Below are positions 1-64,000 of a stretch of DNA of 64,000 bases, one piece after another (position 1 is the stretch's first letter; each line of letters starts with the position of its first letter). The stretch lies in the NCBI RefSeq assembly GCF_036321535.1, contig NC_087436.1, positions 52,640,001-52,704,000 of the forward strand. Reading direction: 5' to 3'. Both the position numbers and the translations under genes were made by a program. This DNA comes from Camelus dromedarius. Lineage: Eukaryota. The notes under the pieces were generated by a model. That model was not told where the DNA came from. It did not search any database and worked only from the letters and a program-made list of their open reading frames with translations.

Positions 1-172
1 ACTGTACAGCACAGAGGAACTATATTCAATTTATTTTAATAACGTTGGAAAAGAGTCTGGAAAAAAATATACAGCTGTTTTGTATACGTATAACTGAAAC
101 ATTTTGCTGTACACCTGAAACCAATATTGTAAATGAATTACACTTAAAGGAAAAGCAAAATTAAAAATAAAA
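1..172 (+). mobile_element. L1 3'UTR terminus with A-rich tail (cut by window edge)
   Basis: actgtacagcacagaggaactatattcaa...gctgtacacctgaaacc...aaaattaaaaataaaa matches Laurasiatherian L1 3' end; homologous to 13039-13266. Confidence 0.85.
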
Positions 173-1452
173 GCTATAGGGGAAGGGATATGTGGTGAGG
201 ACGCCACTGATAAAGTGCTATCACAGATCCTAACATTCTTTAGGCCACCAAACTATACAGCTGAACCCCTTACTGCCACAGCTTTGGCTGCCAGAGCAAT
301 GTAGGGGGCTTGCAAGAGCTCAGCTGGATGGGGCAAGAAAAACACACACCCTCTTGTCCCGAGCGGCCTTCTTTGTGGGAACTTTGAATTCTTAAATGGA
401 AAATGTTTCATTTAAAATGAAATAATAATCCTTACTTTAACTGAGTAAAGAATTTTTTAAAAAATTGTACTAGATATAAACTTTTATGTTAAACGTTTTT
501 TCATGTTTATCCAATTTTACCCAAGTACTGGCACAAACACAACTCTACATTTGAGAGAAGACAAAGGGAGAAGCCTGCAGTCTGATACTTACTTAAAATA
601 GCATGTTTCCTTCCAAGAAGCACTCAGAGGGAAAGTCAATATTCTTCACAGTGAAGAATTCCCTCCCCTTTTCTGACGTGTGTATCTGAACCAGAATTAC
701 ATAGCACATAAATTATCATAAAGGTCTCGGGGCAAAATGGAGCTACAAATACAAGGTCTATTTGGAAAGGTCATGTCAGTTGAGTCTTCTGAGGGTTCAT
801 ATGACCATCAGAAGATCTGTCCAACCAGGTCCTGGCAGGGCTGCCGCTGGGAGGACAGAGACTTGAGACGTTTCTTACTGGGCTCTTACTGCTCGCGAAG
901 GCTGCTAAGCTCTCCCTCCACACACACCTTTCTGTGCTTCAGCTGTGACTCTGGAACTAGAACTCTACAGCACACGGCGGTGCTTTGCCAGCTGGTTGCC
1001 TAAAAACACGAAGTCAGGGACAAGAGGAGAACGGGGAGGCTGGGAAAGGGAGAGGGGATTGGCTCCTTTTCGTCTGCTTCCTGAATCTCTTCTGTTTCCT
1101 GATCCGTTTGGATTTTGGCTTTATTCACATCACTAAGCAATACTTCTTCAAACCATGAATAGCAATCCCCTCCAGTGGTAGAAGTCTGAAGTTCTGACAT
1201 TTCTAGAAGCAGGCTCACAGTGCCATCTCAGAGATCCTAGAACCAGTCTTGGCATGCCCCTTCCAAGACTCCAGCACCAGACACTCAGCATCCATTCAGA
1301 GGTCTATGCCCTAGCCTTTCAGGGTCCCTTCTCTGAACTCAGAAACACCAGCAGCAGGTTGGCATCCACATCTCAAAGATCTTCTGTTTAATAATCTCAA
1401 CTTCTTCCCTTTGTTCCCCCAGGCCTAAAGTTGGTAACTCCTTCCTGCAGGT

Positions 1453-1604
1453 GGACTGAACTACATAATTTGCCAGAGCCACTGAAAAATGAAAATGTGA
1501 AACCTTTGTTCAAAACTTATTAAGAATTTCAAGATGGCAGCAGTGGAGTGTTAAACCAAGCATGGGACCCTTCTAAATGCAAGACCCTGTGGAAATTCAG
1601 GAGT

Positions 1605-1651
<47 letters not shown>

Positions 1652-1660
1652 CCAGCCCTA
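1453..1660 (-). mobile_element. MER45A (hAT-Tip100 MITE) containing a (CA)n expansion
   Basis: aaaatgaaaatgtgaaacctttgttcaaaacttattaagaatttcaagatggcagcagtggagtgttaaaccaagc matches MER45A reverse complement. Confidence 0.75.
1607..1650. repeat. (CA)22 microsatellite
   Basis: Perfect CA dinucleotide run of 44 bp. Confidence 0.98.
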
Positions 1661-2527
1661 TGGACAGGGACTACCTCTGTAAATGTTCATTTGGGCCATT
1701 TTTAGTTCATTAATACCAAATTAGCAAGTCTTCACATTAAATTTTCTCTGTTAAAATAAGAAGTGTAGTTTTTGTCTCAAAACTGGATCCTAGCCAAGAT
1801 CCTATTCTTCAAGCTGAAGGAATGATGAGAGTCTGTCTCCAGAGCAACAGGAAGATCTCTTTTTCTGCACTGCTTAGAATTCAAGTTCTAACCCTCATCT
1901 TGGAGTTCTCGGGATCAAAGTGCAGAAGTCCATAGTTCAAACCATCCTGATACATTTCACTCATGTCTGTTTCCTAGCCATGTAGCCACCAATGTTCTGA
2001 ACATTCAGAGTCCCCAAAACACAGGAGTACACACAGGCACAAGCAACCTATCTATCTATTATATGATATTTACTCCCCCATACATTAATTTAAGTAGAAA
2101 AAAAAATCTAATACATGGAAACTACTTAGAAGTTTAAATTTCTCAAAGTCCTTGTCAAGTTGAAAATCAAATCATGCAGTAGTAAGCATTACCTTCAATA
2201 ATCATTTCCCAATCTGATAAAACATTGTGTCCACCTCTCTTACCCTTTCTAGGAGCAGAGAGAGAAATTCCTCTGGGCAGTGGAGACTAACAGAAGGGCT
2301 ATCAACTATTAACTTGAGCTCCCTCAAGGAGAGAGCCCTTTAGTCAAGCATTCTCAACTGAAGCTTCTGCAGAATGGAGCATCCTCAAGTCCCAGTTATT
2401 AAAAATAAAACTTTACTCAGTAATGGGAGAGAAAGCCTCAAACACTCATGCCACGGCTATCGTGTGATTGAGTGCAGTAACACAACACTATCAATAGCCT
2501 AAATATGTGATACCACCCCACAACTAT

Positions 2528-2700
2528 CACTTATTGCACACTTATCAGGTGTCAGGTCCTGCACTGGGCATTTTAGCACAGATTTTCTTACTTAGTCTCA
2601 TAACAACCCCAGAACTGCTCTAGCAATGCCCACATTACTTAGGAAGGAACCAAGGCTCAGATTGGTTAAGAAACATTCATGGTCACGTTTAATAGTAACT
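2528..2700 (-). mobile_element. MIR SINE (decayed)
   Basis: ctcataacaacccc...gaaggaaccaaggctcagattggttaag is reverse-complement MIR core. Confidence 0.7.
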
Positions 2701-3659
2701 CCAGGTAACACAACAGAGATTTCTCTTGATTTCCTCTAGAAACAAAACCAATTCCTCCAAATGTTGTTATATAATTTCCAGAGGCATTGTTAGCAAATTA
2801 TTCTCTGGAAGCGATTGTTTATCTTTTGAGATGAATTAACTGAGTAGGTCACTAAGATCCATTCGTCAAGGTAGTATCATGACGAGACAAGCAGATAAGT
2901 AGGGACAACCTAGTGCGAGATGCTATTAGGCCAGCCACTAACCTTGCAACAGCTTCATGGCTCTCACACATGGAAGACAGCACTAGAGACTTCTGAGAAC
3001 GAACGTAATCATTTAAGGTTTACCTCTAAATGGCATCACACGTTTCAGTTAAGTCTAGAAACCTCAGTCCATTATGCAGATACTTTCATGCATCTGGCTG
3101 TCTGATATTATGTAGACAGGATGTCTGAATATTTATGTGAGGTCTTTGGTTTTTATTTAAGTATTTGGCATTAGCCTATACTTTTTCTTATGACTACTTG
3201 CCAGGCTCCTTAGTCATGCCATGATTTTATGGTTCAAAAAAATTATATATATAAATCCCATTTCCTCTTGCTCTTTTCTTGTCTTGACAGTTCCTATGAA
3301 CAAAAGACCCATAATTTTGTTTCTGTATGAATATTAAAAATAAAAGTAAACACAGGGATTGGGATTTGTATCTATGAATAAGCATGGAAAACATAACTGG
3401 AAGGTTTTGGTGAGTGCTGAATTATCTGGTCGAAGGAGGCGGTAGACAGTCCATTCAGGAAGGCCAAGAGAAGCTTTATGTCTGCAGATTCCTAAATCTG
3501 CAAATCTATTTAAAACCCAAAGTGGAAAAACTACATGTCCAATCAAGCATGGTGAGCACAATTTTGGAGCCTTTCTCTACTAAACACATACACTTCAGAA
3601 ATGTAAAAAGGGTAAGGGAAAAAAACCTGCAGAGTTTCAAAACTCAGAAAAAATGCCCA

Positions 3660-3900
3660 CGAAGGTTAGTCTTATTATGCAGACTAATGGCAAGCAATGG
3701 GCTCATTAGCGCCATCTCCGTGCGTGCAGGAGGCTTGTTGTTTCCCAAAGAGCTGTAAATAATATCAATCAGATGCAACTTTGTATTGGGCTGAGTCAGC
3801 AAACACTTCTCCCCATTGTTCACCCATTAATTGCATATATTTGCAATTCCTTAACGTCTGCAAACCTCTCGGTCTGAATGGCTTTTTGAGATCTGTAGCT
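3660..3900. promoter_or_regulatory. Candidate enhancer / conserved non-coding element
   Basis: Repeat-free; MARE/AP-1 ggctgagtcagca (3789-3801), SOX cattgtt (3814-3820), aattgcatatatttgcaatt dyad, several TAAT cores, retained CpGs. Confidence 0.4.
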
Positions 3901-4244
3901 CCGCTCCTACGTCAGTAATACACTACAGTTGCCTATGGTCAAACCCATACTATATTATCTGAACATTTCTTTAATGTGCTGACTGCATTTCTAATCACTC
4001 CTCCATATATTTTACTCCCAGTTATGAGCAGGGCCATTAACTATTTTACAAAACTCTTGATACAAGAACTTTCTCATCGGCATTAACACCTACCCTAGAG
4101 AAGTGTATACCAGGGTCCTTTGAGGTGTATATGCCTGTATTTACTTGTGCTCATCTCAACCATACAACTAATGCCCAAGAACGTACCAAAGAGCGTGGGA
4201 GCGGGAGGGGAGCGGGGGGAGGACAAAAAAGAGGGTTCCAGAAA

Positions 4245-4490
4245 AATAACAACTAGCACTTGTGTAATACAACTAGTACCAGGTACTATTCTAAGCACTT
4301 AAAATGGTATCGCATTTGGTCTTTACAGCACCCCAAGGAGGTTAGTACTATGATTATCTCCATTTTACAATCAAGGAAACAGAAAGAGAGAGTTAAAATA
4401 ACTTGCCCTTGTTCACACAGTTGAGAAGTAAAACTAGGATTCAAACCCAGGAAGCCTAACTCCAAAGTTCATGCTCTTAATTATAATATC
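4245..4490 (-). mobile_element. MIR SINE, near full length
   Basis: attatctccattttacaatcaaggaaacag...aacttgcccttgttcacacag...ggattcaaacccagg...gctcttaa is reverse-complement MIR. Confidence 0.9.
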
Positions 4491-5371
4491 ATATGGTCTT
4501 TTGTTACAAATAAAAATGTTTTGAAAGATTATTCCAGAAGGCCCAACAAGGTGGGTGACTATCCTTCTACTAAAGTCTATAATCAAGCAAAGAACCAAAA
4601 CAATGGCTTTTTCAACCTGCTCCTGGCTATCTTAGAGAGATGGAGATACAGATGATGGATAGATAGATACATAGATGCATAGAGTGTATGACGTATATAT
4701 TTAGATACATAAAATAAATTAATTATCAATACATTCATAATTTCTAGGAAAACTAAGAAAAACAGTACATTTTGTGAAAACTTTAAAAATGAAAAAGAAT
4801 TTTTTCTTCTAATCATGAAATTATCTATTGACTGAGATGCAATCCTCCAAAAAGAATTTTGAAAACTGGGACAAACCTAGTAGGGAACATAGAAGTAGTC
4901 TGAACAACTCAAGTTCTACATACTCAAAGCTTCAGATAATCTTTTTTTATAGGTTCAGTTCCCTCAGTATTGAATATCCCTGTATTTACTTGTAAATATA
5001 AAATTCCAAAACCTTATTTTTTATAATACATCCATAATTGGGGTTATCTCTACCATGCATCTTGTCACTGCATTGTCACTTGTAATCAAAACAAGACAAT
5101 AAGACCATTTCTATGTATTTTGTGCAATTCTGTCTGACTAAAAGTTTGGGGGCCTCTCATATAGGCAGGCATTTTGCCTGATGCTATGACATGTTTCCAG
5201 GGCTCTCTTAGCAGTTCACAACTGGGAAGGCAGGAGACAGACACACACTAACTAACACTAGTAAGAGGCAATCTCTGATAAGTGCTGGTCTAGAGAAATA
5301 GCAAAAGGGATGTGAGAGCTGAGAAAGGCATCTGAAAAGCTTTGGGGAAGAGCTGAAGGGACATGGGAGCT

Positions 5372-5530
5372 TAAGGATATATTGTACAACATGGGGAATA
5401 CAGCGAATATTTTATAATAACTATAAATGGAGTATAACCTTTAATAATTGTGAATTGCTATATCGTACTCCTGCAACTTAATATAGTATTGTACAGCAAC
5501 TATACTTCAATTTAAGGGGCAAAAAACGAT
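5372..5530 (+). mobile_element. 5'-truncated L1 3' end
   Basis: aggatatattgtacaacatggggaatacagcgaatattttataataactataaatggagtataacc...caactatacttcaatt. Confidence 0.85.
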
Positions 5531-7459
5531 AATTTTACTTAAAAAAAAGAGAGAGACACAGGAGGAGGGCACCTGGAATAAACAAGTCAGCACCAGCCAA
5601 GACGTGGGTCCCGGGAGAGGGAAGAGGCCCGCACAGGACGCTGACAAGCTGCTGCGTCATGTGGGCGGATTGCGGGGGTGTTAATAGGGCTGAAGAGACA
5701 ACCTAGGAACAGACTGGAAGAACTCGAGTTCTTAGCTAAATAAGCTGGACTTTCCCGGACTACCAGATAGAAAAAGCCAAGTTATAAAAGCCTGTGTTTC
5801 CTTCTAGCCATTCAATTCCTTTTGGAAAATGAGAAAGATCTAAAGAAAAGTAATAGCAATAAGCATATGGTCCTTTCTTCACTGATTCCACATAATTTTT
5901 GAGTGGGAAAACCTGATTCCTAGTATGTGATTCATTGGAGCTGGAGTCAGTAGAACCAATTCTAGCTGTCATTACTTACGGTATTTCCAACGTGACCTTG
6001 GGCTAATCACACTGGGGCTCCTCTGGGCCATGGTTTCCTAACGCCTGGCAGCTAGATTTGCAGAATGATCCAGCTGAGCCTCCCCAGTTCCCCGGAAGTG
6101 CCTCTGGGGAGGTTAAGAAGGCAGAGCCCTCACCACACTCTTAGGCAGGAAAGCTTTATTCTGTATATTCTGCATAAACTTTCCATTGAAGAAAATGTCC
6201 TACAGTTTAAAAACCATTTGAGAAACATCTGACTATCTCATCTGTAAGGTTCCTTTAGCTTTTATGTGCTATTAATCCTTGCTATCTCTTTGTATAATTT
6301 GAGTCTATTTCTCGTTAATATTCAAACATGCTCTGTATATATATATCTCCACGTGCTTTCATGAATGCATTTTATAAGGCCTGACATGGGTTCCAGCTTT
6401 GTTCCTTTGTCGAATGAGCTTTATGATACATTTTCTCATGATTGTTTATAGGCATATAAATAAGCCAGTAACTACAGAGCATGATTTGTGCTATAAACTA
6501 ACAGAAACCAAGTAGAACTCTATGGAAAATGAGCTTCTGGCTTAGTCATTGTCCCAGCAGTTCTCCACATACTGGAAAATGTAGAAGAATATCCAGGCCA
6601 CTGGGGGCCAAATTTGCCAAATCCTCTGTTTTGCTCTGATAATCCTCAACATCCTGGGAGCATGGTTCATAGCAAGTTGCCTCGTCAGTAAAATGGCCAG
6701 CATACAGTGAGTGAGCCGTAAACATTAACTGACAAGGATGAATATTTCTGCTTGACTTCCTGAGCATTTTAGTGACTTAGGCAAGGTCTAAAGGGAGCAT
6801 AGTTGGGTTCTCTGATTACAAAGGATAGATGGATTCCAGTCAAGAGGCAGAGGTGCAAATCTCCTCTCCCAGTAGCTGAGACAGCCCACGTGAGCCCATT
6901 TTTCTTTAGAAGTGCTGATTGCTCCGTATCTTTGCACATCCTCTCTTCCCAGTGCAAAATCCGCCTAGGTTAGGTCCCATGTGCTTATTAGGACTGTTCT
7001 CTGCTAACACGGAAATACAACCAGTTTATCTGAGTTCATGTTTTAAAGTGTTCATTAAAACTTGTAGCATATCCAGGAAGGAATTAGGCTAAGACAGCAT
7101 CACCTGAGAGGTCCCACCAACTAGTTCTGCCCACCCTGGAGACATCAGAATCTTAACTATAATAGCCAGCAGGGCACTAATAAAATCTGGAGAGTTTCTT
7201 TATCCCGGACCTAGTGAGTAAGAAAATCAAAATGGCTTAGTCTAAAAAGATTGAACCAGAAGCAGAACTAGATGCATGTTTTATTATGCAGTTAACTTTG
7301 GTATAAATGCATTCAAAAATTACAAAGGCTATAATGGGGTGGGGGTAGGGTTCCAATGTAAATTTCTAATTCCTCCTCACCGCAATTTGGTGAAAATTCT
7401 TTGCTAGATATAGCAAAGAGAATGGTTTCTGTTCTAATTTGCTCTAAATTTGTCCTCAC

Positions 7460-7790
7460 TTGTATTGTCACATCCTGTTAATGCTCCCACCAAGGCCGTC
7501 TGTTCCGGTCCTACACCACTCTGCTACGGAAGGAGGTGCATTTGTGTATCCGTATTACTAGACATAGTCGCTATATTTGCTCAAAGTTCAGATTTTAAAA
7601 ACAATACCTTAAGTATTCTTATTATTAATAGGTTTTGTTGGCTTCCAATATACAAGAATGCTGATGCCTCCTTTTCCCAGGAATGATATAAGTCTGACTA
7701 TAGCGCATGCGCACACATCTGCACATTTTAAACTCCCAACTGCGCACAGCTTGCTTCCTGTGTTCTTCCTGATTAACACGACTGCCACCC
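7460..7790. promoter_or_regulatory. Candidate non-CpG-island promoter (NRF1 + ETS motifs)
   Basis: Palindromic GCGCATGCGC at 7703-7712, tgcgca at 7741, two cttcctg ETS cores at ~7754-7772, local CpG retention, minus-strand donor-like sites at 7607 and 7459. Confidence 0.4.
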
Positions 7791-7969
7791 TGAGGTGGTG
7801 GTGGGAATTATGGTCCATTCGTTTTGATAAAAATAGAAACTTTGAATGTCAAGGGATATTTTTGAAGAAGTGGATTCTCCTCTGGAGCAGAAATGTTGAA
7901 ACCCTGAAAGTTCTATTGTGATGTTATCAAATCTCATGGTCTAGAGACTTCTGTTTAACATGGACGACC

Positions 7970-8985
7970 CCGAGCGCCTGACTCCAAATACAATTGCCTC
8001 CGTAAGACTCCAGCTGGATATTTAGAAGGAATTCAAAATCACAGTTTAAACAAAACTTCTTGAATTTCATCTCATTTCTCAAGACTGGTTCCTGCCCCAG
8101 TCCTTCCCCATCTCAGTAAAATGACACAAGCATTCAAATAGTGAGTAAAAATGCAGGAGTCACCCTGGTTTCCTTTCTTTCCAACTTTCCACATCCAAGC
8201 CACCAATAAAAGCTGTAGGCTCAACATCCAAAATACTTCCCCCCCACTCCCTTCTCCCCACGTGCCCAGTCACCATCTTAGTTCCAGCAACCGCCACCCC
8301 TGAGCCAGCTCTGCCTATGGCCTCCTGACTGTTTTCCCTACTTCTACAGCAACTACAGATCATCCTTATTAAAATAGAGTGATGTTTATAAAACATAACT
8401 CCCTGACTCCTCCATGGAAGATTTTCCCCACTGCACTTAGAATAAATTCAAACACTCACATATAAAGCTTGGCCTCGCTTCTTCTCTCTCCCTTTGAACT
8501 CTTCCCCAAGCTCCAATCACAAGGAACAAGCTCTTCCCCATTCCCTGCCCATAATTTTTTTGTAAACTTACCAGTTTGTTATAAAAGGTTCTAACTCAGG
8601 AAGAGCAAGATGGAAGAGACTCATAGGTCAAAGCATGGGGAAAGGGGACAGAGCATCATGTCATGTCCAGGAGTCCCCATAGAACTTTTGATGGGCAGTG
8701 CCTTCTCATATGTCTTACTTCAACTGTCACTGACTTCCCTGTTATATTATCTAAAGTAGCCACACACCTCCCTCGACCTAGTCAGACTTCATTACATTAC
8801 CCTAGTTGTTTGCTTTATTGCTTTTCTCATTGTCCAACTTATAATACGTATTTATTGGTATATGTCCTGCCAACCTCTTCTAGAATAAAATCTCCGTGAA
8901 GACAGAGACTCTTCTGATTCATGCATTGCTGTATCTCCCAGCACATGGCAGTACGGGGCACAGACCCTTAATAAATGTTTGATGA
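7970..8985 (+). mobile_element. L2 LINE 3' portion (decayed), interrupted by an LTR fragment
   Basis: ccttccccatctcagtaaaatg, cacatccaa, and terminal cattgctgtatctccca...ttaataaatgtttgatga typical of L2. Confidence 0.8.
8555..8690. mobile_element. MER21-like LTR fragment
   Basis: cttaccagtttgttataaaagg...gatggaagagactcataggtcaaagcatggggaaagggg resembles MER21. Confidence 0.5.
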
Positions 8986-8999
8986 CTTTGGGTGGCTAC

Positions 9000-9197
9000 T
9001 GGATTGGGATACTGGCTCTGCCAGTTACTAACTCTTGTCATTTTTATGAAGTTACTTAATCTGCAGCTGCCTCAGTTTCCTCATCTATAAAATGAGTACA
9101 AAAGTATCTGTCTCATTAGGTTGTTGTGAGGATCAATTAAAATAAAATAGATAAAGCACTTATAAAGCACTAATCAAGTGTTTATTATTATTATTAT
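9000..9197 (+). mobile_element. MIR SINE
   Basis: ggctctgccagttactaac...gttacttaatc...gcctcagtttcctcatctataaaatg...ggttgttgtgaggat...tattattattatt. Confidence 0.92.
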
Positions 9198-9597
9198 TGC
9201 TCAAAAAATAACTGACCCACATCATGTAAGCTCTATTATCAAGTAATCACTGTCAGAAAACATGAAATTTAAAAGTAATCTTCTGAAAATTGTGTCCTAA
9301 CAAACAATGAAATTTTAAAGAAGGACATTTCTGAATTCATGGCAAGTGGTGGGTGAGATAAATGTAATTTGGGAATTTTGTGGGTACCATCAAAGTCTTC
9401 TTCAGAACTTCAGATCCTCCTTCTAAGCATAGGTGTGAAACTAACTCTACAAGGCAGAGCATAATATTTGCTCCAAAAAAAAAAAAAATGGAATACAAAG
9501 TTCAGAAATATGTACTTATTAACTCTGCAGTCTTGATCAGTTAATCACACAGTCTCCATTCTTTCATATGTCTAATAGTAATATAAGAAAATCTAAC

Positions 9598-10212
9598 TTA
9601 GAGAAATGCGAATCAAAACCACAATGAGATACCACCTCACACCTGTCAGAATTGCTATCATCAAAAAGTCTACAAATAACAAATGTTGGCATGGATGTGG
9701 AGAAAATGAAACTCTTGTACACTGTTGGTAGGAATGTAATTTGGTTCAGCCACTGTGGAAAAAACTATGGAGGTTTCTCCAAAAACTAAAAATAGACCCA
9801 CCATATGCCCCAATAATTCCACTCATGGGTATATATTTGAAAATAACAAGAACACTAATTCAAAAAGATACATGCACCCCAATGTTCATAGCAGCATTAT
9901 TTACAATTGCCAACGTACGGAAACAACCTAAGTGTCCATCAACTGATGACTGGATAAAGAAGATGTGAGATACACACACACACACACACACACAAACACA
10001 CACAATGAAATATTACTCAGCCATAAAAATGAGTAAAACGTTGCCATTTGCAGCAACATGATAGACTTGGAGGGCATTATGCTAAGTGAAATAAGTCAGA
10101 CAGAGAAAGATAAATACTGTATGATACCACTTATATGTTGGATCTAAAAAATACAATAAACTGGAGAATATAACATAAAAGAAGCAGACTCACAGATACA
10201 GAGAACAAGCTA
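9598..10212 (+). mobile_element. L1 fragment: ORF2 C-terminus and start of 3'UTR
   Basis: ORF 9741-9968 [31 protein letters not shown]...KCPSTDDWIKKM is the L1 ORF2p C-terminal region; internal (CA)n at ~9973-10003. Confidence 0.95.
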
Positions 10213-11669
10213 ACAACTGCTATAAAAACAGATCAGGAGGGAGTTGGGTTGGCAGTGGTGTCTCTTCATTTCCACTCAATTAACTGAGTCCCTCCTAGAC
10301 TAGGTTCTAGGAAAATACGAGATGCTGAAGACACCAGTGGGTAACTGAGAATAAAACAGAGCCTTGCTTTCAAGGAAGCCAGAGCATGAAGGAAATATGA
10401 CCCTGTAAACAAAGTGAGCAAAGGGATGACTCCAAGGACAGAGGCAAGCAAGAGTTGCAGAGGTTGCTGGGATGGGGGCAATTATTACCTCCATCTGGAG
10501 TGGGTGGGAGGTTTGTTGGGGAGGGCTCCCTGATCTCCTCATCTTCTCTGACCCAGAGACTAGTCTTGTGGTCAGGAGCACTTCCAGGAGATCAAGAGAG
10601 CTCTGAAACTAATCTAGAGTTCTGGCTCTGTTTGAGGTACACCTAAGCTGGCCATGACACACTCAAACCTCAAAGTAACTCAAACCCCATGCGTTATATT
10701 CCAACTTGTAAGTTGACCCTAAGTCTGCCCGTGCTTCTCAGAAGTCATCTAAATTGGAGATCTGGAGCCAGAATAAACCACTAGGTTTTCTTGGAATGCC
10801 CATTATCCCCGCGATCACCTTTTATCTGCCTGCAGAAATGTTATACTTCATTCAAGGCCCTGTCCAAATCTCCTCTCTCCCCTAAGAATCCTTCCAGTCC
10901 CCTTAGCCAATCACACCCTGCCCCCAATGCATTTTTTTTTGTCACAAAATCCATCACATTTCTCTTATAGTAATTACTTACATTGTCACATGTTTCTTAC
11001 ATTTGACTATATAAGTGACTATAATAGAAATACGTTCTTTTTAAAGAAGTTTTTATTCTGCTTTGTTTTTGTTTTGCATAGAGTATATGTTCTGTTCATA
11101 CTCATCCCACACTCACGTTTTGATAACAAGACCCCCAAAATGGAATGAATACAGTATTTTAAATGGAACAGGTCTAGTATTTAGGAGAAAGGAAGAAAGT
11201 GGGCAGAACACAGGTACATCTCTAGAGTATGATTAACTACCTAGGGAAGGATTTCCAGTTGACTCTGGCACCATAATTTGCCAAAAGTTCTTTTTAGCAA
11301 GTATTCACCTGACTAGAGATTCATTGTATTCAGAAAAGAAAATATTACTTGACAAGATATCAATTAATCATAAAAGTTATGAAGTTACTTTCAAAGACAA
11401 GCCAAATGCTAAGGAGAACACACATTAAGTAGGGAATTGAAAAACATTTGCCTTTTATTAACTGAATAACCTTGGAAACAATCTCCCTCAACTCCCTCAA
11501 CTCAGCTCTTGGACTCTCAGAATCCTGATGACAAAACAGGGATAATGAAGCTTTCTTCCAAAGGACTCACTTGAGGATACAGATAAGGTTTCGGTGAAAG
11601 TGCCTGGAGTAGCAGGAACTCCAGTTTGGGCTTCTTTTCCTTTCCCCTCAATGTCTAGCTGGTTTATCA

Positions 11670-11900
11670 GTCATTAATTCATTACCTAATAAATATTTGT
11701 GACATACTTGCTATATGCCAAATGCTATAGGCACAGCAGTGAATGAGAGAAAAATGGGTCCTATCTTCACAGTGGGGAAGGTGAATATTTAGTGGATGAA
11801 AAAACGATTAAATAATCACTGTTGTGACATGGCTGTGAAAGAAGAACTCTACGGCACAAAAGAGTGAGTATCAGGGAGAGCCTCCTCCTCTGGGGACTGA
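11670..11900 (-). mobile_element. L2 3' end
   Basis: tcattaattcatt...aaatatttgtgacatacttgctatatgcca...cacagcagtgaatgaga. Confidence 0.7.
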
Positions 11901-13038
11901 TTAGGAAGGACTTCAGGAATGGGAGGGAATGCCCGTGTGTGGGAAGAAGAAATCTTAGAGCCTGAGGCTTTTGGGTAAGAGTTGTCCAGCCAAAGAACTG
12001 TTTAAGATGACTAGCATGTAAGAATGGGGTGGATAAGTTCAGAGGCTGGGGCAGAGAACAGATAAGGAAAGTCTCAAATTACAAGTAGAAGAAGAGATGT
12101 AGCTGCAGGGAATTATCCCAAGGCTGCCTCCTATTAACTCTGAGATTACAACAGGAAGCTACTAAGGTACAATCACATTTTTGAAATATCAACTAATACT
12201 ATTTTCCCCTAAAAATGTCCTCATTATCTCTCCTCTGCTTCTTACCCCCCTGACCCTCATCCCAATCTCCACAAAGCCTGCACTCCTTGCCTTAGAGGGA
12301 GGATATATCATAACAAAACAAGCAAAGGACAATAAATATCTTCCTAGATACTGTTTCTGAAGACAAAGTTTCCAGGTGCAGAGAGGACAGTTGACATAGA
12401 CAAATGTTTGAGAGCAAGAGACACGAGGAATGTTGGGCTTCCCTATGCATGGGGTTGAGGAAGGCAGAGTTTCTTACAGTGCCCTTACCTGCCTCTACCT
12501 CAAAAGTAGGAAATACCTGCCAGCCAGGGGAAGAGAAAGAGAGTTTGTGACAAAATGATGAAGGAACAAACATTGGTGAGTCTAGAGGAAGTACCTGCTC
12601 CATCCCTGAAAGATGGCCAAACCCAGGGGCAATATGGAAACTTCAAAGGCAGAAGAACCAACACTCTCCTTGTAAAGCCCCAAGGAGGTGGCAAGATCCT
12701 GGGGATATACTGGCCAAATGGCTGATCTAGACACATGGAGGGCCTTGTATGTCACATCAAGTGACCTGATGATTCTTGTGTTTCAGACTCTACGTGGAAA
12801 GAGTAAACAGAACTGCTGGAGCCAATGGCTTTGGCACCAAAGGCATTAAGACAGCAAGTCATACAAGCAAATGACCTCATCCCAACAGGATAATGGATAC
12901 CTCAAAATTTCTATTTGAGTCATGTATACAGGTCACTGTGAGCAGCCATCAGGACATTGAAGACCTTGAATAAACTGAGATCAAGTTACATGACCTTCAT
13001 GGAGTGGAATCTAGAGATAAAAATTAGTTGCTATATAA

Positions 13039-13266
13039 TTAGGAATTTGGGATTAACAGATACACATTACTATGTATATAACAGATAAACAACAAGTACT
13101 ATATAGCACAGGGAACTGTATTCAATTTCTTATAATAATATATCATGGAAAAGAATCTGAAAAGAAAAAAATATGTATGTATGTATATATATAACTGAAT
13201 CACTTTGCTGTAACCTGAAACCAGCATTGCAAATCAACTACACTTCAACAAAAGTTTTTAAAAAAT
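13039..13266 (+). mobile_element. 5'-truncated L1 3' end with 17-bp TSD
   Basis: L1 3'UTR (tagcacagggaactgtattcaa...gaatcactttgctgt); direct repeat aattagttgctatataa at 13022-13038 and 13267-13283. Confidence 0.95.
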
Positions 13267-14769
13267 AATTAGTTGCTATATAAAAATTGAAAGTTATACT
13301 TTTGTACACCTTAGCTTGTGAACTGACATTCACATCCATTATACCTGTTTCGCCATCAATTCTTAAAGGCCAGAATTGCTTTTCCATCATCTGAGTTGTT
13401 CTTGGACAACTTTATTCCAATTTAAATTCCTGCACTTTTGTTAAGTCTCAGTACCACTGCAAAGCTTTGTTTTTTTTCTTTTTTTAAGGAAAATCTAGTC
13501 ACTACAAATTTTGCTCTTATTATTTTGAACCTGTGTCCTGCTGTGAAGTGGCCTCCATTTGACAAGCTGCAAAGAAGATTAAAAGGACAGCAATTATGAC
13601 CCCCCTCAGATGCAGGAACTGAGCTCAGGCCCCAGTGACTGGAAATCTGTATGTCCTGATGCTGGCAGAGCTTTTAGCAGCTCTGCCTGGAGCCCCTCTT
13701 TGAAGTGTGTCCAAGTGGGACTTTGAATCACGAACACTATCCGCTCCGTCCTCCACTACAACACTGAGAAACAGAACTTTAGTTTGATGGCATTTCATCT
13801 AAGGTGGTTTTCAGCTTTTAAATAAAAGTGATTACTCAAGCTTCAAAGCTTGGCAAAGGGTAGCACAAATCCTTAGGGGAAGAGAAACGATGAAAATTCA
13901 GAGTCTTTCTGGTTCCCTTCTGGGGTTCCCTTTTTAGGTTACTTTTACCAATTAGCTCCTAAAGATCCTTGCTGACAGCAATTTATAGATGACAATTTCA
14001 ACCAAATGAGCCCCAGCTGTGGGGCAAAGGCTCCATGGTAAGGCAGGGAACTGATTAGAAGTTGGCTCAAAACAACACACTAAGTGTGGGAATTTAGCTA
14101 TGGAACCCCAAGGAGATTTGGGCTCCAGAGAGTAGGTTCTGAGTCACTCCAGCTATTTCCCATCTCTATCTTTTTATTTATTTATTTGTTTGTTTTAAAA
14201 GACACATGGCCTGATCCTGGACCCTGGCTTCATCTTTCTGCTTGCTATTCTGAGTCGCCTTGGCCTTGAAGACTGAGTGTGGGTTTAAGAGTCAAGAGTT
14301 CATTCTAGGGTCTGTTTCTACCACCCTCCCACCATCTGGATGGGCACACTACAATTCTGTCTCTATAAAAAGGAGATGGGGAATGTTACAGGCAGAACTT
14401 GGAAGGAAAATTCAAGTAAATAGAACAATAAATGATAATAAATGAAAAGTGTTTTCAGAGTGTGTCCTAGGCAATGTTATGCACTATTTTAGAACAGATT
14501 TTTAATAGACAGAATGTTGTACTCTAGATGTTTTTAAAAATGACTGGTTAACCCCATGACAACCTATTTTTGGTTAGCAGAGGAGAATATGGTGTTCGTC
14601 ACATAAATTTGCCAGGACTTAATGTTCACAGAAATGAGACTGTGCTCGGAGTACGTGAGAGCAGACCAGGACAAATTCCCTACAAAGCACAAGGTAGCTG
14701 CAGTACCTGCAAACATTAGGAGAGGGGAGGGTTAGAAAAAGAAAGCAAGCACAGTTGTTTTATCATGCC

Positions 14770-15150
14770 TGTGTTAGTCTGCTCGGGCTGGCGCAACACA
14801 GGACCACAGCGTAAATGGCTTAAACAACTGAAATTTATTTTCTCACAATGGTGGAGACTAGCAGTCCAAGATCAAGGCATCTGCAGGCTTGGTTTCCCTG
14901 AGGCTTCTCTCCCTGGCTTGAGGAGGACAGCCTTCTCCTGGTGTCCTCCTCACTCGCTCTGTCTGCATATCCCTGGTGTCTCTTCTTGTATCTCCTCTTC
15001 CTGTAAGGACACTGGTCAGATTGGATTAGGGCTCACTCCAATGACCCAACTTTAACTTAATTACATCTTTAAAGGCCCTGTCTCCAACTACAGACACATT
15101 CCAAGGTGATGGGGGCCAACGGGGAAGGGAGAACACAGTTTTGCTTGTAA
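14770..15150 (-). mobile_element. MLT1A/B-type MaLR solo LTR
   Basis: ggcttaaacaactgaaatttattttctcaca...gtccaagatcaagg...taaggacactggtcagattggattagggc. Confidence 0.9.
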
Positions 15151-15394
15151 TATGCTAATATTTAATCCTGCTGAATATTACAGCAGAAATCTGCATGTTC
15201 GAGCCTTGAAAGAAAGTGGGACACACAGGTAACAATATTCATATAATGAATAATTATAATTTTATTGATGTTATTAAATCAAGATATTTTCCCTGTATAC
15301 CACAGAGTATACTCCTGTTCACCCCTCCCCACTATACCCACAAATCTGCGGTATAAATCTATGACTCTCGGCCCGAAGACTACCTCCCTCTGGG

Positions 15395-15576
15395 GAAAGC
15401 TCTCTGGTATCTCTTCTTATAAGGACACTAATCCTATCAGATTAGGGTCCCACCCTTATGACCTCATTTAACTTTAATTACTTCTTTAGAGGCCCTTTCT
15501 CCATAGATAGGCATATTGGGGGGTTAGGGTTTCAACATGTGAATTTTGGGAGGACACAAACATTTGGTTCATAGCA
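15395..15576 (-). mobile_element. MLT1A-type MaLR LTR fragment
   Basis: ctcttcttataaggacactaatcctatcagattagggtcccacccttatgacctcatttaac...ggacacaaacatttggttcatagca. Confidence 0.88.
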
Positions 15577-16279
15577 GAAGCCTTCTAAGCAGGAGAGTTG
15601 TTGGTTTTGTTTTTGTTTTTTTGTCCTCAGAGGCAAAAGAAAAGATAGAGAGGTAGATTAAACACAATACCTTGGCAAGGCTTCAAATCACTGTACAACC
15701 TAGGACAGTGCCTGAAACACGGGAGGAGCTCAGTGACTCCTACTGAGGGAAAGGACAAATGAATGATGCTATTACTTTTAGGCTGGGGTCTCAAAGTATA
15801 AAAGAGATGCTTCAAGGACAGTTTTCTGGGTAATATTATCTCTCAGGGAAGGATAAGTAAACTGATTCTCTTTGAAACAGGCTACCTAACAGTTCAAAAA
15901 GAAGTCATCTGTGATTATATGAGTGTGCAAAATATACGGAAATATGTGATAGGTACATTAGGTATTAATACAGAGTATCTGGAGCAGGAGTGAATGGACA
16001 GTGTGAGTGGAAGAAAAGGGGTAAGGAGAGAAGACAGCCGAGCGAAATGGGAAAAGAAAGATGACACCAAAATCTGTATGATAAGATTTCATACATGTGT
16101 TTATAGAAAATAATATATTAAAATTTAAATGACAAGGACCACTCATCCAGAAGGAGTATATGAATGGTTCCTTCCAAATAGAAGTCACAAAATAAACAGA
16201 GGTAAGATGTCACTCTGATGGAGATCAAATCTTCACATTGGAGATAGTAAGCCTGACTTCAACACAAAATTAATAAAAG

Positions 16280-17080
16280 ATGGTTTGTAAGTTCACATAA
16301 AAAGGCTCCCCAGGAGCCAAGAAGGATTTATCTAATGAAACTATGCCAAACTGGCCTCATTTTCTCCTTTGATCAAAATGCTAGACTGGAAAATCAGCAG
16401 AATCCTATAGGCATAGTACATTTGAATTTCAGCAAAGCATTTGAAATTTTTTTCAGTAACAATTTTGCAGATAAGACTAAGAAATAGCTGGCTTAAACCT
16501 ATATATCCTGAGTATTAAATAGATCCTGTTATTGTGGAAATAAAGATTTGTAATAGTTTGGAATAGGGTTTGTCAAGGACCCTGTCCAGGACATTTTATC
16601 AATACCTTAACAATCTTATAATTGTCAGATTTCTGAAAAATGAAAAATTGTGAGCATTTACTAAAATGCTGAATTGTGATCCTGACCAGTCAGAATAATG
16701 AAAAGAGAAATTTAACAGAAAAAATATAAAAGTCACACACATAGGTTAAAAGAATAGAGTTGAAAAGATTTTGTTTAAGTGTGATCTATATGAGAAAAAT
16801 AAGCAGAAATAACTTGTGGTTTGGGCTGACAGCAGGCTTATTCTGAGTCATGCACCATTTAACCCTGAGAGGTCAATGATTGCTTTGTCTACATTGCTGA
16901 ACATGTAGATTCAGACAAAGGGATGCTGTTCTGAGTGTATCTGGAATATTGTGTTTCATTGTGGACACCACATTTTAAAAAGGGATTCCAACAAACAAAA
17001 TAAAATATATGCAAAAGGGAAAGTCAAAGTAGGAGAGATTCTGGAAGCCCATCCTGTGCAGAATTGTGAAGAAACTAAGT
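16280..17080 (+). mobile_element. CR1/L3 LINE reverse-transcriptase remnant
   Basis: atgccaaactggcctcattttctcctttgat...gcatagtacatttgaatttcagcaaagcatttga is the decayed CR1 RT motif (CQTNLISFFD...YLDFSKAFD). Confidence 0.75.
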
Positions 17081-17254
17081 TTTCAGCACTGCATGGTAAT
17101 TTACATCTGTCAAACCCACTTCCACAGCACAAGACCAAGCCTGACATCCTAGGTTTGCCCACGGTCCTCATCCTGTTTTTCTACTTTCTTCCTCCCCTTC
17201 TTAATTCTCCCAGTTTCTGGCCTCATGGTAGTTCTTTGGCATGATAAAAGAAAT

Positions 17255-18940
17255 TATTTATGCATTCATTTATTTAACATTTATCGATCATCTACTATAT
17301 ACCCAGCAACTTTTCTAAGCATTTTAAACATCAGTGAACAAAACAGATAAAAATCTATGTCCTGTGTGGGGCTAAAATTCTAGAAAGTGACAGACAATAA
17401 CCAATAGATATCATAAATGAGTAAATGAAATGGTACTTTGAAAGCTGATAAATACTATGGAAAAAAAAGAATGAACAGAACAGTGTAAAGGGATTCAATG
17501 AGCTGAGAATAAGAGGGAAGTGGCTGCAATTTTAAGTGGTGTTGTCAGGGCAGGCCTCATTGGGAAGGTGACATTTGAATAGATCTTGAAGGAGTGAAGG
17601 AGTTAGCCACACGGCTATATGGGAGAACAGTGTTTCAGTACAAAAACCCTAAGGACTCTATGTCTATAAGGGAGTAAGACAAGGAAGTGTAGCAGGAAAT
17701 AAGCTCAGAGAGTAATGGTGCCGGGTAAGGACTTCAGTTTTTATTCTAATTAAGATGGGAATCCATCGGAGGGTTTTGAGCAGAGGAGAAACCTGATCTG
17801 ATTTACATTTCTAAAGGATTTCTATAGCTGCTGCATGAAGGGTAGATTCCAGAGGGAAAAGATGGGAGTTGAGATGCCTACGAGAAGGGTACTGCAGTAA
17901 TCCACATGAGCTGGACTGATTCGGTCACACCAGCATAGTGGCCATGTAGGTTGTGAGAAGGTAGAGCAAATAAGACGTCGTGAATGTTAGATGTGAGATA
18001 CGAACAAAAAAGAGGAGGTGAGACTACTTAGGGTTTTCAGCCTGAGCAGCATGAAGGATGAAGCTACCACTAACTGAATTAGTTGGGGAACAATATAGCT
18101 TTTAGGAGGAAGATCAAAAGAGTTCAGTCTTTGGCTGTGTAAAGGTGGAGATGTCAGTGACCTTCAAATGGAGATTTCAAGTTGAGAGTTAAATAAAGGA
18201 GAGCTGGACTCCACATAGAAATGTGGAAGTCTTTGGAAGGTAGAAGCCATGAGACTGAATTACACCCAGGAAGTGAGTGGAGGCACAGAAGAGGGTCAAG
18301 ATTGAACTCTGGGGCTCTCTGACTGTGGAAGGTCGAGGACAAGAGAAAGAAGCAACAAAGCAGAAAAGGAGAGTCTAGCCTGTTAGAAAAACCACCAGGA
18401 GGGTGTGGTGCCTCCGAAGCCAAAGGAAGAAAGTGTTTCAGAGAGATGGGCATGATCAGCTGTATCAACTGCTGCTGATAGGCTAAGATGAGAACTGAGA
18501 CTCCATCATGGGCTTTACCACTGGAGGCAGTAAGGACTTGGCAAGAGCGGTTTCAGTGGTATGGTCCGGGACAAAGTCAAATTAGTGTGGGTTAATAAAA
18601 GAATAGGAAAGGAGGAACTTAAAATGTTTGCTACAAAGGGACAGGAGCTAAAAGAGGAAGTGGAGACAAGGGAAGATTATTTTTAAAGATGGGGGCAATA
18701 GCAGTGCGATTGCTGCTAGGAGTCAGGAGAGAGTGAAAACTTGATCAGAGACAGAAGAAAGAATTGCTGGAATGAAGTACTTTGGTAGAGAGCTGGTGGG
18801 ATCCAGTGAAAAGTGGAGAGACTGGTTGTAATTGAGGCACAGTAGTTCATCAGTGAAAGAGGTGGGAAGGAAGATTATATGGTACAGATGGGGAGTGGGA
18901 ATCTGAGAAAGTTCTCTTCTGATGATCTCAATTTTCCTCA
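17255..18940 (-). mobile_element. L2a LINE, ~1.7 kb 3' portion
   Basis: Begins with cattcattt tail; continuous L2 blocks (gaaggtgacatttgaatagatcttgaaggagtgaagg, ggagggttttgagcagagg, aagatgagaactgaga). Confidence 0.9.
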
Positions 18941-21900
18941 GACAGCTCTGCTTTACTCCCAGACCACGGTATAAATTCTCTCAACCTGGGAGTTGTTAGC
19001 ATGGTAAGAAAACACCTCACTCATCCAGCTAATCTGAGGACTTAAGACCTCCCTGTGGACCCTTCAGTACAACATCTTTGCCTAGTGCATCCCAGCCACC
19101 ACAAGAGGGACCCAGAACATATGTGCAGCTGAGAACAGAGAAGATACAAAAAGAGGACCTCTGGCTGTACTTTGGTATTTGCAGTGCTGGTATTGTCTGA
19201 AATTTTAACAAAACAGAATAAATGCAGAAAGCCCCAGCTGTGAAGTTGAAAACCACATTGCGCAAATTACTAACTCTCTTTCGGTGGGAACTTGGGTAAG
19301 TTAATGTATCCAATCCCATTTCCTCATCTGTAGACAGCAGAAGTATATACTTCCTTCTATCCCTTCTGGCTTCCAAAATATGGAGCCTGGAGCCCCTCTT
19401 CTGGCTGTTAGATGTCCAAGGATATGTAGTGTCTACGTATTGCAAGGATGCCTGCTCATGGGGGAACCTCATGAAGCCCCAAAGCGCAGGTAAAGAGTGG
19501 ATCTCCTCCCATAGTGACACCACCACATACAGGGAGTTACCCAGGGTTCCTCCATCCCATCCCCGCTCCTGGCATTTGTTGGATGTTTTCACCATAGCCC
19601 TATCCTCAGTCTTTGGCTCCAGGCATTTTTCAGCCCAAGACTAATTCTTGAATGGAAGGGGCATATCCCTTTGATGTCTGAACCTCAGCCCTTTTATCTT
19701 TCTCTTCCTCATCTCCCCACCCACATTATCCCTAGTTTCATTCTAAGCACAACAGCGGTACATCAGTACCTCACTCCCATGCCTTTTACAGACAGACTTG
19801 CCATATCATCTCTTCTGTGCTGCCAGGGCAGAGAAGCAGAAGCAGTGATGAGTGCTAAGCAAATCACAAGGTTAGAGACTTCACACTCCTCACCAGGACC
19901 TACCCCAATGCTTCTCCCCATCTATCTTAACTGAATCTTGTGAATTATTCAGTTTCTTCAGAAGGTTTTTATAATGTGAATTATGATGGAAGAATTTGAA
20001 TCTAGAAAATTGCTTAAAGCTAAATCATTTGATTATCTCTAATCATGAATTAAGATGCCACAGTATGAATTATGGGCCCTGGCTTCATCTCTGCTCAGCG
20101 CACGTCCAAATGGCATTCAGTGATTATTTTTCACGCATACAGAGTGGAGAGGCAAAGTCGCTGATCACTAACGTGGTATAATTAAAAGGAGGTCTAAAGG
20201 CTTCTCAAAAAATATCTTCTCCATTTTCCTGAACATTATTCTGCTGATGAAAGTTATTTGGGTTAAGTCTTTGTGTCTCCAGAAGGCCTGCAATAACAGG
20301 GAAATACACAACCCTGGAGAAAAGCCCATTCAGATGGCACCTCCCAGTAATCTATTCCAGTGATGAACTAATCAGATTAGCAGTCTGCCACTAATGCCAA
20401 GGAGCCGCCATATATGTGACAATGTGTACAAAAGGTCCAAAGAGATAGAAAGGAAAGGTCAGGAACATGAAGCAAAATGTGGGTCACTTCAGTGGGGACA
20501 TGCGGATGCTGGGCTCCTGATAAAGGCTGAACCTTGAGCACCTGGAAACACGAGGCTTCATCACTTAACTCCACAATTTCAATTTACTGTGCAATCAGAG
20601 GGGATGTTTCACTGATGATAATGAGAATGCTTAGGCACAGAAAATAAAGGATAAACCAACATTCTCTGGTGTAAACTGCAAGATCTCCAAAGGACTAGCC
20701 TAATTTTATAAAATTTGATAAATGCTTGAAAGAGGACTATGTCCTAAACTCTCCAAAGCTGAGAAAGGCCCTAAACTCTTTACTTAAAGTCAATACAAAA
20801 TAACAAACAGATTAGGTGAGAAATGAAAGGACATTATTATTCCGGATGAAATCACTCAGGTTAGTGCTGCTTTCAGAAGACTGCAGGTTCTATCCTCACA
20901 GAGATGAGTGATATTTAACACCAGCCTGCTTAATGCTTTCTCTCCTATCTCATGCATCCTGTGACTTCTCCCAAGCACTCTGTCTAACTCCTGCAGCCAC
21001 CAGCAGGTTGATGGTGGACCATTGGGTAGATATTTCTCTACCATGATGTCCCAGGATCCTAACATACTGAAATGTAAAGTCAGAAGAGGAAGAGAGGTCG
21101 GTGGTGATCTGACTTGTTCTTAGGAAACGCAGCATATTGGCAACCTATTTCATCCATCGACCTGCCTTGGCAAAACTTCAAAACTAAAGGGTGTATTGTC
21201 TTGTAACCCTGGCAGGGGTGGAGAAGGGTAGGGACAAGAAGTTCAGACCTTCAGGTACAGTTGTGATCTTCTGCTAGTTGGGATGCCCTGCAATGTGGAA
21301 ACTGAGAAGGAAGATTAATAGATCATAATCAGATGAAGAAAAATTTTTACTTAAAGATATAACTAATAAAAAAGAATGAAGTAACTACATTTCTAACTGG
21401 TAGGTATAGCAAAAACATAATGAACTTTAAACTTATAAGCTTCCAAGTGCAAGTTTTTTTCAAGTAAGTGCTACTGGTATCCTGGTTTTCAGTTTTACAC
21501 TGAGGAAAACTTCAAACTTACACTTTCATTGTGAGCATTTGTAAATTCCTGACCTTATATCTGTGTACTACTTTTTTTTTTAAACCAAAGCTTAACTGCT
21601 TCAGAATAATAGCAAAGGCATTTAAGTATCTATTCACAGTTAACCAAGGAATAGGCATTAATTTGCCTTCTTACACTCTTAATTACCTCTGTGAGATCCA
21701 AACACAGCTCCCTCAGCTGCAGCCTGGCAACATTTCCACTTGAATGTCTGACATTCCTCCTATCAGGCTCATTTTGTCCCAAACCCCAACTCCTTTCCCC
21801 TTAAGCTTCTCCTTTGGTTCAGTCAATACCCCTAGGTAATGTTGTCCAAGTTGCATCCTTATACAAGGATGATGCCCAACTATGTAAATCACATCAGAAT

Positions 21901-22424
21901 TCCCACTGTCACGACTCTCACAGCCAACTGCCTCTGAGCAACTTCGACTGGACAAGCCCATCACTCTGGAAGTGATTTATTATATTCATTCCAAAAATGT
22001 GTGCTTGTGTGACACCATTTTCCAAGACAATCACTCAAAATCTTGATATCTTCTTGGAATCATCTTCTCATCATACATACTAAATAAATTTTCAGCCTCA
22101 ATCATTTTTTCCCCATTCTTTCATAAGCTTCCAACTTTTTATTTACAAGGACCCTGCCCATGTTCAGGCTCCTGCTTGTCTTGTTGGACTACTACCGTTT
22201 TAGCCTAACTGACTTCTGGGCCCCTGTATCTGTCCCTTTCTGAATAATCTTTCCCTCTGCTCTCAGAATTAATCTTCCTTCTCACTCCTACTAAACTTTC
22301 CACACATAAAATTAAAATTTACCTTTTGTCAGCTGGCATATCTTGGCTCCAGTCTTTTCTTTTGGGTTATTCTCCAACTACAATCCCACCTCATCCTTAC
22401 CTGTTGAAATATTAACCACACCCA

Positions 22425-22770
22425 TATTAGCCAGTATGGACTAAGTTACGCTACAGTAACAAACAATCTCAAAATCTCATTAGCATTCAACAAAGGTTAT
22501 GTCTTGCTTATAATTCCAGTCTTTGGAGTAACTGCATCTTACTGCATGTTGTCTTCATTTGAGGTCCCAGATGAAGGAGCCCCTGCCTGAAACTTAAAGG
22601 TCTTGTGACACAATGGCTCTTTAAGTTTCCACCCATATTTTATTGGTCAAAGCAAGTTAAAGGGCCATGTCTGGTATAAATGGGGCAAGAGGTATAATTC
22701 TCCCACACAGAGGTCCCAGTAGAGAATGACAGCAAATATTTTGGACAAATAATACAATCTACCACACCAT
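22425..22770. mobile_element. MLT1J/K-type MaLR LTR
   Basis: ggactaagttacgctacagtaacaaacaatctcaaaatctc...tattggtcaaagcaagt...acaatctaccaca. Confidence 0.75.
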
Positions 22771-22829
22771 CATTAAAGGAACAGCATAAATTCTACTATG
22801 TTTTCAGTGTTTGTCTTCTTCTTCTAGAC

Positions 22830-23051
22830 CATGATATCTCAATCACACCACTATTAACAAATTTGGGCTGGATAATACTTAGTTATGGGGTTTGTCTGTT
22901 CTTTGTAAGATATTTAGCAGAATGCCTGGCCTCAACCTTTTGGATATCAATAGCTCCACACATGCTCACCCACTGTGCCAATCAAAAATGGCTCCAGATC
23001 CTGGGAAATGTTCCCTGGGAGGGCAAAATCACTGCCAGTTAGCAACCACTG
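22830..23051. mobile_element. MER20 (hAT-Charlie MITE) with 8-bp TSD
   Basis: Full MER20 body ending aaccactg; flanks ttctagac (22822-22829) and ctctagtc (23052-23059) fit the hAT NTCTAGAN target. Confidence 0.9.
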
Positions 23052-23249
23052 CTCTAGTCTATGAGTCCTTAAAGAACAGGAAATGTGTCTTAGTCATTAC
23101 TTCATCTTCATGGCACCAACTCCTACAAATGGTATACAGTGAATCATTGTTATAAAATAGAATGGAAATTTCAGAACAAAATTTCCTTTATTAAACAAAA
23201 TCAAGGGCAATATTTGTCTCTCAGGTGTCTTTTGGGGAAAAAAACAGAA

Positions 23250-23435
23250 ACTTTAGAGACAGAAAGATGCAGTTTAAATACTGGCTTCACCACTCCATAA
23301 GATTCTGGAAATGCTGCTTAACCTCAGTTTCTTCATCTTCACAATGGGTACAGCAGCACTGCCCTGGCAATTTTGTGGTGATGAGTCAATACAAATTGCT
23401 TGGTGTATGGTGTCTGCTCAATAAATGGTAGCTAC
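23250..23435 (+). mobile_element. MIR SINE
   Basis: cttaacctcagtttcttcatc...ctcaataaatggtagcta. Confidence 0.75.
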
Positions 23436-24299
23436 CATCACCATCAGCAGCAGAATTACTTCCTCCGTCACACCCTTAAATATGAGAATGTTTAAAAAAG
23501 TATTTGCCCTCCTGCGTAGAAATGCCAAATGTTACTTCCCAGAAAGAGAACAGTGTGGTCCCACAAAATATTGCCTACGTTTGTTTCTCCATAAATAAGA
23601 CTTGTTGTCAAGAAACTTGAGCTCCGTGCTAGGGCATTTGCCACGAAACACTTCGGCTTGGATATGAGCAACAGGTTTTTGCGGCACTTTCCTGGATGTC
23701 AGCAGAATCTCACAAATCAGGCAAGAACAGTCCAAAACATATGCCCTCAGCAACTTGCCAAAAACCAATAAAATGAACAGTGAGTAGAGCCAAAATCAAG
23801 GAGGCGGGCAGGAGTAGAGTAGGGCTGCAAACCCCAATAAATTCACATGGAAATGCATTTCATTTTTGGAAGGGTCTGACTAAACAAAACCATTTCAAAT
23901 GATGAAAAGAACCTTCCTAGAACTACATACCACATAGTCAGGAGCATCAAAATGACAAATCTCTCCTGGATTTTTATAATCCAACCACTTGGAACAAGCT
24001 ATGTTGACAACTCAGTGGTTTCGCAGATAGTAAGCATTAACAGCATCCTGGAGCTAGCCTTTTGTTAAGAGATTTGCACATTGTGAAGATATCAAGACGT
24101 GGGCATTTTACATCAAGGTGCAAAATACCTCTTTTGTTTTCTGGTTAAGAAATTCATGGCACGGCTATCAGGGCAAGTTTAAAACAGAACAAAATCACAA
24201 AAGTCTCAGTTTAGTAAACCCAGGCTGTGCGTTGTTTGCAAATTAGTATGATTCCCTGAACAGCAAAACTCCGTTTGAAGGGCTTGTGGCTCTATATGA

Positions 24300-24720
24300 T
24301 TGACTCACCCTACTCCCTTTTTCTTTTAACAACTGTGAGATTTTCAAGCTGGTAGAACGATTTAAACCGAAGGCCCTGTAGATTTAAACGCTTGAATTCC
24401 CAGCATTCGGAGCAGACACTGCAGCAGCAGCAACAGTAAAAGCTCGCGTTCCATGGGAGCTAAGATTTCACTCCAAAGGCTGTTGTGAGTCAGCCTGTTT
24501 CTTCAGTGAAGGTGGGGTCAGCCAGCCCAAAGATTAAGCTTGTCTGACCCTGCACATCGACCCTCGGAACGGCGCTGCGGCTGCCGAGGGGCGCTGCGTC
24601 CCCGCGAGCTGTAAGCGGATCTGCCGCCCGCCCGGCCGCCGCGCGGGGCACCGCACCGCCGCCTACGCTCGCCCAGTGTACCTGCCTGCCATCTGGCTCA
24701 AGGCCACTCTCTCCTGCAAG
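24300..24720. promoter_or_regulatory. Small CpG island / candidate promoter with first-exon-like splice donors on both strands
   Basis: About 20 CpGs in 24557-24672 in an otherwise CpG-depleted window, not repeat-derived; GC boxes; donors AGG|GTGAGT (minus, exon end 24309) and GTT|GTGAGT (plus, exon end 24484); AP-1 sites 24301-24307 and 24486-24492. Confidence 0.65.
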
Positions 24721-26442
24721 CAGTATTGTAGTAACCAAACCACTTTCAGCAACAACGGGCTCCACTGGAAAATGTGCTTTCTTCACTTGCCACGCTTCTA
24801 ATCCTGCTGGTTTAATGAGCCCCAAAGGGCAGCCTCTACATAGCTTACCGAATTCTAATTAGATAATTAAACCAGATAGCAAAAATCTTTATTTTTGGAG
24901 CTATAAACGTAGGCCGTGGATGTTATATTATGTGCAACTAAAATTCCACAAGCAAAGCATTCCTAAACACTTTTCAAAATAAATAAACGTTTAGTTCCAA
25001 ACTCAGAAATTAATACTTGCTTTGGTCAAGGTTCTGGGACTGTCAGACAATATATTTTTAAAGACTGAGAGAAAATAAATACCGAGATCTTTTTCATGCA
25101 TGCATTGGGTCAGTAAATACTTATTCAGCACCCATTCAGCGCCAGCCACTGCTCTGAGCATCCAGTAATGATAAGGTTCTAAGATCTCCTTGAAGTGGTG
25201 ATTTAAATATTTGAGATAAACTAATAATAACCACAATAAGCACACGTCTACAAGTTAGGCCAAAAAATAGAAACCCGTCAACCTTTATTTATCATGTTAT
25301 TTACGCTGACTTCTCTATTCCATCATGGGTAACCAGTCAGATATATGCACTTCCTTGTGTACTTTTTGTTTTATATATTTTATGACTTTTTGCATTGTGG
25401 GCAGATTTGCAGAGTAGAATGAGAATTATTTTTCAGGAGGTAGTTTTGACATACAAAGCAAAAGCAAAGTCCTATCAATACGGCTGTTTCTTCAGTGCTA
25501 ATGCACTTGCATAAAGAGAAATGGTTTTAACTGAAAGTAAAAATTGTTGCTAGAAACTCATTGCAGTGCTACCCTAGAAGACTAAAAGGAGAATGGGACA
25601 AATTTCAGTTGTCAAAAAAAAAAGGGGGGTGGGTGGGGGATACTTGAGACAAAAAGACTTAAAGAAAACATTTTAAAGAGGGAAAACTGGTCTATTCTTT
25701 TTCCTCCTTTCTTCCATGCACCCTAAAAAATACATAACTTCCTTACTTGGTTTCCTACTTCTTTGGTACAAATATTTAAAAGATTGCTCACATGACCCTA
25801 TATGTTTTTATTTTTCCCTTATTTTCCTTTTTAGTTTCCAAATTCATGTCACTTACTCTCTTTGGGAAGAGGACTGACAATATTTTAGATGAAAAATAAG
25901 TCAGGATTAGATATTACCTTTTCTTCCTCATTTTCCTTCGTTCCTAATTGTTTTCTCCGGGGAATCAACAGACCCTACTGATATTCCCAAAACAAAATTT
26001 TGGCGAGTCAGTGCTAACCAAAAGTATCATAGAGCAATGCTAGGCTGTTCTGCACAAAAGCAGGTAGCAGATGGAAACGTGACACATTGAAACATCTGGA
26101 AATTTCCCAAATAATTGTTTCACCCGAACAAATTCTACGAATTATTAGAAATGAAGTTTTTGCTTTTAACCTAAATATGTGTTGTTATAATAGTTGTAGG
26201 GCTAGGAATAAAAATCTTAATGATTCCACAATGACTTCTTCAGTTCAGCTCTCTCCAAAAGGAAGACATAAATTAATCAAGGTTGGCCGGGACAATGACA
26301 TTTTAACAATGACTATTTTGATGTTTTCCATTGCAGCAAGCTGGAAAGAGAACTGGGATGCAAGGACAAATGTGATCAAGTCCCCTCCTTGGGCCATTTT
26401 GCTATGTCTCCTCTGCCCTAAACATCATTAGCCATTTTAGAG

Positions 26443-26474
<32 letters not shown>
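26443..26474. repeat. (TC)4(AC)12 compound microsatellite
   Basis: Direct reading of the sequence. Confidence 0.95.
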
Positions 26475-26475
<1 letters not shown>

Positions 26476-27201
26476 TACTTCTCAAAGATGTGCTTAAATC
26501 AATTGTCAAGAATAGAGTATTATCTTATTACATTTAGTGACAATTTCCATTATAGTATTTACCAAACTATCTTTTGAATTGTATAACAGCCTAAATGGGG
26601 CAAATTTTCCTTTGTAATATAAACAGTAACTATACTCAAGGCTTAATTTCATTGACATCAAAACTCACTCTAATGATGAAAATCCACACTGGGAAGCTCT
26701 CCAAGGAAGACCTGTATCCAACTCTCGGAATGTGAGTGGCAGAGACAACACAACACAGGCCTGCGACCGGCAAGGGCTGAAATCTGAGCCCTGAGTCACA
26801 GAGCTGCATGTTGAGCGTAAAGTAAGTGATACAGGAAGCCAGGTGCAGTTCCAGGGAAAGGGGCTGACAGAAACAAGACTAAGGAAAGCAGATTGCCAAT
26901 TAGGATTAGAATTTAGGCCCAGAATGGGAATGCAATGAGAATGAGAAACCCAGGCAAAGGCAAGTGAGGCCGATGACTGTGAACACTGAATAACTGGGCT
27001 GCAACGTGAGGCAAATGTCACGTGGGCATGGGTGGCAGGAGCTGCATTCAAACTGAACAGCAGAAACGTCTGTTTCAGATGATTTTCAGACTTTTGATGT
27101 CTCACTGATGAGAACGCAGCCCTTCAGGTCCTGCCAGCCCAGCTCCTCGGTGGTTTTCAAAGAGCAGGTAGGGCTCTAACTGCAGCAGCAGACTCTCAGG
27201 G

Positions 27202-28026
27202 CAGCTCCACAGCCTCTTACCTGAAACCTTTGGGCTAAATGTGTTTTGGAGTTCAGAATTTTCAGATATGACAAAGCACACAACAACTTGTATGGGTCTC
27301 CAAAAGAATTACACCGAGCGAGTAGCACCAGTCACCAAAGATTGCATGATGTATAATTCTATTATTCTAGTATTGTTGAAATGGTGAAATTATAGAGATG
27401 GAGAACATGCACATGGTTGCCAGGGGTTAGGGAGAGGGATAGCGAGGGAGGTGGCTGCAGCTCTAACAGGGTAGCACAAGAGATTCTTGTGAACTGTTTT
27501 GCCTCTGACCCTGGTGGTGGTCACACGAATCCGTATGTCACGAAATTTCAAGGAACGAAAGTGAGTATGTAAAACTGGTGAAATTCAAATAAAGTCAGTG
27601 GATTTTATCAGTGTCAGTCTCCTAGTTTTGATGTTGTACTGTATTTATGCAAAACGTTACAGCTGGGGAAAACTAAGTAAAGGGTATATTGCATCTATTA
27701 CTTCTTACAACTGCACCTGAATCTACAGGTCTCAAAATAAAAAAATAAAAAATAAATTAAAGGAAACATTAAAAAAGGCAATAAAGTGCATATTCGGAAT
27801 ATTATGTAACACTCCAAACAATGTCAAACACTTTAATATTTTTGCAGCAAAGCGTGTGACTATTCACACCAAGTGAAATGCAGATTATAAATAGCCTTCT
27901 GTCAGCTTGGGTCAGGTTTATGACCACAGGCGTTCAGGTTTAGTCAGGTATTGCTGCCAAACCAGCCATGAAAACACTTCAGTTTTTCAGAGTTTTTGGG
28001 GCTACAGATAGAGAATTATAAATCCA
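27202..28026. mobile_element. MER46C (Tigger-derived DNA transposon), split by an L1 insertion
   Basis: Left piece ctgaaacctttgggctaaatgtgttttggagttcagaatttt; right piece aatatttttgcagcaaagcgtgtgactattcacac...ggtcaggttt...ttttcagagttttt. Confidence 0.75.
27277..27775 (+). mobile_element. Old L1 (L1MC/MD-type) 3'UTR with A-rich tail
   Basis: atagagatggagaac...ggttgccaggggttaggg...aaactggtgaaatt...cttacaactgcacctgaatctaca...aaaataaaaaaataaaa. Confidence 0.85.
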
Positions 28027-29279
28027 AGTCCCACTCTGGTATGGAGAGGAAGGCATGGATGGATACCACTGACTGATCTGATTGATATCTCTTGTTTTGG
28101 GGGCAATCACAAGTTTTAATACTTTCATCACAGGTTTGAGAAAAAGCTAATTTGGTGCATTCTTTTGAGAAGTTAGCCAGCAATTCCCAGAATTGAATAT
28201 GATGGAGGGAGGCTATGATGGACAGAAAGGCCACGTTAGCATGGAATAGTAGAACATTCCTGACCCTGTCCCAGGGTTTCTCCATGGCACCACTTTGCTG
28301 ATTGATTGGGAATCAATTTTCAAGACATTAGATGTTCCTAAATTCAGAAATAGTAAAAACACATCTAATCAATATGTATAAGTTTAGAATTAACTCGTTG
28401 ACATTATCTACCACTCTGTATTGCGCATTTCTCCAGTCCTCCTCACTAGGATGGAAAAGAGAGATCTGACCATCTCTGAAATATTTTACCACATGCAGAT
28501 ACTTCACAGCTCTTCGGCATTAAAGGATGGTAAGTGTTCAAAATTTGCAGAGCATCTCATTCCAATTAAATCTGAACACAAACAATGTGGCAGGAATCTA
28601 ATGCACTCACCTTTACCCCAGTCTTCAGGTGCCACTCTGCACTGTGCTGTCCTCCACGCTGCGGTCAGAACTGTTCTATTGAAATCTAAAGGTAACTACA
28701 GAAGAGTGCTCTCTTCTGGTGTTCTTGCTAGTTACAGACTCTTGCTAGGGCGAAAGCAGAGGCCCTTGACAACCTGGCTGCTGTTGATCACAGTTGAGAG
28801 TCACGTCTCTCTGTTCTGCCCGTTCCAGGCTGTGCCCCTGCCACATTAAGGACTTCCCATTTTCTGAATAAGCCATGCTTCCTCACCATTGTCCTTCTGC
28901 ACAAGTTCCTCTCTTGATACGAACACGATTCTTCCCATTCTTTATCTAGCCAACTTTGATTGTCTTGTAAGGTGCCATTTTCTCCTGGAAGCCTCTGGAT
29001 TCTCCCCTTTCCTCTGTCCAGCCTTACCAGGACCAAGAGCCAGGTGCGTCTCTCTACAAAACATTTACCATGCCACATTGAACTGCTATGCACCTTAATG
29101 TGGGGAACTGACTATTTCTATTTCCTCAGAGATTAGCCCAGTGCCTAACACTGAGTATTCAATTAAGCAAGCAATCAACAAACAATAATTTTTGTTTGGT
29201 GAATGGATAAACAAATTCGTAAAGGTACAAATCACCAAAAAATGTCAAATAAAATATCATATAGCTTGTTTAGCTTTAA

Positions 29280-29435
29280 GACTAGCAAGTTACTTAAGCT
29301 TTCTGTAACTCAGTTTCTTCGACTGTAAAACAGGAATAGCATAGTTCTCACCTATTGGTTAGATTAAATTAGCTAGTGCGTATAAAACAGTGATAACTCA
29401 GCTGAATGTATAGGAAGCACTGAACAAATATTAAA
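29280..29435 (+). mobile_element. MIR SINE fragment
   Basis: gcaagttacttaagctttctgtaactcagtttcttcgactgtaaaacagg. Confidence 0.8.
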
Positions 29436-29892
29436 GTTATAAAGTGCAAGTGTACATTGTTGAAAACTTTAAATATACTTTCTATTCTCTAAGCCCCTGA
29501 GAGTGTGAAATATTCTTCAACTAAAACACATTAAAGAAACAGTATTATTATAACTAAAGTTTATAAATAGCAACATCAGTTTTCTTACAAATTATCAATG
29601 TTATGTCCGACTATATTGTGTTTTAGTGTCAAACATTATTTTTTCTTATTCCATAAAACTATAACCACATATATTTCTATTGGCCCTCAGGTAAGAATAA
29701 TATTCAATTAATCACTGAGAGATTGGCCCTCTGAAAATTGTATGATTGCCAATTCTTTTTAGTATTTCATGACTTGTATTTGAAGAAAATTTGTGTTATT
29801 ATTCATTCATTCACACAGCAGGTTATTTTTAATCGAAGTATAGTTGATTTACAAAGTTGTGTTAGTTTCAGGCATGCAGCAAAGTGATTCAG

Positions 29893-29956
29893 ATATATAT
29901 ATACATATATATACACACACACATATATACGTGTGTGTGTGTATATATATACACAC

Positions 29957-29988
<32 letters not shown>
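29893..29988. repeat. Compound (TA)n/(CA)n/(TG)n microsatellite within L1 3'UTR
   Basis: Alternating purine-pyrimidine tract of ~95 bp. Confidence 0.95.
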
Positions 29989-32314
29989 TCTTTTTCAGAT
30001 TCCTTTTCAGATAGGTTATTACAAGATACTGAATATAGTTCCTTGTGCTATATGGTAGGTCCTTGGTGTTTATCTACTTTATAGACTGTAGTGTGTATAT
30101 GTTAATCCCAACTCCTAATTTATCCCTCCCCACAACCTCTTTCCTCTTTGGTAATCATAGTTTGTTTTCTATGTCTGTGAGTCTATTTCTGGTTTGAAAA
30201 TAAATTCATCTGTATCAATTTTTTTATATTCCACATATAAGTGAAACTATTTGATATTTGTCTTTCTCTGTCTCACTTACTTCATTTAATATGATAATCT
30301 CTAGGTCCATCCATGTTGCTGCAAATGGCATTATCTCATTCTTTTTATGGCTGAGTAATATTTCATTGTGTATAAATATCACATCTTTACCCATTCATCT
30401 GTTGATGGATATTTAGGTTGCTTCCATGTCTTGGATATTGTAAATAGTGCTGCTATGAACATTGGGGTGCATGTATCTTTTTGAATTAGAGTTTCCTCTA
30501 GATATGCACCCAGGATGAGATTGCTGGATCATATGGTAAGTCTATTTTTAGTTTTTTAAGGAACCTCAATACTGTTTTCCATAGTGGCTGCACCAATTTA
30601 CATTCCCACCAAGAGTCTGAGGGTCCCTTTTTCTCCACACCCTCTCCAGAGTTTATTATTTGTAGATTTTTGAATGATATGGCCATTCTGACTGATGTGA
30701 GGTGATACTTCATTGTAGTTTTGATTTGCACTTCTCTAATAATTAGCAATCTTGAGCATCATTTCATCCTGTTGGCCATCTGTGGAGAAATGTCTATTTA
30801 GGTGTTCTACCCATTTTTTTAAATTGGGTTGTTTACTTTTTGATATTAAGTTGTATGAGCTGTTTGAATATTTGAGATACTAATCCCTTGTCGGTCTCAT
30901 GGTTTGCAAATATTTTCTCCCATTCTGTAAATTGTCTTTTCATTTTGTTTATGGTTTCCTTTGCTGTGCAAAAGCTTTTAAGTTTAATCAGGTCCTATTT
31001 GCTTATTTTTGACTTTATTTCCATTACTTTAGGAGACAGATCAAAAAAAATTATTGCTGCAATTTATATCAGAGTGTTCTGCCTACGTTTTCCTCTAGAA
31101 GTTTTAGAGTATCTGGTCTTACATTTGGGTCTTTAATCCATTTTGAGTTTATTTTTGTAGAGATTGCTCTAATTTCATTCTTTTACATGTAGCTGTCCAG
31201 TTTTCCCAGCACCGATTATTGAAGAGATTATCTTTTCTCTAATGAATAGTCTTACCTTCTTTGTCATAGATTAATTGACCATAATTGTGTGGGTTTATTT
31301 CAGGGCTTTCTATCCTGTTCCACTGAGGCATGTGTCTGTTTTTGTACCAGTACCATGCTGTCTTTATTAACTTTTTATAACTTTGTAGTATAGTCTGAAG
31401 TCAGGGAGTATAATTCCTTCAGTTCTGTTCTTTCTCAAAATTGTTTTGGCTATTTGGGATCTTTTGTGTTTCCAAACAAGTTTTAACATTTTTTGTTCCA
31501 GGTCTGTGAAAAATGCCATTAGTAATTTGATAGGGACTGCATTGAATCTGTATATTGCCTTGAGTAGTAGGGCCATTTTAACAATATTTATTCTTTGAAT
31601 TCAAGAACACAAAATATCTTTCCAGCTATTTGTGTCATCTTCAGTTTCTTTTATCAGTGTCTTGTAGTTTTGGGAGTATAGGTCTTTTGCCTCCTTAGGT
31701 AGGTTTATCCCTAGGTATACCTTTTTATTCTTTTTGATGAAATCTAAATGGCATTGTTTCCTTAATTTCTCTTTCTGATATTTCATTGTTAGTGTATAGA
31801 AATGCAACAGATTTCTGTATATTAACTTTGTATCCTGCAACTTTACCAAATTCATTGACAAGCTATAGTAGTTTTCTGGTAGTTTCTTTAAGATTTTCTA
31901 TGTATAGTATCATGTCATCTACAGTGACATTTTTACTTCTTCTTTTCCAATTTGGATTCTTTTTATTTCCTTTTCTTCTCTGATTGCTACAGCTAATACT
32001 TCAAAAACTATGTTGAATGAAAGTGGCAAGAGTGGTCATCCTTGTTTTGTTCCTGATCTTGGAGGGAATGCTTTCAGCTTTCCACCACTGAGTGTGATGT
32101 TAGCTGTGGGTATGTCATACATGGCCTTTATTATGTTGAGGTATATTCTCTCTATGCCCACTTTCTGGACAGCTTTTTCTCATAAATGGATGTTGAATTT
32201 TTATCAGAAGCTTCTTCTGCATCTATTGAGGTGATCATATGGTGGTTATTCTTCAATTTGTCAATGTGGTGTATCATATTGATTGATTTGCAGATACTGA
32301 AAAATCCATGCATC

Positions 32315-34114
32315 TTTCCTTCTTATAAAGATGAGTAAAAGTATGCGATTTTAAACATACAATATTATTGAGTATTCTTTGCTTTGGTAGTCTTTCCAGA
32401 AAGGATAAACAGTTTGTATGTGTGTGTGTTTATTGTTTTAGGTGGGACTGCTTTGCTTCCCTTTTCCTTACTAGCTAGAAAATAGACAAGAACTTTTGTT
32501 TGAATGTATTTTTGCAAGGATTTTGTTGTTGCAGGGCCATTTACACCTATACACACAAGCTTAAATCTTACATTATGAGACAGAAGTGCTCTTAAAATAC
32601 CTTTTTTAACTTTCACTGTGTAATATGCAAAGCAAAAGGGAAATTATTTAACCGGCAATGGCTCAAAGGGCTATCTTATTGCAGTCCAATTAAAGCATTT
32701 AATTTATTTATTAAAATAAACTTCTTTTCCTTTTTATATTCACAATTAGGCTTTGAAATAAAGGTGCTATTCCTTTAAAGTGGTGGGCTTGCCACCACTG
32801 AAGTGGCTTTATTTGATCAAAACACTTTTTAAAAAAACAAGCTTTAAAATCATGTTTATAATTCCATGGAAGTACATATATGTTTGTCCCCATAGTCTTC
32901 AGCTTTAAAACTATAAATATAATGTTAACTTAATGCCCAAATTTGTATTGTCTGCTCTAATATAGAGTAGGTTTATTTTGTCTGTTTTCTTGGTACTTGT
33001 TTTTCTCTGATAAGACTCAGGAATTTTGAAATGTGAAAATAAATCTCTCAATTCTTTCTCCTGTAGCATGAATTGACTGTATTTATTCATAGCATTTATG
33101 TGTAGAGCATGTGATAGTTCGGCATATTATTCATATGACATATTATTCATTTATCACTTTATATTTTTTAAATAGTTTAATTGCAAACCTAATAATTAGT
33201 TTTTTTACAATGGAAATTATAGCTATGAATGCAAATTTTCTGGTAGGTATCTCTTTTTTAGCTATGAAGATGCCACCTGGTCAGAGACCTCCCTTTTGCC
33301 TTTCTATTAGGGCAAAATCTTTGCCCTGATTTACTGAAGTGTAGAAGAATTATTTGGAAGTATGCTAAAGATGCATTTGGTCATTTTAATGTGTAATTAT
33401 TTTGCACTATCACAGGTAAAATTATTTTCTTTTCCTTCATAATGCATAGGTGTTCTTACCTTTTTTTTTTAACATTTTTTTATTGATTTATAATCATTTT
33501 ACAATGTTGTGTCTAATTCCAGTGTAGAGCACAATTTTTCAGTTATACATAGGTGCTCTGACCTTTGAGTAACAATAAAGTTCATTTTTATGTTGATACC
33601 AAGACCTCAGTGCAAATGATCTGATAGGCACCTGGATCCATAGCAATTTCTTGGCCTGCAAATCCTTCCTTCTTTTATTGGTAGAAAAAAATATATAGTA
33701 TTGGAATATTCTTATTTTTTTAAATCCTAATTTCTTGTTTAGTTATTTTTAAAGTGACTTTAGTTTAATTATCCCAATGAACAATAGAATTGATTTATTC
33801 TTTTCTAACTTGACAATATTTCTCTTGTGCTTCTTGTTTGTTGGTTATTTTTTGTTAAAGAAGCCATTAAGACCACTACTTTCATATACTTGTGTTATGC
33901 TTCATGGATTTTGAAGTGCATTTCTTTACTTAGCATTTTGTAACTTGATAATTTCACCAAATGAATACCTTTTGGTAGTTTGTAATGAGTTCTTTCAACT
34001 GTCGTAGTTTGCTTGGTACTTAATAAATACGGAAAGATAAAAAAGAAGTAATTTTTCTGTATTCTGCCAACATAATTTTATTTGATAAAATCATCCATTT
34101 TTACTTTAAAAAAA
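32315..34114 (+). pseudogene. 5'-truncated processed retrocopy of an mRNA 3'UTR (or orphan L1 transduction); parent gene unidentified
   Basis: Non-repeat T-rich 1.8 kb inside L1 ORF2; TSD gaaaaatccatgcatc (32299-32314) / gaaaaatcctcacatc (34115-34130); gataaa 34084-34089 then A-tail 34108-34114. Confidence 0.8.
33461..33547 (-). mobile_element. Young, extremely 5'-truncated L1 3' tail (~90 bp) with TSD
   Basis: Poly-T then attgatttataatcattttacaatgttgtgtctaattccagtgtagagcacaatttttcag (same family as 51349 onward); TSD cataggtgttcttacc (33445-33460) / cataggtgctctgacc (33548-33563). Confidence 0.92.
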
Positions 34115-34469
34115 GAAAAATCCTCACATCCGTGGGATAAATCTCACTTGATCATGATTTGTGATCCTTTTAACATATTGTTGGAGTCAGTTTGCTAGTA
34201 TTTTGTTGAGGATTTTTGCATCTATGTTCATAAGTGATATTGGCCTGTAATTTTCTTTTTTTCTGACACATCAAGTTTTTTTCAGCCAACAGCTAAGTAT
34301 CAGGCAATGTGCTAGACACTGAGAAAACACTGGTGAGCAAAACAGTCACATTCCCTGTCTTCATGGAACTTACAGAATGTAAGATTCCTTCCTGGGTGAA
34401 CAGTGAGGTCTCACCTGAATAAGCATATAATAACAGAATCTGGGAGAAATCAGAGCTGAATAACCCATA

Positions 34470-34845
34470 TATTGTTAGGAATTGCATTCAGCTGCAAATA
34501 GTAGAAATCAAGCTACACAGCTTAGACATATTAGGGTTTAATTCTTTCACATAAAATGATGTCTGAAAGTGGGCAGACCGGAGCTTGAAGGACAGCCCCA
34601 CTAGGGTCAGCAGGGACCCAGGCCCCATCTATCTTTCTGCTTTGCCATCATGACTTCTAGCCTCAAAGTCACTAGATGATTCCTGAAATTCCAGCCATCA
34701 CATCCACCTTCTAGCGAGAAGGATTGAAATTCAGGGCAAAGGGGAAAATGTGTGAAAATCCCCACCCAATGGCCAGTTACTGGCCATCTCTAATGAAAAA
34801 GAAAGGGAAACGGATGTGGGACAAATAGCTAGCAGACTCTACCGC
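34470..34845. mobile_element. MLT1J-type MaLR LTR (decayed)
   Basis: ttaggaattgcattcagctgcaa...cagggacccaggc...tttctgctttgccatc...ccagccatcacatcc. Confidence 0.65.
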
Positions 34846-35889
34846 AGCTCAGGAATTAAGGGCCAGGTTATTCTCTGGCCCTCAATAGGGGGTCATGATT
34901 CTGTCTGTACAGATTAGGTAGGAGAAAAGTCTGTCTCTCAAAAGAAAAAGCAGAAAAAAAAAAGGGGGGGGGAGAAATGATAGTGTACGGGAGGCTCCAG
35001 CCATGAAAATGTGAGGGTTTTAGTGAAGAAAGGGCTTTTGATTCCTGTCCAACAGCAAAGCAAAATTCACTGTTAGATCAGCTTCTAGGGTCAGAAGTCA
35101 AAATGGTGATGGAAAGCCATGGAACAGAGGGATAAGCTTTGAGCTGAGGGTGAATAAATCAAGATGCTTACTAAATTGTATCAGCCCTCGGTGAGTAGAG
35201 AAGGGCTAGCGAGACTGCTGACTCTGTCCCCCCACGCCCCTCAGCAGCCCTGCTAATCACAGAGCACACACTTAGTAAATATGGGTTGAATGACTTAGTT
35301 ATGGCGCACTTTCCCACTGAGGCTGGCCATCCCTCAGAATCCCTTTCACGCACGTCTCCAGGCAGCCACTACCAATGGATTGAAGATGTGATGAGAGGGG
35401 AAAAAAATCTGCCACCCTCATGCTGGAGTGAACCTGGGCCCTGTAACCTGTCTATCCCTCAGGAACTTCAGTATTTATCTCAGTTCTTCCTTATTATTTA
35501 GAAAATGCTTTTTAGGCTGAAAATATCAACAGGGCTAAGCATTTATGAAGGAAGAGAATTTTTCCCTCTTGGCACAGAATATAAAGAGGGATAGTGGTAG
35601 TTAATACCTCAGAACCAAGTATAGTCAAGCAAACAGGAGTTCTTCTGTGAGAAAATCCCAAATTTAATTAAAACTTGAACTATGAAATCGTCTGCCTTCC
35701 CCACATGCACTTTCCTTCTTGTAGAATGTGTGTGTGTGTGTGTTGTATTTTTTAAGAGAGATTGAGGTTTCTTTACAATCAGAAAATCCCATTTGCCATT
35801 TATTCTAGATAAATGATGATCTGTTGAAGATGATTCTCTGAGGAGAGAAAGAAGAAAGTCATCCAAAACATCAGAAATACTGGAGAGAG

Positions 35890-36520
35890 CATTCATTCGA
35901 TGATCATTTATTAAGTGCTTAACATATGCACAGTCCTGGTGTGGGGTTGCTGTGATAATCTAAACTGTCATGGCCTTTACCCAACAGAGAAATAAAGAAG
36001 ACAGCCATTAATTAAATTACCATATTTATGATATATAATTATAAACTGAACTAAGTACTCTGAAGGAAAGGGACACTGTTCGGTGAGATCCTAGAATGAT
36101 AACAATAATAAAACTGATTTTACTTGAATACGGCTTTCATTTGGCTGCACAGGTGTATTAGGTAAGGAGGAGAGCGTGCAAGATTCCAAATGAGGGAGTA
36201 GCATGTCAAGGGCCCTGAGGCAGAAAGCAACAGAGTAGCTCCCACAAACTGGAAAAAGGGCTGTCTGGCTGGAATGAGGACAAGAGAGCAAAGGGTTCAA
36301 ATGAGGCTGAGAAACAATCAGGGGGCAAAGCAGGGACTGGAAGGCCATGGAAAGATTTAAATTTTCACCCTACTGTCATAGGATTCCATCAAATCGTCTC
36401 AAGAAGTGATGTAATTATTTAGGTAGTGAAATGTAGAGATTGTCAGAGGAAAGGATCTAGAGTGACTCCAGGTTTCTGGTCTGGATAAGATAATGTTGCT
36501 ATTTGCTGTGATCAGAAACA
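35890..36520 (-). mobile_element. L2 3' portion
   Basis: cattcattc...tttattaagtgcttaac...caagggccctgaggcag...gtgactccaggtttctggtctggataa. Confidence 0.75.
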
Positions 36521-36524
36521 CACT

Positions 36525-36665
36525 ATTTCTAACTTCACCTGACTAGCTCTGCTGTTTTGGCCAAGTTAATAATCATCATTAAGCCTCAGTTTATTCACAT
36601 GTAAAATGGAAATAATAATAGAAGCTAGCTCATACAGTTGCTATGAGGTTTAAACAAGATAAATG
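36525..36665 (+). mobile_element. MIR fragment
   Basis: gcctcagtttattcacatgtaaaatggaaataataatag...gttgctatgagg. Confidence 0.8.
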
Positions 36666-38034
36666 TATATGTACATATATGTATAAATTTTATGCATAAA
36701 ATTAAGTGACAAAGTAAAAAAGCATATGACTTTTGGTAAGGGTAATGATGAAAAACATAAAGGTAAGACCATAGAAAAAGAAAATTGCTACATATATAGT
36801 AAAATAATCTGTCCTAAATCCCACAATCAGAAAAAAAAGGAAATTAGACAAGTAACAATTTGATGAATACTACCAATAATCACAGACATTCTGCAAAATC
36901 AGATACTAGTACCAACATTACTGTGAGAACTAAATAACTGCATATCAGGAGGAACAATGCCTGGGGCATAGCAAGGACCAGTAATGGCTGTGTTGACGGT
37001 GGTATTAATTAGTAGAGTTAGTGTTCAGAGTAACCTGTAGTGCTATGGTTAAGGCATTGCGGTCACATCTGTTTGTACACTTTTGAACATTACCTTTATG
37101 CTGGATAAATCCCAAACCTATGTGAGAGGCCCATGTGAAATAGGAGAGAGAAAAATGATGACTTCCTTGACAGTATCTGAAATCTTTGAATGAAACCAAT
37201 GTTCTAACCCAATAAGATTTAAGATCTTTTGCTATTTTTTACTGGGAATCGTCAAATTCTCTCAACTGACTGATTGGTCCACTCATTCACCTATTCAGCA
37301 AATATTTATTGACCAACCATTATGAGACTACCCCTTGTAGGCATCACCAGAAAGCAGGAATAGTATGAGCCTCAAGTTACTATTAGCTTCTCTAAGGAAA
37401 AAGAAAAAAAGATAAGTTATCCAAAAATTACCAAAATTCAAGCTACGGGGTGACATTCCCAGATTTCCTGATGGTGCCAAGGTAATTAGACGTACTATTT
37501 AGCAACTTACACTTGGAGTTTCTCCTTGGAGAACTCTAGACAGATTGGCACCCAATAAATATTCATTGAATGAATGAAGTATGGTGGCTCAGTCCTTCCA
37601 CAAACTCTACTTTGTCCACTTCTTTTTATTTACTTTGTAGATTGTATTTATATCTTGGCCTTATGAGACCCTTTTTGAGTTCTGCAAAATAAATTACATC
37701 TATTAGGAAAATAAACTTAAAATAGTATCTTTATTTTACCTTCTCCTCTCTTACTCTAACATCAATGGAACCCGTTTGAAGTTTGAGGTTATCACAACAT
37801 CTTACAGTTTACATTCTTTGATGCATCTAATTAGAGGCATTTCACACTTTCCTTGAGTTGGCAAAAAATGTAACCTAAAGAGTAAGGCAACAACCTTCCT
37901 TTAAAATAAATTTTTTAAAAAGCCCTCCAGTAAAGCCAGGTTAAACTTTAGAGAAACTGTTTATTTATTAGAATTTGAAAGAATTTGACCATGAAACAAT
38001 TCAACTGAATATCTTATTATATGTTGGGTTCAGG

Positions 38035-38285
38035 GTAGCACAGGGTAGCGCTAGTTTACTTAAGAGTGAAGGTTTAGGAATCAGACCACTACTTTCAAAC
38101 CCCAGTTCTCCCTCTTTCTTGCTGTGTGACCCTGACAACACTCAATTTTCCTTGCTTTGGCTTTATCATCTTTAAAATGGGAATAAAAATATTTATCTTA
38201 TGGGACTATTTAGAGGATTAAATGTATGTAAAGTGCTTTGCAAAATGCCTACTATACAACAAGTGAGCAATAAATATTAGTTCTA
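38035..38285 (+). mobile_element. MIR SINE, near full length
   Basis: ttaagagt...ttcaaaccccagttct...gctgtgtgacc...atctttaaaatggg...gaggattaaatg...caataaatattag. Confidence 0.85.
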
Positions 38286-38988
38286 TGGACAGAGTGCTTC
38301 TTTTCCTAAAGGTCATATTCTACTGGAGAGAAAAGTATGAAATGCACATTCATGATGCAGCGCGCGAAGGGAATGTGTGATGTGCTCTGGGAGCAAACAA
38401 CAGAGAGTGAATAATTCTACATGGTAACTAAGAAAAAATGTCTCAGAAGAGGTGGATTGGTTTCTTCTACTCAAGTTGCGTCTACACACATAATTCCATA
38501 CGAGTAATATTTATTTAATGTTTATATAAAGTATTATAATATTTAATTAATGTTTAATCATAAAAATAAGGTCATTTCAATCAAAATGGTTAACACCCTG
38601 GTTTAAGGACTGAAATCTGATGTGTCTTCTACATTTTCTCTTCCCTCTAATAGGTCTTAATCCTTCCTGCCTTTTTTCCTTCTTTTCTCTATTCGTCTCC
38701 CCTTTTCTCCTCTCTAACCTCTTTTCACCTCCGTAGGACCCTTTCCAACTTAGATTCTTCAGCATGGCTCTCAGATTTTATTCAACACATTTCCCACAAG
38801 GACAACCAAGCTGTTGCAGCAGACAGCTGTAATCGCTTGTCCGGCTTCCATGTTCCATCCCAGGAGGACAGAGAGGAGATAGAATGGGATTAAACTGGAG
38901 CACCTTCCATGGGTCAAGTTTTATGGCATTCTCTCCTAGCACTGAGACAATCAAATCTGGCTTTTCTCATCACTTGAGGATTGTAGGA

Positions 38989-39471
38989 TGTGGTAAGCTA
39001 AACACATGCCCTCCCTCTCTTCAAAGAAATCCATGTCCTAATCTTTGAATCTCTGGACCCTGTGCATATTACCTCATGTAGTTTTAAAAGGAAGAGGGGG
39101 AGGTGTCCTTGTAGATGTGATTAAGTTAGGGAACTTGAGATAAGAAGATTTTTCTGGACTATTTGAGTGGACCTTAAATATAAACACATGTACCCTTATA
39201 AGAGGGAGTCAGAGAGAGATTTTATACACATGGAGGAGGCGGAAATGTGCCCATAGAGGCAGAGACTACAGCGAGGTAGCCATAAGCCAAGGAACACCAG
39301 CAGCCACTCTGAGCCTCCAAAGGGAGCACAGCCCTGCTGACACCCTGGGTTTAGCCCAGTGAAACTGACTGTGCACTTCCAGAATTCAGAACTGCGAGAG
39401 CATAAATTGCTGTTGTTTTAAGCCTTCAGGTTTATAGTAATTTGTTATGGCGACCATGGGAAATTGATATA
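38989..39471 (+). mobile_element. MLT1C/D-type MaLR solo LTR with 5-bp TSD
   Basis: Starts tgtggt, ends aaattgatata; flanks tagga (38984-38988) / taggg (39472-39476); gatgtgattaagtta, agccaaggaa, cagaactgcgagagcataaattgctgttgttttaagcc. Confidence 0.92.
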
Positions 39472-42400
39472 TAGGGTTTGCAAGTGACTTTCGCTTTGTC
39501 CTATAACATGTTCTTGAACTGCCAGGCTTTCATCTTTGAATTTTAGTTCCGAGTCATTTGCCCTTAACTACCTTGAACTGTGCATTCAAATACTCCAACT
39601 CCTAAGGTTATTATTCCTTTTCCCATTTGCACATACAGCTGTCTGTTCCCCAATGCTGTGATTTGGAATCCCCCTTGGCTACCTTAGCTTTGGCCTCAGG
39701 ATGTTCTAGTTAGCCAAACCCCTCATGCACAACATATCAGCATATCTGGTGTTCACTCAGCCACTGAGTGAAACCAGGCTTCTTTCAGATAATTATGAAT
39801 GATTTCATATCACCTGATTCTTCCGATCCTGTTTAAAATAAAAATATGATTAGGTGTCAGTGTCTCTATGTCTTAACCTCTGAATCATTTTCAAACTTGT
39901 AAAATTTTTCTGGGCTTAAATACATTTAAGCCCTGGCTCATGCATTTCCAAAGCAATGAAGACCTAGGGTGGGTTGAAGGTTAATATGCATCATATTACT
40001 CTAACCTTCCAACTTGAATCAAAGTAAACAAAAACCTGAAGCCTTTTTGCAATCCTGTAAAGCACTTACGGTGAGCCATCCAGAGGAATAATCAATGAAC
40101 CCAGTTGTAAGAATTATATGGAATTACTTGGTGCTTTAAGGACTAGGTAAGCTCAGAGTTCATAACTTGTTGAATGAATGAAGAATCAATGAAAACTAAA
40201 TTTTAACAAATAATTTACCTTACTGGATTAAGTACTTAAAATCCAGATTGTCTTTTTTATTATAATTTACCTAGAAAAAGAATCCCTGTAATTCCTGCAA
40301 AGGAGAATGACTGAGTTTTTTGAAGCAATGATGAATATCAAGAATGAGAGGAGCCTCTTTTGTTCCCCCCAAGATTCTAAAGGCAGATCTTAAAACAGGA
40401 AAAAATATTTTGTTCAATAAAGGGCAAAACTGCTTTTAAAGGTTCAAATCATTTAATTCTATTCCTATTCTCCGCTTTTGCCTACCACACATATACACAG
40501 TTTAGTCAATAGGTGTCGTTTGCCTTTTAATAGTCTGAATCTTAATAATGGACACAATGAAGAAATGACCACATGGTCTCGTCTATATTCAGTGAATTAG
40601 GAGTAAGTGTTCTACTAGTTTTGCAATTTTGCAGAACAACCAACTAGCTGTTTGATCGCATTTTTCATTAGCAAACAGTGAATCCGGAATTGAAAAAAAA
40701 ACAAAAAACCATCTTGAGGCCACAATCAATGGAGTAATTACCTAAGGCAAGATGGCTCTTCAGAGGTGAAAACAGTAATAAACCATGCTTAGAATCTGGA
40801 TTTAACTCCTTGATTTATTTTTAATTAGAATTTAATAATTTCATACAGATGAAAAAAGACCTAAGGAAAAATGTTCTAAATATTAAAATTACTTGTGAAA
40901 ATAAAGATGAAGAATTGAATAGGCAAGAAGAAAACTCCTTGCTTAGCGGGAAATTACACAGCATTTTCTCTATAAATCAAAGCTGGAAAACAAGGTATAT
41001 TACCTACAGCAATAAATGCTCCTACAGCCATATTTCCCCCAACAGAAAAGTCCGCTCAGTAAATACCAAATGTCCAGGGTTGGGTTTTTTTTTTTATGCT
41101 AGTATTTATCTTTCTACAAATAGCAAACTAATTACAAAGAATCCAGAGTTCACTGGCTCAGTGCAACTTCCTATCTGGAGGACCTCACATATTTCCTGGA
41201 CTAGACTTGAGAAGCTCTACTGCCAAGATAACAGGCTTGCAGCTTTCAAAAGCAAAGAATTCCATCCTCAGCATGATCCAAACTTCTAAGAAGAAATATT
41301 CACCTACTTCTTATCTCCCTTGCTTTATAAGTACAACTTCTGACCTCCCCTAAACTGAATTTTCACAAGTGAATGGTGAAATTGGGAAGATAGAAAGTCA
41401 AGGTGTGTACATTCAGTCAAAGGAGCTTCTAAACAAGCAGGACTTCAGAGTAAAGAGGAATGCCTCTATCTGGTGATTTCCTTCACATTCTAAATCTGAA
41501 CATCTGAGGATCACATGTGCAAATTTTTCCATTGACAATTTTCCACCCAAGTTCCTAATTTTTCTTTCAAGTCATACTAGTTCTGTGTCATCCATTAATT
41601 AGAATTAATATTAACAACAACCAAAATGCCTGAGGTCTTCCATAACCACTCAACTGGACTCTCTCCTTTTGGAGATAAATTACAAGTCCCAGGGCATATA
41701 GTGAGTTTGGGGTGACATATCCAGAGTCAGAGCTGGGGTTCACTAAGTAATTCTGATCACCCCTCCCAGCTCTTTCAAAAAGGATAATTTTTCCTTGCCA
41801 GTGTGCTGAAAGCATAAGGGCCACCTAAGGGATTAGCACTTTGTCTCCAGAATCCTTCTGGATCAGTTCAGCTGGTCGACTGCCTCAGCCTCGCTGACCT
41901 TTCCCTATCCCCTCCGTCCCCCATTTCCTAAGAATGCTCTCAAAGGGGCCTTTGCATGTCTTCCAGGATGTGACTGTTCACTTTTTCTGCCTCTGACCCC
42001 TCACACACACTGCGTTAGTGGGTCAGAGCCACCCCTGCACACCCATAAGGCCCCAGCAGGGCTCTGGTTCACAAGAGGGAGCCTGTCCAACACAGGAACC
42101 TTCTGCTGTGGCCCCCAGCTTGTCTTACTCCTCTTGGCTTCTGTTAAAACACTTGTAACTAAACAAAGCCAAATGTGAGGCTTGAGTTTTGCCACACAGT
42201 TTCAACAAAAATATTGGACACACTTGATAGTTTCATACCAGAAAATTCAAAGTATTTAGCCATTGTGCCCAATACTGAGCACCCTAGACTTTGCAGACAG
42301 TTTGCCTATAATACAGGAGTTCTCTTCTGACTTCTTGTATTTAAATTAAATGCCAGGGAGGTCATGATATAAGCCAGAAAAGACTTTTAGAAACCAGTGC

Positions 42401-43274
42401 CATGCATCAATAACACCATTGCTGAAGTGAGTGGGAGAAATTACACAAAATCCAATAATAAAAATAACTCAGATGGGCTGTCATGCCTTTAAAGAGGAAT
42501 GCCTCAGGGGAAGAATAACATACACATATTCACAAACAATCCAGGCTTAATTAAAGGTCATTCTTTGTCAGCCTTGTGCTCTCAAATTTTCCCTTCAAAT
42601 ATAGCAGAATTGTTATAACCCCAAGTGTCTTTTCTCATTTTCATGGAATTTCTCTCAGCTAGTCTGTCAGTAAGCAGACTGGGTTTTCAATCTGTTTGCC
42701 CTCCTCCAGCCCGACCAAATGAAGTCTAAGAAAAACCAGCATGTTTGTACCACTCCCACCCCTGCCATTTTCCTCCTTTGTGCAATGAACCTCACATTGG
42801 TTCTTGTTTTGATGAGTGTCCCTCTATATCCTACATGTCAAACTTTAAAACAATTAAGTTATTCTGTCCTTCAGGCATCCTAAGTTATCCACACTCAGTG
42901 TCTCAGTGATTCCCAAGCACATCTTCTCTCTCATCTCAACCCTTCCCCAAACTAATAATTCAAGGTCACTACAAAATATGCACAAATGGCTTTACCATGT
43001 GTGACAGTCACTCTGAATGGCCCTGGAAAGAACTGCCATGTTGATCTACAGATACAGAACACAAAATCATAACGTGTAAGTTAAATAGCATTTATTTGGT
43101 GACTAGGATAAATATTACTAATAACAATGATTTTAAAACAACTGAAATGGCTCTAAAATTTTTTCTCTAAAAAGCCTGCTATAAATTACAATATACTTTT
43201 TGTTTTAGTCAACTAAAACAGCATCCATTATAGAGAATTCCCCAAATAAAATATTAAAATTTGATGAAACAATG

Positions 43275-43510
43275 TGGTCAATAAACAGCTACCATTTATT
43301 TAGCTCCTGCTACATATAAGAACCAAGCAATGTAAATGCCACTTTTTTCTCTTACTTTCACCCTACAGAATGGGTGTTAGTGGCTGCATTTTATAAGATT
43401 CAGGAATAATGAGCTTGCCAAAAGCCACAGAGCTAGTAACAGACAGGACGGAGATGTGAACCTGGTTCTCTCAGGCGCTAAAGCTCAGGCTTTTCCAGCT
43501 AAGCTCACTA
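43275..43510 (-). mobile_element. MIR SINE (decayed)
   Basis: aacagctaccatttatt...cttgccaaaagccacagagctagtaa...tgaacctggttctctc. Confidence 0.75.
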
Positions 43511-45212
43511 CTCCCCGGCCTCTTCTAACATAAGAAGAGGAGGGCATTACAATGTCTGTCTCTTCCTTATAAACAGCGTGAAATCCTCTATCAAAGTCTT
43601 GAAACCCTAAAATTTCACAAATGCAAATATGACTTAAACTATGTATTCATACTGCTTGAATAATTTGATGTGTGAAGATTTAGCGTGCATTTCTGCCAAA
43701 CCCCAAAATATGTGTTGCATGGCTTAAAAAAAAAAAACTATCATGCTTCAACTACAGTAGCTATAAATGATCGATACAGAGCTCAAGCCACTCAGGTTGG
43801 TGGATGAAATTAATGTGTCTCAGTTAAAGCCCAAGATGTTTCAACTCTATAGAGTCCATTTTCTTGACTGTATGTCGACATTTTTGGCTAAGAAAGATGT
43901 ATATGTTTATTAAACCCTGGAGAAAAGCAATACTTGTCCTGGACAATGTGTACAGGAGCATATGGGGGGATGGGTTGGATGGATGGAAGGAAGAGTCAGG
44001 CAATCAAAGTATAAAGGAAGCGCTGTGGAGTTGCCACTTTATGTATAACACAGTTTCTGCGAGGTAGACAGAAGAAAGTCCTGTCTGATAGAAAAGTATC
44101 CAGCCTAACAGACCATGAAGAGGAGCTGAATTGTTTCTCTGGGGAACTCCATGCTTTTTTGTTAACTTATCTTGCACTCTCAGTGATTAGACTACTGAAT
44201 TTAAAAAACTTATTTTGTCTTCAGCCTCCAGGAGATCACTATGAGCAGACTTTTTCTCTCCTTGAATTCTGACTTTGTATTTAGAAAGACTAGTAAAATT
44301 GCCCCGCCCAGGGAAACAAAAACATGTTTATGGAATAGCTTCCTCTGGTTCTTAAAAAATAAAAGGTGATTTGATAGAAAAGGGACACTGAAAGTCTTTA
44401 GTAAGAATTAGAATTTCTCTCGTGAAATTACTTACCATTTTCTTAATTGGCTGTATTTACCCTGGTATGTCAAGTCCTGTGTTTGAATGGTTTCCTGTGA
44501 CTCTTCAGAGGGAACGATCTAATAACAAGATCCTATGTGTGTCACTTGATATTTGGTGAGAGAATTGTTCTTGCTCTAATTATATTATAAAGGGGACAGC
44601 TTCATTAACCAAAGTGGCAGAAATAACAAAAGCATCTAATACGTATTCCACCTGGACGTTTCCCAAAGCTGAATGACTCTTTCCTATTCAAAAATGCCTC
44701 TCTAGTGCATTTATTAAAATGAGCTTTCAACAAAACCATTGACTAGAGAGAGAAGATAGCCTCAGCTGTGTTAAAACTTGATTTCCTCTGAGTACCAAAT
44801 AGCTTCATAAATATTTCAGTACAGAGAGCAGGGGAAAGCATTTGAAATTAGAAAGTATGGCGATGTCTACAGATTCAGGAATGGCCGCAAACGATTCATG
44901 TCAACTCAGACACAGAGGGAGCCTACTGTATACCAGGCTACTGCCAATGTCAGCGATGCAGAAACAAGTAACAGTAGTTTAAACCTTCAGAGAGTCCGTG
45001 GGGCTCACGGGTGAAAGAAACACACGAATACAATTTTAAAGATATGGAGGTAAGTGCTCTGGTAGAAGCATGGAAAGTTTATTTAGACATGACAGCAGCT
45101 TCCACATCCTCTTTTGAGCCTCAGCCATCTGTCCCTGTGCTAAGTGCTGTCATCCATGTTATCTCATTCAGTCCTCACACCTAATGATGTGTTCGGCTGT
45201 TAGAAAGTGCTG

Positions 45213-45560
45213 TGAATTTATTCATTCAACGAGGATTTATTGAGTACTTCCTATGGGCTGAGCACTACTCTATGCACTGGATAAACATCGGACAAGACAA
45301 AAATCCCTACTTTCATGAAATTTTCATTGTGTTGGGAAGAAAGAGGAAAATAGAAGAATCACTAAATTTATGTAACATTTTAAAAGGTGGTGAGTTCTAT
45401 GGAGAAAATTAAAATAAAATATTAAAAAAGGAGGGTGATAAGTGCAATTATAAATGGAGTGGAGAGCAGGAGGCGTCCCTGGGAAAAGACATTTGAGCAA
45501 AAAAACCCTGAAGGAGGTGAGGCAACTAGTCACTCTGAGAGGTAGAAAGTTAGCCACACG
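45213..45560 (-). mobile_element. L2 3' end
   Basis: ttattcattcaacgaggatttattgagtacttcctatggg...gacatttgagcaaa...ctgaaggaggtgagg. Confidence 0.8.
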
Positions 45561-45699
45561 GAAGAAGGAAGGGAGATGGTCACATACCTAGTTTATGTGA
45601 ATTTTTTCCAGTGGAAGTACATTATTGTGTCACCGGGGGGAAAAATGTTTTTTTCTTTATGGGAAAAAATTGAATTGGCATAAGTTCACACTTGAATTT

Positions 45700-46150
45700 A
45701 GTGACTCAACAGAGAGCTAAATCCCTCTCTACCCGCTTTTCTTAAGTAACAGACACCTCGACTTCAGTGCTCATTAACAGCTACTTTAGCAACGACCACT
45801 TTCCCCAGATTCTCTTCCAACTAGCCATGGCTATATGGGTAGGTTGACCCTATGGATTCCGATGATTCTAAAGAAGTGGCCTGAAAGGAGAGAACACCAT
45901 AGGCTTCTTCGCCTTCCCGCTGCTGGCCTGGACTCAGACATAACTTCTGGTGCTCAACATTTTCTTGGCACATAAGGGCAAGAGTCTTGTCAGAGAGATG
46001 TCACAATTTCATAAACCATCACCCTACCGGCCCTTGACTTCCACCTTCAGATTTCTTTCATAGCAAGAATAAAGTCTCGTGTGTTTAAACCAGTCTTATT
46101 TTTGTGTTTTTTCGATATGTGGAGCTGAACCCAGTCCTAGCTAATCTAGG
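45700..46150. mobile_element. Old MLT1-type LTR (decayed)
   Basis: ctgctggcctggactcagacataa...gaataaagtctcgtgtgtttaaaccagt...gctgaacccagtcctagctaat. Confidence 0.5.
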
Positions 46151-46329
46151 ACACAGCGCAGCGTTCAGCCCATTGTTCTTGGTTTGCCTTCGGGGCTCCT
46201 TCCATTCTGCCACAAGTGCCCTTTGAACAAGGGAAGGAGATCGTGGGGGAGCAAACCCTTGAGCCTTATCTTGTGGCCTGAATCAGAACTTGAGACAGCC
46301 ATGCACTGTCACGTGCTAGAAGAAATCTT

Positions 46330-46640
46330 CAAAAGGATATGGATCAGCTAGAAGTAATCAGAACTAACAGGGTTTATTAACAAGCTAAATGAATATTTCA
46401 AAAAGACAAAGCTTTCCTTTGTAGCAAGAACACCCAATTAGAAAAAACGAATCTCAGTAATAATAGCAACAAAATGTATAAAATAGCTACATAAAAATAA
46501 GAGGACGTGTGCAAATTTATGAGAAGAAAACTATAAAGCTTTAACAAATATAAAAAATGACCTAAACAGATGTTCTAAATAATGCCCCTTACTTGAAAAG
46601 TAATTATGATAGAAAAGACTTGAATATTATGAAAAATATG
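46330..46640 (+). mobile_element. Very old L1 ORF2 fragment
   Basis: aatagcaacaaaatgtataaaatagcta...gtgcaaatttatgagaagaaaactataaa...aatgacctaaacagatg. Confidence 0.6.
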
Positions 46641-46794
46641 AATAATAAAAAGGCCCTTCCCTACAGTAACGAAAGACACTTAAAGGTTACAATCCTTTCT
46701 TTTTTTCTATTATAGTAATTTTGCTAATATTTGTTGATTTCTAGGTACTCAGTACTTGTAGTTCAAAGCACTTTTTGGATACTTAATATTTAAT

Positions 46795-47740
46795 CCTCCC
46801 AGGATTTTACTGAGGTATAACTGACAAAAATGTAATATGTTTAAGGTAACGTACTACATGACTTATATAAACATATATACACACACATATACATATACAC
46901 TGTGAAAGGATCCCCTCCATTGATTAACTAACAATCCATCACCTCTTATATTTACTTTTTAAATAATTTGTACTCTCTTAGAACATTTTAACTATGCAAT
47001 ACAGTATTATTCACTACAATCATAGTCAAGTTATACATTAGATCCTCAGACCTTATTAATCTTACAACTAACTTTTGGTGCCCTTTTACCAACCTCTCCC
47101 CATTCCCCCTACCCTCCAGTTCCTGGCAACCACCATTCTAGTCTCTGTTTTTAGAAGTTCAACTTTTTTTTACCCAAGGGTCCACATACAAGTGACACCA
47201 TGCAGTATTTTTCTGTCTGGCTTATTTCACTTAGCATAATACCCTCCAGTTACATCCATGTTGTTGCAAATGACAGGAGACAGGATTTTCTTCTCTTTTA
47301 AGGCTGAATAATACTTTATTACGTGTGTGTGTATCCCATTTTCTTTATTCATTCATCCCTCAACCAACACTTAAGTTGTTTCCATACCTTGGCTATTGTG
47401 AATAATGCTGAAATGAATATGGGAGTTCAGGTATCTTTCAAGCTATTGATTTTATTTCCTTTGGATAAATACCTAGAAGTATGATCGTTGGATCACACGG
47501 TAGTTCTATTCTTAATTTTTTGAGGAATCTCCATACTATTTTCCATAGTGGCTATACTAATTTACAGTCCTTCCCCTACTCATCTCAATGCTGTACTTCT
47601 ACCATTTGTTGTGGAGGCTGTGTTCCTCCAGTTTTCAGGTCCCTTTCCAAGGGAATTATCCCATATATAATTGTAGATTTATTGTGTCTATTGGAAGAGG
47701 TGAGTTCAGGATCTTCCTATACCATCATCTTGAAACTTTT
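46795..47740 (-). mobile_element. Older L1 with first ~170 bp of 5'UTR fused to ORF2 end and 3'UTR
   Basis: 46795-47568 is L1 3' end/ORF2 C-terminus; 47569-47740 aligns with the 5' terminus of the L1 at ~54270-54351 (gaagaggtgagttcaggatcttcctataccatcatcttg vs gagagggtgagctacaagcatccttctactccgccatcttg). Confidence 0.8.
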
Positions 47741-48758
47741 CTTTTCCTTTCACTTTTTAATTGCTTATGTTGGTGTCATGTAAACTTAGTTTCAAACCAG
47801 CCTAGCCCTCACACTCACTTATAGGCATATAGCATTTATCATTTATTGACTTGTCCTCCAGCCACAAAGGATCCCATGTAACTGGCATTTCTTTGACAGT
47901 ACATAAAGATTTGGTCTGACTAAAGCAATGGCAGTACAGAGCCTTCTACCAGGCGGTCTCAAATTCAGATTCTTAGTCATATATGCATATTAAACCATTC
48001 CCTAAGACCCATTTTCCCTTAATGTATAATAGGGATTTATTCAATCTTGATTTTGTATTTCTATATTATTATTTCATTATTCACACTTTTGTTTTTATGC
48101 AACTTCAAATCCTTGTGGAATTACTGATGAATAAATATATAATGAGAGAGGCGTAGAGATAGAAGTGATAAGTTGGATGTGGAGGACAACAAAGAAAATG
48201 AATGTTGAAGTCAAACTTTCTTGATTTCTTCTGAAACACTAACCTAAGGAATTAAGTATTAAATGATAAAGACTATTTTGTTACCAACTTATGACCTCTC
48301 CCCAAAAGTGTGATCATCTGAAGCAGGAACACACTTACAATTTAGGGCTTACAAATAACCCTTTTCTGGAGACAAAAGATGGAAAACTATCTATGCCTCA
48401 TGTACAAACCATGTTAAATTAATACTTCTGATTTTAAATATTGCTTATAAAATTTTTTTGCAAAGTAAATATATACATTTTCTTGTTTCTGATGCTAAGA
48501 CCCTTGGCTATTATAGGCATCAAAAACAAGAAAGTGGATACATGTGTATACACACACATATTTATAGTCAATTATACTGCAGAATATATACATCAATAAG
48601 TAAAAAGCCAAAGAATCCCCTCTTTTTCATTCATTCTGACAATATGTAACCAAACTTTGGTAGTGACTGAAATCATTTGATCCATGGTTGTGTATTATCC
48701 AGGTTTCATTTGAGTCTACCTCAGAATCTTTTTTCTTAGCCTACCTAACACTTTGGGC

Positions 48759-48784
48759 AAAAAAAAAAAAAAAAAAAAAAAAAA
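48759..48784 (+). repeat. Poly(A)26 tract
   Basis: Direct reading; no attached retroelement body or TSD seen. Confidence 0.95.
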
Positions 48785-50964
48785 GACTTGTCCTACCATT
48801 CCTCATGCAAGTGATAAGTGTCAGCTTCTGTTATGCACTGCTTGAAGTTTTGCTTAAGGAAGAAAGCCCTTGTAGCTCTCTTTTTATGTAGTCCATCCTG
48901 GGGATAATCCTCCAGGAAGTGCCTGGATAGCTTCATTGGGTTATGGGAAACTAAAATCCTATGTTGCTTTAACTGAGTATGTCTAAACCTTATTGTTGGA
49001 AGTGAGCCTCACTTGACATTTGATATTAATCATAGACACTGGAGAAACAGCTCAGGGAGCTGGAATTTTCATCTGTGGCCAATCAAATCTCACTGGACAA
49101 AACTCACTGCTCAGTGTTGCTTTAACTTGTTGTTCTGAGATGTCACACCTGTCAGCCAGCTTGCACATCTTTCCAAGGACTTGCTAGGTTTAGTTTTCTC
49201 CCTGTCTATAAATGCAACATATGTTCGCAACATTCATTGACAGATTTCAGCAGTACTTTCCCCCTAGTCAAGCTGTTGGTTCAATTGTTAAATACAGAAA
49301 TTTCCTTTAAGTCTTCAAAGAATTCAGAACCACAATCAGAACTAGGGGAAAATAGCGAAGCAGACTGACAGCGTATCCATCAAGACTGTCCAGCAGTCGT
49401 TTAGCTGTTTACAAAACTGCCTGCCCTCCGGTCGTCTCTCCAGCAAGTGGACCTGGGCTTTATGGATACAGACAATTGGGAGACACCAACATAGATGAAG
49501 TGCTGGTTGAATGAAAGTTCAATTGTTCAATTAACTGGCGCTAGCAATTTTTTTTTATTTATACATAGGCTCTTCAGTGACCCCCACATTACATCTGGGC
49601 TCTTTCCAAGAGACCAGAAAGACTAGTTGGTGAGCAGAGGCAGCCTAAAACTAAGGACCAGATGAATTTGAGGTGCTCCCCAAGAGGCCTTCTTCAAATT
49701 ATTAAAGCCACATAGGGAAATGTGAGCCATGTGGATAAAACTGTGCTTAAGTGTGGATATAAAGTAGAAAAGTCTGAGAGTCTGTTATTGAAGAAAACTG
49801 TTCAAGTGGAGTGAGGGAAATTTGGGGTTTGGTAAAACTAGGCTTTCAAGTGTTTAAAGCGAAGAATATTGGACATATTATTCTTCAGTGTTTCCTAAGA
49901 CATCTTCTTGAAACAGTTTCCTCAATCTAGATGTATACAGTGTTCAAAACAATTATAGTCATGTAAAAAAAAAAAGGAGAAAAATTATCCAGGGACTCCA
50001 GCAGGAATATTGTCCCAAAAGGATAATATTATTTCACATAAAAAATTATAAGCTCTTTGCTAGAGGATTTCTCTATTTATGAGAACATGAGACTTTGGTG
50101 AAGCTGAGTTAATCTCCAATGTATCCAGAACAGTCCTGGCCATGACCGTTACCAAATGGGAGTGAGATTCAAACCCTCTGTCCATTAGGATTTGCTTCAG
50201 GCTTCCCTCTGAAGCTGTATCAATTCACACTTAAAAAAAAAAAGACACTAATCATGTTCAAGACCTTTTGAGGTCTCAATTGTGTTTAAATCAAGAGCAG
50301 GGGAAAATTTAACACTTTTTCTCCATCTCGAGCAAGCCAGAAATGCTTCATTAGTAATATCACTTCATGTCCTGCATGTGGCAGATTTATTCACACAGTA
50401 AAAAGATGAGGATTTGTTTTCTTTTTTATATAAAAAAGATAAAGTAAAAAAGATAAGATTAATGAAAATCAGTTGTTTATATAAGCAATATTTTTATGTA
50501 ATTTACCTCTTAGGTTAAACGAAGGGATGAAAACCTTGACTCAACATCATTTTAAAATAAAATTATTATTGATCCATATAGTTGACAAAAAATTGAACAT
50601 GAATTATATTATGCTGAGTCCTTCGAGGAGTATAGTAACTTCGTAAATCTTTGTTGGCAGCCTTGCCTTGTGTTCTTTGTAAAATATTTTGTGCACTCAT
50701 CTACTATTAACACCTGCCTGAAATAGAAGGAGTGAAGTTGATCTCTTGGTGAATGACAGCATTGGCCCAAATTCCCTAGGATCCTGTATCTGGCCAGTCC
50801 CTGAGGCCACATGCCCTCAGCCTGATCATACCTGGCAGGCTAACAAAGCATATTTCCTTTGCATAGGGCATAGCTACAGCATGGCCCACTCCTGTTTCAC
50901 CCTTACCTCTGAAATTCATCCATCACTGGAGTATGAGAGCAGCATGACTAATGGTGAGCAGGAG

Positions 50965-51330
50965 GCCACATGGTAAGATGGAAAAAGAACTGAATTTGGA
51001 ATCAGAAGGCGAGTGCTCTTGTTTCAGTTCTAGCCCTTCTTAGCTATATGACTTAGGGCAAACCTCTTCAAATCTCTGTCCTCAGTTACTCTTTTGTAAA
51101 TATGGGCAAATTGTAAATATGGGCAATATGTATAGTAAATTATATACAAGGTTGTTTTTATTTTTAAATCAAGTAATACATGAAAGCATTTTGTAAGTAA
51201 TATACCCATAAAAAAGTACATGTTATTTTTTTACTTTACTATACAAGGTTGTTTTTATTTTTAAATCAAGTAATACATGAAAGCATTTTGTAAGTAATAT
51301 ACCCATAAAAAAGTACATGTTATTAGTAGT
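50965..51330 (+). mobile_element. MIR SINE carrying two internal tandem duplications
   Basis: gaactgaatttggaatcagaa...tagctatatgacttagggcaaacctc...ctcagttactcttttgtaaa; duplications at 51094-51126 and 51143-51324. Confidence 0.8.
51143..51324. repeat. Perfect 85-bp direct duplication with 12-bp spacer
   Basis: 51143-51227 identical to 51240-51324; spacer tttttactttac. Confidence 0.97.
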
Positions 51331-52112
51331 CAAAATTTAATATTTTCTTTTTTAACTTTTTTTATTGAGTAATAGTTATTTTGCAATATTGTGTCAAATT
51401 CTAGTGTAGAGCACAATTTTTCAGTCATACATGAACATATATATTCATTGTCACATTTACTTTCTTCACTGTGAGCTACCACAAGATCTTGTATATTTTC
51501 CCCTGTGCTATACAGTATAATCTTGTTTATCTATTCTGCATTTTAAAATCCCAGTCTGTCCCTTCCCACCCCCCACCCCCTTGGCAACCACAAGTTTGTA
51601 TTCTATGTCTATGAGTCTGTTTCTGTTTTGTATTTATATTTTTTTTCTCTTTCTGGCTTACTTCACTTAGAATGACATTCTCCAGGAACATCCATGTTGC
51701 TGCAAATGGCGTTATGTTGTCGGGTTTTGTGGCTGAATAGTATTCCATCGTATAAATATACCACTTCTTTATTCAGTCATCTGTTGATGGACATTTAGGC
51801 TGCTTCCATGTCTTGGCTATTGTAAATAGTGCTGCTATGAACATTGGGGTGTGGGTGTCATTTTGAAGTAGGGTTCCTTCTGATATATGCCCAGGAGCAG
51901 GATTCCTGGGTCATAGGGTAAGTCTATTCCTAGTCTTCTGAGGAATCTCCATACTGTTTTCCACAGTGGTTTTCCTTGCTTCCCTCTCCCACTCTTAATG
52001 AGTTAGATGTCTTCTTTTACAATTATGTGTTTATTCTTTTTGTAATTCATGGCAGTTATCTCCTTTCCAGTTATGAGTTTCTCATTTTTGTAGCATCCTG
52101 CTTCTTTCCTAT

Positions 52113-53003
52113 TTAAAGTAGACCTGTCAATACTTCTTTTAGCATGGGTTTAGTGTTGCTAAACTCTTTTAGTTTTTGCTTGTCTGTGAAGTCCTTTATC
52201 TCTCCTTCTATTCAAAAGATAGCCTTGCTGGAATAAAGTATCCTAGGCTACATCTTTTTTTCATGCAGGACTTTGAATATATCTTGCCACTACCTTCTGG
52301 CCTGTAGGGTTTGTGTAGAGAAATCAGCTGAGAGCCTTTTGGGGGTTCCCTTGTAACTCACTCTTTGTTTTTCTCTTGCTGCCTTTAGGATCATTTCTTT
52401 ATCCTTGACTCTGGCCATCTTGATTATGATATGTCTTGGTGTGGGTCTGTTTGGGTTCTTCCTGTTTGGGACCCTCTGAGCCTCCTGTACTTGGATATCT
52501 GATTCTTTTAGGTTTGGGAAGTTTTCAGTCATGATTTCTTCAAATACCTTTTCAATCCCCTTTGTTCTTTCTTCCCCTTCTGGAACCCCTATTATGTGTA
52601 GATTGACATGCTTTATATTATCCCATAGGTCCCTTATATTGTTTTCATTGTTTTTTATTTGTTTTTCTCTCAGCTGTTCTGATTGGGTGTTTTCTGTTGT
52701 CCTGTTTTCTAGGTCACTTATTCATTCCTCTGCATTATCTAGCCTGCTTTGTACAGCCTTTAGGTCAGCTCTCATCTCAGCAAATGAGTTTACTAATTCT
52801 ACTTGGTTCTTCTTTATAGCTTCTATTTCATTTTTGACACATTTTATATCTCTAAACACTATTTCTTTTAGTTCCTTCACTACTTTGATCACTCTGTTTT
52901 TGAAATCTTGATCTAGTAGGCCATCAATGTCTATTTCCTTGATTGTGCTTTCAGAGGATTTCTCTTGATCTTTTAATTGGGAGTGGTTCCTCTGCTTCTT
53001 CAT
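52113..53003 (-). pseudogene. L1 ORF1p (coiled-coil/RRM/CTD RNA-binding protein), disrupted by premature stops
   Basis: In-frame ORFs MKKQRNHSQLKDQE...RLDNAEE* (53003-52722) and MTENFPNL...RHIIIKM...RLSADFS* (52532-52290); natural TAA at 52113-52115 after KEVLTGLL. Confidence 0.93.
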
Positions 53004-54333
53004 ATTGCTTATATCTCTCTGGCACTGTGGCTTAAGGAGTATCAGTTATCTAGTTCTCCTGGAGACAGTGTGCTCTTAATGATTTTATCGAGAGGTCTTT
53101 GTGTCTTTGCCGTTTTGCGAACTCAGCTTGCTGTTTCCAGAGGCCCTCTGTTGGTGCCGTCATCTGTGCTGCTCCCAGTGGCTGTCGGCTAGCAGATCGT
53201 GCCCCCTCCCAACACTGGGTCAGGAGCTGAGCTCTTACCCAGTGGGTAGGTAGGTCACTCCCTCTCCCGATGCCACAGTCAGATGCTGCACTGGGGGGAG
53301 GCAGGTGGGCAGATCGCACCACCTCCCAGCACTGTGGTCAGGTGCTGCGTTCCTGCCAGGATGGCGGGTGGCTGCCTGCCCTCTCCTGGAGCCAGTCGGC
53401 CCACTGCTCTGTGCAGCTGCCCACTCCACCTCGGGTCCGCTTTCCAAAGGCAGGCTCGGAAGACCGCAGAACGGCCCCGCCCCTGCTCTGTGCCAAATCT
53501 CAGCTCCTTGTTTGTCTTGGTGGCGCAAGTTCTCTGAGGTGCTAGGGTAGAAAGATCCTATCTGCCTCAGGCTGTAAACAAGTCTCAGTCCTGTCTAGGA
53601 GGTTGCAGAGCCCCTGGGTGTGGATTCAGGACTCGCCCCTGCCCCTGTCCTGGTGCTGCACACAGGAGGAGATGGTGGCTGTGGCTGTGCCCCACCTCTC
53701 TTCTCACGAGATGTGCCAGTAATGGTGGTGCAGGTCTGAGGAGACAAAGGCTATGGCGTCCCTTCCCCCAGGGCACACCAGCCATGTTGCTTTGCTTTTC
53801 TTGCAATTTATCGGGGACCGAGGTTGTTCTGCTCCATAGCCCCCCCCCCCCAGCCATGGAGGGCAGCCCCATACAGTCCCCCAGGGCTGCCTCAGTGCAG
53901 CCGCTCCAGTGCTCCGCCCGGCTCGGGCGGCCTGTCCTGGCCCCCAGCTGCTGGCTCGCATCTCAGGCTGGCTGTCACGGGGACCCTCTGTGCCTGTTTA
54001 ACTCAGTTCTGTTGGTCAAGGGGTGCTCAGGGCAGATCTGAGCCTCTGAGGCTCCCCTTCCGTCCCACTGGCCTCTCCGTTGGAGAGGGGAGACCAGCGA
54101 ATGAGCACCAGTCCTCCTTTGCTGCTCTCTCCCCGCAGGATTGGCCCCGTACTGTTTTGCTTTTTCTTCTTTCTTTTTTCCTTTCCTCCTACCAGATTTT
54201 TGGCATCTTTGTCTTTTGAAGAGGACAATGTTCTGTCGGAGTTCGGCAGGTGCTCTGGTTGGCTGAGTAGGTCTGTAGATGTGAGTTTCGGTGTATTTGT
54301 GGGAGAGGGTGAGCTACAAGCATCCTTCTACTC

Positions 54334-54343
54334 CGCCATCTTG
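54334..54343 (-). promoter_or_regulatory. YY1 site at L1 5' terminus (internal promoter)
   Basis: caagatggcg about 9 nt from element 5' end, the usual position in mammalian L1 promoters. Confidence 0.8.
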
Positions 54344-55529
54344 CTTCTCCCCAAAATTTAATATTTTCTGATCACAGGATGTTAACTTATTGCCCTAGTC
54401 CCACATAGTTACATTAACTGACTTTGTAAAAGAGATCAATTAAATGAAGCCCATGATCTCCTTGGTCAAAAGTGCTTTGGCAGGATGTTTATTCTTCTAA
54501 CATGGTTGTCATTGCTTTAAGACTCCAGTGTATACTTAAGTTGTGCAATGCTGTCAAGATTTTGCCTCTACATTGATTTATCTATATTCACATGTTTCCC
54601 ATGGCCAGGTAAGAATGAATAATGGCAGAAATAAATGCTGCTTCCTTGACACTTTCTGATTTCAGAGGCCTCTTTCAGCCACATTTAATTGTAGGCAATG
54701 AATCTCAGGACAAAAACTTTCACCTCAACTTCCCTTGGAAAATAAGTGAGCAATAATGATAGATAAGGCTCAGATATAACCTTGGCTGAAGCTAATGTGG
54801 GAAGACTTCAGTCAGAGAGTCAAAAATCTAGCATGCTGAGCTCAGCTGTGCTAAAAGCACATGTCACATCAACATGACAGATAGCCTCTATGGAATCTGT
54901 TTTTCCTTCAATTAAACGGAAGAAAGAGGGGGATTAGAGCTCAATTGTTCTTAACTTTGCGTGCTGTGGGTCTCTCTAAATATTAAAAATCACAACCACC
55001 ATATGAGGAGGTATTAATATTAGTTTCACTTTATTATTAGGGCACTGAAGCTTAGGGTATCTAAATAACACAAAATAAAATTTTCACCCAAGTCAAGGAC
55101 CCACACAGATGATCTACGGAAGACTTTGGGTTAAGAGTCTCAGAATTAGAGCACATAATCTTTCTACTTGTGCATTCTTTTCTTAAGCATAAGGCACATA
55201 TTCTACTTGAGTCACACAAAACCGTGGCCTGATGTGGCCCATTTCCTTCTAATAATAGATGGATAGTTACCTACCAATGGATATACAACACTATACAACA
55301 CTATCACCTGGTGAGACAGCAGCACTGTAGCATATTTTCAAATAATGCCCATGATTCTAAGGAATGAAAATGGATTCATTTGTCCTGGTGGCATCCAGAG
55401 AAGCTGGTGCCAGTAGACCCTGAATTTGTTCTCAGGCCACTTTCTTCCTAAATGTGCACTAGACTGGCCAGCTTTGTCAGGGACCATGGAGTCTTACTAT
55501 GAGTCCTCCCCTATAGAGAGCATAAGTGT

Positions 55530-56300
55530 TTTTCAAATCCAAATCGATATTAATCAAACATTAGCATGGAATAAACACATTTTCAGACATTCACGTTCTG
55601 CAAAGATGTTGCCTATATGCACCTTTTTTTCCCCCTTTTTTAGGAGATTGCTGGAGGTTATGTCCCATCAAAAAAAAAAAAAAAAAAGAATTAAACCAAG
55701 AAGATCAAGACATGATATCCAAGGAGTAGATGCTGTAATACAAGAGATCTCCTTGAATGACAGCAAGGATATGTCCCAGGACTGCAGCTAAGTGGGAAAG
55801 AAAGCGTGTCGGAAGAGAATTGAAAGTTATTTTACAGAGCTGTTAAAGGATGTAGGAAATCCTAACCAGAAACTTGAAGAAAGCCAAGCAGAATAAGAAG
55901 AAGCAATGAACTCACAGGAAAAATAAAAGTTTTCAGAAGAAATACACTTAGCAGTGAACATTGACAAGTGCAAAACAAGGAAAATCCTGAATATGGGCTT
56001 AACCATAAAGACAGTTTGCAAATTTTCAGGAAGAATAAATATATCTTTGTGAAGAGGAGTATTAGAAAGCAAGATATTTCATCCTTTACAGTCAATAGAT
56101 AACATCTAAAAAACATAAAACATGATGAAGTAGTAATTAATCATCCCATTAAAAATATGTGGGTAATTATTGGATGCAGTAGCTAAAAAAGTTGAAAATG
56201 ATTATACCTGGGGAGTGGAAAAGGAGATGGTGAGAAGTTGTAATATTAGTTGACTTTAAAAATTGTGTATAATAAATACTTCAAAAAAATTAAAATTAAA
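55530..56300 (+). mobile_element. Ancient HAL1 element fragment
   Basis: acattttcagacat...atgcaccttt...ttaggagattgctggaggttatgtcccatcaaaa...taaaccaagaagatcaagacatgatatcca matches HAL1 consensus as recalled. Confidence 0.7.
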
Positions 56301-57399
56301 CATTAACAAGATGATGAAGGAGACTATATAATAGTTAGCAGTCAATCTGCCTCACTCTGGGAGGGGTTAAATGCTGCCCCTGCTTTTCCTTGCAGATTCT
56401 GAGGAGGCTCCACCCTTACCCAAGATCATCTTTGCATAGCCTTTTTCTCAACCCTATGATACATTCCAGGCAGTATTGAAAATAAAACTGCTTCAGGATC
56501 TTATTATTTGTCTTTAGTTATGATTATGAAGTAACATGGAAGCTTCTGGGGGAAATACATTGTGTTTCAAGTGATCATTTTGAGTAAATGAGCCACTGCA
56601 ATGTTACTGCAATGTTGTTGAGTCAAGATCAGTTGTGGGAAGCCCTGCCTTTGTCTTCGCAAGTTCAACATGGTAGATGCTTTCAAAAGCCATCACTCTT
56701 TACACTGCTATGTTGTCTGGTGAGCAATTCACACAACTTCTGAATTTACGCACTCTAAACGAAAAGCAAAATGGCACACTAATCAGGAAGTCCTGACTCA
56801 AGATAAAAAGAAGATGTGGGGAGTTGGCAGTTGGCTGCTAAAAGGAAATGTCCTTAGTCACTACTGCTTACTCAAGGTTTGAATGCATCACAGATGGGCC
56901 AACACTTTCTCTTTCCACCTCTGCCAGTGTGATGGATTATTTCCACCTCAGAAAGGATAATAAAGAGCAAGCATTCAGAATGGGTCTCTTGGTATGAACA
57001 TAGCTTTTGTCCACTTTCTGTCCATCCAGCAGCTCCAATAGATAATGGACTTGGGCATGTAACAAATGCAATCAAAGTAACAGACTTTATTTTAGGAGGA
57101 ATCACTTAGGTTTCTCCAACTCCAGATTCCCAGTCACCATAGCAAACATCTCAAAAGTTAATACCTCTGGACAGTCAGGAAATTGAGAAGACAATGCATG
57201 TGGTTTACTCTTTCTCTCATTGTTACAACAACAACAACAACAAAAAAAAAAAAGCTCTAAGTGTAAATCTTATTAAAATGCATGAGTTTCCAGATCAACT
57301 TTCTCTAGTCTAGAAAGTGTGTTTATACACATATTTCACTGTTGAAAGGAACTTTTAAAAATAGCCCAGCACACATCTAATGCATATTTCCGACTCTCT

Positions 57400-57720
57400 C
57401 TCTGCCAGTTATAGAACACCTGTAGAGACAGGGATCTCGCTTCTTCCAAAACCAACTCTATTCTGTATACCACTGAGAGCCAGGAAGATCTTCCTTTGAT
57501 CTATGGCTCAGTGATTTACACCTCATAATGCCTTTACTCCTTTGGAGTCATAAAAGCAAAAAACAAATTGAATCTCTCTTCCACGTTATAACTCTTACTA
57601 TACTGGATGGCTGCTTCCATTCCTCCCACCACAAGTTTTCTTCTTCCCTCTACTCTTTCCGCCACATCTTCCCCCAAAGTTTCTACAGACTTTTCTATAT
57701 ACTACAGTCCTAATTTCTTT
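57400..57720 (-). mobile_element. CR1/L3 3' remnant
   Basis: gacagggatctcgcttcttccaa...aggaagatcttccttt...aatctctcttccac. Confidence 0.5.
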
Positions 57721-57734
57721 CATTGGTCAGGGTA

Positions 57735-57975
57735 TTGTGTAGAGCAGTGTCATGTGGGGCTTGGAGCTGGGGCATCAAACTCAGAAAAGCTAGGGTTTTA
57801 ATCCTACATCTACCCTCTCTGTGTGTAACTTTGACCAAGAAAAGTATCTAAGCTTTAGTCTCCTAATCCATAAAAATGGCAATAACAATACTTACCACTT
57901 AATGATATAATGTACATAAAGTCTGAGGTGCCTGAAACGTAGTAATTTCAAGAAAATGCTACATTGCTGCTGTGT
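57735..57975 (+). mobile_element. MIR SINE
   Basis: gctagggttttaatcct...tgtgtaactttgaccaag...atccataaaaatggcaataacaatacttacc. Confidence 0.75.
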
Positions 57976-60444
57976 TGGTTCAGCATGAATGTGTTATGAT
58001 TTGTCTTTTCTCTGTAAAGGGGCACACCCAATTCTCAACAGACTATTCGGAGCAGGACCTAGTCCGCATTGAGCAGTGTCATAATCTTGGACCCCTGGGC
58101 ACAGATTTCATAATTGGCAGGTTTCTGTCGCTTATTTACTCACTCCTCCATCTTTAAAAAGGTATTGATTTCAACAAAGACCACACAGTCACATCATCCT
58201 CTGCAACTGTCCAGGTCTGGCATTGAACAAGAATATGAGCAAAGCAAATGCTGGAGTATGCTTTTAATTCCAAAGAGTCTCTCCTTACAGCCCACAGAGG
58301 GGAATGACAGTGCATGAGGGTAGAAGGGAAAAAGAAATAAGAAAAACTGTCAGACTCTGTTTTCTGGGCCAGTTCTAGCTATTTAGGATGCATCCGATGC
58401 CAAAACAACCCTGAAAATAAGACTTTGGATATTCAAGATTGAGCAATTACAGATGAGACAGCAATGCTACTGACAACAGGATGCTACATTTATTTGCGCA
58501 TCAGAGGAAATCTGTTTAAAGAATTCCTTTGGAAAAATAACCAGTTTGAATTGAATTCAGTTCAATTTAAAAAAAGTTTTGATTAACAACAAGTGACCAA
58601 ACTGCCAAATGAATGAATGTATCCATGGGTTCTTTTTGTATTCCATGGGTAGAGCTCTCAGAGAAGAGAAATTCGTGATGTCTTTGAGTTTTGGGAATAA
58701 GGAATCACAGGAAAAGACAGCAAGGCTAACAGAATGACTGTTTGACTAGGACAAATATCAGTGATATATAAACGTGTGAAATGTATGCACTGGTTTTTTG
58801 TAGAACTGAGACTCCTCAATTTTTTTTTTAAGAAAAATTAGAAAACACAGAGAGGCAAAAAGCATATGAAAAAATCTCCCATAATGCTGCCACCAGAGAT
58901 AATCACTGTTTAAAAACTCTGTGTATTTGAAGCATTTTTTACACTATTTTCAAAAGGAGTATTTTGAAAACTTGAATCTTATAAGGCTAATCTCTTTCTG
59001 ACCATCACTGAGAAAGTACAGAAATAGCAGAAAAGGCATCTCTAGAATCTAGCAGCTGGAGCACTAAACATGGATTCCTGTACCTTTTTACTTGATTTCT
59101 CCTAATAATTGCATCATGCTGATGATCCAGAAAAAAAAAAAAAAAACGAAAAAAAAGAAAAGAAAAGAAAGAAATTTTGTCCAGGTGTTTCCAGATACAA
59201 CTATAGTAAGTATAGCTTTGCAGAAATCAGGGAAGCCCATTTTAGCTTGCCCTTTGTTCTGGAGAAAGAAAAAAAAGATGTGCCCAGTGAAACCAGTTTG
59301 TTGCAAAGGAAGCCTTCTGGTAAACTCAAGTTGTTTTAAATGATGAAAAGACAGATATGTACACAATGAAAAATAAAATTAAAAAAAAAAAACAGAATGA
59401 AAATAATGTCACAATAGCTAACATTCTAAAGTCAAAATAACCAAATAAAGCAAAAGGGAAATTTTAGATTAGATTTAAAGCAGGTAGAATCAAGAAAATA
59501 AAATATCCCTGATTGCAGAAGATGGTGTTATGTTAGCAGATGTTTGAATGAAGATAGAAGCCTTTCTTTCACACTATTTTTCCCCAAGGAGAGGAGAATG
59601 GTCTTTACATTAGAAAGTATAGATGATCACTCAAGTCCCTTCCAACTCGAACAGAAGGGTTTTAGAGATGTTTCACTTTTCAGCAGATTGCTGGAGTTTG
59701 GGGTAAATACCACCAGACGTATGATTTCAGATCCAAAAAACTTCTTATAAGTTTCCTAAGAGGCCACTTTTCACAGAATAGTATATCTGATATCAAAAGA
59801 TTAAAAACATTATATTAGGAACATGGAGATGTGTGCCTATCATATGATATGGAGATGCAAAGAATTACATTGCTACCTACAGCTGAAAAAAAAAAAAAAA
59901 ACCTTAAATTTGGAAGGTCATTATCAAGGAGCATAGCATGTAAAATATTTCAACAGCAGTCATTCTTGTTGCCCAAATTTCTAAACTCACAGACTGTTTA
60001 CAGACATATCATTGATTTCATTTTTCAGAATATTTGCTTAAAAGTAAGAAATTCAGACCCTGTTCTGAGTTGCATTCAGAAGGGTAAGTCAAACTTCTTC
60101 TTCACTCAAAAAAATTAACAATGAGTTTCCATATAAGTCAGTGTGCTATGATCACTCCCCTAGTATTTCCTTGGAATTAAGTGATATAAACATTAAATTT
60201 GTGAAAGATACCAAGATAAGTGTAAAGATTATTTAACCAATGTTATGAGGAAAGAACTTATAATGCTTAAACGATATAAGTTAATATGTCATATCTGTAG
60301 CTTCCTGAAATTGCTTTTAAGTTGATTATTTCTTATACAATTTTTGAAGCTATAAATGTAATATGGTATCCACATTCTTTTTTCATCAATCAAGTAAAAA
60401 AAAAAAACTAAAAATGATTTCTAAAATAAATAATTAAAAAACTA

Positions 60445-60813
60445 AATATAAATACAATGGAATTTTACTCAGCCATAAAAAGAATAAAATAATGCCATTT
60501 GCAGCAATGTGGATGGACCTGGATATTGTCACTCTAAGTGAAGTAAGCCAGAAAAGAGAAAGAAAAATACCATATGATATCACTCATATGTAGAAGCTAA
60601 AAAAAAAAAAGGAGAGACACAAATGAATTTATTTACGAATCAGAAACTGACTCACAGACGTAGAAAACAAACTTACGGTTACCAGTGGTGGGAGGGGTGG
60701 GAAGGGATAAATCGGGAGGTCAAGATTTGCAGATGCACACTACTATATATAAAATAGGTAAGCAACAAGTTTCTATTATAAAGTTTGTTTTCTATGTCTG
60801 TGAGTCTGTTTCT
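60445..60813 (+). mobile_element. L1 ORF2-end/3'UTR fragment lacking terminal part, followed by a 33-bp inverted L1 piece
   Basis: tacaatggaattttactcagccataaaaagaataaaataatgccatttgcagcaa...; 60781-60813 is reverse complement of 60642-60674 with 2 mismatches. Confidence 0.9.
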
Positions 60814-62289
60814 TTATCTTAATTCAAATTGTCAGCAAGTTCCATCCCTACAATGGTTTTCCATATGGAGACTTTCCAGATACAACTTAGACAGTGCTGA
60901 AAAAAAGCAAAAGTAATCATGGAATCACCTTAGGTATAAATGTATGTAAACATCTACACTGGATGCAGATTCAGGTTCTCACACTTCATTTTCTCCTCCA
61001 AAAGAAGGGAAAACCCTGAGTTGCAGCTCTTGGGCTTGTCTCTGTTCTCTTGTCTAGCTTCCTGTTTATATTTTGTCTGAGGTTCTCCTCTGTATGTTCC
61101 AGATTTTCTTGTCTCATGTCCTAAGTGTTTTCTTTGATCAGGGTCCTTTGTCATTGTCTCTGCTAACATACTTGCTCCTAAGTCCCCGTAGTTACATTCT
61201 ATTTAAGGAATCTCTGTAGAGGTTGACTGCCTCAAATTTGCACCACCACACCCTGTCTTCCTGCTTTATAATCCTGGGTTTGCCTTGTGTCACGTGCCAA
61301 GACCTGAAGTTCTCTTTCTAGTAATAATGCTCTCTGTTCTACCTCCCCTCTGCATGGATGAACTGGGCATGAGGAACATCTTCAAGAGTTACTGATAAAG
61401 TAACTTCCCCAGCATCCAGATCAAGGATGCTGTGAGAATTCCTTTGCAGCATTAAACCTCCATACCCAGCAGTGTATACACTTCACCCTGAAAAAGCATC
61501 TTAGACATTGCAACTTTCCTGCACATTTTCCTATGGATGTGCTTATAATTACATTTTTGACTGCAGTAGTTTTTGCATTTATCACTTGCTGCTTTGGATG
61601 AACTGTTTGGATTTTTAGTTTAGTTGTTTTTTTTTTTTTACTACACTTCTGAATCGCTTAAATTTTGCAGTTACATAATCACATTGCCTTTGGTTAGTTA
61701 AATTAGACTTTAGAACTTAAAGAAGTTATATTTAATGAGATTGTAAGAAAATTTTGCTTCGGGACATTTCATAGTCTAATAATTAAAATTTGTATTCCTC
61801 TGTGAAATCAAATGATAATATCTCTCCAGTGCAGTCAAATCTTAATAAAAAAAATAGAAAGAGCAGCTTCTTTTCTGCTCTGTTCTTATATAAACACATT
61901 TTTAAAATACCAAGTATTAAATGGAGAATAGCAAAATAAATATTTCCTTTCCATGAGATGGGCACTGAAACCAATAAACACATTACAGAGATCAAAACGA
62001 ACTGTCTGTGTTTTCTAGTCTCTTGTCCTGAAAGTGGATTCCTTTTATCAGGGCCCTTGTTGGCCAGCTTCTGGCCGGCTTAACTGAGACACAAAAGAGA
62101 CAGAGCCCAGGACTTGCACCCCTGTGTCATGTCTGCTACTTCTTGAATCTGCAGTGAAAGAAAGCCATGCAGACAGAGGGAATGCAATTTGCCAATATGC
62201 ATGCAGATTCCCTAAAGACACTATCTGCACTCATGCACTCCAGAAATGTCAAGCTCCTATTTTATACAAGAGACTGAACTGTGCTCTCT

Positions 62290-62600
62290 AGAATAAACAA
62301 GGACACAGTTTCCACTTTCCAGGAGCACAGAGTCTAGGAGGAGAGAGAAGATGTGCACAAATTATCCTGGTAAGAATGATGAGGGAATGGCTGCAGTAGA
62401 AACAGTACCAACAATAATGCTAGAGATGTGCAGAGGGAGAAAGAGACTTGGGTGTTTGGGAAAGGGTTCAAGTGAAGATGGCTTGTGAGTTGAGCCCTGA
62501 AGGATGGGTATGATTTCCCAAGGTAGACATGAGGACTGTGGCTTTTACAGATGGAGAGCGAGATTCAAATGGAGGGAGAGAAAACCAGTAAGTCTATTCA
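62290..62600 (-). mobile_element. L2 fragment (decayed)
   Basis: gaataaacaaggacacagtttccactttccaggagcacagagtctagg...gagttgagccctgaaggatgggta. Confidence 0.65.
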
Positions 62601-64000
62601 CAGCATACAGGTGACCAAAATAGCAGAAATAGGGACAGGACAGCAGTGGGAAGTGCAGCCACAGAGAAGGAAGAGAAAATGCTCCATAAGAGGAAGAAAG
62701 TTATTAGATTCTTAGTCTTCTGTCTAAGCCCAGCTCACTCTAGACTCCCAAGGTGCTGTCAGGAAACCAGAACCGTTTTCAAAGACTGCATGACTAAGGA
62801 AGATAGGTTTGTTCAACAAACAATAAAGTAGGCTATTTGAGAGCATAATCCCATAGAACAGGAAGAGCTGGCTGTCTTAGGGTACATCCCCTTTCAGCTG
62901 TATTATTAGTTCAAGTTGGCTGATTTAAGAATCGGTGCCTCATTAGAAGTAAAAATGTAAACCAGAGCAAACAAAATTTACATGAAATGTTTTATTCAGC
63001 TGAGTTTTCCCTGAAATTCAAATTGGCTGGATAAAAACAAAAACAGTGGAAGATTGTCAACAAAGTCAAATTTTTGTAAGATCTCTGTATATTTCAGCCA
63101 TAATTTTGCAGCAAGCCTGGCAGTAGAATAAGGGACTATTTGTTTATATTCCATCAAAACTATTCCATCATCTAGAACAGAGATACTCTCTGAACAATAA
63201 GACTTCTAATAGGATTATTCTAAGAAATTTGGAGAATTGCTTGTATAATCATCTAGAAGAAAGTTTGTGATTAATGTGAAAGCAAAAGAAGATTTTCTGC
63301 CATAAACAAAGGTAATGATACAGAGTTTCCATTTATCAAGACTGCACTTACACAACTGTCCTGTTTTATGTCTCTGAAAATGGAACTCCAAAGAGACTAC
63401 TGAGGGCATCAGACATGCAGTTTCAAACTGCCCAGTGAGTAACGTGTGGGGCTGTTCTTTATGTTCATCACTCACTAACGAGTTCTTTGTTAATATGCCC
63501 TTCAGTTTGGGGAAGGGTTCAAGCCACATGGCGATTCTAGAATCGTCACCATGTAATATCAGTGAAGAGGTTTTCAATGGCAGACACTCCTTAATGGGAC
63601 CATCTATATGAAAAAAGGTAATCCTGTACAGCCCTGGTTCAACAAGACCTTGCTTTCCAAAGAGAAAGGGCAGAATCAAAGACACCCAAAGGGAGGAAAC
63701 AGGCAGCAGGGCTACATAGCAGGACTTTGCAAATGTTCCTCATTGTTCTGTGCTATGTGACTTAATGCAAGACTGAACCAACCACTTTCCTCAATAAATC
63801 TAGTTTAAACAGCTGCTTAGAAAGAAAAAGTAACTAGGTCAATGCACATTAAAAAGATGACCTAAATATTCTTCCTAATGATTTAATAAATGCTTGACTA
63901 GAAATAGGAAAAAAAAAAGATTTCAAGGGAAAAGATGAAGTAGCAGCTTATCATACTTCAGCAAATTTGCACTCTGAGGGAAAAATGTCCATCTTATCTT

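Follow-up and report, generated by a model that had tools for sequence, protein, structure and literature searches.

The dromedary genome (Camelus dromedarius) carries, on the minus strand of the 64,000-nt stretch analysed here (contig NC_087436.1, positions 52,640,001 to 52,704,000; the window), a decayed LINE-1 (L1) copy of camelid affinity. It was inserted by target-primed reverse transcription (TPRT), its ORF1 is dead and most of its ORF2 is missing. This ORF1-only copy has no coding capacity, and nothing suggests a function for it in the host. With a probability of roughly 0.55, it is one dead copy of a camelid HAL1-type (ORF1-only) L1 family that arose through an internal deletion and was mobilised in trans by L1 ORF2p. 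Membership of a HAL1-type family is thus the probable status of the element, and a singleton is possible.

The element runs from 54369 to 51331 and measures 3,039 bp with both copies of its target-site duplication (TSD) counted (Table 1). A preliminary description had placed a perfect 18-bp TSD around a 3.0-kb minus-strand element, and this holds: the 18-mer occurs twice in the whole window, at the two ends of the element, and with the true pair left out the longest word common to any of 3000 random pairs of stretches at 3-kb spacing is 11 nt, none reaching 12. With the true pair left in, three of the 3000 pairs match over 18 nt. The bottom-strand nick would lie in the context TTCT/G, a degenerate form of the L1 endonuclease consensus TTTT/A (PMC5860796, available text). 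The TSD, an A-rich tail and an endonuclease-type site form the hallmarks of TPRT, although the tail is short and the site degenerate. The poly(A) remnant consists of ~5 A beyond the A-rich end typical of the L1 family.

Table 1. Features of the ORF1-only L1 copy, in window coordinates and in 5′ to 3′ order of the element
Feature	Position	Strand	Basis
5′ copy of the 18-bp target-site duplication	54352..54369	-	18-mer match and random-pair control
L1 5′UTR, 1,348 nt	53004..54351	-	58% GC; CpG observed/expected 0.34 vs 0.20 for the window
Two imperfect 39-bp repeats, 85% alike, within the 5′UTR	53192..53347	-	sequence
ORF1, 296 codons (891 nt), dead	52113..53003	-	Pfam, ORF translation, alignments
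5′ 143 nt of the inter-ORF spacer	51970..52112	-	match to sister spacer copy P0130
Main deletion junction	51969..51970	-	homology onset, ORF2 search
ORF2 C-terminal remnant, frameshifted, onset four codons after the CCHC motif	51641..51969	-	similarity to P0122
Second gap, 53-60 nt, between A-rich stretches	51632..51645 (position approximate)	-	alignment to two older window copies
L1 3′UTR with G-rich tract	51367..51640	-	sequence comparison
Polyadenylation signal (51366-51361) and short A-rich tail	51349..51366	-	sequence
3′ copy of the 18-bp target-site duplication	51331..51348	-	18-mer match

The 5′UTR agrees in length and composition with the ~1.35-kb GC-rich region first described, and it may contain an internal Pol II promoter. 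Its head aligns with the head of an older L1 in the window at a score equalled in 1 of 300 shuffles. A motif near the 5′ end (54333-54342, minus strand) is of a kind that we take to be a YY1 site. At the opposite end of the element, the final 90 nt of the 3′UTR recur in a short copy elsewhere in the window (33550-33461) with 88% identity.

Pfam matches in ORF1 include Transposase_22 (PF02994) and Tnp_22_dsRBD (PF17490) above the cut-off and PF17489 just below it. Combined with the identity to the relatives P0002 and P0003, they establish the coiled coil, RRM and CTD of an L1 ORF1p. The reading frame is interrupted by in-frame stops at codons 94, 238, 252 and 264, and three-frame translation uncovers a compensating +1/-1 frameshift pair near codons 257-264. 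Because the stop at codon 264 falls inside this short shifted stretch, it is a by-product of the frameshift, which leaves three nonsense codons. The full-span ORF1 with a few stops recognised earlier is accordingly kept, with the local frameshift pair added.

ORF1 is 82% identical to the intact P0002, 88% to P0003 and ~60% to pig ORF1. Over 228 aligned residues, the element and P0003 have 22 in common against P0002, 16 of which also occur in P0027. These common residues place the ORF1 in a distinct multi-copy sublineage, for which an older autonomous subfamily is an equally possible reading. Ten residues in the same 228 columns are private to the element, matching a simulation at 2% DNA divergence, run without a CpG effect, that predicts 9.8 (95% range 4-16). 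The simulation also predicts 0.4 stops per 228 codons, against one observed there and three nonsense codons overall. Divergence of this dead copy is estimated at ~2-4%, which at the rate we assume would correspond to an age of some millions of years. The element had been called young with intact ends; the TSD and complete 5′ end bear out the second part, and young here means ~2-4% diverged, with ORF1 no longer intact.

Beyond ORF1, the retained spacer is 85% identical (33/39 aa) to the conceptual translation of the sister spacer copy P0130. Against a 504-nt pig-like spacer it gives a weak collinear match, the score of which is equalled in 22 and 25 of 500 shuffles. The abrupt jump reported after 143 nt of spacer, at 51970/51969, is located correctly: aligned with each of the three window copies that cover the point, and with a further L1, locus L010, the element becomes homologous to the L1 3′ end exactly at 51969. 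The CCHC motif of camel ORF2 proteins ends four codons upstream of this resumption point, after which 122 residues follow, and residues 1-968 of a pig-like ORF2 have no tblastn match within the element. The endonuclease (EN), reverse transcriptase (RT) and CCHC coding regions are therefore missing, as had been proposed. ORF1 present with all three of these ORF2 regions absent is the composition of a HAL1, a class that further calls for multiple copies and for selection on ORF1; the intact ORF1 and ORF2 of an autonomous L1 are lacking. The loss at the junction would comprise ~1,150 ORF2 codons and the remainder of the spacer, or ~3.5-3.8 kb.

The ORF2 remnant is closest to P0122 of Camelus bactrianus, a gene model carrying L1 sequence (93% over 29 aa and 86% over 81 aa), and next to two C. 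dromedarius ORF2 fragments (81% and 89%). A second gap near 51640, sized at 53 and 60 nt against two older window copies and at 57 nt by BLAST offsets, removes the end of ORF2, with ~12 codons and the stop, together with the beginning of the 3′UTR; these codons and the stop are kept in P0122-P0124. This second gap leaves a remnant of ~110 codons that is frameshifted and open-ended. The earlier figure of ~120 retained codons was thus right about resumption in the ORF2 tail and slightly too high about its length. Elsewhere in the window, an older deleted L1 at ~47735-46820, for which no TSD was found, resumes ~20 nt from the same ORF2 point.

A second copy of the junction was sought in several sequence collections. 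For a 20-nt spacer motif, JGI metagenomes and IMG/VR, both nearly empty of camelid DNA, contain 0 matches each, and an ORF1 search with P0002 returns no loci from GTDB, a collection just as poor in it. An ORF1 alignment search yields 22 metagenome and 3 GTDB loci and none from viral contigs. None of these 25 L1 loci is camelid-like, their ORF1 DNA identity being 66-79% and their appearance pig- or ruminant-like. Plasmids give one spurious 65-nt match and phages no match. As the searched collections hold next to no camelid DNA, these blanks weigh little against a second junction copy. Parts of a 601-nt stretch around the junction are shared by 22 of 24 sequencing runs, the best at 0.49 of 61 words and none reaching half; few of the 61 words span the junction, so that these shares say nothing about its copy number.

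At the protein level, the junction-spanning translation, used as a query, yields 19 and 4 candidates, with ORF2 tails and no protein that spans the junction. A HMMER search over all representatives gives 19 matches, of which 18 are ORF2 tails and the other is the sister spacer ORF P0130; a spacer-like N-terminus is found in 0 of 14 examined among the 18. A protein fusing spacer and ORF2 tail is ruled out, as a stop precedes the junction and the spacer ORF of P0130 ends at the same stop. The shared position makes this stop a family trait, so that no fused protein is expected and the protein blanks carry little weight.

A lineage-specific non-autonomous family mobilised in trans, one of the origins first suggested, agrees with the ORF1-only shape and TPRT insertion of the element; its second junction copy was not found in collections nearly without camelid DNA. 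Several considerations favour this HAL1-type family. What was lost includes each of the three ORF2 domains and no part of the promoter or ORF1, as in a HAL1, and the ORF1 belongs to a distinct multi-copy sublineage. The second gap, which destroys the ORF2 stop, would arise more easily where ORF2 was already released from selection than through an additional event in a single copy ~2-4% diverged. A random window is also likelier to contain a family member than a rare singleton of such shape, and similar families arose repeatedly in mammals. Counting against a family, the ORF2 tail is 86-93% identical to Camelus ORF2 sequences that continue upstream, and thus bears no sign of long independent evolution.

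Under the HAL1-type model, an ancestral full-length L1 would have lost ~3.5-3.8 kb, from spacer position 143 to the codon that follows the zinc knuckle of ORF2. The loss would most likely have come about by jumping of the reverse transcriptase or by deletion at the DNA level, and less likely by splicing. With its own promoter retained along with ORF1 and the native 3′ end, the shortened master could still have been transcribed. By analogy with other HAL1 elements, its RNA may have been coated by its own ORF1p while borrowing ORF2p from autonomous L1s. One such master RNA would then have been inserted at the present locus by TPRT, followed by an estimated ~2-4% of decay.

A full-length L1 may instead have inserted here and lost the same ~3.5-3.8 kb later, through DNA repair within the element, with TSD and ends surviving. 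An intact TSD does not tell when an internal deletion took place, enough time has passed for three nonsense codons and small indels to build up in the copy, and both ORF1 and the ORF2 tail closely match camelid L1. Such a history is unlikely in that deletions with one end in a spacer of a few hundred nucleotides and the other in the last ~330 nt of ORF2 would be a small share of those possible, and the 3′ parent side, the side compared, shows no homology across the junction. It is unlikely, too, that the structure formed during insertion by a one-off template jump, in which the ORF2p of a competent L1 would have reverse-transcribed ~620 nt starting at the tail, switched to the spacer of that RNA or of a sister RNA, and gone on to the 5′ end. 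A copy made in this way would be dead on arrival and found no family. The resumption point does lie ~620 nt from the 3′ end, a region where reverse transcription often stops (the median 5′ breakpoint is at 5.52 kb of human L1; bioRxiv 2024.08.27.596794, available text), non-LTR elements are known to make template jumps (PMC3414825, available text), and the ORF2 tail resembles autonomous camel ORF2. The jump would nevertheless require a second, independent loss of 53-60 nt, and the internal deletions described in the accessible part of bioRxiv 2024.08.27.596794 are short and tied to 5′ inversions, whereas the element has no inversion.

Splicing offers a different route to the loss of ORF2 and is disfavoured. 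In a history resembling that of the SpIREs, the spliced L1 retrocopies of humans, a full-length transcript would have lost an intron with its donor in the spacer and a CAG acceptor immediately beyond the CCHC motif, and the ORF1-only mRNA would have been inserted in trans, possibly repeatedly. We consider this quite unlikely. The AG noted earlier before the resumption point in other L1s is real, as a YAG directly precedes that point in all four homologous fragments checked. Its reading as a splice acceptor is weak: the four AGs represent one homologous Gln codon of a conserved motif and hence are not independent, and YAG, with 86 sites, occupies 3.0% of the positions of a pig-like ORF2. A pyrimidine tract is absent too, the pyrimidine fraction of the upstream 20 nt being 0.30-0.40 in three window copies against an ORF2 median of 0.40 over the 86 YAG sites. 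The 5′ side of the junction ends in AAA, which by the weights we assume is a weak exon end. Two pig consensuses, moreover, carry CAA at the AG position (PMC6501411 supplement, in the portion available). In favour of splicing, spliced L1 retrocopies are known in humans (PMC5860796, available text).

For the donor, the GT sought at the upstream breakpoint was read from pig spacers as proxies, the alignment of which to the camel element is weak. They place donor-like motifs 2 and 10 nt before the break. The nearer one is a good donor motif in the pig-like spacer of locus L001, 2 nt before the aligned break. The farther one is the GTAAG of two pig consensuses, read at 2 of 37 places of the PMC6501411 supplement, which by eye corresponds to a GCAAG in the element. 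The element extends past both positions, by 2 nt and, in the alignment by eye, by 10 nt, and the spacer GC/GT motif is ruled out as a splice donor by this 10-nt overrun. A still bolder version, in which an uncatalogued camelid ORF1-only family was born by splicing out ORF2 and amplified with promoter, ORF1 and native tail kept, is very unlikely. Only on that improbable footing would the older deleted L1 at ~47.7 kb hint at a long-lived hotspot.

No camelid HAL1 family is named in the full-text literature searched. The available text of a camelid survey of transposable elements (PMC8605555) holds 0 occurrences of 'ORF1'. Among the Repbase rows for the camelid casein cluster (PMC6726744; 29 of 138 'Vpa' places and 6 of 6 'HAL1' places), no camelid HAL1 appears, the HAL1 names being those of treeshrew and bat. 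It is quite possible that Repbase or Dfam already holds an entry for the element. If the family is real, camelids would join the lineages with an independent HAL1 origin. They would provide an unusually clean case, with one main deletion and a recognisable parent tail, in which the mechanism of birth could be read against the parent consensus. Such a family would also be relevant to repeat annotation, where its copies appear as two L1 fragments. A family founded by splicing would mean that a spliced L1 retrocopy is not a dead end and would document this route to HAL1 families. A singleton, by contrast, would be ordinary L1 debris.

HAL1 families were reportedly the subject of a study by Bao and Jurka in 2010. 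They encode ORF1p without ORF2p and insert by TPRT (PMC5753468, PMC4859970, PMC13756887 and PMC3183009, available texts), and they have originated repeatedly and independently in mammals (PMC5753468, same text). The element is like them in having ORF1 without ORF2 and in its TPRT insertion. As for its parent, Repbase lists the full-length camelid L1 families L1-1_Vpa, L1-2_Vpa and L1-3_Vpa, the first measuring 6,207 bp or more, with 97% similarity among its copies (PMC6726744, available rows); compared by name and coordinates only, L1-1_Vpa is a plausible candidate. Human SpIREs have a full 5′ end, a TSD and a clean internal deletion, as does the element (PMC5860796, available text). Their splices lie within the 5′UTR or between 5′UTR and ORF1, with loss of promoter or ORF1, while the element has kept both and lost ORF2, and canonical splice signals are not evident in it.

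Rat RNHAL1 derives, like the element, from the recent L1 of its own lineage by deletion of ORF2; it keeps the 5′ end and ORF1 and is non-autonomous. It has ~7,500 copies and is said to propagate still (PMC2241872, available text), in contrast to the broken ORF1 and single known locus of the element. The pig family HAL1_SSc / L1A6 is likewise artiodactyl and ORF1-only, with 3,016 bp made up of 5′UTR, ORF1 and partial spacer, no ORF2 and a divergence of 0.069 (PMC6501411, available text). It belongs to another L1 lineage, with a different 5′UTR and ORF1. Judged by eye from the part of its sequence at hand, its 3′ third is unrelated, AT-rich sequence with an old L1 tail at its end, whereas the camel element ends in the sense ORF2 tail and 3′UTR of its parent. 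The pig HAL1_SSc and the camel element are independent origins.

The window holds a second internally deleted L1, with a 3′ breakpoint nearly identical to that of the ORF1-only element. In this older copy, about 165 nt of 5′UTR head directly abut the ORF2 tail, which is followed by the full 3′UTR. The tail is entered approximately 20 nt upstream of the point at which the ORF1-only element resumes in ORF2. A search for a TSD around this copy found none.

Further L1s and a duplication in the window
Feature	Position	Strand	Description
Older 5′-truncated L1	34261-29835	minus	ORF2 interrupted
Older internally deleted L1	47735-46820	minus	5′UTR head, ORF2 tail and 3′UTR
Direct duplication	51143-51227 and 51240-51324		85 bp, perfect

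An unrelated stretch of about 1.8 kb (34115-32310) sits inside the ORF2 of the 5′-truncated L1 and itself contains a short camelid L1 3′ end (33550-33461). The direct duplication starts 6 nt past the 3′ TSD of the ORF1-only element; it is explained either by tandem duplication in the recent past or by an artefact of the assembly.

Among ORF2-like database proteins, sequence comparison found P0126, a UniRef entry labelled painted turtle, to be nearly identical to the L1 ORF2 C-termini of Camelus; its simplest reading would be camelid contamination of the painted turtle assembly. P0122 is a GTF2F2 isoform model from Camelus bactrianus whose C-terminal ~280 residues consist of L1 ORF2; the model was probably built by splicing into an L1 that lies in an intron.

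Finally, the pig-like inter-ORF spacers of L001 and L002, two L1 loci outside the window, carry, at spacer positions ~198-226, a strong splice-donor-like motif adjoining a purine-rich block. This purine-rich block can be recognised in the camelid spacer as well.
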